Below are positions 1 to 64,000 of a DNA stretch of 64,000 nt, piece after piece. Under the pieces are notes generated by a model, which was not told the DNA's origin, searched no databases, and saw only the letters and a program-made list of their open reading frames with translations. Position 1 is the stretch's first letter, and every line of letters starts with the position of its first letter. The stretch is from an uncultured Gemmatimonadales bacterium (GTDB taxonomy: Bacteria > Gemmatimonadota > Gemmatimonadetes > Longimicrobiales > RSA9). The position numbers and the translations under genes are program-made. The stretch covers positions 2,304,001 to 2,368,000 of the forward strand of contig OY970192.1 in the NCBI GenBank assembly GCA_963708135.1. The letters are read 5' to 3'.

Positions 1-396
1 GCCAACGCGTTCGGCCCCGGCCGCGTGCCCGCCTCCACCATCTCGCCCACCATCATCCTGCGCGACGGCAGGGTCGAGATGGTCGTCGGGTCCCCCGGCT
101 CGGCCGCTATTCCCCCCGCCGTCGTCGAGACAATCCTCTACACCCTCGACTACGGCCTCGACCCGCTCGAGGCGCTCCGCATGCCGCGTGTGCTCCCCAC
201 CGCGGGCCCGGCCGTCCGCGTCGAGGACGGCTTCGCCGCGGGCGTGCTCGCCGACGCCGCCCGGCGCGGCTACCGCCTCATCCCCACGCCCCCCACCGAC
301 ATGGTCTTCGGCGGCGTCCACGTCATCGCCCGCCGCGGCAACCGCTGGGTCGGCGCCGCCGACCCCCGCCGCGACGGCGAGGTCCGCGGCTACTGA
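1..396 (+). CDS. ggt: Gamma-glutamyltransferase family protein, C-terminal part (5' truncated by the window edge)
   Basis: Open from position 1. Contains PASTISPTII...VVGSPGSAAI and the terminal GAADPRRDG motif typical of GGT small subunits. Confidence 0.85.
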   Translation, partial: ANAFGPGRVPASTISPTIILRDGRVEMVVGSPGSAAIPPAVVETILYTLDYGLDPLEALRMPRVLPTAGPAVRVEDGFAAGVLADAARRGYRLIPTPPTDMVFGGVHVIARRGNRWVGAADPRRDGEVRGY

Positions 397-406
397 GCAC
401 GGACGT

Positions 407-447
407 AAAAAACCCACCCGGGGAGGACGAAGCCTCCACGGGTGGGG
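407..447 (-). terminator. Intrinsic terminator (minus strand; possibly bidirectional)
   Basis: cccacccg(413-420)/cgggtggg(439-446) stem plus inner ggagg/cctcc stem, loop cUUCGu on the minus strand, followed by U6 (407-412). Confidence 0.85.
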
Positions 448-625
448 TATTCACGCGGCCGGTGCCCTTCACACCGCCGGACCCGAGCGGTCCCACACCT
501 CTCGGGCTTCCCGGCGCCCCGGACGGCCGACCCCCATCCGGGCGGCCGCGGAGGTGCGGCCCCGCGGCCGGCGCCCCGGCCGAACGCGGCGGCGGGGGCG
601 CAACTGCTTCAATGATTGCATCAGC
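407..625 (-). ncRNA. Candidate structured small RNA (alternatively a leaderless 50-aa ORF at 469-621)
   Basis: Lies between a sigma70-like promoter (631-659) and a terminator (407-447) and contains a series of GC-rich hairpins. No tmRNA, RNase P or SRP hallmark motifs recognised. Confidence 0.5.
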
Positions 626-630
626 GACTC

Positions 631-659
631 ACGATAGGCGCGGGCGTGGGTGGCGTCAA
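631..659 (-). promoter_or_regulatory. Sigma70-like promoter TTGACG-N17-TATCGT
   Basis: -35 at 654-659, -10 at 631-636, 17-nt spacer. Confidence 0.65.
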
Positions 660-728
660 GGGAGCCGTACTCGCGGGGCCCCTGACCGCCGCCCGCCACC
701 TGGCGCGGCCGGGCGGGCGGGAGCGCGC

Positions 729-1163
729 TCAGGCCAGCTCCTCGCGGGCGATGCGGTTGGCCTCCTTGCCCTCGAAGCGGCCCTTGATGCGCGGGGCGAC
801 GCGGCCCATGACGGCGCCGATGCTGTCGGCACCGTCCTCGATGGCCGCTCGGACCATCGCCCGGACCTCGGACTCGGCGAGCGCGGGCGGCATGTAGTGA
901 CCGAGGATCTCGGCCTCGGCCTCCTCCTTCGCGGCGAGCTCGGTGCGTCCTCCGGCGCGCATCTGCTCGGCGGCCTCCCTGCGGCGCTTGATCGCCGACG
1001 CGATGACGCCCGTGGCGTCGGCGTCGCCGATCTCGTGGCGCAGCTCGATCTCGCGGTTCCGGACCTCGGAGAGCGTCATGGTGAGCAACTCGGTGCGCAG
1101 CTTGTCGCGGGCGCGGCGGGCATCGTTCAGGTCCGCGCGCAGCCGTTCGGTGATCTCGCTCAT
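729..1163 (-). CDS. yqeY: GatB/YqeY domain protein
   Basis: MSEITERLRADLNDARRARDK...IKRRREAAEQ...ELAAKEEAEAEILGHYMP...IGAVMG pattern; start at ATG 1163. Confidence 0.9.
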   Translation of the reverse strand: MSEITERLRADLNDARRARDKLRTELLTMTLSEVRNREIELRHEIGDADATGVIASAIKRRREAAEQMRAGGRTELAAKEEAEAEILGHYMPPALAESEVRAMVRAAIEDGADSIGAVMGRVAPRIKGRFEGKEANRIAREELA

Positions 1164-1185
1164 GGCTTCATCTCGTGGGTCGCGG

Positions 1186-1536
1186 TCATCCCGGAGGCCA
1201 CCGGAGGTGCCGCCCGCCCAGCAGGTGCAGGTGGATGTGGTCGACGGACTGGCCCGCATCGGGCCCGGCGTTGACGACCAGGCGGTAGCCGCTGTCGTTG
1301 ACGCCGTCGGCGCTCGCGATCTCCTTCGCGGCGAGGAACAGGCGGCCGACCAGGGCGGCGTCGGCTGCGGAGAGCGCCTCCACGGAGGGGATGTGGCGGC
1401 GCGGGATGACGAGCACGTGCGTGGAAGCCTGGGGGTTCAGGTCGCGGAACGCGACGGTCTCCTCGTCCTGGCGAACGATGTCGGCCGGGATCTCGCCCGC
1501 CGCGATGCGGCAGAAGACGCACTCCTGGTTGGCCAC
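1186..1536 (-). CDS. hinT: Histidine triad (HIT) nucleotide-binding protein
   Basis: CVFCRI, AFRDLNPQA and HIHLHLL triad; GTG start with a GAGGAGG SD. Confidence 0.93.
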   Translation of the reverse strand: MANQECVFCRIAAGEIPADIVRQDEETVAFRDLNPQASTHVLVIPRRHIPSVEALSAADAALVGRLFLAAKEIASADGVNDSGYRLVVNAGPDAGQSVDHIHLHLLGGRHLRWPPG

Positions 1537-1717
1537 GGCTCCTCCTCCTCTGTGGCGGTGCTTCCGTCGGGCGGAGCTTAACGGCGCATCAGGCGCCGGG
1601 GAAGGGCGGAGCGGGTGCGGCGCGAGACCGATCGAGCCATGGCGCTGCCCCGCGCGCGGGCCGAGCTTCGTCGCGATTCGAGCCCGCCCCACCATTCCCC
1701 GCACCAGCGAGGTCCGC

Positions 1718-2221
1718 GTGTCCCGTACCGATCCGCCGCTCGAAGAGTACCTCTACGGCATCCTCCGCCGGGACGGCTCGCTCGTTCCGTTGGGGCGTCT
1801 GGCGGGGCGGGTGAAGGAGGAGCGCGGCGCCTACGACGCCGTGCCCGCCCGCCTCCGCGCCTGCCTGGACGCGCGCCCGGACCGTTTCCTCGTGGTCGAC
1901 CCGGAGCCGCCCCTGCCGGGAATGGACAGGTGGCCGGAGCCGCTGCAGGAGCGCTACGCGGCGGCGCTCGCGGCGGCGGCCGGCCCGCTGGTCGCGGCGC
2001 TGGACCCGCCCACGCCCGGCCACCGCATTCGGCGCCGCCGGGCGCGCGCCGCGCCGCCTGTCCCGTCCGCGCCGCCCGTGAGCCAGGTGCCGCGGCGCGC
2101 CCTCGGGCAGCCGCTGGTCGACACGCTCGCGCAGTTGCAGCGCACCGCCGCCGCGCCGGAGCTGGCGCGCGCGGCGCGCATGGCGTGGGCGCTGCTCGCG
2201 GCGCTCGGAGAGGACGGGTGA
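1718..2221 (+). CDS. Hypothetical protein (167 aa)
   Basis: GTG with GAGGT SD; protein-like composition (LEEYLYGILRRDGSLVPL...PDRFLVVDP); fills the gap between prmA and HIT. Confidence 0.6.
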   Translation: MSRTDPPLEEYLYGILRRDGSLVPLGRLAGRVKEERGAYDAVPARLRACLDARPDRFLVVDPEPPLPGMDRWPEPLQERYAAALAAAAGPLVAALDPPTPGHRIRRRRARAAPPVPSAPPVSQVPRRALGQPLVDTLAQLQRTAAAPELARAARMAWALLAALGEDG

Positions 2222-2230
2222 GGGAGCGGC

Positions 2231-3118
2231 TCAGGCGCTGGCGGGCTCGTGCGCTCGCTCGAAGAGCCCGCTCCACCACTCGTCCTCGAGGTCCTCGGTC
2301 CGGAGCTCGAGCCCGGCGGCGTCCGCCGCCTCGATCATGTCATCCGCCTCGCCCTCCAGGATGCCTGCGAGGATCAGCCGGCCACCGGGCACGAGGGCAT
2401 CGTGGAACGCGGGGAGCAGCGGCCTCAGCACGCCGCTCAGGATGTTGGCGAGGATCACGTCCTGCCGGGGCGCGCGCGGTCGGGCCAGGAAGGCGGCATC
2501 CACGACCCCGTGCTCAAGACGCACGCGGTCCGCGACGCCGTTGCGGGCGATGTTGTCGGCCGCGTTCCCCAGCGCGTCGGCATCGGCCTCCACGGCGCGC
2601 ACCTCGTCCGCCCCCAGCCGTGCCGCGGCGATCGAGAGGATGGCGCTGCCCGCCCCGACATCCAGGACGCGGTCCCCCCCGCGAAGCGCCTCCTGCAGCA
2701 GGCGAAGCGCTCCGCGCGTCGTGGCGTGCTCGCCGGTGCCGAACGCCATCTCGGGGTCGATGATGAGGACGATCTCGCCCGGGCGCGCCTCGGGGCGGGT
2801 CCAGCTCGGGGCCACGATCAGGCGGGCCCCCACGCGGCGGGGCTTGAGCCCGCGGCGCCAGGACGCGGCCCAGTCCTCCTGCGCCTGCCACTCCCAGCGG
2901 GGGTCGAGCGTTCGACCGGGTGCGAGCGCCTCGAGGCGCGCGACGACTCCGGCCATGAAGCTCGTCGGATCGGCCGGCGGCATGAAGTAGCTGATGAGCC
3001 GGCCGCCGGCCTCCTGGACGGCCGCGCCCCCGGACGCGACGAGCCCCTCGGAGAGCTCGCCCACGAGCTCCTCCGAGGGGCAGCGTACGGACACGACCAG
3101 CCAGCGTTCGGGATCCAT
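2231..3118 (-). CDS. prmA: Ribosomal protein L11 methyltransferase
   Basis: IDPEMAFGTGEHATT, VLDVGAGSAILSI and ANIL motifs; follows dnaJ. Confidence 0.95.
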   Translation of the reverse strand: MDPERWLVVSVRCPSEELVGELSEGLVASGGAAVQEAGGRLISYFMPPADPTSFMAGVVARLEALAPGRTLDPRWEWQAQEDWAASWRRGLKPRRVGARLIVAPSWTRPEARPGEIVLIIDPEMAFGTGEHATTRGALRLLQEALRGGDRVLDVGAGSAILSIAAARLGADEVRAVEADADALGNAADNIARNGVADRVRLEHGVVDAAFLARPRAPRQDVILANILSGVLRPLLPAFHDALVPGGRLILAGILEGEADDMIEAADAAGLELRTEDLEDEWWSGLFERAHEPASA

Positions 3119-3120
3119 GG

Positions 3121-4281
3121 TCAGGCGCTGAACGCCCCCTTCACCTTGCTCCAGAAACCCTTCTCCCCATGCTGCTCGCCAGGGGCCGGCGGCGCGGTCT
3201 CGATGGGAGCGAGCTGTCGCAGCAGCGCCTCCTGCTCCGCCGTGAGCTCGGTGGGCGTCCAGACGAGCACGCGCACGATCATGTCGCCCTTGCCGCCGCC
3301 CCGCAGGTGAGGCAGCCCCTTTCCGCGCATCCGCAGGAGCCGCCCCGACTGCGTCCCGGCCGGGATCTTGACGCGCGCGGAGCCGGTCACGGTCGGCACC
3401 TCCACCTCCGCGCCGAGCACCGCCTGCGTGAAGGTCACCGGCAGGTCGAGGATCAGATCGGCGCCATCGCGCGCGAAGCGCGCATCCTCTTCCACATCCA
3501 CCACGACCATGACGTCGCCGCGCGGGCCCCCGCGCGGGCCGGCGTTGCCCGTGCCGCGAAGCGTGATGTAGTCGCCGGAGGAGACGCCCGCGGGGATCTC
3601 GACCTCGATCGTCTTTTCCTGCGGGGCGACGCCGCGGCTCTGGCATTCCTCGCACGGGTGGTCGATCACGTGCCCCTCGCCGCCGCACGCGGGGCAGGGC
3701 GAGACGGAGACCATCTGCCCGAGGAAGCTCCGCTGCACCCGCCGCACCTCGCCGGCGCCGCCGCACGTGGCGCAGCGCGCCGGGCGCTCGCCCTCGTGGC
3801 CGCCCGTACCGCCGCACGCCGTGCACGGCTCGAGCACCTGGAGCTTCAGCTTGCGGCGCACTCCGCTGGCAACCTCGGCGAGGGTGAGCGGCAGCCGCAC
3901 GCGTACGTCGGAGCCCCGCCGGTGCACGCCGCGGCCACCACTGCGCCGGCTCGCGCCGCCGAAGAGGTCCTCGAAGCCGAAGGCGCCGCCGAAGTCCCTC
4001 ATGAAGATCTCGAGCGCGTCCGTGAAGTTGAAGCCGCCGAACCCGGCTCCCGCGGCGGCGCCCTTGACGCCCGCATGCCCGAACCGGTCGTAGGCGCTCC
4101 GCTTCTCCGGATCGCGCAGGATCTCGTACGCCTCCGTGGCCTCCTTGAACTTCTCCTCGGCGCCCGGGTCGTCGGAGTTGCGGTCCGGGTGAAACTGGAG
4201 CGCCAGCTTGCGGTAGGCCTTCTTGATGACCTCGCCGTCCGCGTCGCGGCCGACCCCGAGGATCTCGTAGTAGTCTCGCAT
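3121..4281 (-). CDS. dnaJ: Chaperone DnaJ
   Basis: J-domain with HPD, G/F region, CxxCxGxG zinc-finger repeats. Confidence 0.98.
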   Translation of the reverse strand: MRDYYEILGVGRDADGEVIKKAYRKLALQFHPDRNSDDPGAEEKFKEATEAYEILRDPEKRSAYDRFGHAGVKGAAAGAGFGGFNFTDALEIFMRDFGGAFGFEDLFGGASRRSGGRGVHRRGSDVRVRLPLTLAEVASGVRRKLKLQVLEPCTACGGTGGHEGERPARCATCGGAGEVRRVQRSFLGQMVSVSPCPACGGEGHVIDHPCEECQSRGVAPQEKTIEVEIPAGVSSGDYITLRGTGNAGPRGGPRGDVMVVVDVEEDARFARDGADLILDLPVTFTQAVLGAEVEVPTVTGSARVKIPAGTQSGRLLRMRGKGLPHLRGGGKGDMIVRVLVWTPTELTAEQEALLRQLAPIETAPPAPGEQHGEKGFWSKVKGAFSA

Positions 4282-4308
4282 CGATTCCAGTTCAGGCTCC
4301 GGCTCGGT

Positions 4309-5388
4309 TCAGGTGGTCTCCGTCGGCCGGGCGCGCGACGACGCCGGCGTCGCCAGCTCGGAGATCAGAGCGCTCGTGCTCTCCACGATCGCCGCCACCT
4401 TCTCGTAGGGCATGCGCGTGGGGCCGATCACGCCGAGCACGCCGGACAGCCCGCCGACGTGGTAACGCGAGGTCACCAGCGTGAACGGCGCGAGCTCCGG
4501 GTGCGCGTGCTCCGCGCCGATCGTGATCTTGAGGCTCGCGTCCTCGTGGGAGCGGTCCGCGAGGACCCCCGTCAGCAGGTCCCGCCGCTCCGTGAGCTCG
4601 ATCAGGCTCCGCAGCCGGCTGCCGGAGGAGAACTCCGGCTGGTTCGCGAGCACGCTCGTGCGGCCCAGATGCAGGTCGTCCTCCGACGTCTCCGCGAAAT
4701 CCAGCAGGTCGTCGGCCGCCTGCAGGAAGATGTTCAGCAGCTCCGTCGCCTCCCCTGCGCTGCTGTCGCGCAGGCGCTCCGGCAGCGTCGCGCGGATCTC
4801 GCTCAGCGTCTGGCCGCCCAGACGCTCGTTCAGCACCACGTTCACCGAAAGCAGCGTCTCCGGCGGGAAGGACCCCGACAGGTCCACGTAGACCGTCCGC
4901 ACCATGCCGTTCCGCAGCTTCAGGACCAGCAGCACCTTGTCGCTGGCGACTGAGAGCAGCTCGAGGCTCTCGAGCACCGTCTCCTCCAGCCGCGGCGCAA
5001 TGGCGAGGCCCAGCTCCCCGGTGAGCAGCCCCAGCACCATCGTGGACTGCCCGATCAACCGCTCGAGCGCACCGCCCTCCCCCTCCCACAACTCCCGCCG
5101 CAGCCGCTTCCGCTCCGGCGCCGTCAGCCGCACCGAGGGCATCAAGGCATCCACATAGTAGCGGTACGCCAGGTCCGTCGGGATCCGCCCGGCGGACGTG
5201 TGCGGATGGTAGAGGAAGCCCTTCTCCTCCAGGTCCGACATCGTGTTCCGCACCGTCGCGGGCGATACGTCCAGGCCGAAGCGGCGCGCGACCGTACGGC
5301 TGCCCGCCGGCTCCGCGCTCTCCACGTACAGCCGGATGACCGCTTCCAGGACCTGCCTCTCGCGCTTTGAGAGCGGCGCCATGCCCAT
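4309..5388 (-). CDS. hrcA: Heat-inducible transcription repressor
   Basis: SPATVRNTMSDLEEKGFLYHPHTSAGRIPT and GVIGPTRMPY motifs. Confidence 0.97.
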   Translation of the reverse strand: MGMAPLSKRERQVLEAVIRLYVESAEPAGSRTVARRFGLDVSPATVRNTMSDLEEKGFLYHPHTSAGRIPTDLAYRYYVDALMPSVRLTAPERKRLRRELWEGEGGALERLIGQSTMVLGLLTGELGLAIAPRLEETVLESLELLSVASDKVLLVLKLRNGMVRTVYVDLSGSFPPETLLSVNVVLNERLGGQTLSEIRATLPERLRDSSAGEATELLNIFLQAADDLLDFAETSEDDLHLGRTSVLANQPEFSSGSRLRSLIELTERRDLLTGVLADRSHEDASLKITIGAEHAHPELAPFTLVTSRYHVGGLSGVLGVIGPTRMPYEKVAAIVESTSALISELATPASSRARPTETT

Positions 5389-5421
5389 CGTCAGCTCGCG
5401 TCCGTCATTCCGGGAGAAAGA

Positions 5422-5450
5422 AGTTTTCGCGCGCGGCCACGCGACGTCAA
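5422..5450 (-). promoter_or_regulatory. Possible hrcA promoter TTGACG-N17-AAAACT
   Basis: -35 overlaps the hemW TGA stop; the -10 is weak. Confidence 0.4.
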
Positions 5451-6625
5451 GCCGCCGCCCCGTCCGTCACCGACTCCGCCGCCGCCCCCGCCGCCTCCGA
5501 GGCCTCGTCCAGCTCCAGCGCCAGCCGGTCGAGCAGCAGCCAGCCGGCCGGCGTGAGGCGCAGCCGCCCCTGTTGGCGACGCGCCCACCCCGCCACCTCC
5601 CACCGCGCCGCCAGCGCCCGCTGCGCTCCGTCCAGCGCCGACTCCGCCACGCCGTCCAGCGTCCGCAGGGCGAGCCAGGCGCCCTCCAGCCGCGCCGCGG
5701 CATCGTCCAGCCGCTCCTCGGCTTCCATCGCCCGGCCGTGCGCCGCTATATCGCTCCGGTACGCCGCCCAGTCGCGCACGTTCCAGCGGCGCACCGGCGG
5801 CAGGAATGAATGCGCCCCGGGGCCCAGCCCCAGGTACGCCTCGCCGCGCCAGTACGCCCCGTTGTGGACGGACTCACGGCCCGGGCGCGCGAAGTTCGAG
5901 ACCTCGTAGTGTCTGAACCCCGTCGCCGCGAGCCGCTCCGCGGCCAGCAGATACTCGTCCGCGTAGCGCTCCTCGTCCGCCAGCCGCTCACGCCCCTCCG
6001 CCACCCAGCGCCCGAGCGGCGCGGCCGCCTCGGCGGTGAGCCCGTAAAGCGAAATGTGGCTCGGCTCCAGCGCCAGGGCCTGGTCGAGATCGGCCGCCCA
6101 GCTCCGGCCGAGCCGGTCTGGCACGCCGAAGATCAGGTCCACGCTGACGTTCTCGATCCCCGCCGCGCGTGCCGCGGCGATCGCGCGCCCCGGCCCCTCC
6201 ACCCCGTGCAGCCGGCCCATCCAGCGCAGCGTCGGCTCGTGGAAGGTCTGCGCGCCGAGGCTCAGCCGGTTCACGCCCGCCGCCCGCCAGTCCATGGCGA
6301 GCTCCGGGGTGAGCGTCTCCGGGTTGGCCTCCACCGTCCATTCGACCGAGGCCGGGCTCCACCGCGCGTGCCGAACGAGCCTGCCGGCCAGCTGAGCCAT
6401 CGCGCCCACCGGGAGCAGCGACGGCGTGCCTCCGCCCACGTAAATCGTGCGCAGCTCCAGCGGCGCATCCCACCCCTCCGATGCCGCCACGCCGCCGAGC
6501 TCGGCCTCGATGGCGTCCAGCCACGCGACGATCGGCGGCTCCCGCGTCGCCTGGACCGCGAAGTCGCAGTAGCTGCACCGCCGCAGGCAGAACGGCACGT
6601 GGATGTACAGATAGGCCGGTCTCAC
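5447..6625 (-). CDS. hemW: Radical SAM heme chaperone HemW (HemN-like)
   Basis: YIHVPFCLRRCSYCDF, GGGTPS and HYEVSNFA...HN motifs; upstream of hrcA. Confidence 0.95.
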   Translation of the reverse strand: MRPAYLYIHVPFCLRRCSYCDFAVQATREPPIVAWLDAIEAELGGVAASEGWDAPLELRTIYVGGGTPSLLPVGAMAQLAGRLVRHARWSPASVEWTVEANPETLTPELAMDWRAAGVNRLSLGAQTFHEPTLRWMGRLHGVEGPGRAIAAARAAGIENVSVDLIFGVPDRLGRSWAADLDQALALEPSHISLYGLTAEAAAPLGRWVAEGRERLADEERYADEYLLAAERLAATGFRHYEVSNFARPGRESVHNGAYWRGEAYLGLGPGAHSFLPPVRRWNVRDWAAYRSDIAAHGRAMEAEERLDDAAARLEGAWLALRTLDGVAESALDGAQRALAARWEVAGWARRQQGRLRLTPAGWLLLDRLALELDEASEAAGAAAESVTDGAAA

Positions 6626-7942
6626 GGATCGTCATACCCCCGCGCGCCGCCCCGGTTGCGGGCGCCACTGGCGCCACCGCGCCCGCCACGATCCCGCGGC
6701 CGGCGCACCGTCTCGCCGAGCGGCGTGCGCACCATCGCGGCCGGGCCGCCATCCGGCGGCAGCACCCGCGCGAAGCGCAGCCCGGGCAGCTGGCGCACGG
6801 CGCCCTCCAGCTCGAGAGAGCAGCGCCGCGAGCGCCGCCCCCGTCTCGAGCCCCGATCCCCGTGCCAGCGCATCCACGTGCGCCGGCTCTTCCGACAGCG
6901 CGCCGAGGAGCCGGCCATTCGGGGCGCCCGCACCGCGCGAGACCGCGCCCCGGGCCGGCGCACAGCTTCCCGCCGCGGGCTCCGCGCCCACCCTGGCGCG
7001 AGCGCGGCCCCCGTCCACGGCGGGATTCGCATCGCGGCCCGCCGCGTCCATGCCGCGCGCGGGGCGGATCCCGATCTCGTCCAGCACGTCCTCCACCCCG
7101 AGCACGAGCCGGGCGCCGTCGCGGAGGAGCGCGTTCGTGGCCTCGCTGGTGGAGCGGCCGACAGGGCCCGGCACGGCGAGCACGTCGCGCCCGATCGAGA
7201 CCGCGTGCTCCACGGTGATCAGCGAGCCGCTGCCCGCCGCCGCCTCCACCACGACCACCCCTCGCGCCAGCGCGGCGATGATCCGGTTGCGGCGGGGGAA
7301 GTTGTGCCGCAGGGCCGGCTCGCCGGGCATGAACTCACTGAGCAGCAGCCCTTCCGCCGCGATTCGCTCCTGCAGCCGCGCGTTCGTCCGCGGGTACGTA
7401 ACGTCGATCCCGCAGCCGAGCACCGCGATCGTGGTGGGAAGCGCCCCCTGATGGGCGGCGGCATCGATGCCGCGCGCGAGCCCGCTGACCACCACGACGC
7501 CTGCGCGGGCGAGGTCGCGACCGAGCATGCGGGCCACGTCGTCGCCGTAGGCCGTGCTCCGGCGGGAGCCGACGATGGCCACCGCCGGCCGCTCGAGGAA
7601 GGCCGGCTCTCCGCGCGCAAAGAGGAGGGCCGGCGGGTCGTGAAGGTGCTCCAGCACGGCGGGGTAGCCCGGCCGGCCGCGCACGAGCACCTCGAGGCCG
7701 AGGCGGGCCACGAGGGAGCGGGTCCGGCGCAGCCGCTCAAGCACCGGCCGGCTGTCGCGCGCGACCGCCGCGGCTTCGCCCAGTGCCGGCGTTCCGGCCG
7801 CGAGCGCCGCGCTGGCGGAGCCGTGCTGCGCGAGCAGGGCGGCGAGGCGGAGGTCGCCGAGGCCGGGGAGCAGGCGCAGGTGGAGGAGCGCGTCGAGCTC
7901 CGCGGCGGGAGGCGTCGCCTTCGATGATACGCCGCCGCTCAC
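6622..7942 (-). CDS. dprA: DNA-processing protein DprA, with a frameshift near 6814-6820 in the C-terminal winged helix
   Basis: AIVGSR, VVSGLARGIDAAAH, NFPRRNRII and VVVEAAAGSGSLIT motifs. The LELEGAVRQLPG tail continues in another frame that ends at 6622 with a GTGA overlap on hemW. Confidence 0.9.
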
Positions 7943-8961
7943 GGCGTCCAGACCTCCGGCTCCTCCTCACGCTCGGCCTCGACGGTCTCGCGAACGTGCG
8001 TCCAGAGCCCTTCGAGCAGCTCCTGCAGTCCGCGCCGCGCCACGGCGGAGATGGTGAAGCGGCCCCACGCCTCCGGCGCCTCCAGCCGCGGCGGCGCGGC
8101 CTCTTCAGGAAGCAGGTCCATCTTCGTGATCACCACGCAATGCGGCTTGCCCTCGAGCTCCGGCGCGTACGCGCGCAGCTCCTCCCGCAGCGTCTCGTAT
8201 TCGGCCTGCGGGTCCTCGGCGTCCACGGGCACGAGGAACGCCAGCGTGCGGGTGCGCTCGATGTGACGCAGGAAGCGCAGCCCCAACCCCTTCCCCTCAT
8301 GGGCGCCCGCGATGATCCCGGGAATGTCCGCCACGACGAACGTGCGGAAGCCGGAGAGCTGCACCACCCCGAGGTTCGGCGCCAGCGTCGTGAACGGGTA
8401 GTCCGCGATCTTGGGCGTGGCGGCGGAGACCGCCGCCAGCAACGTGGATTTGCCGGCGTTCGGCTTCCCGACCAGCCCGACGTCGGCGATCAGCTTCAGC
8501 TCCAGCGCGATGCGGCGCTCCTCGCCCTCCTCGCCGGGCTCCCAGCGGCGCGGCGCCTGGTGGGTGGGAGTGGCGAACGCGGCGTTGCCCCGCCCGCCCC
8601 GGCCACCCTTCGCCGCGACGAGCTCCTGGCCATCCTCGATCAGCTCCCCGAGCAGCACACCGGTCCCGGCGTCCCGCACCACCGTGCCCGGCGGCACGCG
8701 CAGCAGCAGGTCCTCGCCGTCGCGCCCCGTGCGGTCCTTGCCCTGCCCGTGCTGACCCCGCTCCGCGCGGTAGTGCTGCTGATAGCGGTAATCGAGCAGT
8801 GTCGCGAGCTGCGCGTCGGCGCGCAGGATCACGTCGCCGCCCTTGCCGCCGTTCCCGCCGGACGGGCCGCCGCGCGCGACTCCCATCTCGCGGCGGAACG
8901 CCTCCGCGCCGGAGCCCCCCGTCCCGGCCGCCACCTCGATCTCCACGTAGTCAACGAACAT
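7939..8961 (-). CDS. obgE: GTPase Obg/CgtA
   Basis: Gly-rich Obg fold, GKPNAGKS, YPFTT, DIPG and TKMD motifs. Confidence 0.98.
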   Translation of the reverse strand: MFVDYVEIEVAAGTGGSGAEAFRREMGVARGGPSGGNGGKGGDVILRADAQLATLLDYRYQQHYRAERGQHGQGKDRTGRDGEDLLLRVPPGTVVRDAGTGVLLGELIEDGQELVAAKGGRGGRGNAAFATPTHQAPRRWEPGEEGEERRIALELKLIADVGLVGKPNAGKSTLLAAVSAATPKIADYPFTTLAPNLGVVQLSGFRTFVVADIPGIIAGAHEGKGLGLRFLRHIERTRTLAFLVPVDAEDPQAEYETLREELRAYAPELEGKPHCVVITKMDLLPEEAAPPRLEAPEAWGRFTISAVARRGLQELLEGLWTHVRETVEAEREEEPEVWTP

Positions 8962-8964
8962 CCG

Positions 8965-9594
8965 TTAATCCACCCTTCTCTCATCCGCGTCACGCGACTC
9001 CCAGCGGGCCCGCACCGCCTCCCAGACCCCCCACGCCACGCTTGCCCGCGCGGGCCCCACCACACGGCCCGCGATCTCCAGCGCCTCGTCCACCTCCGGG
9101 GGAGCGACGCCCACATTCAGAGCGCCACGAAGATGCGAGTGCAGCTGCTCGGGCGCGTCCACGGCGGACAGCAGCGCCACGATGCACAGCTCGCGCGCCC
9201 GCAGCGCGAGCCCCGGACGGCCGAGCACCTTGCCGTAGCCCTCCGCCAGCATCCAGCGCGCGAGGTCCGGATGCAGCCGTGACACCCGCTCCCGCAGCGG
9301 CCCGTACGCGCCGCCGTAGACGCGCTCGCACACCGACTCCCCGCGCTCCCGCCATTGCGACGGCTCGTCCGGAACGGGCGCGGGCGCCTCGCGTCCCGTC
9401 CGCTCCCGCCACTCGGCGAGCGCCCGCAGCGCCAGAGGATAGCCGAGAAACAGGTAGCTCTGGAGCAGAGCCTCCTCCGCCGCGCGCGGGTCCGCCAGCC
9501 GCGCCGCGGCCCGCATCGCCGCGGCCCGTCGGGCCGGATCTCCCGCCCCGAGCGCCGCGGACAACGCGACGAGAGCCCGCTCTCCGTCATCCAT
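8965..9594 (-). CDS. Carboxymuconolactone decarboxylase/AhpD-like family protein
   Basis: GYGKVLGRPGLALRARELCIVALL...QLHSHLRGALNVG CMD motif; no CxxC. Confidence 0.8.
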   Translation of the reverse strand: MDDGERALVALSAALGAGDPARRAAAMRAAARLADPRAAEEALLQSYLFLGYPLALRALAEWRERTGREAPAPVPDEPSQWRERGESVCERVYGGAYGPLRERVSRLHPDLARWMLAEGYGKVLGRPGLALRARELCIVALLSAVDAPEQLHSHLRGALNVGVAPPEVDEALEIAGRVVGPARASVAWGVWEAVRARWESRDADERRVD

Positions 9595-10591
9595 CGCTTG
9601 CCTCCAGCTCGACCTCCGCCCGGATCTCGCCCACCCGCTCGCCGCGCGTGTTCCGCAGCTCCGGGCGGGCGTAGCGCTCCAGGGCGGCCATCTCCTCGTC
9701 CGACAGCAGGTGCAGCGCCCGCAGCACCGCGAGCAGCGCCGGCTCCGATGCCCGCGTCGCGCCGTCGAGCACCTTCAGCGCGATCCCGAGCTCCGCTCCC
9801 GGAATGGCGGCGCAGTACACGCCTTCCGCACCCACCTTCACCAGGATGCGGCCGCCGGCCGCGCGCATGAGATCCGTGCAGAGCCGCTCGCTCCCGCCCA
9901 CGTACTCCGGGTTGCGCACCATCGCCTGAAGGATGCGCGCGGGCCCCTGCTCCCCCTCCCGCGCCGCGGCCGCGAAGCGCGCGTGCGCCGCGGCCAGCGC
10001 CCGCAACGGCAGGGCGAAGGTGACCACGCCGCAGCCGTCCGTGCCGGTCGCGATCTCGTCCGCCGGAACGCCGGTCCAGCGCGCGATCTCGGCCGCCATC
10101 CGCTGCTGCACGGGGTGCTCGGGGCGCTCGTAGCCGGCCAGCGGCCAGCCCTGCGCGCCCGCCAGCCCCAGCATGCCCGCGTGCTTTCCCGAGCAGTTGT
10201 TGTGGATCCGGCCGGGCGCCTCGCCCCGCCGCTCCAGCTCGGCCGCGGCCGCCCGCCCGAGCGGCGGGTGGGGCCCGCAGGCGAGCGCCTCCTCTCCCGC
10301 CCCGACCTTGCGCAGCAGCGACCGCGCGGCCGCCACGTGCCGCGCCTCGCCGCTGTGCGAGGCGCAGCAGAGCGCCAGCTCCTCCGCCGTGAAGCCGAGG
10401 CGGTCCGCCACGCCTTCCTCCACCAGCGGCAGCGCCTGGAACGGCTTCACTGCCGAGCGCGCGAACGCCACCAGCGCCGGATCCCCCGCGCTCGCCCGCA
10501 ACCGACCCGAGGCGTCCGCCACGGCGACGCTCACCTCGTGCACCGACTCGACGATGCCGCCGCGCCACACCTCCACCCGCGCCCCCGTCAT
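9587..10591 (-). CDS. Class 3 (Rhizobium etli-type) L-asparaginase
   Basis: RSAVKPFQA, ASHSGE, NNCSGKH, DGCG and KVGAEG motifs. Confidence 0.9.
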   Translation of the reverse strand: MTGARVEVWRGGIVESVHEVSVAVADASGRLRASAGDPALVAFARSAVKPFQALPLVEEGVADRLGFTAEELALCCASHSGEARHVAAARSLLRKVGAGEEALACGPHPPLGRAAAAELERRGEAPGRIHNNCSGKHAGMLGLAGAQGWPLAGYERPEHPVQQRMAAEIARWTGVPADEIATGTDGCGVVTFALPLRALAAAHARFAAAAREGEQGPARILQAMVRNPEYVGGSERLCTDLMRAAGGRILVKVGAEGVYCAAIPGAELGIALKVLDGATRASEPALLAVLRALHLLSDEEMAALERYARPELRNTRGERVGEIRAEVELEASDG

Positions 10592-10702
10592 CCTGCGCGC
10601 CGCCCGGGCCGGGGCCGGCCACGTCCGCTCGAGGGAATCAATGCGCTCGCTCCGCTGGAGTCCATGGTTGGTCCGGCCATCGTGCTGCCCGGATGGGGCG
10701 CC

Positions 10703-11632
10703 TCACGCCGGGACCCGGCCGCCACGCCGCCGCACGCCGAGCGCGATCCCGCCCAGAATCAGCACGCCGCCCACGACGGTCGCGAGCGGCGGCCGTTCGT
10801 GGATCCCGGGCAGCAGCCATGCCAGGATCGTGGCCCCGACCGGCTCCCCCAGCAGCGCCACGTTCGCCACGTACGCCCGTCGGTAGCGCAGGGCATAGTT
10901 CACCCCCGTGTGGCCGAGCATCATCGGTCCGGCGGCCAGGGCCAAGAAGATCAGCCAGTCGCGAGCCCGGTAGCCGACGAAGGGCACCGCCGGGTCCATC
11001 GCCACGGCCAGCGCCAGCACGGCCGCCGCGATCCCGTACACCACGCCGATGTAGACCCAGAGGTCCAGGCGCTGCCGCATCCGGCGCCCGATCACGTAGT
11101 AGCCGGAAACGAAGACCGCGCCCGCCAGCGCGAGCAGATCGCCGGCGAGCGGCGCGCGTCCGCGCGTGAAGTCGCCCCCACCGATCACCGCCGTTCCCGC
11201 CACGGCCAGGCCGATTCCCAGCCACTGCGTCCCGGTGGGCCGCTCGCCCAGGAACGCCACCGACAGCCCCGCCACGAAGATCGGCTGCATCGAGACCAGC
11301 ACCACCGAGCTCGCCACCGTGGTGAGCGAGAGCGAGGCGATCCAGCTCCAGAAGTGCGCCGCCAGCAGCACGCCCGAGCTCAGCGCCAGCAGCCACTCCC
11401 GCCGCTCGAGCCGGACCGGAAGGCCGCCGCGCCACGCGAGCACCAGCGCGATGAAGGCCGTCGAGAAGAGCAGCCGCCACGCGGCCACGGCCAGCGCGGG
11501 CGCGCTGCTCAGCCGGATCAGCGGCCCCGCCCAGCTCATGGCGAGCACCGCCACCAGCAGGGCGATGCCCGGCGGAACGCGCGGCGCCGGGTTGCCGCTG
11601 GCCCGGCTCTCCACGCCAGGCGGTGCGCTCAT
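10703..11632 (-). CDS. DMT/EamA family transporter
   Basis: About 10 hydrophobic segments in two EamA-like halves; GHTGVNYAL and LGEPVGA motifs. Confidence 0.9.
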   Translation of the reverse strand: MSAPPGVESRASGNPAPRVPPGIALLVAVLAMSWAGPLIRLSSAPALAVAAWRLLFSTAFIALVLAWRGGLPVRLERREWLLALSSGVLLAAHFWSWIASLSLTTVASSVVLVSMQPIFVAGLSVAFLGERPTGTQWLGIGLAVAGTAVIGGGDFTRGRAPLAGDLLALAGAVFVSGYYVIGRRMRQRLDLWVYIGVVYGIAAAVLALAVAMDPAVPFVGYRARDWLIFLALAAGPMMLGHTGVNYALRYRRAYVANVALLGEPVGATILAWLLPGIHERPPLATVVGGVLILGGIALGVRRRGGRVPA

Positions 11633-11850
11633 GCGGGACCGTACCGCGCGCGCTCTCCGCCGCCCAGCCAGCCCGCCACTTGCGGGTCCGGCGCCGCCTC
11701 GCCGCGCGCCCGCGCCGCCGGCCAGGCCGGCGCCCGCCGCCCGATCAATGACAGCCGCCGTCTCGGGCCGGGCCGAGCGCCACGTCCACCTCCCCCCGGG
11801 GTCGTCGTGGGCCGCCGCGCGCGTGCCGGGGCGCGGCGCGCCCCTCCGAG

Positions 11851-11891
11851 AAACGGAAACGGGGAGGAAAGGCCGCGCCCCTCCTCCCCGT
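11851..11891 (-). terminator. Intrinsic terminator after ctpA
   Basis: acggggagga(11859-11868)/tcctccccgt(11882-11891) stem followed by TTCCGTTT on the minus strand. Confidence 0.7.
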
Positions 11892-11908
11892 GCTCCGGCG
11901 AAACCCGG

Positions 11909-13552
11909 CTACTCGTGCGGCCGAACGTTCACCGTATCCGGCTTCAGCGCTTCCGGGTGCGCCGCGCCGTAGCGCGCGGCCGCCGCGAACAGGGCGTCCG
12001 GGCTGGTCGCGCCGCGCAGCAGCTCGTCCGCTGCCGCCACCTGCTCGTCCTCGGCGTTCAGACGCTCCCGGTACTTCTCCTCGCCCCACTTCGAGCGCGT
12101 GATCACCAGCGCCAGGTCGCGCGCCACCCACTGCGACGCCCCCTCGAACACCGCCCGGTCCACTTTCACGCCCCGCTTCTGCAGCGTGGCGTAGAACTCC
12201 TCGAGCATCTCGGGCGTGACCTGGAACCCCGGCTTCAAGCCCGGGTGCGAGTTGGCGTAGCTCACGGCGAAGGCGAAGCGCGCGTCGCCATATTCCGAGC
12301 CGTGCTGCTGGAGCGCCTGCAGGAATTCGCGCTCCACGGTCGTGACGGTGTCCGGGCGTACGATGAGGTCCGGCGCGATGCCGCCCCCGCCCAGGACCTT
12401 CCGCCCGGAGTCGGTGTGGTAGACCGGCCGCTCCCGGGTGCTGTCCGGCCCGAGGGGCTCGTTCAGCGTGTCGTCCGCTCCGATCCCGTACGGCTTCTGG
12501 ATGGAGCGGCCCGACGGCGTGTACCAGCGCGCTGTGGTGAGCTTCAGCCAATTGCCGCCTTCCAGCGGGAAGAGCGTCTGCACCGACCCCTTCCCGTACG
12601 TCGTCTCGCCGACGACGAGGGCGCGGTCGTGGTCCTGCAGCGCGCCGGCCAGGATCTCGGCCGCGGAGGCCGTGTACGGGTTCACCAGCACCACGATCGG
12701 CAGTCCTGGATAGCGGTCCGCCCCGCTCGCCGCGTAGCGTTGGCTCTGCCCGGCCACCCGGCTGCGCGTCTCCGAGACCAGCTCGCCCTTCTTCAGGAAC
12801 AGGTCGCCAAGCAAGACGGCCTGGTCCAGCAGCCCCCCCGGGTTCATGCGCAGGTCCAGCACCAGCCCCTTCATCCCGCGCGCCCTCAGGCTGTCGATCG
12901 CCGCCTGCAGCTCGTCCGTCGAGCTCTCCGCCACCACCGTCAGGTCCACGTAGCCGACGCCGTCCGGCATCACGTACGCCGCCGGCACCGACCGGACGTG
13001 GATCTCCTCGCGCACGATGTGGAACGGGATCGGCTCCGCCACGCCGACCCGCTTTACCTTGAGGTCAACCGGCGAGCCCTTCGGGCCGCGCAGGTGCGCG
13101 ATCGCGTCGTCCTCGCTCCACCCCTTGGCCGACTTGCCGTCCACCTCGATGATCGCATCGCCCGCCTGCATCCCCGCCCGGTCCGCCGGCGTCCCCGGTA
13201 GCGGCGCCACTACGGTGATCCAGCCGTCACGCTTCAGGATCTGCACCCCCAGCCCGCCATACTCCCCCTGCGTCTGGACTCGCAGCCCCTCGTACTCCTT
13301 CGGCGTCATGAAGACCGAGTGCGGGTCACCCAGCTCCTGCAGCATCCCCTCGATCGCCATGTGGTAGAGCTTCGATGGGTCCTCCGGCTCCACGAAGCGG
13401 TCCGCCACGTGGTGCAGGACCTCCTCGAACAGCCGCGCCTCGGAGTAGACGTTCTGACCGTCCCCCATCCCCCGCTGCAGGAACCAGCCACCGGTCGCCA
13501 GTGCCACCAGCGCCACCACCACGGGCGCGACGACGGACCGCTTCAACTTCAT
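11909..13552 (-). CDS. ctpA: S41 family C-terminal processing peptidase (PDZ)
   Basis: N-terminal TM, GDPHS, GLGV PDZ, LDLRMNPGGLL, TASAAEI and TYGKGSVQ motifs. Confidence 0.95.
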   Translation of the reverse strand: MKLKRSVVAPVVVALVALATGGWFLQRGMGDGQNVYSEARLFEEVLHHVADRFVEPEDPSKLYHMAIEGMLQELGDPHSVFMTPKEYEGLRVQTQGEYGGLGVQILKRDGWITVVAPLPGTPADRAGMQAGDAIIEVDGKSAKGWSEDDAIAHLRGPKGSPVDLKVKRVGVAEPIPFHIVREEIHVRSVPAAYVMPDGVGYVDLTVVAESSTDELQAAIDSLRARGMKGLVLDLRMNPGGLLDQAVLLGDLFLKKGELVSETRSRVAGQSQRYAASGADRYPGLPIVVLVNPYTASAAEILAGALQDHDRALVVGETTYGKGSVQTLFPLEGGNWLKLTTARWYTPSGRSIQKPYGIGADDTLNEPLGPDSTRERPVYHTDSGRKVLGGGGIAPDLIVRPDTVTTVEREFLQALQQHGSEYGDARFAFAVSYANSHPGLKPGFQVTPEMLEEFYATLQKRGVKVDRAVFEGASQWVARDLALVITRSKWGEEKYRERLNAEDEQVAAADELLRGATSPDALFAAAARYGAAHPEALKPDTVNVRPHE

Positions 13553-13603
13553 CGAACCTCCACCTGGATCGGGGCCCGCGAATCGCCGGCCCGCCTCGCT
13601 TCT

Positions 13604-14287
13604 CTAACCCTCGCCGGCGCCGAAAGTTTCGGCAAAACGCTCCCGCAGCGCCCGCCTCAGCGCGTGCTGCACCACCTCCTCGGCACCCTGCCCGTCCACC
13701 ACCACCACGCCCGCCTCCGTTCCCGCGAGCAATCGGTATGCCTCCGCGACGCGCGCGTGGAACGCCCGCCCCGCCTGCTCGATCCGGTCATCGCCCCGCC
13801 CCGCCTCGCGCCGCCGCCGTTCGCCGAGCTCCACCGGCACCTCGAGCACGACGGTCAGGTCGGGCCGCAGCCCTTCCGTCGCGAACGCGTTCATGCGCCT
13901 CACCTCCTCCAGCGGCAGCTCCCGGCCGTACGCCTGGTAGGCCAGTGTCGAGAGGTCGTAGCGGTCCGCCACGACCATGGTGCCCGCCTCCAGCGCCGGC
14001 CGGATGCGCTCCTGCACGAGCACCGCCCGCGCCGCCAGCATGAGCAGGAGCTCCGCGCGCGCGGGAATGGCCTCGCTCTCCAGCAGCACCCGCCGGATCT
14101 CCTCGCCCGCCGCGGTGCCGCCCGGCTCGCGGACCCGCAGCACCCGATGGCCGCCGCCCTCCAGCCAGGCGCAGAGCAACCGGGCCTGCGTGGTCTTCCC
14201 CGACCCCTCGACCCCTTCCAGGGCGAGAAACAGGCCGCGCGAGCGGCCCTCTGCTTCGGGGCGGTTCGACGCGGCCTGTTCCGTCAT
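13604..14287 (-). CDS. tmk: Thymidylate kinase
   Basis: EGVEGSGKTTQ, REPGGT and DRYDLSTLAYQ motifs. Confidence 0.97.
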   Translation of the reverse strand: MTEQAASNRPEAEGRSRGLFLALEGVEGSGKTTQARLLCAWLEGGGHRVLRVREPGGTAAGEEIRRVLLESEAIPARAELLLMLAARAVLVQERIRPALEAGTMVVADRYDLSTLAYQAYGRELPLEEVRRMNAFATEGLRPDLTVVLEVPVELGERRRREAGRGDDRIEQAGRAFHARVAEAYRLLAGTEAGVVVVDGQGAEEVVQHALRRALRERFAETFGAGEG

Positions 14288-14318
14288 CCGGTGCCTGGCG
14301 AGAGCCGCCGCGGGCGTC

Positions 14319-15632
14319 CTACTCGTAATAGTCGAGACCGAGGTGCGTGATCTCCTTCTCGCCCATCAGGTGCCGCAGCGTGTTCTTCAGCTTCATCTGC
14401 TGGATGAAGAGGTCGTGCTCCGGATAGAGCTCGGGCGCGGTCATCGGGCTCTTGAAGTAGAAGGAGAGCCACTCCTGGATGCCGCTCATCCCGGCCCGCT
14501 GCGCCAGGTCCAGGAAAAGCGCCAGGTCGAGCACGATCGGCGCCGCGAGGATCGAGTCGCGGCAGAGGAAGTCGACCTTGATCTGCATCGGATAGCCGAG
14601 CCAGCCGAAGATGTCGAGGTTGTCCCACCCCTCCTTGTTGTCCCCGCGCGGCGGATAGTAGTTGATCCGCACCTTGTGGTAGACGTTGCCGTAGAGGTCG
14701 GGATAGACCTCGGGCTGGAGGATATGCTCGAGTACGCTGAGCTTCGACTCCTCCTTCGTCTTGAAGGAGGCCGGGTCGTCCAGCACCTCGCCGTCCCGAT
14801 TGCCCAGGATGTTCGTGCTGAACCAGCCGCTCAGCCCGATCATGCGCGCCTTGAGCCCCGGCGCCAGGATCGTCTTCATCAGCGTCTGGCCCGTCTTGAA
14901 GTCCTTGCCGCCGATCGGCACCCGCTTCGCGCGCGCCAGCTCCCAGATCGCCGGGAAGTCCACCGTCAGCCCGGGCGCTCCGTTGGCGAAGGGCACGCCC
15001 TCCTGCAGCGCGGCCCAGGCGTAGAGCATCGAGGGTGCGATCTGGTCGTCGCTCGACTCCATGGCGGCCTCGAACGCCGCCAGCGACTGGTGCACCTCCG
15101 AGCGCTCGAGGAAGATTTCCGTCGAGCCGCACCAGACCATGACCAGCCGGTCACAGCCGTGCTCCTCCCGGAAGCGCCGGATGTCGGCGCGCAGCTGCTC
15201 GGCCAGGTCCCGCTTGTTCCTGCCCGCCTTGACGTTCTCGCCGTGCAGCTTCTTCACGTACTGCGTGCTGAAGACCGCCGGCATCGGCTTGATCGCCTCG
15301 AGGAAGTCCCGGATCGGATCGAGGTGCTTCGACTCCAGCACGCCGGCCTTGACCGCGCTCGCGTAGGCGTCATCCGGAATCGGGTCCCACGCGCCGAACA
15401 CCAGCTGGTCCAGCCCGGCCAGCGGCACGAAGTCGCGGATCAGCGGGTTACGGTCCTCCGTCCGCTTGCCCAGCCGGATGTGGCCGATCTGCGTCAGCGA
15501 GCCGATCGGCTGCGCGAGGCCCCGGCGCACCGCCTCCACCCCCGCAATGAACGTGGTGGCGACGGCGCCCAGTCCGACCAGCAGCACTCCGAGCCGGCCG
15601 TCGGCCGGCGGCATCTCATTGCTGCGACTCAT
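14319..15632 (-). CDS. ino1: myo-Inositol-1-phosphate synthase
   Basis: GLGAVATT, VMVWCGSTE, GKDFKTGQT, NILGNRDG, DNKEGWD, RDSILAAP and FYFKSP motifs. Confidence 0.95.
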   Translation of the reverse strand: MSRSNEMPPADGRLGVLLVGLGAVATTFIAGVEAVRRGLAQPIGSLTQIGHIRLGKRTEDRNPLIRDFVPLAGLDQLVFGAWDPIPDDAYASAVKAGVLESKHLDPIRDFLEAIKPMPAVFSTQYVKKLHGENVKAGRNKRDLAEQLRADIRRFREEHGCDRLVMVWCGSTEIFLERSEVHQSLAAFEAAMESSDDQIAPSMLYAWAALQEGVPFANGAPGLTVDFPAIWELARAKRVPIGGKDFKTGQTLMKTILAPGLKARMIGLSGWFSTNILGNRDGEVLDDPASFKTKEESKLSVLEHILQPEVYPDLYGNVYHKVRINYYPPRGDNKEGWDNLDIFGWLGYPMQIKVDFLCRDSILAAPIVLDLALFLDLAQRAGMSGIQEWLSFYFKSPMTAPELYPEHDLFIQQMKLKNTLRHLMGEKEITHLGLDYYE

Positions 15633-16302
15633 GGTTCTCCTCGTTCACAGCAGGCGCCGCGGGAGCGAGCTCGTCGAGCGGCACGCCGCGCGCGTGCTGA
15701 TAGACCCAGATCATCCGTTGGAAGGCCGTGACGTTGGTCAGGACGGCCAGGACGAAGATCACGCCCTTGAGCACCAGCCCCCGCCAGTCCTCGCCGAACA
15801 TGAGCGAGGCCAGCCCGATCAGCACCACGCGCTCCGCCCTCGGCATGAGGCCGACCCTGCAGTCCAGCCCCAGCGCCTCGGCGCGGGCACGAGTATAGCT
15901 GATCATCAGCGACCCCGCCATTGCGAGCATGATCAGGTAGATCATGCCCACGTCCCCGAGTTGGAGGCGGTAGTCGTTGTACAGCGAGAGCATTCCGAAG
16001 TAGACCGCGATCTCGCTGATCCGGTCGAGCGTCGAGTCGTAGAACGCGCCGAACTTGCTGCCCAGCCGCGTCAGGCGCGCCACCCGCCCGTCCAGGATGT
16101 CGAACAGCCCGCCCAGCAGGATGAGGAACCCCGCCGTGCGCACGTGATGCTCGTGGAACAGTAGCGCGGCGGTGCTCGTGGCGAGGAACCCGAGCGTGGT
16201 CAGCAGGTTCGGGTGTACCCGTCGCAGCACCAGCCAGTCCGTGAGCGGACGCAGCGTGCCGTAGGCCCAGCTGCGGAGCGATTCGAGCCGCGGAAGTGCC
16301 AA
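15616..16302 (-). CDS. CDP-alcohol phosphatidyltransferase, phosphatidylinositol-phosphate synthase-like
   Basis: HPN.LT; DILDGRVAR...GAFYDSTLD signature; SYTRARAE...R.ER motif as in PIP synthases; overlaps the ino1 start. Confidence 0.85.
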   Translation of the reverse strand: MALPRLESLRSWAYGTLRPLTDWLVLRRVHPNLLTTLGFLATSTAALLFHEHHVRTAGFLILLGGLFDILDGRVARLTRLGSKFGAFYDSTLDRISEIAVYFGMLSLYNDYRLQLGDVGMIYLIMLAMAGSLMISYTRARAEALGLDCRVGLMPRAERVVLIGLASLMFGEDWRGLVLKGVIFVLAVLTNVTAFQRMIWVYQHARGVPLDELAPAAPAVNEENHESQQ

Positions 16303-16310
16303 GTATGGCC

Positions 16311-16679
16311 TCAGGACGGAAGGATGATCCTGGAGCGGGACCCGGATTCCATGCCCTTGCTGATCTCCTCGTTCACGCGCTTCAGGATCTTGTCGAAGTT
16401 CGCCTGCCCGGCCACGAGCGACTGGTAGAGCGCGCTGCCCTGCAGCTCGGAGAACGACGCCTCGTAGCGCTCGCCCACGTCGGCCGGCGGCTCCTGGCCC
16501 TGCTGCAGCGCCTGCGCGACCTGCGACTCCAGGTCCGCGAGCGAGTTCAGGAGCGTCGTCAGCTCCCGATCGGCCGAGATCGCCTCGCGCGCGCGCTGCA
16601 GCGCCTTGAACTCGTCCGTCTGGCCGAGCACCCGCCCCAGCTCCTGCGCCCGCTCGTAGATGCCTTCATGCATGGTCAC
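16311..16679 (-). CDS. YlbF/YmcA-like (Com_YlbF) helical protein
   Basis: IYERAQELGRVLGQTDEFKALQRA...LVAGQANFDKILKRVNEEI resembles the Com_YlbF family. Start is GTG 16679 or ATG 16673. Confidence 0.7.
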   Translation of the reverse strand: MTMHEGIYERAQELGRVLGQTDEFKALQRAREAISADRELTTLLNSLADLESQVAQALQQGQEPPADVGERYEASFSELQGSALYQSLVAGQANFDKILKRVNEEISKGMESGSRSRIILPS

Positions 16680-17634
16680 TCTTTCCTTTCACCTGTGCAA
16701 GAGAGCCGACGGACGCCAGCAACACGCGCGGCCGACCCGTGAGGTCCGGCGCCACCCTGACGGTCTCGTACAGCCCGGTCGCCCGGACCCGGCCCACCAC
16801 CGCCTCCGCCTGCCCCGCCCCGATCTCCAGCGCCAGCAGCCCCGGCCGCGCGAGGTGCGCCGGCGCGCCCGCGATCAGCCGCTCCAGCACCCCGAGCCCC
16901 CCGCCCGGCGCGAACAGCGCCGCCGCGGGCTCCCAGTCCACGACCTCCGGCTGGAGCCCACCCCGCTCCGACTCCGCCACGTAGGGCGGGTTCGAGACGA
17001 TCACCTCGAAGGCCTCGCCGGGCAGGAGCGGCTCGAACAACGCCCCGGCCCGCAACTCCAGCCGCTCCCGCAGCCCGGAGCGGACCGCGTTCTCGTCCGC
17101 GAGTCCCAGCGCCTCGCCCGAGATGTCGGTCGCCACCAGCCGCCGGAACGGCCCCTCCCGGAGCAGCGACAGCGCGATCGCCCCCGTCCCCGTCCCGATG
17201 TCCACGGCAGCCGGGCGCACCTGGCGGATCCGCGGGTCACTCTCTTCCAACCTACCCTGCCCCTCCGCCGTGAGCGCATGCGCGTCCGCATGCGCTTGCG
17301 CCCATTTCAGCACCTCCCCCACCACCACCTCGGTCTCCGGCCGCGGGATGAGCGCGCGCCGGTCCACGGCGAGCTCCAGCTCGCGGAACTGCACCGTGCC
17401 CAGCACGTACTGCAGCGGCTCGCGCCGCAGCCGGCGCCGGACCAGCGCACGGAAGCGGCCCAGCTCGTCTGCGTCCACGGGCCGGTCGTGGGCCAGGTAG
17501 AGGTCGAGGCGCCGCACGCCGAGCACGTGCGCGAGCAGCAGCTCCGCGTCCAGCCGCGCGCTCGCGATCCCGCTCTCCGCGAGCACGTCCGCCGCCTTCC
17601 GGGCGAGCGTCAGCGCCGTCTCGCGCACCCCCAC
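16666..17634 (-). CDS. prmC: Release factor glutamine methyltransferase
   Basis: [25 protein letters not shown] and SNPPY motifs; follows prfA. Confidence 0.96.
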
Positions 17635-17635
17635 C

Positions 17636-18715
<1,080 letters not shown>

Positions 18716-18752
18716 GACGCCAAGAAGGCCGGGAGCTTGCCCCGGCCCTCCC

Positions 18753-18989
18753 TCACTCCGTCGTCTCGCCGGCGGGCGCGGCCTGCTTGGCCGCTTCGCC
18801 CCACTTCTGCTTGAAGCGCTCGACCCGCCCGGCCGTGTCCATCAGCCGCTGCTTGCCCGTGTAGAACGGGTGGCACACCGAGCAGATCTCCACGTGAATG
18901 TCGCTCACCGTGCTGCGCGTCTCGAAGCTGTTCCCGCACGCGCAGTGCACCGTGGCCGTCTGGTACTCCGGATGAATTCCCGCTTTCAT
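18753..18989 (-). CDS. rpmE: 50S ribosomal protein L31 (zinc-binding type)
   Basis: MKAGIHPEY...CACG...[12 protein letters not shown]. Confidence 0.98.
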
Positions 18990-19045
18990 CGCCGCTACCG
19001 CCTCGTCTCAAAAGGAACGGGCCCCGGAGGGCCCAAAACCATGAA

Positions 19046-19074
19046 AATATAGCGGGATCCACCGCTGCGATCAA
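19046..19074 (-). promoter_or_regulatory. rpmE operon promoter TTGATC-N17-TATATT
   Basis: -35 at 19069-19074, -10 at 19046-19051. Confidence 0.7.
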
Positions 19075-19116
19075 GCCGCTGGAACCTCGCCCGCACCACT
19101 GCGGCGGGGCCGCCCG

Positions 19117-19268
19117 GTGAACCGTATCTGAAGTTCGGTGAGCACCGAGCCGGCGCGAAGCGCAAGGCGCGAGGAGGAAGGAATAGCGGCGCTATTTCGA
19201 CGACGAGCAACGCGACGGGTCGCGTCCGATCCGCCGGCGAATGCCATCGCTACCCGGATACGGTGCAC
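19117..19268. repeat. MITE/REP-like palindromic element with imperfect terminal inverted repeats
   Basis: gtgaaccgtatctg (19117-19130) matches the reverse complement of cggatacggtgcac (19255-19268) at 12/14 positions; several internal hairpins; non-coding. Confidence 0.55.
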
Positions 19269-19849
19269 TAGAACCAGAAGATGGCGGTGACCGGCACGAG
19301 GTCGGGCGCGTTCCTGATCTTCTCGAAGCGCGCGTCCAGCGAGACGCGGACCTTGGCCACGTGCAGCATCGCGCCCGCCCCCAGGTCGAAGCCGAAGTTG
19401 GTCTTCGCCGGCGGGTTGATCGCTCCGTCGCTCACCATCTGGTAGCTATAGAGACCGCCGCCGCCCATCACGTAGGGGATGAGCGGGAACCCGGGCAGGA
19501 GCGGGATCTGCAGGATCGCGTTCGCCTCACCGCCCGTGAGCCGGTCGTGGCCGGAGGTGGCCTGGGTGCAGCCGGGCGTCACGCACGGCGGGATGGCGGC
19601 GCTCTTCAGCGGCAGCCGCATGTAGAAGCCCTCGGCCCGGACCGCGATCGGCGAGAGCGGCACGTTGAACTGGAGCGCCGCCTGCACGCGGTAGCCGGGA
19701 TCGAGCTCGTTCGTGCTTCCGCTGGGCGTCACCACGCCGGCGCCGATGCCGAGGTGCGCCGGGACGGTCCCCTGCGCGTGTGCGATCCCGGGCAGCGCGG
19801 CGCCGAGGGTCAGCGCGAGGGCGAAGGCGATCGAGTTGCTGACTGCCAT
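19268..19849 (-). CDS. Small outer-membrane beta-barrel protein
   Basis: Signal peptide ending AHA-Q, alternating beta strands (PYVMGGGGLY, FGFDLGAG), C-terminal Phe. Confidence 0.75.
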   Translation of the reverse strand: MAVSNSIAFALALTLGAALPGIAHAQGTVPAHLGIGAGVVTPSGSTNELDPGYRVQAALQFNVPLSPIAVRAEGFYMRLPLKSAAIPPCVTPGCTQATSGHDRLTGGEANAILQIPLLPGFPLIPYVMGGGGLYSYQMVSDGAINPPAKTNFGFDLGAGAMLHVAKVRVSLDARFEKIRNAPDLVPVTAIFWF

Positions 19850-21531
19850 GAACGCTCCTGGATGGGGGCGGGCCGGGGCTGCCGTTCGGAGGCGTCCGAC
19901 CGCCCGGGCCGGCGCCGCGCCCGGAAGATGGACGGGCTCCCGGAGGGGCGCAAGCGACGCCGCCCCGGCGGCTTTCCCGCCCCCTCGGGCCACTCCGCCG
20001 CCGCGAGCAGCAGGACGGCGAGGATAGCCGCTCCGCTGCCCGTGAGGTCCCCCCAACGCACGAACGGGGTCGCGCCAGGGGTGGTCCAGACGGTATCGAC
20101 CGCCACGGCCTCGCGGAACAGTCGCGTCCGGTCGTGTACCCGCCCGAGCGGATCGACGAAGAGGGAGAAACCGGTGTTGGCCGCCCGCGCGATGCCGCTC
20201 CGCGTCTCGATCGCGCGCAGCACGAGGTGGGCGGGGTGCTGCCAGAACGCGCTGGTGCGCGCCTCCCGGGCCGGGCCGGTGGACCAGTCGTCGTTGGTGA
20301 TGTTCACCAGGAACAGGGCGCCGGCCCGGCGCTCGGCGCGGGCGCGGTCGGCGAACGCGGACTCGAAGCAGATGAGGACGCCGAACCGGCTCCCGCCCGC
20401 GCGATAGCCGGGGTCGCCGCTCCCGGGCACGAGGCCGCCCGCTCCTCCCGTGAACGGAACGCGCTCCACGAACGGGACCAGGCGGTGTTTTGCGTACGTG
20501 CGGGGGAGCACCCCGCCTGGCGCGACGAGGAATGCGGCGTTGGTGCGGCCTCCACCGGCCGCGCGGCCGTAGCCGCCGACGAGGATTCGCGCACCCACCT
20601 GCGCGGCCAGCGCGCGCAGCCGGTCACGGATCCCGTGTGCGGCCGGATCCTCCAGGGCGGCGGGCAGCGCCGTCTCGGGCCAGACCACGAGATCAGCCGT
20701 CCCGCGTGGGAGCGCGGCGGTGAGGCGGGAGAGCGCCGAGAGGGAGACCGGCACGGCACGGCCGGGATCCGCCTTCACCGCGGCCGGCACGTTCGGCTGC
20801 ACGACGGCGACCCGCGCCGCGGGGACGAGGCGGAGCGTCGCCTCCCGCCACGCGCCGTACGCCGCGAGCGCGGCCACGAGCGCGAGCCCGCCGAGCGCCG
20901 GGCGGAGCGCCGCCGCCCACCGCCCTCGCCGGGCGGCGATGATGGCGCTCGCGCCGCAGCCGTTCACCAGCACGAGCGCCACCGCCAAACCCCGCGCCCC
21001 GACCAGATCGGCGGCCGCGGCCAGGCGCGGAGCCTGGGCCAGCGCGGTGCCCAGGCCGAGCCAGGGAAACGATAGAGGGCCGAGATGGGCCTGCGCCCAC
21101 TCGAGCGCGGTCCACAGGATCGCCGCGGCGAGCGGCAGCGGAACGGCGGGCCGTGACGCGCGCAGCGCGTGCAGCCCCGCGGCGAAGGCGGCCGTGAAGC
21201 CGGCGAGCACGAGCACGACGGCGAGGAATCCGGGTACGGCCAGGGCGCTCGTGGCGAGCAGCGCGGGAAGGAGCCAGTAGAGCAGAGCGGCGTAGCAGGC
21301 CGTCCCGAGCAGCCAGCCCGCGCCCGTGGCGGCGCGCCGTCCGGCGGGGCCGGGCGGCAGCGCCTCGACGGCCGTGAGGAACGGCACCAGCGCCACGAAC
21401 GGCGCGAGGATCAGATGGAACGGCGGGAACGAGAGGACCAGCAGGGAGGCGGAGAGAAGCGGCGCGGCACGCACGCCGGCGGGCGGCAGCGCCCCGGCCA
21501 CGGCCAGCCACCCGGGGCGGCCGTGGGTCAC
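19810..21531 (-). CDS. lnt: Apolipoprotein N-acyltransferase
   Basis: FPWLGLG, VVQPNV, VVWPETA, KHRLVPFVE, ICFESAF, NITND and RAANTG motifs; GTGA overlap start; unusually long 3' tail. Confidence 0.93.
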   Translation of the reverse strand: MTHGRPGWLAVAGALPPAGVRAAPLLSASLLVLSFPPFHLILAPFVALVPFLTAVEALPPGPAGRRAATGAGWLLGTACYAALLYWLLPALLATSALAVPGFLAVVLVLAGFTAAFAAGLHALRASRPAVPLPLAAAILWTALEWAQAHLGPLSFPWLGLGTALAQAPRLAAAADLVGARGLAVALVLVNGCGASAIIAARRGRWAAALRPALGGLALVAALAAYGAWREATLRLVPAARVAVVQPNVPAAVKADPGRAVPVSLSALSRLTAALPRGTADLVVWPETALPAALEDPAAHGIRDRLRALAAQVGARILVGGYGRAAGGGRTNAAFLVAPGGVLPRTYAKHRLVPFVERVPFTGGAGGLVPGSGDPGYRAGGSRFGVLICFESAFADRARAERRAGALFLVNITNDDWSTGPAREARTSAFWQHPAHLVLRAIETRSGIARAANTGFSLFVDPLGRVHDRTRLFREAVAVDTVWTTPGATPFVRWGDLTGSGAAILAVLLLAAAEWPEGAGKPPGRRRLRPSGSPSIFRARRRPGRSDASERQPRPAPIQERSWQSATRSPSPSR

Positions 21532-22541
21532 GCCTGCACTTCCCGGCCTTCCCGCGCGGATTCGTAAGCAAGCCCGATCAGGTGCATGAGCCTGACCTGG
21601 TCCTCGGGCAGCGGCGCGCGCTTCTCCCCCCTGGCGACGTCCACCAGCTCCTGCAGCTGCGCCCGGTAGGACGCAGTGTAGGCATTGCCCTGCCCGATCG
21701 GCAGCTGCGGGGTCACGTCGACGAGGCCCTGCTCGAGCTCCTTGAAAACCGCCAGCGGCGAGAGTGCAGCCGAGCCATGCGTGCCGAAGAGCTGGAGGTA
21801 GTGCCGGTCGCGCTGACCGAGCAGGCTCCAGGTCACTTCCACCGAGACGGCGGGGCCGTCCTTCAGCGTGAACAGCACCGCCGCGGAGTCCTCCACCTCC
21901 ATGCCCTCGCCCGGGTGCAGGTGCGCCACCACGCGGTCCACCGCGGGGTAGTCGAGCACCCACAGGCAGAGGTCGAGGATCTGGACGCCGAGGTCCATGA
22001 GGGCGCCGCCGCCTGAGGTGGCCAGCCGGTGCCGCCAGGTGGGGCGGACGAGTCGCACCTTCCGGTTCAGCCAGCCCGCCTTCACGAAAAACAGCTCCCC
22101 CAGCTCGCCGCCCTGCGCGAACGGCTTGAGCGCCAGGGCGTCGGGCCGGTGCCGGTTGTTCATCGCGACCATCACACTGCGCCCGCTGCGCTGCGCGGCA
22201 TCGAGCACGCGGCGCGCCCCCTCCGGGGTCAGCGCCAGCGGCTTCTCGACGAGCACGTGCTTGCCACCTTCCAGGGCCGCGATCGACTGGGACTCGTGCA
22301 GGTGGCTCGGCGTGCAGATCAGGACGGCGTCGAGCTCGGGGTCCTCGAAGACCGTCTCGTCGCGCCGCAGTGCGTTCGGCACCCCGAAGCGGGCGGCGAG
22401 GGAGGCGGCCTTCGGCTGGTCCACGTCGCATACGGTCCGCACCTCGACCCCGCGCATCTGCGAGAGCACCGGCAGGTGGATGACCTGCGCGATCGCGCCG
22501 GTCCCCAGCAGCCCGAGCCGGACCGTGCCCTGCTCGCTCAC
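21528..22541 (-). CDS. Gfo/Idh/MocA family oxidoreductase
   Basis: GTGAIA, ICTPSHLH, KHVLVEKP and GGGALMDLGV motifs. Confidence 0.93.
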   Translation of the reverse strand: MSEQGTVRLGLLGTGAIAQVIHLPVLSQMRGVEVRTVCDVDQPKAASLAARFGVPNALRRDETVFEDPELDAVLICTPSHLHESQSIAALEGGKHVLVEKPLALTPEGARRVLDAAQRSGRSVMVAMNNRHRPDALALKPFAQGGELGELFFVKAGWLNRKVRLVRPTWRHRLATSGGGALMDLGVQILDLCLWVLDYPAVDRVVAHLHPGEGMEVEDSAAVLFTLKDGPAVSVEVTWSLLGQRDRHYLQLFGTHGSAALSPLAVFKELEQGLVDVTPQLPIGQGNAYTASYRAQLQELVDVARGEKRAPLPEDQVRLMHLIGLAYESAREGREVQA

Positions 22542-23221
22542 CGGGCCCCCTGCCGCGTCTCGGAGCCCAGGCCGGGCAGCATGATCGCGGCGCCCAGCCG
22601 CACGCCCGGATACTGCACGTCCGTCAGCACGGTGTAGCGGAGCTCACCATAGAAGCGGAGCCGATCGTTGACCGGGTACTCGAGGCCGCCCCCCGCGCTG
22701 ATCCCGGCCGTCACGGTATCCAGCAGGTCCTCGATGAACGTGTCGCTGATCGCCTGCCCCTGTCCGTTCAGCGCGTGGACGCCGAGGCCGAGGTCGACGT
22801 AGGTCAGCAGGCGCGCCGGCGTGGTCCAGACGTACTGCCCGTCCAGCGCGAGCGAGACGTCGCTCAGCCGGATCGGGCCCAGGTCCTGCGGCGTGACGCG
22901 TGCGCCCTGCCGCTGGAGCGCCGGCAGGGCGTTCAGCCGGTCCGCCAGGCGGCCGAGCTCACTCTGCCGCATGTCCGAGCGCCAGTACGACATGGAGGGG
23001 ATGATGCGGACACCGGGGCCGAGGTAGCCGAGGTCCACCCGCACGGTGTACTCGGACGTGGCCTCCACCTTTGTCGGCCAGAGATAGCCCAAGGAGAGGC
23101 CGACGCCGCGGAACACGAGGTCCGTGTAGTCGTAGTCGGCCAGCCCCTGCGCGCGGGCGCCGCCGGGCGCCAGTGCGAGCGGCAGCAATGCGAGCAGCAG
23201 CGTGACACGTCGCTTCATCAC
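22538..23221 (-). CDS. Exported protein, probable outer-membrane beta-barrel
   Basis: Signal peptide ending ARA-Q; amphipathic strands (AGGGLEY, FYGELRY). Confidence 0.65.
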   Translation of the reverse strand: MMKRRVTLLLALLPLALAPGGARAQGLADYDYTDLVFRGVGLSLGYLWPTKVEATSEYTVRVDLGYLGPGVRIIPSMSYWRSDMRQSELGRLADRLNALPALQRQGARVTPQDLGPIRLSDVSLALDGQYVWTTPARLLTYVDLGLGVHALNGQGQAISDTFIEDLLDTVTAGISAGGGLEYPVNDRLRFYGELRYTVLTDVQYPGVRLGAAIMLPGLGSETRQGAR

Positions 23222-23254
23222 GGTCCTCGTCCTCCTCTTCCCGGCGTTGCCTCG

Positions 23255-24520
23255 TCAGTAGAACCGCTCCACCCGCGTGTCCCGGTAATAGGCGCCCAGG
23301 ATCGTGCGGTAGCTCTGGCCCGCGCGAGCGCGGCCGATCGCGCCCCACTGGCACATCCCTATCCCGTGGCCCCACCCGCCACCCCCCACCTCGAGCGCCG
23401 TGACGGTGTCCCCCCGGACGTCCGCGTTCACCGAAAACAGCATGCTGCTGTTCAGGAGGCCCTTCCCGCCCGCGGGGCGCAGCACCCACCGCACCGAGTC
23501 GCCGCGCACGGCGGCCGTGGTCCCCCCCACGCGCAGCCGAAGCAGGGCGACGCGGTCCGATCCGTTCACCCCGTCGAGCGCCACCTCCCCCACCGGGCCG
23601 GCCGCCGGCCCGCTGCCGCCGGTGTAGTCCGGCAGGGTCTTCCCCAGGACGCCGCGCAGCTCCTCGCCCGTCCAGCGCTCCGTCCAGCGGAACCGGTTCG
23701 AGATGTCGCAGTAGGAGCGGTCGGTGCCGGGGATGCGGTCCGACTCGGACTTCAGGTACGGCAGCGGCGCACGCCAGGGCCACGCGTCCTCGATGGCCGC
23801 CGTCCGTCCGCCGCAGGTCGAGCTGTAGTAGGCCAGGATCGGCTGGTCCTGGTAGGTGACGATCTCGCCCCGCGTCTCCGCCACGGCCCGATTCGCCACA
23901 CTGTCCTCGCGCGCCGCCCCGCCGTAGACCTGGTCCTGCGTCCCCGCGTAGAAGTCGAAGCCGCGCGCGGCGCTCTTGCCCAGGTTGCCGATGGCGTACG
24001 TCCGCGCCGCCACGGCCTGCGCCTTCACCGCCTCCACCTCGGCCGCCGGGCGGACCCCGATCTCCATCGGCACCACGCCGCGGAGGTAGCGCTCCAGGTC
24101 GAGCACGTTGACCGCCGTCACGCCGCCGCCTGGCACTCCGCGCACCAGCGCCGTCCCGTGATAGGGGCGTCCGGCGAGGAGCACATCGCCGTTCCCCGCG
24201 GGAACGACCGCCAGCGGGCCGGCGAGCGGGCCGACGGCAGCCGCGCCCGGCCCGCTCAGCGTGAGGGCGCCGTCCGCACCTGCCGCTGCCGAGACCGAGC
24301 TCCCCGCCGCGCCGCGGTAGACCGTCCGGCCGGTGGCATCCCGGATTTCGAAGGCGCCCGTCGCGCCGAGCGAGACGTGCGCGGAATCGACGAGGACCCC
24401 GATCCGGACCATTGGCTCGGTCCCACGGGCGCGTTCGCGTCCGGCCGGCGGGCCGGCAGGCCGGCACGCGGCGAGCAGGCCCGCCAGGGCCACGAGCCGG
24501 TGCGCCCCCGCCCGCCTCAC
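23255..24520 (-). CDS. SpoIID/LytB domain lipoprotein (lytic transglycosylase-like)
   Basis: Lipobox [33 protein letters not shown] and [13 protein letters not shown] motifs. Confidence 0.92.
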
Positions 24521-25809
24521 CCAACGGCCTCCCGCAGCGCGGCCGTGAGCGCCTCCGCGGTGCGGTCCACCTCCTCGTCGCCGTGGGCGATCGAGATGAA
24601 GCTGGCCTCGAACGGTGACGGCGCGAGGCTCACCCCGCGCTCGAGGGCGGCGCGGAAGAAGCGCGCGAAGAAGTCGGCGTCGCCCTTCGTCGCATCCTCG
24701 AAGCAGCGCACGGGCCCCTCGACGAAGTGGAAACCCCACATCCCACCGAGGGCGCCGCCCCATGCGGGCACGCCGGTCTCCCGGGCCGCGCCGAGCAGCG
24801 CGTCCAGGAGCTGGTTCGCTCGGCGCTCCAGATCGGCGTACGGCTCGCTTTCGCGCAGAAACAGCAGCTGTGCGATCCCAGCCGCCATCGCCAGCGGGTT
24901 CCCCGAGAGCGTGCCCGCCTGGTAGATGGGGCCGGAGGGCGCCACCCGTTCCATGATGGCGCGCTTGCCGCCGTACGCGCCCACCGGCAGCCCGCCCCCC
25001 ACCACCTTCCCCAGCGTGGTCAGGTCCGGGTCCAGGCCGAAGCGCGCCTGCGCGCCGCCGAGCGCCACCCGGAAGCCCGTCATCACCTCGTCCAGGATCA
25101 GCAGCGAGCCGTGCTCCCGGGTGACCCGCCGCAGTCCCGGGAGGAAGCCCTCGTCCGGCGGGATGAAGCCCGCGTTGCCGACGACCGGCTCGACAATGAC
25201 GCACGCGATCCGCTCGCCGTGCTCCCGGAAGATCGATTCGACCGTCTCGAGGTCGTTGTAGGGAGCGGTGAGCGTCAGCGCGGCAAGGTCGGAGGGAACG
25301 CCGGGGGAGTCGGGCAGCCCCAGCGTCGCCACGCCGCTGCCGGCCTGCACGAGGAAGGAGTCGCCGTGCCCGTGGTAGCAGCCGGAGAACTTCAGCACCA
25401 GGTCCCGGCCGGTGTAGCCGCGGGCGAGGCGGAGGGCGGACATCGTCGCCTCGGTGCCGCTGTTCACGAAGCGCACCATCTCGATCGACGGGACGAGCGA
25501 TACGACGAGCTCCGCCAGCTCGACCTCCGCGCCGGCCGGCATCCCGTAGCTCGTTCCGCGCTCGACCGCGTCCTTGACCGCCCGCACGACCGAGGGGTGG
25601 GCGTGGCCGAGAATCAGCGCGCCCCAGCTCAGCACGTAGTCGATGTACGCGTTGCCATCGACGTCCCAGACCCGCGCCCCCAGCGCGTGGTCCACGAAGA
25701 ACGGCTCGCCGCCCACCCGGCCGAACGCCCGCACCGGCGAATTCACGCCGCCCGGGATCAGCCCCTTGGCCCGTCTGAACAGACGAGCGCTCTCCTCATG
25801 CCGCGCCAC
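24517..25809 (-). CDS. hemL: Glutamate-1-semialdehyde 2,1-aminomutase
   Basis: [42 protein letters not shown] and QAGTLSGNP motifs. Confidence 0.98.
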
Positions 25810-27400
25810 CCGCCCCCTCCGCGTTGCCGGGGATCGCCACGAGGTCGTCCTCGGACGCCTCGATCACCCTCACATCTATCATCTCGCCGGGCGCGGCGCC
25901 CGTGGCACCCCGCACCACGACCACGCCGTCCAGGTCCAGCGCCTGCCGCGTGCTCCGCCCCACCACCCCGGCGCCGGGGCGGACGGAGTCGACCAGGATT
26001 CGAAGTCGCCGCCCGACCAGCGCCTCGTTCCGCTCCGCCGTGATGGCGCGGGAGAGCTCGAGCACCCGCTCCAGCCGCTCGCGCCGCAGCCACTCCGGCA
26101 CCGGGTCCGGCATGTGGGCCGCCGCCGTCCCCTCCTCCACGGAGTACGAGAACGCGCCGAGGTGGTCGAAGCGCAGCTCCTCCAGCAGCTCGAGCAGCTC
26201 CTCGAACTCCTCCTCCGTCTCGCCCGGGAAGCCGACGATCACCGTCGTGCGCAGCGCGAGCTCCGGCAGCGCGTCGCGCAGCCAGCCCACCCGCTCGCGG
26301 ATGGTCGCGCGGCGCTCGGGGCGCCGCATCCGCTGGAGCACCGTGTCCGCGCCGTGCTGGATCGGCATGTCCAGATACGGCACGATGCGCGGCTCCGCCG
26401 CCATCAGCTCCACCAGCTCCGGGTAGATCCCGGACGGGTACATGTAGAACAGCCGCAGCCACGGGATGTCGGTGCCATCCAGCAGCGCGCGCAGGAGCTC
26501 GGGGAGGAGCCCCCGCCGCCCCGCCACCCCGGCCGGCAGCGCCGCCCGCCTGCCCGGCCGCCCCGCGCCCCCCGGCGCCGGTGAGCCCGCGCGACCGGCG
26601 GCCGCCGCGGCTCCCGGCAGCTTGCCCGCGAAGTACCCGCCGCCGCCGACATCGCCGGTCCCGCGGAGCAGGTCGCGCCCGTACCACGTCGTGTCCTGAC
26701 TGATCAGGTTGAGCTCGACCACGCCCGCGGCGGCGAGCTCGGCCGCCTCGCGCACGAGGCGCTCGAGGGGGACCGAGCGGTGCTTGCCACGCATGAGCGG
26801 GATGGCGCAGAAGGCGCAGCCGTGGTCGCACCCTTCGCTGATCTTCAGATAGGACGTGTGCGGCGTGGCCGTGCTGAGCACGCGCAGCGGCCGCTCCATC
26901 GTCGGCACGTCGGCGGGCGGCGCCTCGAGGATGCCGCGCGCCTGGAGCTCCGGCACGAGCCGCTCCACCTCGCCCGTGCCCAGGAAGAGATCCACCGCCG
27001 GCAGCTCCGCCGAGAGCTCGGCCCGGTAGCGCTGCACCAGGCAGCCGACGGCGACCACCGCACGCACGCGGCCGTCCTCCTTCAGCCGCAGCGCGTCCAG
27101 GATCGCATCGACGGACTCCTCCTTCGCCACGTCAATGAAACCGCACGTGTTCACCACCACCACGTCCGACCCTTCCGCCCCACCGCGGACCCGCGCCCCG
27201 GCGGCGAGCAGCCCCGCCATCAGCCGCTCGCTGTCCACGGTGTTCTTGTCGCAGCCGAGCGTGACCAGCCCCACGCGGACGCCCGGTGCCTGCCCGTGCG
27301 ACGCGGTCCTGCCCATCGCGTCCCCGCCCCGCCCGGAGGCGTCGGGAAGGGCGGCGGGCAGGACCGGGAGTGCGGCTCGCGTTGCGTTCCGTCGGCTCAT
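25796..27400 (-). CDS. rimO: Ribosomal protein S12 methylthiotransferase
   Basis: [32 protein letters not shown] motifs and C-terminal TRAM domain; the start may be ~27316. Confidence 0.95.
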
Positions 27401-27435
27401 CGGGCTCGTTTCATCCGGCTCGCTCGGGGGGCGGG

Positions 27436-27464
27436 AATATAGACGGCCGCTGCATCGGGATCAA
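27436..27464 (-). promoter_or_regulatory. rimO operon promoter TTGATC-N17-TATATT
   Basis: -35 at 27459-27464, -10 at 27436-27441. Confidence 0.65.
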
Positions 27465-27540
27465 CCAATCGCCGCGCCGCGGCGTGCGGCACGCGCCAGG
27501 TCGGCGGGCGCGGCGGCGGGCGGCACGTCCGGGACCGGGC

Positions 27541-28470
27541 TCAGTGCCGGTCGATCACCTGCGCACCCGGCGGCGGGGTGAAGCGGAAGAGCGCATCCTT
27601 CAGCGGCACGTCCGTACGCAGGTCGCTCAGCTCGAAGCGGCGCAGGCTCCCGTTCTCGCCCGCGATCTCGAAGCGCCGCGCCAGCCAGTCGCGCGCGTCG
27701 ATCCACACCTTGAGCGAGCGGTACCCCGTCGGCTTCTTCGGCACCATCCTCACCACGTATGCCGGCCGTCCGGCAACGGTCTGGCGGCCCTCGAGTGTCG
27801 CGTCGAAGCGCGCCACCGGGTCGCCCAGGAACTGCGCCTGCAGGTCCACGCCGCCCGCACCGCCGGCGCTCGCCGGCGCGCGGATCACCTGCTTCGGGTC
27901 CACGCTCGGGTAGTAGACCCAGAAGAAGCGGCCGTCGCCCACGATCACGTCGCCCGCGGGCTCGCTGAAGCGGAGCAGCAGCCGGTCGGGCCGGCGCTCG
28001 AAGAGCGTGCCCCGGCTCGTCGTGGTGCTTCCCAGCAGCGGGTTCTCGATCCGCTGCACGAAGTCGGCACGCAGCGAGCGGACGCGCCGGTACGCGGCGG
28101 ACGCGTGCCGCAGCACGCTCTCCGCCGTCGCCTGCGCGGCCGGCCTCACCGGCTCCACCGCTGGCGCGACCGCCTCCGGCGACGCCGTCGGGTCCGCGCC
28201 CCTGGGCGCCCGCGGCCGGCCCGCTCCCGCCCCGGCCACGCCTTCCCCGGCGCTCGACGGCCCGCCCCGAGTGGCCGCGTCCGGGCCGACGGAAGTCGCC
28301 GGCCTTTCGGCCGCCGCGCCCATCCGGGGCGCCGCCGGAGCGGCCGGGCGCACGACGGCCCGCGCGGGCGCCACCTCTGTATCGGCGGCACGTGGCAGGT
28401 GGCCGCGGGCGCCCAGGGCGACTCCCGCAGCGATCCCGCCGGCCGCGACTACGATGATGATCGTGCGCAT
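27541..28470 (-). CDS. lolA: Outer-membrane lipoprotein carrier LolA family, with long Ala/Pro linker
   Basis: SLRADFVQ...RPDRL..IVGDG..WVYYP...FRFTPP pattern; downstream of ftsK. Confidence 0.88.
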   Translation of the reverse strand: MRTIIIVVAAGGIAAGVALGARGHLPRAADTEVAPARAVVRPAAPAAPRMGAAAERPATSVGPDAATRGGPSSAGEGVAGAGAGRPRAPRGADPTASPEAVAPAVEPVRPAAQATAESVLRHASAAYRRVRSLRADFVQRIENPLLGSTTTSRGTLFERRPDRLLLRFSEPAGDVIVGDGRFFWVYYPSVDPKQVIRAPASAGGAGGVDLQAQFLGDPVARFDATLEGRQTVAGRPAYVVRMVPKKPTGYRSLKVWIDARDWLARRFEIAGENGSLRRFELSDLRTDVPLKDALFRFTPPPGAQVIDRH

Positions 28471-28562
28471 CGCTCCCCTGACGAAAAGAAGGGTCCCGGG
28501 CCGTTGGTACACGACGCCGGAACCCACGTTCCTCGCTGGAGATGGGCCGAGTCGGCGCGGCG

Positions 28563-30842
28563 CTACTCGTCCCCGCAGATCGACTCCAGCGACTCGATCC
28601 CGACAAGGACCTCGCGCGGGCGGGAGCCGTCCGGCGGCCCGAGCACGCCGGCGTTGTGGAGCTGATCGATGATCCGCGCCGCGCGGCCGTAGCCGATCCG
28701 GAGCCGGCGCTGGAGCAGCGAAGTGGAGCCCTGCTGGAACTGCACGCACACCTCGGCGGCCTGCCGGAAGAGCGCGTCGCGCTCGTCGTCGTAGCCGTCC
28801 GGGCCGTCGTCGCGCGCGGCATCCGCCTCGTGGGCGCGCACGACCTCGAGGATGTCCTCCTCCAGTCCGGCGCGTTCCGCCCCCTTCTGGCGGTACCACG
28901 CCATCAGCCGCTCCGTCTCTTCGGTGGAGAGGAAGGCGCCCTGGATCCGCACTGGATCCGACGTGCCGGGCGGAAGGAAGAGCATGTCGCCGTTGCCCAG
29001 CAGCGCATCGGCGCCGTTCTGGTCGAGGATGGTGCGCGAGTCCACCTTCGCGCTCACGCGGAACGCTATGCGGCAGGGGAAGTTGGCCTTGATGAGGCCC
29101 GTGATCACGTTCACACTGGGGCGCTGCGTGGCGACGATCAGGTGGATGCCGATCGCGCGCGCCTTCTGCGCCAGCTGCGCCAGCGGGCGCTCGATCTCGG
29201 CCTGCACCGCCAGCATCAGGTCGGCCAGCTCGTCCACCACCACCACGATGAACGGCAGCGGACCGTCCGTATACGCCCAGCGCTCCGGGTCCGAGTCGTC
29301 GCCCGCGGCCTCGGGCCGCCGCAGCGGCTGCCCCTCCGACGCCCGGCGGTTGAACTCCGCCAGCGAGCGCGCCCCGTTCTCTGACAGCAGCTCGTAGCGC
29401 CGCTCCATCTCGAGCACGGCCCACTTGAGCACCGTGGCGGCGTCCTGCGGGTTCGTGATCACCGGATGCCGCAGGTGCGGCAGGTCCGAGTACATGCTCA
29501 GCTCGACCATCTTCGGATCGACCATCAGCATGCGCAGCTGCTGCGGCGAGTGCCGGTACACCAGGCTCGTGATCAGCGTGTTGATGCAGACCGACTTGCC
29601 CGACCCGGTCGCACCCGCGATCAACAGGTGCGGCATGCGCGCCAGGTCGGCCACGTAGGCGCGACCCATCAGATCCTTCCCGAGCGCCAGCGGCAGCTGG
29701 CCCCGGCTGCGCTGGAACGTCGTCGCCTCCAGGATCTCGCGCAGCGCCACCACCTCCGCCTCCGGGTTCGGCACCTCCACGCCCACCGCCCCCTTCCCCG
29801 GGATCGGCGCCACGATCCGCACGCTCGGCGCCTTCAGCGCCAGCGCCAGGTCCGCATCCAGCGCCGCGATCCGGTTCACCTTCACCCCCGGCGCCGGCAC
29901 CACCTCGAACTGCGTCACCACCGGCCCCGTCGTGCGCCCGCCGATGCTTCCCTCCACCTTGAACGTCTGCAGCGTCCGGATCAGCACCTCGCCCAGCCGG
30001 TCCAGCTCCGCCTCGCTGAGCGAGGCGTCCCGCGTCGCCGGCGGGTCGAGCAGCGACGCCGGCGGCCGGTCCGGCGAGTCCGGATCGCCGAAGTCCTCGA
30101 GCGAATGCTCCGTCGGCGGCGCGGCCCTGCGCCGCTTGGCCCGCCCGACCAGGGCCCGCTGGATCGGCGCCAGGACACCTTCGGGCGCGTCCGGCTCCGG
30201 CGCGGCGCCGGGTAGCACGCCGGGCTCGACCGGCGCCGCCGGAGCCGTCTCGAGCGCGGCGGCGGCCCGTTCCGCGGCGCCCTGGCGGAGCCGTGCGACG
30301 ACGGCGCGGCCCGCGCGCACCACTCCCTGCGCGAGCGGCCGCGCCGGGTTCCAGCCGATGGTCGCCACAGAGGCGATGATCCCGAGGAAGAGCAGCGCCA
30401 GCAGCCCGCCCAGCCAGCTCAGCAGCGCGACCAGCGGCACGGCCACGGTGCGACCCAGCCAGCCGGCCATCTCCGGGTCCAGCCACGCGGCGCCGGTGGG
30501 AGCGAGCTCGGGCGTGGCGAGCGCGAGGGCGGCGGGAACCAGCACGGCGAGCGCGGTCAGGAGCGCGGCCCAGCGGAACGTCGTCTCCAGGGACAGCCAC
30601 CCGAAGCACGCCCCGCCCGGCAGTGCCACCAGCACGGGCAGGAGCACCGTGCCCGCGCCGAAGACGAAGAACGCGCCGCGAGCCACGGCGCGGCCGAGCA
30701 CGCCCATGAGGTTGCCGGAGGCGAAGAGGCGCACGCCGCCCGAGCCGAGCAGGCCGAGCGGCACCAGGCTGAGGAGCAGGAAGAGCCCGAGCGAGAGGAG
30801 GGAGACTCCGATCAGCTCGCGTCGCTGGGTGGAGGTCAGCAT
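28563..30842 (-). CDS. ftsK: DNA translocase FtsK
   Basis: 4-TM N-terminus, PHLLIAGATGSGKS, DELADLM, ATQRPS motifs and gamma domain LQRRLRIGYGRAAR. Confidence 0.97.
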   Translation of the reverse strand: MLTSTQRRELIGVSLLSLGLFLLLSLVPLGLLGSGGVRLFASGNLMGVLGRAVARGAFFVFGAGTVLLPVLVALPGGACFGWLSLETTFRWAALLTALAVLVPAALALATPELAPTGAAWLDPEMAGWLGRTVAVPLVALLSWLGGLLALLFLGIIASVATIGWNPARPLAQGVVRAGRAVVARLRQGAAERAAAALETAPAAPVEPGVLPGAAPEPDAPEGVLAPIQRALVGRAKRRRAAPPTEHSLEDFGDPDSPDRPPASLLDPPATRDASLSEAELDRLGEVLIRTLQTFKVEGSIGGRTTGPVVTQFEVVPAPGVKVNRIAALDADLALALKAPSVRIVAPIPGKGAVGVEVPNPEAEVVALREILEATTFQRSRGQLPLALGKDLMGRAYVADLARMPHLLIAGATGSGKSVCINTLITSLVYRHSPQQLRMLMVDPKMVELSMYSDLPHLRHPVITNPQDAATVLKWAVLEMERRYELLSENGARSLAEFNRRASEGQPLRRPEAAGDDSDPERWAYTDGPLPFIVVVVDELADLMLAVQAEIERPLAQLAQKARAIGIHLIVATQRPSVNVITGLIKANFPCRIAFRVSAKVDSRTILDQNGADALLGNGDMLFLPPGTSDPVRIQGAFLSTEETERLMAWYRQKGAERAGLEEDILEVVRAHEADAARDDGPDGYDDERDALFRQAAEVCVQFQQGSTSLLQRRLRIGYGRAARIIDQLHNAGVLGPPDGSRPREVLVGIESLESICGDE

Positions 30843-30853
30843 GGTTTGCCTTG

Positions 30854-31575
30854 CTACTGCAGGGTTACTTGCCGGTCGCGCAGGTGGGGCACGAGGTCGT
30901 AGAGATCCAACTGGGCGCAGAACGCAAGGTCCGCCTCGAAGCCCTCCTCGATCAGCTGCCGCCCAGCCGTCGTGCGCCGCAGAGTGGCCGCGATGCGCGG
31001 AAGGTGTCGGCGCGCGAGCTGGACCGAGGCAAGCGCCGCGTCGTTCCAGCGGTGCGGTCCCGCGAGCCGCTCCTGGATCCCCCGGATGAGCGCTCCCGCG
31101 CACACCGCGTCCTCGAGCGCAAAGCGCCGCTCCCGCCCCGCGCACACGATCGCGACGCCGCCGCCGCCAGCCTCCGCCACCTCCGCGGCCACCGCGCCGA
31201 CGTTGAGCAGCGAAGCGATGAGCGTGTTCTTCACCGCCGCGACCGCGGCGAGGGCAGCCGTCCCGTTGGTCGTCGTCATGACCAGCGGCCGACCGCTCAC
31301 GCGCTCCTTCGTGAACTCGAGCGGCGAGTTGCCCAGGTCGAACCCCTCGATGCGAACGCTGCGCCGCTCGCCGCACAGGAGCGCCTGGTCCCGGCCGATG
31401 TTCTGCGCGATCCGCACGGCCTCGTCCGCCGTGGTCACGGGGAACACCGCCCGCGCCCCGTTCGCCAGCGCCTCGACGATGGTGCTCGTGGCCCGCAGCA
31501 CGTCGATCACGACCACGGTCTCATCCGTGCTCGCGCCGGCGCCCTGCTCGCCCGGCGTGAAGAAGACCTCGATCC

Positions 31576-31579
<4 letters not shown>
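30854..31579 (-). CDS. comB: 2-Phosphosulfolactate phosphatase (ComB family)
   Basis: [14 protein letters not shown]...[14 protein letters not shown] and EDAVCAG motifs. Confidence 0.92.
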
Positions 31580-32937
<1,358 letters not shown>

Positions 32938-33043
32938 GACTTCCGGCTTCCTCGTGCACCGCCCCCGGACGCTGGCCGCCCCCGCACGGCCGCAGCACGG
33001 CGGGGGCGGAGCGGGAACGGACGCGGCCCCTCCGCGCCCGCGC

Positions 33044-33709
33044 TCAGCTCTTCGTCGGCTCGATACGGAAGAGCACCTGCCCGAACTCCACCGGCTCCCC
33101 GTTCTCGATCAGGACCTCGCGCACCACCCCCTCCACCTCCGACTCCATCTCGTTCATCAGCTTCATGGCTTCCAGGATACACAGCGTCTGCCCCTTCGAG
33201 ACCCGCGTCCCCACCTCCACGTAGGGCGGGGCCTCCGGCGCCGGAGCGCGGTAGAAGGTCCCCACCATCGGCGACTTCACCTCCGCCAGCGTCGAGCGCG
33301 CCGGCTCCGGCGCGGCGGCGTGCTCCGCGGCAGGCGTACCCCCCGCCGCCGGCGCGGGCGCGGCCGGCGCCGCCACGCTCGCCGGCGTGGCCGGCGCCGC
33401 GCCCGGCTGCGCAAGCGCCGCGGCCGCCACCGGCGGCGGCGTCTTCGCGATCCGGATGCGCGTGCCCGCCCGCGTGATCTCGATCGAGTCGATGCCGCTG
33501 TCGTCGACCGCCTCGATGAGGCCGCGAACAAAATCCAGGTCGATCATCGCGCGACCCGTCGCCCCGTTGCCCTGCCGGGCCGCCACCCCGGCCCCGCTTC
33601 CTGCCGCCGCGCGCCCGTTGCGCGGCTCCTCGGTGCCCGCACGGCCCCGGCGTCCGGCCTCGCCTCCCGCCCTGCCGCGGCTTTCCTTGCGCTCGCCATT
33701 TCCCGGCAT
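33044..33709 (-). CDS. accB: Acetyl-CoA carboxylase biotin carboxyl carrier protein
   Basis: SPMVGTFY and EAMKLMNE biotinylation motif. Strong SD before ATG 33709; the conserved region begins at Met 33547. Confidence 0.95.
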
Positions 33710-33724
33710 CCCACGACCTCCTCC

Positions 33725-34189
33725 TCAGTCCGAGTCGGCCCGCGCCCCGGTCCCTTCCGCGCGTAGGCGCGAAACCAGACCCCGCAGACCCAGCAGGTAG
33801 CTCTCCGCGCCGAAGCCGCTCACCGTGCCGACCGCGCGCGACGCCAGGAGCGATCTCCGACGGAACGCTTCCCGGGCGTGAAGATTCGACAGGTGCACCT
33901 CCACGAACGGGCGCCCGACCCCCACGAGCGCATCCCGCAGCGCCACGCTGGTGTGCGTGTACCCGCCCGCGTTCACCAGGAACCCATCCGTTCGCGAAGC
34001 AGCCGACTGGATATGGTCGATCAACTCCCCCTCGCCGTTCGCCTGAAACGCCTCCACCACCACCCCGAGCTCCTCCGCGAGCGCGTGGATCCGCCCGTTC
34101 ACCTCCGCGAGCGTCTCCACGCCGTAGACCTCCGGCTCCCGCGAGCCCAGCAGATTGAGGTTGGGCCCGTGGACCACCCCGATTCTCAA
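33725..34189 (-). CDS. aroQ: Type II 3-dehydroquinate dehydratase
   Basis: HGPNLNLLGSREPEVYG, THTSVALRDA and EVHLSN motifs; TTG start overlapping the upstream TGA. Confidence 0.96.
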   Translation of the reverse strand: MRIGVVHGPNLNLLGSREPEVYGVETLAEVNGRIHALAEELGVVVEAFQANGEGELIDHIQSAASRTDGFLVNAGGYTHTSVALRDALVGVGRPFVEVHLSNLHAREAFRRRSLLASRAVGTVSGFGAESYLLGLRGLVSRLRAEGTGARADSD

Positions 34190-36465
34190 TGCTTCAGACT
34201 CTGCAGCCACGCCCGGAACAGCTCGAGATCGTCATCCTCGGCCTCCACCTCCGCCGGCGGCACCGGACGCGGCCCCCGTCCCGCGGACGACTCGGGCGAC
34301 GCGGGGGCCGGCGAATCCTCGCCGGCCTCCTCCGCGCCAAACAGCCACGACAGGTCATCCTCCGGCGACGTCTCCCCCTCGCCGGCGCCGGTCGCCTCGG
34401 CACCGCCCGCGCTGCCCGCGGCCTCCGTCGCCCCACCAAGGTCGTAGGGCGTCCAGCCGTCCTCGTCCTCCTCCGCTTCCGACTCCTCGGGCTCGGCCTC
34501 CTCCCAGCCCCCGGCCGGCGCCTCCAGCGCCTCGACCTCGATCGGCTCCTCCACCTCCAGGAGCCCCGCCACGGGTTCAGACCCGGCCGATCCGGGCGAG
34601 GCCGGGGAGCCCATCTCGGCGGGCCGCCACTCCAGCAACCCGGAAAGATACGCACCGATGCTCGGCCCCGCCTCCTCTTCCGCCGCCTCCGCCCATACGT
34701 ACGGCGTGGTCTCCGCCGCCGGGGCCGGTCGCGGGTCGGTCCACGGCGTGGCGGATTCTTCCGGCTCTTCCATCGCGGGCGCCGCCCCGAAGGCGTCCGC
34801 TTCGGCCGCCTCCCGCCAGAGGTCGCGCTCCGCGCCGCCCGCGCCGCCCGCAGGTGCCACGGCGTCTCCTCGCATCTCCTGCTCGATCTCCTCGAGCCGC
34901 GCCCGCAGCCGCGCGTCGTCCGGCCGGTCCCGCAGCAGCGACTGGTAGACGTCGGCTGCACGGCTCAGGAGTCCCTGGCGACGGTAGAGCTCCGCCATCG
35001 TCTCCGTCGTCATCGCGGCCGCGGCTTCTTCTTCCTCCGGCCCGGCGTCCGCCCACTCCACCATCCCCGGCGCCTCCAGCTCCTTGACGGGCGGGTGCGC
35101 CGGCGCGACCGCGCCGGAAGCCGGCGCGGACTCCGCCCGCTCGGCGGCATGCGGCTCGCCCACCTCCCCCGCACCGGCTTCGGGAGCGGCCGACTCCGCC
35201 TCGGGCTCGGCGGCCCCGGCCGTCTCCGCCTCCCGCCGGATCTCCTCGCGCGCGGCGGCTTCGGCTTCATCCTCCCGCGCCGCCGGAGGCTCGTCGCCGA
35301 GCGCCGCGCCGTCCGCGACCCCGGCGCCGGTACCCGCCCCGGCATCCTCGGCCTGCGCCGCCGCGGCGGGAGCCTCGCGACTCTCCTCGACGGCGTCGCC
35401 AACGCGAGGCTCCGGAACCGCGGGGCTCTCCGCGAACGCCTCCTCGGCCTCGGCGAGTCCCCCGGCACCTTCCGGGCCGCCGGCCCCCGGCGTCGGCTCC
35501 GCCAGCGAGAGGCCCTCGACCATGAACGCCTCCTCGGGCGGCTGCGCCGCGGTACCTCCCTCCTCCTCCCCCCACGCCTCCACCTCGAAGGAGAACGCCG
35601 CCGCATCCAGGTCGAGGGGCTCCGCCTCCATCCTCTCGCGGGCTGGCTCGAACCCGGCCGGGGGGGCCATCTCCCCCTCCGCCCGCGGCTCGGACCCGGT
35701 CGGAGATTCCGCCTCCACAGCGGACCCGAACACGCTCGGGGACTCCGGCTCCGCGGGCGCCTCGAACCCGCCCACGCCCTCCGGCTCCGACTCCACCAAT
35801 GGCCCCGGCGGCTGCTCGCCGTCCAGGTCCGCGCCCGGCCCGAGCCCGCCGGACTGCGGCCAATCCGGCTCCCCGACGGCGCCGGGCCCCGCCACGGGCT
35901 CCGCGCTGTCCGCCGCTTCGGCCGTGTCTACGGGCTCGCGAAGCTCGGGCGAGCCCCACTCGTCAGCGGCGAGGCCCGGCGCGCCCTCCCCGGCCGGCGC
36001 GGTCCCGGCACCAGTCCCGGGCGCCGTCTGCTCCTCGGTCACCGTCGGCGCGGCGGGCGCCGCCTCCATAGCCGCTATGGTCGCGTTCAGGTCCTCGTCG
36101 GTCGGGTCGAGCGACTGGAGCTGGCGGTAGTAGTCGAGGGCTTCCGCCGCCCGGCCGTCCTCCCGGGCCAGCTCGGCCAATGCCCGGACCGCCACCCGGT
36201 TCTCGGCGTCCAGCTCCAGCACGCGCAGAAAGGCCCGCTCCGCCTCCGCGCGCTCGCCGAGGTCCTGCAACACGCGCCCTCGGACCACGTACGCGCTGGA
36301 GTAGTCGGGGTGGCGCTGGAGTCCATCATCGAGCACTTCACGCGCCCGCTGGAGATCGCCCGCCTTGCGGTACGCCTCCGCCAGATGCGTGAAGAGCCGA
36401 CCCTCCGGGTTGTTCGCGTACAGCGCTTCGAGCTTCGCGATCTCGTCGCGGTGGGACTCGGCCAT
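34186..36465 (-). CDS. TPR protein with long acidic disordered linkers
   Basis: N-terminal TPRs (FTHLAEAYRKAG...), internal TETMAELYRRQG TPR, E/A/P/G-rich linkers, C-terminal helix DDLELFRAWLQSLKH. Confidence 0.85.
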   Translation of the reverse strand: MAESHRDEIAKLEALYANNPEGRLFTHLAEAYRKAGDLQRAREVLDDGLQRHPDYSSAYVVRGRVLQDLGERAEAERAFLRVLELDAENRVAVRALAELAREDGRAAEALDYYRQLQSLDPTDEDLNATIAAMEAAPAAPTVTEEQTAPGTGAGTAPAGEGAPGLAADEWGSPELREPVDTAEAADSAEPVAGPGAVGEPDWPQSGGLGPGADLDGEQPPGPLVESEPEGVGGFEAPAEPESPSVFGSAVEAESPTGSEPRAEGEMAPPAGFEPARERMEAEPLDLDAAAFSFEVEAWGEEEGGTAAQPPEEAFMVEGLSLAEPTPGAGGPEGAGGLAEAEEAFAESPAVPEPRVGDAVEESREAPAAAAQAEDAGAGTGAGVADGAALGDEPPAAREDEAEAAAREEIRREAETAGAAEPEAESAAPEAGAGEVGEPHAAERAESAPASGAVAPAHPPVKELEAPGMVEWADAGPEEEEAAAAMTTETMAELYRRQGLLSRAADVYQSLLRDRPDDARLRARLEEIEQEMRGDAVAPAGGAGGAERDLWREAAEADAFGAAPAMEEPEESATPWTDPRPAPAAETTPYVWAEAAEEEAGPSIGAYLSGLLEWRPAEMGSPASPGSAGSEPVAGLLEVEEPIEVEALEAPAGGWEEAEPEESEAEEDEDGWTPYDLGGATEAAGSAGGAEATGAGEGETSPEDDLSWLFGAEEAGEDSPAPASPESSAGRGPRPVPPAEVEAEDDDLELFRAWLQSLKH

Positions 36466-36514
36466 CAGCCCAAACTCCCAGGGAAACCAGGCTAGGTTGG
36501 AAGGCGAGTGAGGG

Positions 36515-36544
36515 AAAATAGGGGGCCCTCCGCGGCAGTGTCAA
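36515..36544 (-). promoter_or_regulatory. Promoter TTGACA-N18-TATTTT for the TPR-aroQ-acc operon
   Basis: -35 at 36539-36544, -10 at 36515-36520. Confidence 0.7.
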
Positions 36545-36573
36545 CGCGGCCGTCCCCCTCGCCCCGGATGCCG

Positions 36574-36625
36574 GGAACTCCGCATAGCGACGCGGGTTGA
36601 AACTCCCTGGGTGGACGGTTACATT
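36574..36625 (+). promoter_or_regulatory. Tandem promoters for the ppiD-like gene: ECF-like GGAAC-N17-GTTG and sigma70-like TTGAAA-N17-TACATT
   Basis: GGAAC at 36574-36578 with GTTG at 36596-36599; TTGAAA at 36597-36602 with TACATT at 36620-36625. Confidence 0.55.
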
Positions 36626-36680
36626 GGCATGTTCCACCGCAACCGTTTTCAATGCCGGAGCCGGCGGGAGCTGTCGTCCT

Positions 36681-38520
36681 ATGATGCGTCAGATGCGAGA
36701 CCAGATGAAGCTGATCATGATCGTCACCTCGGTGGCGTTCGTCGGTCTCATGGTGTTCGGCTGGGGCATGGACATCTCCGGGCGCAGCGGCGCGAGCAAC
36801 GGCCAGATCGGCGAGGTCAACGGCCAGCCGGTGTCGTACCAGGAGTTCAACACCGTCTACCGCAACCTGTACGACCAGCAGCAGCGGACGCAGAAGGCGC
36901 CGATGTCGACGTCCATGACGCACCAGCTCGAGGACGCGGCGTGGCGGCAGATCGTGATGCAGAAGCTGATCGACCAGGAGCTCGACCGGCGCGGGATCCG
37001 GGTGCGGGACGAGGAGATCCGTGAAGCGGCGCGGACGTCGCCGCCGCCGGAGTTCATGCAGAACCAGAATGTTCCAGACGGACGGCCACTTCGACCTCTC
37101 GAAGTACCAGCGGTTCCTCGCCTCGCCCGCGGTGGACAACCAGCTGCTGCTCCAGCTGGAGGGCTACTACCGCGACATGATTCCGCGCAGCAAGCTCTAC
37201 TACCAGGTCACGGCGGGCGGCTACGTGGCGGACAGCGAGTTGTGGCGTCGCTACCAGGACCAGCACGAGAGCGCGAAGGTGCGCTTCATCCTGATCGACC
37301 CCGCGCGCGTCATCCCGCCAGCGGCGATCACGGTGACGGACGGCGAGATCAAGAGCTACTACGAGGCGCATCAGGACGAGTTCAAGCGGCCGGCGCACGC
37401 GAGAATCGAGTACGTCGCGATCGACAAGTCGCCGAACGCGGCGGACACGGCCGCGGCGAAGACGAAGGCCGATTCGGTGCGGGCGGCGATCACGGGTGGC
37501 AAGGACTTCGCCGAGGTTGCCAAGGCGGAGTCGTCGGACCAGGGCTCGGCGGCGCGCGGCGGCGAGCTGGGTGTGATCCGCAAGGGGCAGACGGTGCCGG
37601 CATTCGAGCAGGCGGTCTGGTCGCTGAAGGTGGGCGAGCTGAGCGAGCCGGTGCTCACGCAGTTCGGCTACCATATCATCCAGGTGGAGAGCCGCAAGGA
37701 TGATGAGGCGACGGTGCGCCACGTGCTGATCCCGATCAAGGCCTCGCAGGAGCACGAGGACCGCCTGCTGACGGCGGCGGACTCGCTCGAGAAGCTGGGC
37801 GAGACGATGACGCTCCCCGAGGCCGCTCGGGAGATGGGGCTCCAGTCCCGCACGACCGAGCTGAACCAGCAGGTGCCGGTGATCCCGGGGGTCGGCCGCG
37901 TGGAGGATGGCGCGGACTGGGTCTTCGATGATGCCAGCCCGAAGGACGTCAGCCAGGTCTTCGAGGGCGACAACGCCTTCTACATGCTGCAGCTGGATTC
38001 GCGCACGCCGGCAGGGGTCCTCTCGCTGGCGGAGGCCACCCCGCTGATTCGTGGCAAGCTGACCCAGGAGAAGCGGCTCGTGAAAGCGCGCGAGGTCGGG
38101 CGTCAGATGGTCGACGAGGTGCAGTCCGGCCGTACGCTCGATGCGGTCGCGCAGAACCATTCGCTGAAGGTCCAGGAGGCGGGCCCCTTCACGCGCAACG
38201 ACTTCGTTCCCGGCCTCGGCCGCGACGATGCCGCCATCGGGACCGCGTTCGGGCTGAAGCCCGGCGAGACGAGCGGGCTCGTGGAATCCAACGATCTGCT
38301 CTACATCATCCAGTCGCTGGAGCGGACGCCCGCCGACCGCAAGGCGTTCGAGGAGCAGAAGGACATGCAGCGCGCCCAGCTCATGAACGCGATGAACGAC
38401 CAGCGCTGGAACGAGTTCCTCGCCTCGCTGCGCGAGAAGGCGGATGTCGTGGACAACCGCGCGAAGGTGCTCAAGGCGTCCGAGCAGAACGCGCCGCTGC
38501 CGCAGCAGGCGCAGTTCTGA
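36681..38520 (+). CDS. ppiD: PpiD/SurA-N domain parvulin chaperone, frameshifted (+1) near 37068
   Basis: MMRQMR N-terminal TM and SurA_N region in frame 36597; MFQTDGHFD...parvulin (FAEVAKAESSD.GSAARGGELG, TQFGYHII) in frame 37021. Confidence 0.85.
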
Positions 38521-38634
38521 TCCGCTGACGGAGGTCGCGGCACGCTGCCCGCGCCCTCGATCCGTTCCCCGTGCCTGGCCGCCCCCGGGAATACGCCGGG
38601 CTCCCGGCTGGCAGGAGCGCCCCCGGGGACGAAG

Positions 38635-38687
38635 ACGCGAGAGAGCGCCCGCCGACCCTCGAAGAGTCGGCGGGCGCTCTCTCGCGT
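38635..38687. terminator. 22-bp perfect hairpin between convergent genes (probable bidirectional terminator)
   Basis: acgcgagagagcgcccgccgac (38635-38656) pairs with gtcggcgggcgctctctcgcgt (38666-38687). Confidence 0.75.
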
Positions 38688-38712
38688 TCTGACTCGTCGG
38701 CCGATCGCCGGC

Positions 38713-39009
38713 TCAGGCCCCCGGCGACTTCTCCTGTGCGACCGGCTGCGGCTGCGGCTGGACCGGCTGCGCGGCCTCGCTGGCCGGCGGGACCGCCGGT
38801 GCCTGGGCTGCGGGGCGGAGCGTCTGCTGCTGCGACGGCGGCTCGTCCGTGCGGTTGATCTCCGACTGGATGTCGTTCATCGAGCGCTTGAACTCCCGGA
38901 TCCCCTTGCCCAGCGAGCCACCGAGCTCCGGCAGTCGCTTGGCGCCGAAGACGAGCAGGAGCACGACCAGGATGAAGATCATCTCCCCGGGCCCAATGTT
39001 GCCGAACAT
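38713..39009 (-). CDS. tatA: Sec-independent translocase TatA
   Basis: GNIGPGE...LLVFGAKRLPELGGSLGKGIREFK. Confidence 0.96.
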   Translation of the reverse strand: MFGNIGPGEMIFILVVLLLVFGAKRLPELGGSLGKGIREFKRSMNDIQSEINRTDEPPSQQQTLRPAAQAPAVPPASEAAQPVQPQPQPVAQEKSPGA

Positions 39010-39031
39010 AAGCTTCTCTCCGCGTAGGTGC

Positions 39032-39307
39032 CTAGAGCCAGGAGCGCATGACGAGCGCCACGATCAGGATGCCGACGAGGCTCAGAGCGTTCAGGTTGAG
39101 TGTCAGCGGCCCGATCACGAACGCGACGGCGATCAGGTCGATGCCCAGTGGCCCGAGTGAGGCGGAAACCGCCGTGGTCAGGAATGCCCGCGCAGCGCTC
39201 TCCGGCATGTAGAGCACGGCGAGCTTGGTGAAGAGCGCGCCGAGGAAGAGCCCGACCACGAGCGTCCACAGAGACCGCGTGAGGCTTTGCCTGCGCGGGC
39301 CGATCAT
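39032..39307 (-). CDS. Small membrane protein (DUF4321-like)
   Basis: LVVGLFLGAL...IDLIAVAFVIGPLTLNLNALSLVGI pattern. Confidence 0.7.
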   Translation of the reverse strand: MIGPRRQSLTRSLWTLVVGLFLGALFTKLAVLYMPESAARAFLTTAVSASLGPLGIDLIAVAFVIGPLTLNLNALSLVGILIVALVMRSWL

Positions 39308-39355
39308 GATACCGTCCTTGGAGTTCGAGGTTCCATGGCCCCCGGGGTCGCCACG

Positions 39356-40342
39356 CTAGCTGCGCCGGTCGATCACGTAAGCCACGGCATCCGCGAGCCC
39401 GGTGGTCGCCGCACCCTCCGGCAGCGCGGCGATGGCCTCTAGGGCGCGCTCCCCGTACTCGCCGGCCCGAGCCCGGGCCGCCTCCAGTCCGCCGTGCTCG
39501 CGCACCAGCTGGATCACCCGCGCAATTCCATCCTCGTCGGGCTCGGCATCCGCGAAGAAGTCCTCGATCTGCCGGCGTGCGGCGCCGTCCATCGCCCCCA
39601 GCGCCATGATCAGCGGAAGCGTGACCTTGTGCTCGCGCAGGTCGTGGCCGGTCGGCTTGCCCGTGACCGCCTCGCTCTCCGTGTAATCGATCAGGTCGTC
39701 GGCGATCTGGAACGCCATGCCGAGCTCGTGCCCGAACCGTGCCAGCGGCCCGCGGTAGGTCTCCTCTCCCATGATGGCGCCCATCTCGCACGCTGCGGAC
39801 ATGAGCGAGGCGGTCTTGGACGCGATCAGCCGGCGGTAGTCCTCCTCGTCGAAGGCCAGCGCGTCGGAGGAGCCGAGCTGCCGCATCTCGCCGACGCTCA
39901 TCTCGTTGGCCGCGCGCGACAGCACCTCGATCAACTCGAGACGCCCCAACCTTGAGAGCTCCGTGACCGACCGGCTGTAGAGGTAGTCGCCCATGATCAC
40001 TGCGGTCTGGTGCGTCCAGAGCGCGTTGACGGTGGGCATGCCGCGCCGCAGCACGGAATGATCAACGGCGTCATCGTGGACGAGGGTGGCCAGGTGGACG
40101 AGCTCGACGGCCGCCGCCACCACCACGGCCCGCGAGTCGGGGCGGTCGCCGACCAGGTTGGAGAGCAGCAGGAGCGTGGGGCGGAACAGCTTGCCGCGTG
40201 CCCAGAGCAGATGCTCGTTCACCTCCTCGATGGGGGTGAAGTCCGTACGCACGATGCGGCGCAACTCGTCTACGACCGCTTCGAGCCCGTCCTTCACGGG
40301 GCGTTGGATCTGGGCGAGCTTCGGCAGCTTCGTTCGGAGCAT
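39356..40342 (-). CDS. Polyprenyl diphosphate synthase (IspB/HepT-like)
   Basis: GKLFRP, LVHDDAVD..RRG, KTASL and FQIADDLID motifs. Confidence 0.95.
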   Translation of the reverse strand: MLRTKLPKLAQIQRPVKDGLEAVVDELRRIVRTDFTPIEEVNEHLLWARGKLFRPTLLLLSNLVGDRPDSRAVVVAAAVELVHLATLVHDDAVDHSVLRRGMPTVNALWTHQTAVIMGDYLYSRSVTELSRLGRLELIEVLSRAANEMSVGEMRQLGSSDALAFDEEDYRRLIASKTASLMSAACEMGAIMGEETYRGPLARFGHELGMAFQIADDLIDYTESEAVTGKPTGHDLREHKVTLPLIMALGAMDGAARRQIEDFFADAEPDEDGIARVIQLVREHGGLEAARARAGEYGERALEAIAALPEGAATTGLADAVAYVIDRRS

Positions 40343-40379
40343 CGACCCCTACCGGGAACCGGTTCGTCGCGGACCCGGA

Positions 40380-40408
40380 AAGCTATCGGCGCCCACGTCG
40401 CATGTCAA
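40380..40408 (-). promoter_or_regulatory. Promoter TTGACA-N17-TAGCTT
   Basis: -35 at 40403-40408 contains the TGA stop of the upstream TPR gene; -10 at 40380-40385. Confidence 0.7.
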
Positions 40409-42531
40409 AGCCGCGCCAGCCGTTCCGCGACATCCCGGAAGCGCAGATCCACACCCAGCACGCGCTCGTACGCATCCCGGGCCTCGCCGCGCTTGCCGAG
40501 CTCCTCGAAGCAGCGCCCCAGGTGGTAATAGACGCCCATGAGCTCGGCATCCGCATCGTGGGGAAGCTGCAGCGCCCGCTGCAGCACCTTGAGCGCGACG
40601 TTGTACTGCTGCTTCAGCATGAAGCACTGGCCAAGCTCCTCGTACACCATGAGCCGCTCCTGCCCACCCCTCAACGCCACCTGGAACTCCGCGATCGCCT
40701 CGTCGAGCAGCCCCATCTCCTTGAACGCGAGGCCGAGGTCGTAGTGGCTCGCGGGATCATCCTCGCCCACGCTCTGGGAGACCTTGGCCCTGAACTGCGA
40801 GAGCAGCTCCGCGAAGTCGCGCTCCTCGTCCCCGGTCGGCGTCTTCTCCGCGACGACGAAGCGCGTCAACGCCTCCCCGGGCGGCTCCTCCGGCTCGAGG
40901 AAGCTGGCGAGGTCCACGTAGTCCTCACCCGCCCGGACGGCCGGACCGCTCGGTGAGCGCACGCCCTCCAGCGCCGTGGTGTTCCCCGGGTCCAGGTCCA
41001 GCACGCTCTGGTAGACGACCCGCGCCTTGGTCCGCTCCCCGAGCCGGCGCAGGCAGTCCGCGAGCGCCAGGTAGGCGTCGATCATGCGCCGCCGGTCCGC
41101 GGTGCGGAAAGCATACTCGACGGCGTGCTGGTGGGCCCGCACGTTGTCGCGATCGATCCTCAGCAGCTCACCCACCGCGTCCAGCGCGTGATCGAGGTCG
41201 CCGGCCTGGGCGTACGCGGCGTGCAGCGACTCCAGCGCCCGCAGCCCCGCCGCGCGCTCGCCCCGCGCGAGGGAATCACGCGCCTCCGCCACCGCGCCGG
41301 CAAAGTCGGGCGGCTCCGGCCCCATCGGCGTCGGCGCGGGCGCGCCGGACGGCGCCTCCCCGACCTCCGCATCCGCGAGCCGGTCCGGCTCCGCCATCCC
41401 GGGCGGCTCATCCTCGAATCCATCCGTCCCGAGCAGCGGAAGTGGCGGCGCCTCCTCTTCGTCCTCGAGCTCCGCCTCATCCTCCGGCTCCAGCCCGGCC
41501 CCGAGCCGCGCCCTCGCATCCGCCTCGTGGTCGATCGCGATCAAGGGAAGCGGCGGTCCCGACTCCTCCTCGTCGTCGTCGAGGACCGCGGACGCCTCGT
41601 ACACGTCCTCGGACTCGTCCTCCTCCTCGTATCCGCCGTCGTACTCATCCTCGTCCTCGTCCTCGTCGATCCCCGCGGCCTCGGCGGCGAGGGCCGCCTC
41701 CTCCTCCGGTGTGACGAGCGCGGTCGGCTCCAGCCCGAGATCCTCGCCCACCTCCACGCCGGATTCGGCCGCGCCCTCGTCCGCCAGGCCGGCGGCGCCC
41801 GCGGCGCTCTCCAGCCCGATGTTGGAGAGCCCGGGAAGGCCTGCCGTGTCGGCCTGGACGCCGCCATCGGGCACGTCCGGCGTCGGCGGCGGCTCCTGGA
41901 GGGCAGTGTCCAGGGCATCGGCCGCCGCCGCATCGATCTCGAGCAGCTCGGCCCGGATGGCCTCCGCCTGGTCCGACTCCCCGGCGCGCACGCGTAGCAC
42001 GTAGGCGCGCGTCAGCTCCTCGACGGCTTCCTCGGTGCGGCCGTGTGCCTGGAGCTTGTGCCCCAGCAGCTCACGGACCTCCGGGTCCTCGGAGAGCCGC
42101 GCGAAGTCGGAGAGCGCGGAGAAGGCGTCGTCCAGATCCCCGGCCCTGAACTTCTGCTCCGCGTACTCGAGGAACCATCGCCGGGCGTCAGTATGGAAGC
42201 CCTGGAACGCGCTGAACTGGCCGAGCTTCCGGTACAGCTCGAGGTGCTGCGGGACGTAGCGGAGCGCCTTGTTGCAGAGCGCGATGGCGTTGTTGTAGAG
42301 GCCGGCTTCGGCGTACTTGTCGGCCGCCTGCTCGTAGTAGGACACGGCCTCGGCGGGGCGGCCGACCCGGAGATAGAGGTCGCCGATCCGGTTGAACAGC
42401 GCCAGGTCGGCTTCGGCCTCCCACTGCTCGCCCATGCGCAGGACCTGGAGGTAGGCGCCGATGGCCTTCTCCCAGTCCTCGTTCAGCTCGTGCAGACGAG
42501 CCTGGTCCTTCAGCTTAGAGATCGACTTCAT
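40405..42531 (-). CDS. Multi-TPR protein with acidic linker (SgmX-like architecture)
   Basis: N-terminal TPR array, D/E-rich linker, C-terminal TPRs starting SHYDLGLAFKEMGLLDEAIAEFQ. Confidence 0.85.
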   Translation of the reverse strand: MKSISKLKDQARLHELNEDWEKAIGAYLQVLRMGEQWEAEADLALFNRIGDLYLRVGRPAEAVSYYEQAADKYAEAGLYNNAIALCNKALRYVPQHLELYRKLGQFSAFQGFHTDARRWFLEYAEQKFRAGDLDDAFSALSDFARLSEDPEVRELLGHKLQAHGRTEEAVEELTRAYVLRVRAGESDQAEAIRAELLEIDAAAADALDTALQEPPPTPDVPDGGVQADTAGLPGLSNIGLESAAGAAGLADEGAAESGVEVGEDLGLEPTALVTPEEEAALAAEAAGIDEDEDEDEYDGGYEEEDESEDVYEASAVLDDDEEESGPPLPLIAIDHEADARARLGAGLEPEDEAELEDEEEAPPLPLLGTDGFEDEPPGMAEPDRLADAEVGEAPSGAPAPTPMGPEPPDFAGAVAEARDSLARGERAAGLRALESLHAAYAQAGDLDHALDAVGELLRIDRDNVRAHQHAVEYAFRTADRRRMIDAYLALADCLRRLGERTKARVVYQSVLDLDPGNTTALEGVRSPSGPAVRAGEDYVDLASFLEPEEPPGEALTRFVVAEKTPTGDEERDFAELLSQFRAKVSQSVGEDDPASHYDLGLAFKEMGLLDEAIAEFQVALRGGQERLMVYEELGQCFMLKQQYNVALKVLQRALQLPHDADAELMGVYYHLGRCFEELGKRGEARDAYERVLGVDLRFRDVAERLARL

Positions 42532-43469
42532 TCCCGTTCCGAATCCATGGTGGCGCGCGCCAGGTGGTCAACCAGGCGGCGCGACAGCAGGCGCGCGGCC
42601 GCCGACTCCGGCAGCGCGAGGCGCTCCGCCGCCGCCGGCAGCAGGAGCCCGTCCGGGACCATGCCGATGACTTCCGTCTCGACGACGCGGCCCCCGTGCT
42701 CCGCCGCGAGTGCCTCGATGCGCCGGAACACGGCCAGCGGCGACGTCGCCCCGAGGTCCTCCAGGTTCATCGAGATCTGCACCGCCCGCCGCCGCGGCAG
42801 CTCCAGCCCCAGCGCTCGCAGGCCGCGGAACCCGCCGTCCCGCTCCCGGATCGTCCGCGCGATGCGTCGAGCCACCGCCACCGGAACATCCGCCAGAAAC
42901 ACGTTCCAGGCCAGCAGCAGCGCTCGCGCGCCGACGCACGTGGCGCCCGCCGTAGGGTGCGCGCCGGGATGCGGCCAGCCCGGGGGCACCAGATCCGGGG
43001 AGCGGTCGGGGGGCCAGCCGGGGTTGAGCGCTTCGAAGCCGCCCCTGCGCAGGGTCGCGAGCGAACGGCCGGGCGGCTCGGACGCCTGGCCGTAGAAGTA
43101 GACCGGGATCCCGAGCTCCTCCGCCAGCCGCCGCCCGACGCGCCGGGCACTGGCGCGGGCATCCTCCATTCCGAGGCCCACCAGCGGAACGAAGGGGAGG
43201 ACGTCGAGTGCGCCGATGCGCGGATGCAGCCCCTGGTGGCGCCGGAGGTCGATCTGCTCGAGCGCGACGGCGGCGGCCCGGACGCCCGCCTCCTCGACGA
43301 CCTGCGGGCTGCCCACGACCGTGACGACGGCGCGGTGGTGATCCGGGTCGGACGACCAGTCCAGAACGTCCGCCCCGGCGGCGCGCATCGCGTCCACGAT
43401 GGCCGAGATCGTCTCCGCGCTGCGCCCCTCGCTGAAGTTGGGCACCGCCTCCAGCAGGCGGGCGCTCAT
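42528..43469 (-). CDS. ftcD: Glutamate formiminotransferase
   Basis: EAVPNFSEGR, DPDHHRAV, IDLRRHQGLHPRIGALDVLPF and HPTAGATCVGAR motifs; no cyclodeaminase domain. Confidence 0.93.
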   Translation of the reverse strand: MSARLLEAVPNFSEGRSAETISAIVDAMRAAGADVLDWSSDPDHHRAVVTVVGSPQVVEEAGVRAAAVALEQIDLRRHQGLHPRIGALDVLPFVPLVGLGMEDARASARRVGRRLAEELGIPVYFYGQASEPPGRSLATLRRGGFEALNPGWPPDRSPDLVPPGWPHPGAHPTAGATCVGARALLLAWNVFLADVPVAVARRIARTIRERDGGFRGLRALGLELPRRRAVQISMNLEDLGATSPLAVFRRIEALAAEHGGRVVETEVIGMVPDGLLLPAAAERLALPESAAARLLSRRLVDHLARATMDSERE

Positions 43470-43477
43470 CGGCGTCG

Positions 43478-43506
43478 AAGATACAGAGGGTCCATGTGTC
43501 TCACAA
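43478..43506 (-). promoter_or_regulatory. Promoter TTGTGA-N17-TATCTT, 8 nt before the ftcD ATG (leaderless-type)
   Basis: -35 at 43501-43506, -10 at 43478-43483; no SD. Confidence 0.55.
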
Positions 43507-43515
43507 GCGGATCGC

Positions 43516-44732
43516 TCACTCCACGCGCGCGCCGTTCTTCCAGACGCCGCGCACAAGGTTGACACCGTAGCGGTAGGCGATCTCGCGGTGGTCGGCGGTG
43601 GCCCAGAGGACGAGGTCCGCGGGCACGCCGGGGGCCACCGTGCCCCGGCCATCCTCCAGCCGTAGCGCGCGCGCGCCCGCGGCCGTGGCGGCCACCAGCG
43701 CCTCGAGCGGCTCGAACCCCATCTGCGAGCACGCCATGGTCATGACGAGCGCCAGGTTGGGGGAAGGCGAGGAGCCGGGATTGAAGTCGGTGGCCAGCGC
43801 CACCGTGGCGCCGCTGTCCAGCAGCCGCCGCCCGGGGGCGTAGTGGGTCTTGCCCAGGAAGAACAGGGTGCCCGGCAGCAGGGTGGCGACCGTAGCGGAG
43901 CGTGCGAGCGCCCGCACCCCTGCGTCCGTCACGGCGCCGAGATGGTCCGCCGAGGCGGCCCCGACCTCCACCGCGAGCTCGGCGCCGCCCGAGGGCTCCA
44001 GCTCATCGGCGTGCAGCTTCGGCACGAGGCCGTGATCCATGCCCGCCTCGAGGATCCGGCGCGTCTCCGCCGCGGTGAAGACGCCCGGCTCCATGAAAAC
44101 ATCGCAGAAGCGGGCGAGCCCCTCGGCCGCGACGGCCGGGATCATCTCCCGCACGAGCAACTCCACGTACTCGCCGCGGCGCCCGCCACGGTACTCGGGC
44201 GGGAGCTCGTGCGCCCCGAGGAACGTCGGCACCAGGTCGATCGGGCCCTCGGCCTCCAGGCGTTGAACGACCCGGAGCATCTTCAGCTCGTCCTCCGTGC
44301 GAAGCCCGTAGCCGCTCTTCACCTCGGCCGTCGTGGTGCCGTGGCGCAGCATCTCGCGCACCCGCGGCCGCGTCAGCTCGACCAGCTCGTCCTCGCTGCG
44401 CGTGCGCAGGTCCTTCACGGAGGCATTGATCCCGCCGCCGCGGCGCGCGATCTCCATGTACGGCACACCGCGGGCGCGGAGCGCGTACTCCGCCGCGCGC
44501 CACACGCCGAAGACGGCATGGGTGTGGGAGTCCACCAGTCCCGGGCTGACGACGCCGCCGCCGCAGCGCACGCGGTCCGCATCCGGATGGCGGGCGAGCA
44601 GCTCCCCGTCGGACGCCATATCCGTCACCACGCCGTCCTCCACGGCGAGGCCGGTGCCGTGAAGGACACCGCTCTCCGGACCCGCGGACCGGCCGGTCAC
44701 GAGCTGTCCGATGTCGGTGAAGATCGTGGTGC

Positions 44733-44736
<4 letters not shown>
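43516..44736 (-). CDS. hutI: Imidazolonepropionase
   Basis: PGLVDSHTH, GGGI, EVKSGYGL, FLGAH, KLHADEL and ATDFNPG motifs. Confidence 0.97.
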
Positions 44737-46265
<1,529 letters not shown>

Positions 46266-46273
46266 GATGGGCG

Positions 46274-46302
46274 AAGATAGACCGGCCCGCGGAGGGCGAC
46301 AA
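46274..46302 (-). promoter_or_regulatory. Promoter TTGTCG-N17-TATCTT, 8 nt before the hutH ATG (leaderless-type)
   Basis: -35 at 46297-46302, -10 at 46274-46279; no SD. Confidence 0.55.
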
Positions 46303-46368
46303 GCGCACCCCGCGGGCAGGGGAGAAGGCGCCGCCGGCCGCGCCGCACGGCCTGGCCGGGCGAACGGC

Positions 46369-49300
46369 TCAAGACGGGGGCAGACCCCGGCGGTACGAGT
46401 TGCCGCCCAGGTCGCGGTAGTCGAACTTGAGGTCGGGGTTGGCGCGCAGGTTCACCCTGAACTGGAAGCTGAAGTTCCCGTTCTGCGCCTTCACGAAGTC
46501 GAAGTGTGCCTCCCACTCGTGGAGGTCGCGCGTGAGCGTCAGGACGTGGTCCAGGAAGCCGTGGTCGCTGAAGGAGTAGCCGGTGCGCCACGTGACGTTC
46601 CAGTGCTCCGTCGGCTGCAGGGTGAGGTTGGCCTGCAGCGTCTGGGTCCCGACGCCGCCCTCGCGCGGGCGGAGCATCGAGTAGTTGAGCGAGGCGCGCC
46701 AGCCGCCGATCGGCCCGGAGCGCTGCGCGAGCCCGAGCTGGTCGGCCTGCGCGCTGGACTGGCCCACGATGGAGAGCCCCTGCTGCGCCGAGATCGCCTG
46801 CGCGCTCGTGTCCGCCGGCGTGGCCGCCTGCTGGACCGGCTTCTTCACGTCCTTGGCGGGGCCGAGCCCGAGAGTCCGGAAGAGCCACGAGTTGCCGTCC
46901 AGCGAGAACGACATGCTCACATTGCTCAGGTGCGGATCGAAAATCTTGCCGTGCGGCGCCGTGGTGTCCGACCGGAACAGGTCCTGCCCGAGAGAGAGGG
47001 AGAGGCCGGGCAGCAGGTCGGAGCGCACCGTGTTCGTCAGGGTGGTATTGCCATCGAAGAAGCCAAAGGGGACGCGGCGTCCCAGGCGCTGAGATGCCAG
47101 CGTGTCCGTCACGAAGTTGTACGCCACGGCGCTCGTGGTCAGCTCGAGCAGCTTCATCTTGCGGGACTGCTCGAGGTGGCGCGGTTCGCCGGGGGTCCCC
47201 AGGTCCGCGGTGTCCTGGGCCACGGTGTCCGGCGCCAGTGTATCCCCCGCCTCCTTCGCCTTCTCCTTGAACTTGGCCTCGATCGACTGAGAGATCCCGA
47301 TCGAGATGGCGTTGACCTGCCGGATCGAGAGGCCGGACGCCCCGAAGACGCTGTCCTGCAGGGGACTGATCGAGCCCGGCGACGGCGCCGGCGAGTAGTT
47401 GTAGCTGAGAGTCGGGCTCACGCGGTGGCGGATCCGGCTGAACGGGCCGAAGCCCGGCCAGAAGCCGTAGACGCTGGTGGCCAGGCCGGCGCCGAAGTTG
47501 AGGCGCAGCGGCGCGGAGACGAGCTGTCCGTGCGAGACGTCGTTGCGGACCGCCTGCCCCTGGAGCGCCAGCTGCGGCGTGAGGGTCGTGCTGCCGATGA
47601 GCTGCTGCTGGTAGTTGATCGAGGTGCTCCAGGTCAGCCGGTCCTGGAGCTGCCCCGCCAGCGCCGTGTCCGGCAGCTCGACGCCCACCGAATCATAGAG
47701 GGGACGGCTGAGCCGGGTGCTCTTGTCGAGGTTCGCGGTCTGCGAGAGCGAGAAGGAGCCCACCCGCAGCGAGGTGTTCGCGCTGGCGCTCAGCGCGCGG
47801 GCGTCCTGCGCGCCGGGGTGCGCCGCGAAGTTGCTGTTGTCGGTCTTCGACCACCGCGCGCTGGCGTTTCCCGTCAGCGTCATGTTGTTGTACCAGCTGT
47901 TGTGCAACCCGGGCGCCGCGAAGAGCGTGACCGGCGAGAGGTTGAGGCCCACGCTCGGCAGCGTCCAGTCAACCTTGTCCTGCGTGACCGACTGGCGGCG
48001 CGAGAGCTGGAGATTGACCGAGCCCCAGTCGAAGCGGCGGTTGAGGCCGGCGTTCGAGGTGATGTCGCGGTTCAGCTCGGTCGGATCGAAGGACTGCTGC
48101 TGCACGAACTGGCTGGACGAGGCATAGGTCCCGTCCACGCGCACCTGCGTCCGCTCGTCCGGCTGCCAGCTGTTGCTGGCGTTCACCGTCAGCTCGCTGC
48201 CGCCCTCCTGCTTCCAGTAGCGCTGCAGCGTGATGGAGCCATCGAGGAACTGCCGCAGCCACTTGTAGTCGAAGCTGCCACGCAGCGCCGTGTAGTTGTT
48301 GCTGAACCAGTCGACCGCCAGCTCGCTTCCGAGATGGTCGCTGATCGCCCAGTAGAAGCCGAGATTGCTGAGCCGCCGGTTGTAGCTCTGCCTGGTGCGC
48401 GCGATGTCGTTGATGTCGAAGCGCGGCATGAGGAGCCCGCTGCGCCGTCCCTGCTTGGTGCTCTGCATCATGAACGGCAGCCAGAAGACGGGCACGTCCG
48501 CGAAGCTGAGCGTGACGTTCCGGGCCACCAGCACGTCGTTCTTGATGATCTTGACCTCGTGCGCCGTGAAGTGGTAGTGAGGCACCTCGAGGTTGCAGTC
48601 GGTGAACTCGGCGTTCTTGCCGTAGAGCAGCTGGTCGCCGACGGGATAGACGTCGCCGTGGACGTACCAGGTGCCCTGCTCGCTGAACTGCGTGCGCGCG
48701 CCCCGGGCCAGCCCGATCTTCCGGTTCACGTCGTAGCATACCTGCTCGCTCTGCACCGGCGCGCTCTGCCCGGCGCCGGTCAGCACCGGCTTGCCGTAGC
48801 CGCACGCCACGGACGTGTCCAGGTTGTAGACCAGCATCGAGTCCGCGGCCATGGCCTGCGTGCCCTGCGCCACCTGCGCCGGCCCCTTCAGCACCAGACG
48901 CGCGCTATCGGCCCGGTAGCGGGCCTCCGAGCCCGAGTACACGGCGGCGCTGTAGCCGGGGATCTTCAGGAGCTCGTCCATGATGGAGTCGCGGGCGATC
49001 GGCTGCGGGGTGTTGCCGCCCCCACCCCCGGGCGCCGCCGGGAGAGCCGGCGTCGCGCGCGCCTGCTGCGCCGCGGCGGCGGCCGCGGAGTCCTGGCGAA
49101 CCCGCACGCTGTCGGGCGTGGTATCGCGCCGCTCCAGCAGCTGCAGCTTGTCGAGGAGCAGCTCGCGCGTGGTCTTCGGCTTCGAGGTGTCGGACACCGC
49201 CGGCCGCACGGCCGTGTCGGGCCGCGGGGTCCGTCGCACCGTATCCGCCCGGACAGGCGTGGGCTGCTGCGCGGCGAGCGGAGCCGCCGCGGCCAGGGCG

Positions 49301-49392
49301 ATGCCGACGGCGAGGGCGGCACGCCGCGCGGCGGCCGCGGGCAGGACCCACGGCCGCCGGCGCTCGCGGCCCGTGCGCGGAGCGCTCCTCAT
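46369..49392 (-). CDS. lptD: Putative LPS-assembly protein LptD
   Basis: Signal peptide, beta-jellyroll region, FTDCNLEVPHYHF, PVFWLPF..QGRRSGLLMP, C-terminal barrel with LTRDLHEW. Confidence 0.85.
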   Translation of the reverse strand: MRSAPRTGRERRRPWVLPAAAARRAALAVGIALAAAAPLAAQQPTPVRADTVRRTPRPDTAVRPAVSDTSKPKTTRELLLDKLQLLERRDTTPDSVRVRQDSAAAAAAQQARATPALPAAPGGGGGNTPQPIARDSIMDELLKIPGYSAAVYSGSEARYRADSARLVLKGPAQVAQGTQAMAADSMLVYNLDTSVACGYGKPVLTGAGQSAPVQSEQVCYDVNRKIGLARGARTQFSEQGTWYVHGDVYPVGDQLLYGKNAEFTDCNLEVPHYHFTAHEVKIIKNDVLVARNVTLSFADVPVFWLPFMMQSTKQGRRSGLLMPRFDINDIARTRQSYNRRLSNLGFYWAISDHLGSELAVDWFSNNYTALRGSFDYKWLRQFLDGSITLQRYWKQEGGSELTVNASNSWQPDERTQVRVDGTYASSSQFVQQQSFDPTELNRDITSNAGLNRRFDWGSVNLQLSRRQSVTQDKVDWTLPSVGLNLSPVTLFAAPGLHNSWYNNMTLTGNASARWSKTDNSNFAAHPGAQDARALSASANTSLRVGSFSLSQTANLDKSTRLSRPLYDSVGVELPDTALAGQLQDRLTWSTSINYQQQLIGSTTLTPQLALQGQAVRNDVSHGQLVSAPLRLNFGAGLATSVYGFWPGFGPFSRIRHRVSPTLSYNYSPAPSPGSISPLQDSVFGASGLSIRQVNAISIGISQSIEAKFKEKAKEAGDTLAPDTVAQDTADLGTPGEPRHLEQSRKMKLLELTTSAVAYNFVTDTLASQRLGRRVPFGFFDGNTTLTNTVRSDLLPGLSLSLGQDLFRSDTTAPHGKIFDPHLSNVSMSFSLDGNSWLFRTLGLGPAKDVKKPVQQAATPADTSAQAISAQQGLSIVGQSSAQADQLGLAQRSGPIGGWRASLNYSMLRPREGGVGTQTLQANLTLQPTEHWNVTWRTGYSFSDHGFLDHVLTLTRDLHEWEAHFDFVKAQNGNFSFQFRVNLRANPDLKFDYRDLGGNSYRRGLPPS

Positions 49393-50201
49393 ATCCCCTC
49401 CGGCAGCCCCTGCGCGGCCTCGCGCGCCGCGGCCGCCGCCTCCCTCTTCCGCCGCCGCCGCTCGACCAGCCGGGCGAGGGCGATGCTCATCTCGTAGAGG
49501 AGCATCAGCGGCGCCATGAGGAAGACGGTGAGGGAGACCGCGTCTCCCGGCGTCAGGACGCTGGCCACCACGGCGGTGATGGCGATCGCATAGCGGCGCA
49601 TGGCCACCAGCATCCGGGAGCTCACGATGCCGAGGGTGGAGAGGATCAGCACCACGACCGGCAGCTCGAAGATGGCGCCGAAGCCGATGATCAACTGGAG
49701 GACGAAGCCGAGGTAGGAGTCGATGACGATGTTCTGCTCGAGGCTGCCGGTCTGGAAGCCCATCATGAAGCGGAGCGTGAGCGGCAGCGCGCCGAAGTAG
49801 GCCAGCGATGCCCCCGCGAGGAACAGCACGAGCCCGAGGTAGAGCGCGGGCAGGATCGATCGCTTCTCGTGCCCGTGGAGCGCCGGCGAGACGAAGGCCC
49901 AGACCTGATAGAGCACCACCGGGAACGCGAGCAGCAGACCGACGGTGATGGCCAGCCTGATCGTGATGAAGAAGGGATCCGCGGGGCTCAGGTACTTCAG
50001 CCTCGTGCCGCCGAGGAAGGGGCGGATCGGGGCGATGAGGACGCCCAGGACATCGAACCGGTTGACGAGGTAGAAGCCGACGAGCGTGCCCACCAGCACC
50101 GCCGCCAGGCTCCACAGGATCCGCCAGCGCAGCTCTTCCAGGTGGTCCAGGAAGGGCATCTCATCGGGGGAGGCTCCCCGCTTGAACTTCATATCGATCA
50201 A
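49389..50201 (-). CDS. tatC: Sec-independent translocase TatC
   Basis: EMPFLDHLEELRWR, YQVWAFVSPAL, FELP and LLYE motifs; the start may be ATG 50192. Confidence 0.96.
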   Translation of the reverse strand: MIDMKFKRGASPDEMPFLDHLEELRWRILWSLAAVLVGTLVGFYLVNRFDVLGVLIAPIRPFLGGTRLKYLSPADPFFITIRLAITVGLLLAFPVVLYQVWAFVSPALHGHEKRSILPALYLGLVLFLAGASLAYFGALPLTLRFMMGFQTGSLEQNIVIDSYLGFVLQLIIGFGAIFELPVVVLILSTLGIVSSRMLVAMRRYAIAITAVVASVLTPGDAVSLTVFLMAPLMLLYEMSIALARLVERRRRKREAAAAAREAAQGLPEGI

Positions 50202-50695
50202 AGAGGCAGCTCGGCCTGGCCCTCGTTCTGCGCCGCCCGGGCGCGACGGGCGCTCAGGTCACGAAGTTCCTCATAGAACTCATCCAGGTCCTGAAAGTTC
50301 CGGTAAACCGAGGCGAATCGGACGTAGGCGACGTGGTCGAGCGACTTCAGCCGCTCCATGACCATCTCGCCCAGGACGCGGCTCTCCACCTCCTCCTCCG
50401 CCAGCTGCGAGAGCTCGTCCTCGATGCCATCCACCACCGATTCGATCTCCGACTGCTGGATCGGCCGCTTGGCGCACGCGAGCCGCACGGACCGCAGCAG
50501 CTTGCGGCGATCGTACGGCTCGGAGGCGCCATCGCGCTTGAGCACGTGGACCGCGCGGTCCTCCACGTACTCGTAGGTGGTGAAGCGGCGGCTGCACGTC
50601 AGGCACTCGCGGCGGCGCCGGATGGCCCGGCCCTCGCGGCTCGTGCGCGAGTCGACCACCCGATCCTCGGTCCCGTGACAGTAGGGGCAGCGCAT
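50198..50695 (-). CDS. nrdR: Transcriptional repressor NrdR
   Basis: MRCPYC...RRRRECLTCSRRFTTYE, ATP cone, VAYVRFASVY. Confidence 0.98.
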   Translation of the reverse strand: MRCPYCHGTEDRVVDSRTSREGRAIRRRRECLTCSRRFTTYEYVEDRAVHVLKRDGASEPYDRRKLLRSVRLACAKRPIQQSEIESVVDGIEDELSQLAEEEVESRVLGEMVMERLKSLDHVAYVRFASVYRNFQDLDEFYEELRDLSARRARAAQNEGQAELPL

Positions 50696-50708
50696 GGCGG
50701 CGCCATCC

Positions 50709-51494
50709 TCAGCGCTTCAGGCGCCTGAGCTTCGCGGCGGCCTCGGTCGCCTCGTCCGACTTCGGGTAGCGGGCCCGCACGCGCTCGAAGTAGTCGCGGG
50801 CCTTCTTCGCGCTGCCGTGCTCCTGGGCCACCACCCCCGCGCGCAGGAGCGCCGCCGGAGCGCGCGGGGAGCTGGGGTAGAGCTCCACCACCTGGTCGAA
50901 GGCGGCGTAGGCGGAGTCGTACTTCTGATCGAGCACGTACGTTTCCGCCAGGCCGAACTGGGCGTCGGGCGCACGGGCATCGTTCGGGTAGCTCTCGAGC
51001 AATTGCTGGAAGGCCTTCCGCGCCGTGGCGGCGGCGCCCTTCTGCAGCTGGTCCGCGCCCAGCTGGTAGAGCACGTCCGGCCCGGGCGTGCCGGCCGGCG
51101 GCGGCGCGACATTGCGCGGGGCGCCGCCAGTCGTGTCCCCGGGCAGCGGCTCCTGCAGCCGCTCCCGGTTGGCCTCCATCTGCTGGTTGAGATCCTGGAG
51201 CCGGCGCTGGCTCTGGCCGACCAGCTCCTGGATCTGGACCAGCTGCTGCTCGAGATCCAGCAGCTGGTGCCCCAGATCGCCGCGCACCCGCACCAGCAGG
51301 TCCGTGCCGGCGCGCACCGAGTCGAGCAGCATGGCCTGGCGCCTCTCGGCCACCCGCGCGAGCGAATCCTGCTTGGCATCCAGCACGGCGATCTGGGCGC
51401 GCAGGTCCCGCACGTCGCGCTTGGTCGCGCACCCGGCGAGGGCCGCCGCGCCCAGGAAGAGCGCGAGCGGCCGCACGATGCGGGTCTCGATCAC
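50709..51494 (-). CDS. cpoB: Tol-Pal system TPR lipoprotein YbgF/CpoB
   Basis: Lipobox LAGC, coiled coil, TPRs ending YPKS.EA; follows pal. Confidence 0.88.
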   Translation of the reverse strand: MIETRIVRPLALFLGAAALAGCATKRDVRDLRAQIAVLDAKQDSLARVAERRQAMLLDSVRAGTDLLVRVRGDLGHQLLDLEQQLVQIQELVGQSQRRLQDLNQQMEANRERLQEPLPGDTTGGAPRNVAPPPAGTPGPDVLYQLGADQLQKGAAATARKAFQQLLESYPNDARAPDAQFGLAETYVLDQKYDSAYAAFDQVVELYPSSPRAPAALLRAGVVAQEHGSAKKARDYFERVRARYPKSDEATEAAAKLRRLKR

Positions 51495-52084
51495 CGCCCG
51501 CCCCCGGGCATGGTCAGCTGCTCACCACCGCTGGTCACCTGGAACACGTCACGGCGATTGCGGGCGTAGGCCGTCTCGTCGTGGCCGGGGTCCGCCGGCC
51601 GCTCCTCGCCCCAGCTCTCCGTCTGGATCCTCGAGCCATCGATGCCGAAGCCCGTGATGTAGGCCTTGGCCGCCTCGGCGCGCCGCTGCCCGAGCGCGAG
51701 GTTGTACTCGGTCGAGCCGCGCTCGTCCGCGTTCCCGGCAACGAGCACGTGCACATCGGGGTTCGCCCGCAGGACGGCGACCTTCTGGTCCAGCGTCGCC
51801 TTCGCGTCATCGCGGATGTCGGACTGGTCGTAGTCGAAGTAGATCTCCTGCGACAGCACGTCGCGGGCACGCTGCGCGGCCGCCGCGGCGGCGCGAGCGG
51901 CCTCCTCGTCCCTCTGCCGGCGCGCGGCCTCGGCGCGCGCGATCGAGTCCGCCCTGGCCCGCGCGTTGGCCGCGGCGGTGTCGGGCGCCTGCGGGGCGGG
52001 CGTGGGGGGTGGCGCCTTCTTGCCGCAGGCGCCCACGGTGAGGGCCGTCAGAAGCACGGTAAGCACGACTCGGCGGTCCATCAT
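51491..52084 (-). CDS. pal: Peptidoglycan-associated lipoprotein
   Basis: Lipobox VGAC, IYFDYD, DERGSTEYNLALGQRRA and NRR motifs. Confidence 0.96.
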   Translation of the reverse strand: MMDRRVVLTVLLTALTVGACGKKAPPPTPAPQAPDTAAANARARADSIARAEAARRQRDEEAARAAAAAAQRARDVLSQEIYFDYDQSDIRDDAKATLDQKVAVLRANPDVHVLVAGNADERGSTEYNLALGQRRAEAAKAYITGFGIDGSRIQTESWGEERPADPGHDETAYARNRRDVFQVTSGGEQLTMPGGGR

Positions 52085-52120
52085 CGGATCTCCTCGAGTT
52101 GGGGGTGGTTTCGAGACTGC

Positions 52121-53503
52121 TCACGGCCCGGCCGCCCCTGCCACTCCGCCCGCCAGCGAAGGCGACCAGGCCGGCACGCGATACCGGCCTCCGAGAAGGA
52201 GGGGGCGCTGCCGCCCGGTGATCGTGTCGATAACATACAGCCCCGCCCCCCCCTCGCGCACCCCGGTAAAAACGAGGTGCCGGCCGTCGGCCGCCCAGCT
52301 CGGGTCCGTGCTGCGGCCGGCCGCCGTGATCTGGCGGACCGTGGAGCCCGGATGGTCGGCGTCCGCGATCATGATCTGGTACTCGCCCCGGGAGCGGCCG
52401 TGGAAGGCGACCCGTGCCCCTTCGGGGGACCAGTCGGGGCCCGCGTATTCGCCCGGCTCGCCGTACGTGTACGGCGAGATCAGGTCCGGCTCGCCGCCTC
52501 CGGCGGGCATGACGTAGATGTGGAGCTGCCCGATGCGGTCCGAGTTGAACGCGATCCGCCGCCCGTCCGGCGAGTAGGCCGGGGAGAGGTCCTCACGCAC
52601 GCCGGAGGTGAGGCGGCGCAGGCAGCAGCGCTGCCTCACGTCGTAGTCGTCGATCTCGGTGCCCCGCCCGTTCCACGAGGCGAAGGCGAGGCGCCCGCCG
52701 TCCGGGGAATAGGCGGGCGTGAGCAGGAGCTGGTCGCGGCTGATCAGGACGCTGGCCCTGCCGGTGCGCATGTCCCGCTCGAGCAGGTCCCAGTGGCCGC
52801 CCTTGCCGCGCAGGTAGGCCAGCCGCGCGCCGTCGGGGGACCACGCCGGCGACATGAGCACCGAGGGGGAGGACGCCACGACACGCGAATCCTCGCCGTC
52901 GGAGTCCACCGTCACGATCTCGTAGGTGCAGCCCTCCCCCTCCCTGGCGCAGGAGGCCGGGCCGCGCCGGCGGACGAAGGCGATTCGCGATGCCGCCATG
53001 CCCGGCTTGCCCGTGGCCCAGAGGACAACGGCGTCGGAGGCGCGGTGCACGGCCATCCGGAAGTCGGGCGACTGCGCGGGCGGCAGAGGGAAGTTCCCGG
53101 CCTGCTTGACGGTGCCGTAGACAATGTCGTAGAGGGCGACGTGGAGCTGATCGCCGCCGGTGGGCGCTGGGACGACGTCGCCGGTCACGAGGTAGACCAC
53201 ACCGAGGCTGTTCCAGGCCTTGAAGTCCACGGCCCCGGAGGCGAGGGCGGCCGGCACCATCTCCTGCAGCTGGAATCGGTCGCTGAAGTCGAGGTCCTGC
53301 CGCAGGATCGCGGTGGCCTCGGTCGCCGTCGCGGCGATCTCGGGGCGCCCACCGACGGGGCGGACCGCGATCTCCGGGCGCGGCAGCGGCTGGTAGGTGA
53401 GGCCCAGCCGGACGCCGGTCGGGACCTTGCTCGTGTCCTGCTGCGCCGCCGCGGGCGCGGCGGCCAGGATGAGGAGAGCCAGGAAAATCAGACTGCGCCG
53501 CAT
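52121..53503 (-). CDS. tolB: TolB family beta-propeller protein
   Basis: Signal peptide, DLDFSDRF, repeated PAWSPDG/PAYSPDG motifs; tol-pal synteny. Confidence 0.9.
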   Translation of the reverse strand: MRRSLIFLALLILAAAPAAAQQDTSKVPTGVRLGLTYQPLPRPEIAVRPVGGRPEIAATATEATAILRQDLDFSDRFQLQEMVPAALASGAVDFKAWNSLGVVYLVTGDVVPAPTGGDQLHVALYDIVYGTVKQAGNFPLPPAQSPDFRMAVHRASDAVVLWATGKPGMAASRIAFVRRRGPASCAREGEGCTYEIVTVDSDGEDSRVVASSPSVLMSPAWSPDGARLAYLRGKGGHWDLLERDMRTGRASVLISRDQLLLTPAYSPDGGRLAFASWNGRGTEIDDYDVRQRCCLRRLTSGVREDLSPAYSPDGRRIAFNSDRIGQLHIYVMPAGGGEPDLISPYTYGEPGEYAGPDWSPEGARVAFHGRSRGEYQIMIADADHPGSTVRQITAAGRSTDPSWAADGRHLVFTGVREGGAGLYVIDTITGRQRPLLLGGRYRVPAWSPSLAGGVAGAAGP

Positions 53504-53526
53504 CGTTCGCTCGCGTGCCGCCGGCA

Positions 53527-54279
53527 TCAGCGCGGCGGCTGGAAGTAGAAGCTGATCGGCAGCTCCGTGCCCTTGAACCCCTTCGGCAGCGGCCCGAACT
53601 CCTTCCGCTTGCCGGCGGCCTCGACGGCCCCCTGCGCCTGCAGGTCGAAGGCGTAGTTGCCGGAGCTGGTGAGCACCCGGATATCCTTCACGCTGCCGTC
53701 CTTCTCGATGACGAAGTATACCTCGGCGGACAGGGCCGCCGCGCCGTTCCATCGGAAATAGCGGCTGATCTGGAAGATGATGTTCTGCAGGTACGCCGGG
53801 TAGGCGAATTCCTCGCCCTCCATGTGGACCATGATCCCGGAGCCGTGTTCCGGCGCGTTCGGGTCCGGGTGCGCGCCCCGGGTGGGCGCGGCCGCTTTCG
53901 GCTGCGAGCTCTTCTCCGCCTTCTTCGGGGGCGCCTCGGTCGCGCGCACGGTGTGCGCCTTGGCCGCCGGTGCCGGCGCCGGCTTCTCCACCTTGGGTGC
54001 CGGCTTCGGCGGGGCCGGCTTCTCGACCTTCGGCGCCGCGGGCTGCGGCGGCGCCAGCTCGGTCGCCATGCCCAGCGCCTGCGGCGGCGGCGAGACGATG
54101 TTCACGCGGTACACCAGGAAGTTGGCCGGCGGCGGTGCCGGGGTGCGGCTGCCGGCCCAGACAGCCGCGCCGAGGAGGGCCAGGTGGAGCGCGACCGACC
54201 CGGCGAGCGCCGCCCGCCCCGGGCCGGGACGCGGGACCGCCGCGGGCAGGTCCGTGCCGGGTGAGGACGCGAGCCGCAC
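53527..54279 (-). CDS. TolA/TonB family energy transducer
   Basis: TM with SVALH, Pro/Lys-rich linker, TonB_C-like domain (SSGNYAFD...FGPLP). Confidence 0.88.
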   Translation of the reverse strand: MRLASSPGTDLPAAVPRPGPGRAALAGSVALHLALLGAAVWAGSRTPAPPPANFLVYRVNIVSPPPQALGMATELAPPQPAAPKVEKPAPPKPAPKVEKPAPAPAAKAHTVRATEAPPKKAEKSSQPKAAAPTRGAHPDPNAPEHGSGIMVHMEGEEFAYPAYLQNIIFQISRYFRWNGAAALSAEVYFVIEKDGSVKDIRVLTSSGNYAFDLQAQGAVEAAGKRKEFGPLPKGFKGTELPISFYFQPPR

Positions 54280-54280
54280 G

Positions 54281-54712
54281 CTACTTGCCCTTCTGCTGCA
54301 CCGGCTCGGCGACGAGCCCGACCTCCGCCACGTCCAGCTTCTTCATCATCCCGAGCACCTCCAGGACCCGCCCGTAGGGGACCCGCTCATCCCCCTTCAG
54401 GTAGGCCTGGTGGATGTCGTTCTGGCGCACGAAGCGGGGATAGACCTGGCGAAACTCCTCGGGCGTGGAGACCGGCACGTCCGCGATGTAGATCCTGCCG
54501 TCGGCGCGCACGCTGACGATCACGCCCTGCCTGGCCGGTACGGCGGCCGCCTCCGCCCTGGGGAGCTGCACGTCAATGCCACCCTGCAGGATGGGCGCAG
54601 TGATCATGAAGATGATCAACAGCACCAGCGCCACGTCCACGAGGTTGGTGAGGTTGATGTCGGCGTTCAGCGCGAGCGCCTCGCGGCGGCCGCGTCGCCT
54701 CGAAAAGCGCAT
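54281..54712 (-). CDS. tolR: TolR/ExbD biopolymer transporter
   Basis: INLTNLVDVALVLLIIFMITAP and LKGD..VPYG motifs. Confidence 0.93.
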   Translation of the reverse strand: MRFSRRRGRREALALNADINLTNLVDVALVLLIIFMITAPILQGGIDVQLPRAEAAAVPARQGVIVSVRADGRIYIADVPVSTPEEFRQVYPRFVRQNDIHQAYLKGDERVPYGRVLEVLGMMKKLDVAEVGLVAEPVQQKGK

Positions 54713-55425
54713 CAGAGCCTCCCCTCACGGGCCAGCGCGCCGATGAACTCGGTGGCGAAGCCCTCCAGCTCGCCGGCGAACGCGTTCAGCCGGCTGACGA
54801 ACAGGTTGTACGCGATGATCGCCGGGATCGCCACCACCAGCCCGGCCACCGTCGTCACGAGCGCCTCCGCGATCCCCGGCGCCACGGCGGCGATGCTCGC
54901 CGAGCCGCGGGCGGTGATGCCGACGAACGCGTCCATGACACCGATCACGGTGCCGAGCAGGCCGAGCAGCGGGGACACGGCGCCGATCACGGCCAGCCAG
55001 GGGAGCCCGCGCACGAGATCGTCCGTCTGCTCGTCCTGCTCCTTCTCCAGCATCATCTTGAGCGCCTGGAGCTCCGCCTCGGAGAGGTGCTCCCCCGCGG
55101 GCGCCTCCTCCCGCAACGCGTTCGGCCGCAGCTCGGTGAAGAAGTTCACGCCCTGCCGGAACACCCGCGTGTAGGGCGTCTCCGGCAGCCGGACCACCGA
55201 CTTGTAGGCGTCCTCGAGGCGCTGCGTTCGCTCGAGCGCCTGCAGGAAGCGCTGCGCCTGCCGGCGGATGCGCCGGAACTGGCCGACCTTCCACAGAATG
55301 ATCACCCAGCTCACCAGCGAGAAGATGGCCGCGACGCCCAGCACGAGCTGCTTGGAGATGGAGCCGCCGAAGATGAGCTGCGCCGTGCTCGTCGCCGGCT
55401 GCTGAAGCTGCAGGGCCAGGATCAT
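54712..55425 (-). CDS. tolQ: TolQ/ExbB proton channel
   Basis: PLLGLLGTVIG, VAPGIAEALVTT and AIPA motifs. Confidence 0.94.
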   Translation of the reverse strand: MILALQLQQPATSTAQLIFGGSISKQLVLGVAAIFSLVSWVIILWKVGQFRRIRRQAQRFLQALERTQRLEDAYKSVVRLPETPYTRVFRQGVNFFTELRPNALREEAPAGEHLSEAELQALKMMLEKEQDEQTDDLVRGLPWLAVIGAVSPLLGLLGTVIGVMDAFVGITARGSASIAAVAPGIAEALVTTVAGLVVAIPAIIAYNLFVSRLNAFAGELEGFATEFIGALAREGRL

Positions 55426-56372
55426 TCCGCTCCACCGTTGGAGATGTGTTCGAAGGTCCGCAGCAGCCCCTCGGCGAGGGGCGTCGCGGGTGACCAGCCG
55501 AGCGCCCGCAGGCGGCCCGCATCCAGGGACGAGTGCAGGAGCTCGCCCGCCCGCGCGGGCGCGTGCTCCAGCTCGGTCGCGCGGCCGCTCGCCTCCATGA
55601 GCGCACGCGCCAGGCCGAGCACGGACGTCTCGCACCCGGTGCCGACGTTGAACGCGCGGTCGTCGATCCCTGCGGCCGGCTCGAGCCCCGCGTCGGCGAG
55701 CAGTGCGTTCGCCCGCACCACGTCGCCCACGTACACGTAGTCCCGGGTCTGGGTGCCGTCGCCGAAGATGGTCAGCGGGCGTCCGGCGAGGAGCCGCTTG
55801 CAGAAGATCGCGACCACCCCCGCCTCGCCGTGTGGATCCTGGCGCGGCCCGTACACGTTCGAGTACCGCAGCGCGGCGTACTCGAGGCCGTGCACGACGT
55901 GGTAGTAGTGGAGGTAGTACTCGGCGGCGAGCTTCGAGACGCCGTACGGGGAGTGCGGCGCCTTCGGCGTGGTCTCGGGCGTCGGCCGGACCTCGGGCTC
56001 ACCGTAGACAACGCCGCCGGAGGAGATGAACAGCACCCGGCCGGCGCCGTGGATGCGCGCGGCCTCCAGCACGTTGAGCAGGCCGAGGACGTTCGTGCGG
56101 GCGTCCATGGCTGGATCGGCCACGGAGCGGCGTACGTCGATCTGCGCGGCGTGGTGGCTCACCAGGTCGAAGCCGCCGACGCTCCGGAAGAGCGCCCGCA
56201 CGGCGGCATCGGCGATGTCCATCCGCACCAGCTCGGCGCCGCGAGGCACGTTTTCCTCGCGCCCGGAGGAGAGGTCGTCCAGCACCCAGACCCGGTCGCC
56301 GCGGGCGAGGTGCGCCTCGGCCACGTGGCTACCGATGAAGCCGGCGCCGCCGGTGACGAGCACCCTCTTCAC
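55422..56372 (-). CDS. NAD-dependent epimerase/dehydratase (UDP-glucose 4-epimerase-like)
   Basis: TGGAGFIGSH, YGVSK, RYSNVYGPRQ and RDYVYV motifs. Confidence 0.93.
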   Translation of the reverse strand: MKRVLVTGGAGFIGSHVAEAHLARGDRVWVLDDLSSGREENVPRGAELVRMDIADAAVRALFRSVGGFDLVSHHAAQIDVRRSVADPAMDARTNVLGLLNVLEAARIHGAGRVLFISSGGVVYGEPEVRPTPETTPKAPHSPYGVSKLAAEYYLHYYHVVHGLEYAALRYSNVYGPRQDPHGEAGVVAIFCKRLLAGRPLTIFGDGTQTRDYVYVGDVVRANALLADAGLEPAAGIDDRAFNVGTGCETSVLGLARALMEASGRATELEHAPARAGELLHSSLDAGRLRALGWSPATPLAEGLLRTFEHISNGGAE

Positions 56373-57679
56373 GAGTCGCCGCTCTCCCCGGTGGCCTCCC
56401 CCTCCTCGCCCTCCAGCGCGAACAGATAGCGGGCGGCGTCGAGCACCTCGGACGCGCCGCCGTTCGCGGCGGCGGCGCGCAGCCGTGCCGTGGGCGAGTG
56501 CAGGAACTTGTTGAGCAGCTGTCTGGTGAGCACGTCCACGGCCTGTCGATCCTCCTCCGAAAGGTGCGCCATGCGACGCAGCGCCTTCTCCAGCTCCGCG
56601 CGCCGCACCTCCTCCGCCTGCGAGCGCATGGTGCGGATGAAGGGCACGACGTCCCGGGCCGCGTACCACGCCCAGAACTCGTCCACCCCCGCCTGCACGA
56701 TCCGCTCCGCCTTCGGCACCTCGAGCGCGCGCCTCTCGAGGTTCGCGTCCACGATCTGCTTCAGGTCGTCGAGGTGGTAGAGGAACACGTTCGGGATCTC
56801 GCCCACCTCCGGCTCCACGTCCCGGGGCAGCGCGATGTCCACGATCAGCAGCGGGTGCTGCGGCCCATCCGGCAGCGCCGCCTCCACCAGCTCGCGCGTC
56901 AGCACCGCGTGCGGCGCCGCCGTGGCGCTCACCACGATCTCCGCCTGCGCAAGCAGCGGCCGCAGCTCCTCAAAGCGCACCGCGCGGCAGCCGACCCGCT
57001 CCGCCACCGCCCGGGCCCGCGCCTCCGTCCGGTTGGCGACGACGACTCCGGCCACGCCCTCCGCCGTGAGGCATTCCAGCGCCAGCTCGCTCATCTCGCC
57101 GGCGCCGAGCACCACGGCACTGCGGCCGCGCAGCCCGCCGAAGATCTTGCGGGCGAGCTCCACCGCCGCGGAGGGGATCGATGCGGCTCCGGTGCCGAGC
57201 TGGGTCTCCGCCCGCACCCTGCCGCCGATCGAGAGCGCCGTCTGGAACAGCCTGGACAACACCGCGCCGGCCGCCTTGCCGCCATCGTCGAGTTGCGCGG
57301 CGCGCTCGTAGGCGCCCCTCACCTGCCCCTGGATCTGCGCCTCGCCCACGATCATGGAATCGAGGCTCGAGACCACGCGGAACAGGTGCTCCGCGCCCTG
57401 CCGCTCCTCGAACGCGTAGAAATAGCGGCCGGCCTCCTCCACCGCGAGCCCCGCGTGCTCCGCGAGCAGCGCCGGCGCCCGCACGCCGAGGGCGGGGTCC
57501 GCGAGCCGCATGTACAGCTCGGTGCGGTTGCAGGTGGAGAGGAGCACCGCCTCCTCGGCGTCGCCGCTGCCGGTGAGCCGGGCGAGCGCGTCCCCCGCCT
57601 GGGCGGGCGTGAACACGAAGCACTCGCGCACCTCCACGGGGGCGGTGCGGTGGCTGAGTCCGATGACCTTCAGCGCCAC
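56369..57679 (-). CDS. hemA: Glutamyl-tRNA reductase
   Basis: HRTAPVEVRE, STCNRTE, GEAQIQGQ, GAGEM and DIALPRD motifs. Confidence 0.97.
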   Translation of the reverse strand: MALKVIGLSHRTAPVEVRECFVFTPAQAGDALARLTGSGDAEEAVLLSTCNRTELYMRLADPALGVRAPALLAEHAGLAVEEAGRYFYAFEERQGAEHLFRVVSSLDSMIVGEAQIQGQVRGAYERAAQLDDGGKAAGAVLSRLFQTALSIGGRVRAETQLGTGAASIPSAAVELARKIFGGLRGRSAVVLGAGEMSELALECLTAEGVAGVVVANRTEARARAVAERVGCRAVRFEELRPLLAQAEIVVSATAAPHAVLTRELVEAALPDGPQHPLLIVDIALPRDVEPEVGEIPNVFLYHLDDLKQIVDANLERRALEVPKAERIVQAGVDEFWAWYAARDVVPFIRTMRSQAEEVRRAELEKALRRMAHLSEEDRQAVDVLTRQLLNKFLHSPTARLRAAAANGGASEVLDAARYLFALEGEEGEATGESGDS

Positions 57680-57701
57680 GCTGGGCCGTCCCTCCGGCCG
57701 C

Positions 57702-58517
57702 TCACAGGAACAGTCGCCCCTGGGCCAGGGCGACCTTGAGGGCGAGGTAGGCCACCACCACCACGACGAATCCCACCACGCTGGTGAGCGCGACGCGGCG
57801 CTCCCGGCCCGCGCCGGTCATGCCGGCGGCGAGCGCGGCGAGGAAGACGAACCAGCTGAGCACACCCCAGATGACCTGCGGGTTGGCGATGGCAAAGGAG
57901 TGCCGGAAGCGGACGGTCCATGCCCAGCCGAGGACCAGCGTCAGCGTGAGCGCAGGGAAGCCGATGCGCAGCGCCTGCCGGCTGATCCGGTCGAGCGTCT
58001 CGAGCGCCGGGAAGAAGCGGAAGATGCGCCCGAAGCGCTTGGCCTTGAGCTCGCGGAACTGGATCAGGTAGAGCACCCCCGCCGCGAACGCGACGGCCAG
58101 GCCCGCATAGCCGATGAAGCCGAGCACCACGTGGAGCGCGAACCAGGGGCCGCGGAACGCGAGCGGCTCGCCGGTCGGGTGCAGTCCGAGAAAAAGCGCG
58201 GCCACGAGCAGCAGGCCGATCAGCGGGATCATGACCAGCCCGAGCGGCCGCGCCTCCCGGAACAGCTGCGCCACCAGCAGGAACGCCGCCATGAGCAGCG
58301 CCAGCGTGGACAGCGACGGCGCGAGCCCCACCAGCGGCAGCTCCGCGTATTGGGTCACGTACAGGACCAGCCCCGCGGCGTGCACCAGCGCACCGCCGCC
58401 CAGCAGGGCGACGCCGCTGGGCGGCGCCATGCGCCGGCCTTCGGCGAGAGAGCCCACCAGGACCGCTGCGGCGCCCGCATACAGCGCCAGAGCCAGGGCG
58501 TGAAGAATCGTGATCAT
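57702..58517 (-). CDS. CcsA/HemX-like cytochrome c assembly membrane protein
   Basis: About 8 TM segments, WFALHV, PALETLD; adjacent to hemA. Confidence 0.8.
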   Translation of the reverse strand: MITILHALALALYAGAAAVLVGSLAEGRRMAPPSGVALLGGGALVHAAGLVLYVTQYAELPLVGLAPSLSTLALLMAAFLLVAQLFREARPLGLVMIPLIGLLLVAALFLGLHPTGEPLAFRGPWFALHVVLGFIGYAGLAVAFAAGVLYLIQFRELKAKRFGRIFRFFPALETLDRISRQALRIGFPALTLTLVLGWAWTVRFRHSFAIANPQVIWGVLSWFVFLAALAAGMTGAGRERRVALTSVVGFVVVVVAYLALKVALAQGRLFL

Positions 58518-58592
58518 ATCCGCCAAAGATGCGGGCGCCGTGAGGCGCCCGACATGAGATACACCACCGTCACGCCCCCGATCCCCGGGCCG

Positions 58593-59753
58593 TCACGGCG
58601 CTTTCGCCACGAGCTGGACCGGCACCCCGCTCCTGAGCCCGGCGTGCGTGACGGACGTGACGCGGACGGTCGAGACCCGCTCTCCCACACGCACCACGGT
58701 GAAACGCGCGAGCGCCACCGGCGGGAGCGTGCGGCTCTCCGCACCCGGCGAGGGCTCCGAGGGCTCGTACGCCTCGAGCTGGTCACCCAGCGCCAGGCCC
58801 TGCGCCCGACCGAGGCTGACGAACGCCACGTCCATCGTGCCGTACAGGGGCTGCTCCTCCAGGAACCCGAGCACCGTCCCCCGCGGCCCGCTCTGCACCG
58901 GCTCCGCGCGCGCGGCCGCCCCTGGATACGCCGGCAGCGCCAGCGCCCTCTGGCCCCGGATCACCGTCCCGAACTGCCGCGCGACCGTGGCCACCGCCAC
59001 CCCGGCGCCCACGCTGTCCACCCGCAGGATCGCCACCGGCTGGATGATCCGGCCGGAGCCCGAAATCTCCCGGCCGACCTCCTCCAGCTGCAGTCGCTGA
59101 CCGACCTCCAGGCGCTGCCCGCCCTCGAAGCCCAGGAACACCGACTCCTGCGGGTGCAGCGACTGCGTCAGCCGATCCTGCCCCGTGCTCGGATCCACCT
59201 CCCGGAGAAGCCGCGCCACCACCGGCAGCGCCTCCGGCTCCGCCACCCACGCCGCCGACTGGAACTCCGTCTCCGGGACCAGCGGCCGCTCCAGGCTCGC
59301 CACCGTGTCCATCCCCGCCGCGCCCTGGCCCGAATCGTAGAACACCGTGCGCGCCTCCGGGGCAGCCGCCACGCCCATGGGCACGGCCTGCGCCGGAGCC
59401 GCCTCGGCCGGCGCCGCCGCAGCCGGCGCGGGAGCCGCCCTCGTCGCGTCCGCCGCCATCACGGGGCCGGCGGGCGGGATGACCAGCCGCTCGGCCGGAT
59501 AGATGAGGTCCGGGTTGCGCACGACCGACCGGTTGGCCTGGTAGATCGCGGGCCAGAGAAACGGGTCGTTCAGATACTGGCGTGCCAGGTCCCAGAGGGT
59601 GTCGCCCTTCCGGACCACGTGCTCCCGCGCCGGGCCGTTCGCCGGCGCGGCCTTCGGCTGCTGCGCGCCGAGGGGCGCGCTGCCCAGCAGGGCCATGCAG
59701 GCGGCTGCCGCCGGCAGGATCCTCGTCCTCAAGGTTCCGCTCTCGTGGCTCAC
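58593..59753 (-). CDS. Secreted LysM protein (TsaP-like)
   Basis: Signal peptide; HVVRKGDTLWDLARQYLNDPFLWPAIYQAN...NPDLIYP LysM domain; beta-rich C-terminus. Confidence 0.85.
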   Translation of the reverse strand: MSHESGTLRTRILPAAAACMALLGSAPLGAQQPKAAPANGPAREHVVRKGDTLWDLARQYLNDPFLWPAIYQANRSVVRNPDLIYPAERLVIPPAGPVMAADATRAAPAPAAAAPAEAAPAQAVPMGVAAAPEARTVFYDSGQGAAGMDTVASLERPLVPETEFQSAAWVAEPEALPVVARLLREVDPSTGQDRLTQSLHPQESVFLGFEGGQRLEVGQRLQLEEVGREISGSGRIIQPVAILRVDSVGAGVAVATVARQFGTVIRGQRALALPAYPGAAARAEPVQSGPRGTVLGFLEEQPLYGTMDVAFVSLGRAQGLALGDQLEAYEPSEPSPGAESRTLPPVALARFTVVRVGERVSTVRVTSVTHAGLRSGVPVQLVAKAP

Positions 59754-59763
59754 GGGGTTCTCC

Positions 59764-60177
59764 TTAGAAGGGGAGATCGTCCTCGAGCGACGCTCGTGGC
59801 AGCTCCGGCTCCGGAGGCCACGTGACCGACTCCGCGGGCGGGCCGTGCGGCTCGCCGAGGAGGATCAGGTCACGCGCGACGATCTCGGTGGCGTAACGCA
59901 TCCGCCCCGAGGCATCCTCCCACGCGCGGTGCTCGAGCCGCCCTTCGACGAACAGGCGGTCTCCCCTGCGGACGAGGCGCTGCACCGTCTCCGCCAGGGC
60001 TTCCCAGGCGATGATGCGGTGCCACTCCGTCCTCTCCGCCGGGCCGGCCGGGCCCCTGGTGCGCCGGCTGGTGGCCACCGAGAAGCTGGCCACGCGAGCC
60101 CCGTCAGCGGTCGTCCGGAGCTCCGGCTCGCCGCCCACGTGGCCGATCAGCATCGCGCAATTCAGGCTCCGGCTCAT
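59764..60177 (-). CDS. ssb: Single-stranded DNA-binding protein
   Basis: LIGHVG..PELR, TEWHRI, VEGRL motifs and C-terminal DDLPF. Confidence 0.95.
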   Translation of the reverse strand: MSRSLNCAMLIGHVGGEPELRTTADGARVASFSVATSRRTRGPAGPAERTEWHRIIAWEALAETVQRLVRRGDRLFVEGRLEHRAWEDASGRMRYATEIVARDLILLGEPHGPPAESVTWPPEPELPRASLEDDLPF

Positions 60178-60215
60178 CCTGCTCAGCACGGGATGGATGC
60201 CCGGGGAGATGACCG

Positions 60216-60244
60216 AAGATACGCCGCATCTCGGCCCGTGTCAA
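60216..60244 (-). promoter_or_regulatory. ssb promoter TTGACA-N17-TATCTT
   Basis: -35 at 60239-60244 contains the hemB TGA; -10 at 60216-60221. Confidence 0.75.
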
Positions 60245-61245
60245 TCGAATGCAGCCCCCGCAGCCGGTGTGGCGAGGCGGCGCCGGGCGAACTCGCGGGC
60301 CCAGTAGGTGACGATCATGTCCGCGCCGGCCCGCTTGATCGAGAGGAGCGCCTCCTCCATGGAGCGGTCGAGGTCGAGCCAGCCGAGGCGGGCGGCGGCC
60401 TGGAGGGCCGCGTATTCGCCCGAGACGTGGTAGGCGCACAGCGGATAGCCGGTCTCCTGCTTGACGCGCCAGATGATGTCGAGGTAGGCGAGTGCGGGCT
60501 TGACCATGATCATGTCGGCGCCCTCCTCGATGTCGAGGCGCACCTCCCGCAGCGCCTCGTTGCCGTTGGCGGGGTCCATCTGGTAGGCGCGGCGATCGCC
60601 GAAGGCGGGCGCGCTCTCCGCGGCTTCGCGGAACGGGCCGTAGAAGGCGGACGCGTACTTGGCGGCGTAGGAGAGGATCGGCACCTCGGCGAAGCCCTCC
60701 TCGTCGAGGGTACGCCGGATCGCGGCCACGCGGCCGTCCATCATGTCGCTCGGCGCCACGATGTCGGCGCCGGCGCGCGCGTGGCTGAGCGCCTGCCGGG
60801 CGAGGTGGGAGAGGGTGGCGTCGTTGTCCACGCGTCCGTCACGGAGGATCCCGCAGTGCCCGTGGGAGGTGTACTCGCACAGGCAGACGTCGGTCGCGAC
60901 CAGCAGCTCGGGCAGTTCCCTCTTGATGGCGGCGACGGCGCGCTGGACCACGCCGTGCGCGTCGGCGCCGCTCGAGCCGGTCTCGTCCTTTTCGTCGGGG
61001 ATGCCGAAGAGGAGGACGGCCGGGACGCCGAGGTCGGCCGCCTCGGCGGCATCGCGGACCGCCTCGTCGGCGGAGGTCTGGTCCACGCCCGGCATCGAGG
61101 ACACGGGCCGGCGCACTCCTTCGCCCGGGACCACGAAGAGGGGCAGGATCAGGTCATCGACCGTGACGTGGGTCTCGCGCACGAGGCGGCGCAGCGTCTC
61201 GCTCCCGCGCAGGCGGCGGGGCCGGTATTCGGGGAAGGCGGCCAT
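60241..61245 (-). CDS. hemB: Porphobilinogen synthase (Zn-type)
   Basis: [37 protein letters not shown] and YHVSGEY motifs. Confidence 0.98.
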
Positions 61246-61246
61246 G

Positions 61247-61699
61247 TCAGTACGACTCCACTTGCTTCTTCATGACGAGTGCATCCTCCAGTGGCTCCAT
61301 GTAGTAGTTGCGGCGGCGGCCGACCTCGACGAAGCCGTAGCTCTCATACAGCCGGCGGGCGCCGTCGTTCGAGATCCGCACCTCCAGGAACACCTCGCGG
61401 ACGCCACGCTCGGCGGCGCGCTCGAGCACCGCATCGATGAGGGCGCGCGCGACGCCGCGCCTGCGGAAGTCGGGCGCGCTGGCGACGTTGCCCAGCTCCC
61501 CCTGGTCCAGCACGGCCCAGAACACGGCGTAACCAGCGATCTCGCCCTCGATCTCGGCTACGAAGAGGTCGGCGTCGCGGCGCCGGAGCAGGCCGCGGAA
61601 CGTCGCCTCGGTCCAGGGCATGGTGTAGGCCTCGCGCTCGACCTCCATCACCCTCGGCAGGTCATCGCTCCGCATCGCGCGGATGCGCGCCGTGCTCAT
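61247..61699 (-). CDS. rimI: Ribosomal protein S18 alanine N-acetyltransferase
   Basis: RRRGVA, LEVRISN, RRRNYY..EDA motifs; follows tsaB. Confidence 0.93.
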
Positions 61700-62388
61700 C
61701 ACGAGCCCGGACTCCATTCGCGCAGGTACGCCGGCTCCCACGCGGCCGGGTCCTCGACCCGCCCCGCGCCTGGATCGGCTCCCGCGAGCCAGAGGAGCGC
61801 CCCCGCCCGCGGGATGCAGAGGTAGGGGGGCGCGAGGGTCCCCCCGGCGTCCGCGATCCTCTCCCGGTAGCGGAGCGCGCCCTCGCCGGCGTAGAGAGGC
61901 GCGTGGGGCGCGAGCGCGTCGAGCAGCCTGTCGAGCGGCAGCGCGACGGGCTCGAGCAGCATCTCGATCCCCGCCCATTGAGGGAAGGCGTAGCAGGCGG
62001 CGTAGACCTCTCCGCGGCGGGCGTCGAAGAGGGCACAGACGGGCCGGGGCCCCGCGCCGAGCGCGGCCGCCAGGCCGAGGAGCCCGGGATACGCGTAGAG
62101 CGGCACGCCCAGCGCGCGCACCAGTCCTTTGGCCGTGGCGCCCGCGATCCGGATCCCGGTGAAGGACCCCGGCCCTCCGGCGACGACGACGCCGCCGAGG
62201 TCGTCCGGCGCGACGCCGGCCCGGCCGAGGACGAAGTCGATGGTGGGCAGCAGCGCCTCCGCGTGCCGGCTGCTGACGCCCACGACGGCCTCGGCCAGGA
62301 TGCGCTCCGGGTGTCCGACGGCGACGCTTCCCGTCGCGGTGGAGGTGTCCACGGCCAGGAGCGGGCGGGGCGGTTCGCGGCGGCTCAC
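61699..62388 (-). CDS. tsaB: tRNA t6A biosynthesis protein TsaB
   Basis: LAVDTST, HAEALLP, GPGSFTGIRI, DARRGEVY and EPAYLR motifs. Confidence 0.95.
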   Translation of the reverse strand: MSRREPPRPLLAVDTSTATGSVAVGHPERILAEAVVGVSSRHAEALLPTIDFVLGRAGVAPDDLGGVVVAGGPGSFTGIRIAGATAKGLVRALGVPLYAYPGLLGLAAALGAGPRPVCALFDARRGEVYAACYAFPQWAGIEMLLEPVALPLDRLLDALAPHAPLYAGEGALRYRERIADAGGTLAPPYLCIPRAGALLWLAGADPGAGRVEDPAAWEPAYLREWSPGS

Positions 62389-62831
62389 GGGGCGATGCGG
62401 ATGCCGGGGAGGTCGGGTGGCGTGCCGCGCCGCACGGCGTGGACGCGGCGGTGGTCGGCCGCGGCGGCCGGGTCGAGGTGGATGTCCCAACGGTCGGACG
62501 GCAGGAGCTCCTCGGCACGCTCGGGCCACTCCACGAGCACGATTTCCGGTCCATCCCCGAGCTCGCGCCAGCCGAGCTCCCAGACCTCCTCCGGGTCGTC
62601 CAGCCGGTAGAGGTCGAGGTGGGCGACGTCCAGCCCGCGCGCGCCGTGGTAGCGGAACAGCAGGTTGAAGGTCGGCGACGGAAGGTGCCCCTCGACGCCA
62701 GCGCCGCGCGCCACCGCGCGCGCGAGCACGGACTTCCCCGCTCCGAGCGGCCCGCGCAGCGCGAGGAAGGCGGGCGCATCGACGAGGGCGCCGATGCGCT
62801 CGCCCCAGGCCGTCAGCTCGAGCTCGTTCAT
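62385..62831 (-). CDS. tsaE: tRNA t6A biosynthesis ATPase TsaE
   Basis: [21 protein letters not shown] and VEWPE motifs. Confidence 0.96.
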
Positions 62832-64000
62832 TTCGACGGGGCCGAGCCCGCCTTCCCCCGGCCGAGCCGCGCCTGCACGTCCATCAGCTGGTCCCGCAGG
62901 AGCGCCGCGCGCTCGAAGTCTCGCGCCGCCGCCGCCTCCCGCATCTGGTGCTCCAGGATCTTGGCCCATTCCTCGAGGTTCACCTCCTGGGCGTAGCTGG
63001 CCCGTGGCTCGGCCACCCGGGCGGGGGCCTGGTGCCGCGCGTCGGCCACGCGCGTGGCGAGCATGCGCTCCTCCACGCTCTTCACGATCGTCTGCGGCGT
63101 GATCCCGTGCGCCTCGTTGTAGCTCCGCTGCATCTCGCGGCGCCGGTCCATCTCCTCAATGCAGCGGGACATGGACCCGGTGACCCGGTCCGCGTACATG
63201 ATGGCCTTGCCGGCGGCGTTGCGGGCGGCGCGGCCGACCGTCTGGATGAGCGAGCGCTCGTCGCGCAGGAACCCCTCCTTGTCTGCGTCCAGGATGGCGA
63301 CGAGCGAGACCTCGGGCAAATCCAGCCCCTCGCGGAGCAGGTTGATGCCGACGAGCACGTCGAACCTGCCGAGCCGGAGGTCGCGCAGGATCTCGACGCG
63401 CTCGATGGCGTCGATGTCGGAGTGCATGTACTGCACGCGGATCCCGATCTCCCTGAGGTAGTCGGAGAGGTCCTCCGACATCCGCTTCGTGAGGGTCGTG
63501 ACCAGCACCCGCTCCTGCCGGGCCTCGCGCTCGCGGATCTCTGCGATCAGGTCATCCACCTGCCCCTTCACCGGCCGCACCTCGACCTCCGGGTCGAGCA
63601 GCCCGGTGGGCCGGATGAGCTGCTCGACGACCACGCCGCCGGAGCGCGCGAGCTCGTAGTCCCCAGGCGTCGCCGAGACGAACAGCGCATGCGGCACCAG
63701 CTCCTCCCACTCCTCGAACCGGAGCGGCCGGTTGTCCAGCGCGCTCGGCAGCCGGAACCCGTAGTCCACCAGCGTCAGCTTGCGGGCACGGTCGCCGTTG
63801 TACATGCCGCGGATCTGCGGCACCGTCTGGTGCGACTCATCCATGATGACGAGGAAGTCCTCCGGGAAGTAGTCGAACAGGCATGCCGGCCGCTCCCCCG
63901 GCGCACGCCCGGTCAGGTGCCGCGAGTAGTTCTCCACCCCAGGGCAGGTGCCGATCTCGAGCAGCATCTCGATATCGAAGTTCGTGCGCTGCTCCAGCCG
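62828..64000 (-). CDS. uvrB: Excinuclease ABC subunit B, C-terminal part (start beyond the window)
   Basis: [41 protein letters not shown] motifs and C-terminal UVR domain. Confidence 0.98.

Follow-up and report, generated by a model that had tools for sequence, protein, structure and literature searches.

The systems described so far that come closest to the element reported here are the CreA/CreR genes, whose crRNA-like RNAs derive from degenerate mini-arrays, and the solitary repeat units known as Racrs, which are RNA anti-CRISPRs. In CreR genes the first pseudo-repeat (psi-R1) keeps the 8-nt handle and the second (psi-R2) keeps the 3' handle. Conservation in CreA/CreR is split accordingly, with the handle retained in the first pseudo-repeat and the hairpin in the second, and the available part of the source also reports I-U examples (10.1101/2023.03.10.532045). 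Degraded distal repeats are often spotted only by hand, according to the accessible part of a related report (10.1101/2023.03.03.530964). Racrs compete for Cas6-type and Cas7 subunits without guiding, as the accessible portion of their description has it, and the term I-G is absent from its main text (PMC10651486). Csb2 cuts 4 nt 3' of the repeat hairpin and stays bound to that hairpin (PMC9638904, available part). One I-G Csb2 copes with changes to the stem, but its cutting suffered when the 5' region was lost (10.1101/2022.08.19.504415, likewise in part).

The genome studied here encodes Cas7g, Csb2, Cas3g, Cas8g, Cas4-1 and III-C cmr genes, with the cas locus at C1:5.104-5.141 Mb. Its type I-G array with a III-C module (C1:5.133-5.140 Mb) contains 67 identical 36-nt repeats and 64 spacers of 34-39 nt. 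Each repeat opens with 4 nt, forms an 8-bp stem capped by a 4-nt loop, and ends with another 4 nt and the 8-nt handle; its 3' end is TCATTGAAGC. Two transposase-like ORFs interrupt the array (C1:5135808-5137025 and 5138396-5139565). For a second CRISPR array, with a different repeat (28-nt core), no cas gene was seen among the ORFs tested over 14 kb on one side, in the region C1:3630000-3649999. One spacer is apparently common to both arrays: I-G spacer 2, 38 nt long, has an exact match over 33 nt at C1:3651680-3651712, flanked by ends of the second repeat. A viral contig carries a two-repeat type I-G mini-array with a terminator directly after it.

The element lies at C1:2.304 Mb, more than 2.6 Mb from the cas genes, in a window (the whole stretch of DNA that was analysed, 64,000 nt) where it is framed by the following features:

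1..396, plus strand: 3' end of ggt, the convergent neighbour (Pfam PF01019).
729..1163, minus strand: yqeY, the upstream neighbour (Pfam PF09424).
631..659, minus strand: sigma70-type promoter with -35 TTGACG at 659-654, a 17-nt spacer and -10 TATCGT at 636-631; about 9-fold genome-wide enrichment at the correct spacer.
407..446, minus strand: intrinsic terminator, a 13-bp interrupted stem and U6.
407..625, minus strand: predicted primary transcript of about 219 nt, its start near 625-624 placed from leaderless-gene spacing.
604..624, no strand: imperfect 21-bp palindrome, from its sequence a possible repressor operator and an alternative reading of the AU-rich stretch.
469..621, minus strand: 50-codon Arg-rich ORF, probably not a gene according to codon use and to homolog and Pfam searches.

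An earlier note had placed a stand-alone unit between convergent ggt and yqeY, and both genes are confirmed by Pfam and are convergent. The sigma70-like promoter that it had read on the minus strand, TTGACG-N17-TATCGT at 659-631, is the single promoter-like site in window positions 1-1500 (shuffle mean 0.0). The same interval holds a single terminator-like hairpin with U6, ending at 407 (shuffle mean 0.2); the claimed UUCG-loop terminator stands as a terminator but not as to its loop, which is CUUCGU and not a C-G-closed UUCG tetraloop. When the genome (5.45 Mb, 72% GC) was scanned, the strict promoter motif occurred 152 times at spacers of 16-18 nt against 13-21 times per bin in five wrong-spacer bins, which indicates that about nine in ten strict motifs are not background. 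The reversed genome contains eight such motifs, and 136 of the 152 sites fall outside core coding sequence. From these 152 promoter sites and 286 terminator sites only 13 promoter-terminator pairs 50-450 nt apart arise genome-wide. Judged by such sequence statistics, the promoter at 659-631 and the terminator at 446-407 are real. The predicted +1 is put near 625-624 because the spacing from -10 box to ATG in leaderless genes peaks at 6 nt. The element is probably a real RNA gene. What the earlier note had called an independent unit overlooked by annotation thus holds as a predicted stand-alone unit on promoter and terminator statistics, its peptide alternative excepted.

Several observations were made in passing on promoters and neighbouring sequence. 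Two other promoter-terminator units with short ORFs, C1:1416126-1416320 (plus strand) and C1:4417988-4417739 (minus strand), resemble amino-acid attenuator leaders, one ORF having a run of Thr codons and the other being rich in Met/Cys codons. Two genomes that belong to one genus have in common an almost identical leaderless ORF of 17 codons, which precedes a hairpin region and then an ABC-transporter-like gene. In several family genomes a TTCAA-gap-TTGAA palindrome, a probable operator, sits right after the -10 box ahead of the same sigma-factor-like gene. No RNA run was among the sequencing runs listed as containing the sequence, and one soil DNA run yielded contigs identical to 754-1049 and 1080-1748 and none spanning 407-659; these two results weigh neither way.

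The body of the predicted RNA is resolved into the following parts:

606..615, minus strand: 10-mer identical in sequence to the last 10 nt of the I-G repeat; 613-606 is the equivalent of the 8-nt crRNA 5' handle, a candidate psi-R1 remnant.
572..605, minus strand: spacer-like segment of 34 nt, largely inside hairpin H2.
601-571, minus strand: hairpin H2, which locks most of the spacer-like segment.
542..570, minus strand: hairpin H3, whose inner 8-bp stem (567-546) plus 4 nt is repeat-hairpin-like, 38 nt past the handle; candidate psi-R2.
518..542, minus strand: hairpin H4, 9 bp, by fold prediction.
476..515, minus strand: hairpin H5, with an 8-bp pairing possible between its apical part and the H3 loop.
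461..475, minus strand: hairpin H6, by fold prediction.

The AU-rich 5' stretch holds the 3' end of the genome's own I-G CRISPR repeat, which the earlier note had missed. Nucleotides 11-20 of the predicted RNA (window 615-606) are TCATTGAAGC, identical to the repeat 3' end at 10 of 10 positions, a match of no more than 10 nt that turned up after many other comparisons had been made. Outside the array the last 10 nt of the repeat occur six times, counting both strands, and one of these is nt 11-20 of the RNA. Within 45 nt downstream of loose promoter motifs the 10-mer was met once in 642 cases, at this very site, for a Markov expectation of 1.7e-5 per promoter. When the first 24 nt of the RNA itself were shuffled 400000 times, the 10-mer arose in 5 shuffles. 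Relatives often carry ATTGAAG-type strings after their promoters, for other reasons.

The second crRNA-like trait is the H3 8-bp stem, which starts 38 nt past the handle, the range in the array being 38-43 nt. Its first five pairs equal those of the repeat and are followed by CCGC, against CCUC in the repeat. A repeat-type 8-bp stem 38-43 nt downstream was found at 1 of 1445 TTGAAG sites outside the array (chance 1.3e-4 per site, by a stem rule that was set post hoc). H3 has a 6-nt loop against 4 nt in the repeat hairpin and is without the U-rich 5' flank. The first pseudo-repeat has no upstream hairpin, only 12 nt standing ahead of the handle, and ungapped similarity of the element to the full repeat is not significant. 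A covariance model of ten I-G repeat types gives the element the top rank within the 64-kb window (15.4 bits, E 0.022, or about E 2 genome-wide by scaling), and a model of the genome's own crRNA unit places it tied third in the window (11.4 bits, E 0.22). The best alignment to either model covers the handle and stops before the stem. In genome-wide scans, with 150 of about 18000-20000 candidates scored, the element is listed by neither model.

The spacer-like segment has no recognisable target. TTN was assumed to be the PAM, which a separate check did not confirm. On that assumption no PAM-flanked target of the pseudo-spacer was found in the genome, where its best TTN-flanked seed run is 8 nt and 58 of the 64 array spacers reach 9-13 by chance. 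It has no match at the cas promoter, and its phage matches are at chance level, none of them convincing. Its fold (-19.0 kcal/mol) is stronger than that of all 64 array spacers. Among the matches read in 250 order genomes (70 of those listed), no equivalent remote unit was seen.

Set beside the available parts of the CreA/CreR reports, the element is alike in its handle from the first pseudo-repeat, its spacer-length segment and its own promoter (10.1101/2023.03.10.532045; PMC9458426; 10.1101/2023.03.03.530964). The hairpin of the second pseudo-repeat may be a further likeness to CreA/CreR as there described; the candidate for it in the element is the 8-bp stem at 38 nt, which neither covariance model uses. 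In the same accounts, however, CreA/CreR lie in or beside cas loci, whereas the element is more than 2.6 Mb away; and their spacer has a match of 10-15 nt to a PAM-flanked promoter site, whereas the element is without a target. The element also differs from them, as far as they are described there, in a first repeat without hairpin, a self-paired spacer and 135 nt of extra structure further downstream. With Racrs it shares an own promoter (within 250 bp) and may share the mode of subunit competition, again by the accessible part of the source (PMC10651486). Racrs as described there are near-complete repeats, while the element shares 10 nt plus a hairpin; they reside on phages or plasmids, often by acr genes, while the element sits beside yqeY, ggt and mutS2 and has no phage or plasmid homolog. 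Since it lacks the target and cas locus of the former and the full repeat and mobile element of the latter, the element would work like these systems without being a member of either.

The preferred reading, tentatively held, is that of a lineage-restricted non-coding RNA with a crRNA-like 5' third that would act as a Racr-like decoy for type I-G. The promoter at 659-631 would drive transcription of an RNA laid out as handle, 34-nt pseudo-spacer, repeat-like hairpin, three more hairpins and terminator. Csb2, a Cas5/Cas6 fusion, would bind H3 and could cleave 4 nt 3' of the stem, giving a 72-nt species if the 12-nt leader were also removed and one of about 84 nt otherwise. The RNA could then nucleate Cas7g and compete with crRNAs, the Racr mechanism, as the available part of its description presents it, serving as the model (PMC10651486). 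Csb2 and Cas7g tied up by such a decoy would mean less assembly of I-G, and possibly III-C, effectors. A decoy is likelier than a guide because the pseudo-spacer is self-paired and without target. The more specific proposal of a remote, host-encoded chromosomal crRNA mimic, which would bind Csb2/Cas7g through its handle and hairpin while its pseudo-spacer is self-occluded, and which the host would keep as an RNA anti-CRISPR to brake its own I-G (and III-C) immunity, is unlikely as it stands.

The rival that survives best, possible if rather doubtful, is a structured orphan RNA, non-coding and with no link to CRISPR. It would be a protein-binding hairpin scaffold of five hairpins, possibly joined by an H3-loop/H5 pseudoknot. 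Its AU-rich 5' end would then be an initial transcribed region or a repressor operator, and its likeness to the handle a coincidence. The four GC hairpins named in the earlier note are all present in the local fold. The five predicted hairpins tile 601-461 almost without gap, which speaks for such an RNA. With pairs limited to 45 nt the core (460-601) has a z of -3.6, none of 500 shuffles being as good, and 1 of 60 GC-matched non-coding control windows is lower in this local-fold test (a second is at -3.4). The core with unrestricted pairing reaches z -2.0 (19 of 500 shuffles as good), the body without terminator z -1.7 (18 of 300) and the whole unit z -2.8 (0 of 200). The hairpin array is hence strong in the local-fold test and weak in global folding. 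The minus strand folds more stably than the plus strand, by 10 kcal/mol, and contains four G-U pairs, which also suits an orphan RNA, as do the 135 nt of structure 3' of H3, for which the crRNA reading does not account.

Against this, a four-way-junction fold of similar energy is an alternative to the hairpin array, and the H3-loop/H5 pseudoknot (P 0.04-0.08 against shuffled loops) was judged not significant. A tRNA-like cloverleaf seen in the global fold was rejected, being without T-loop or CCA and negative in a separate search. In favour of the orphan reading, the AU-rich stretch would find an explanation in the 21-bp palindrome, which is imperfect and spans the start site. No close second copy was found in the genome (next best 17/21), and a shared operator regulon for 604-624 was rejected or left weak. 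The orphan reading also leaves the handle match to chance, at a P of about 1e-5 per promoter.

No known family accounts for the element. The earlier note had seen no hallmarks of tmRNA, RNase P or SRP and had proposed a search of Rfam, 6S and SRP included; Rfam families give no meaningful match at E<=1 over window 1-2000, and over 380-700 the best E is 8.5, with no riboswitch match. The tmRNA and RNase P RNA were located elsewhere in the genome, as was the SRP RNA, by a match below cut-off (E 8.7e-5). The element resembles 6S RNA (RF00013) in size, stand-alone sigma70 promoter and terminator. It was nevertheless rejected as 6S RNA for want of an RF00013 match and of a rod with 5'-3' closing stem and central bubble. 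RF00013 has no match anywhere in this genome; five weak matches in family genomes, none above the Rfam cut-off, are all upstream of queD-folE with promoter and terminator. A 6S-like profile built from these five finds C1:3446887-3447036 (E 7e-31) within a 6S-like RNA at C1:3446870-3447056 (minus strand), before queD-folE, and the housekeeping 6S is therefore a gene other than the element.

The genome has other uncatalogued structured RNA genes, in keeping with an orphan RNA. Among them, a 290-nt multi-hairpin RNA family is similar in its stand-alone GC-rich hairpin array, promoter and terminator; the element is shorter and has no loop motifs in common with it, and a profile of three copies of the family did not match it at E<=20. 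Genes for Hfq, CsrA and Ro60 (TROVE) were not found in this 97.65% complete genome, in which control families were detected. For lack of these partner proteins a Hfq-dependent sRNA, a CsrB-type RNA and a Y RNA were rejected, which takes possible partners from an orphan RNA. Nor does its 5' 24 nt have mRNA targets beyond shuffles (best -24.9, with 14 of 25 shuffles as good). The literature, covered mostly outside subscription papers, contained nothing on this RNA nor on 6S RNA in Gemmatimonadota.

The orphan reading is further weakened in that no homolog was found, so that there is no covariation evidence. The whole unit has no homolog in 72 family genomes, short matches being confined to its GC-rich part; the 5' part has none in 300 class genomes and the 3' part none in 250 order genomes. 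A 22-mer with 3 mismatches gave four matches in 250 order genomes, unrelated on inspection, and a 21-mer gave four in 270 phylum genomes, in coding-like context. The promoter plus 5' motif matched 26 times in 185,579 species genomes, never homologously. An exact 25-mer was absent from metagenomes, and plasmid, phage and viral-pattern searches returned no homolog. A further search gave 87 non-self matches, of which 69 were read and none was homologous. A hairpin match in another genome was rejected, as it sits in a coding region. With a single-sequence covariance model, a weak search of 72 genomes with 36 candidates scored per genome found no homolog; over collected loci the best score was 21.1 bits, inside yqeY, against 209 for the element itself.

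The earlier note had proposed a covariation test on yqeY-downstream regions of relatives. These were collected and lack the element. The 69 metagenome yqeY loci (best identity 72%) likewise lack it. Even the closest yqeY relatives share only 69-72% identity and 36 candidates were scored per genome, so the missing homologs are an absence of evidence. This genome is moreover the sole member of its genus among those searched, and the searches therefore cannot show absence in close relatives.

Fairly improbable is a stranded leader or antisense unit, i.e. an attenuator-like leader orphaned by insertion of ggt, or antisense read-through into ggt past the terminator. Beyond ggt lies a gene that we take by its sequence to be mutS2, so that yqeY and mutS2 flank ggt and the element. 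Of 98 related yqeY loci, 50 have mutS2 within the next 400 nt, 41 are classed otherwise and 7 are too short; the 41 include three in which mutS2 overlaps the cut point and three in which it comes 450-570 nt on. Varied inserted genes were observed at this junction in many relatives. Such variation marks the yqeY-mutS2 junction as insertion-prone and here occupied by ggt and the element, which separate two genes that adjoin directly in 50 or more of the 98 loci, as a stranded leader would have it. It is also supported by most of the other 12 genome-wide promoter-terminator pairs, which in our reading resemble leaders of downstream genes, and by a part of H4 that is complementary by sequence to the 5' terminator strand. 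However, no relative has such a leader before mutS2, the element is found in none of the 98 loci, and no such unit follows ggt homologs of the family among the loci read, out of 24 with a mappable 3' end. Riboswitch matches are lacking, and both mutS2 and ggt come with their own promoter-like elements. Co-travel of the element with ggt was rejected, ggt homologs elsewhere in the family being without the element among the loci read.

Quite improbable is that the element is not an RNA gene at all, the terminator closing the yqeY operon and the promoter motif being a chance or unused one in a GC-rich palindromic spacer. About one in nine strict promoter motifs is background, the body has a weak global fold (the 18 of 300 shuffles above) and no conservation was found, all of which would fit. 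Yet promoter, hairpin array, handle and terminator coincide within 250 bp, and promoter-terminator pairs are as scarce genome-wide as stated above.

The 50-aa Arg-rich ORF at 621-469 claimed in the earlier note is present. Its ATG follows the -10 box by 9 nt, a spacing seen in 2 of the 44 long leaderless ORFs of the genome, and its stop lies 22 nt ahead of the terminator, with a GC3 of 0.86; these points agree with a peptide. Two leaderless genes, which we take by their N-termini to be hutH and ftcD, had been cited for comparison; their spacing is 8 nt, not 9, and a spacing of 9 nt lies in the tail of the leaderless distribution, which peaks at 6 nt. The leaderless peptide itself is not upheld. 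With a codon score of -0.30 bits per codon, the ORF stands at the 0.7th percentile among 1000 true coding stretches and scores lower than every one of the 44 long leaderless ORFs, while 65% of 2905 open off-frame stretches score as low. The CAI is at or below that of 41 of the 44, GC2 is 0.72 and the frame crosses stable hairpins. A search of proteins 27-88 aa long gave no homolog of the peptide at E<=1. The peptide has no Pfam match either, and it is absent from a 15-billion-protein collection in which both neighbour proteins are present. Basic small proteins can have low codon scores, so the peptide keeps a small probability. With the ORF below all 44 leaderless genes and without homolog, a non-coding RNA appears much likelier than a peptide for the unit 407-625, and it is very improbable that the unit is a leaderless mRNA encoding a basic peptide of 50 aa.

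Overall, the original observation is confirmed and an RNA is favoured over a peptide. Should the crRNA-like reading fail, the element would be one more uncatalogued structured RNA in Gemmatimonadota, with an annotation value that is modest without homologs; Rfam also misses the 6S-like RNA in this phylum. The CRISPR-like front end, as far as its sequence goes, hints at a decoy that would dampen the immune system of the same bacterium. If true, the crRNA-like reading would mean that regulatory RNAs derived from CRISPR are not confined to cas loci and mobile elements. Repeat-based screens would miss such an RNA, in which nothing but the handle and a covaried hairpin is left of the repeat. The reading would also carry these regulatory RNAs to subtype I-G, whose handle Cas5 does not hold.
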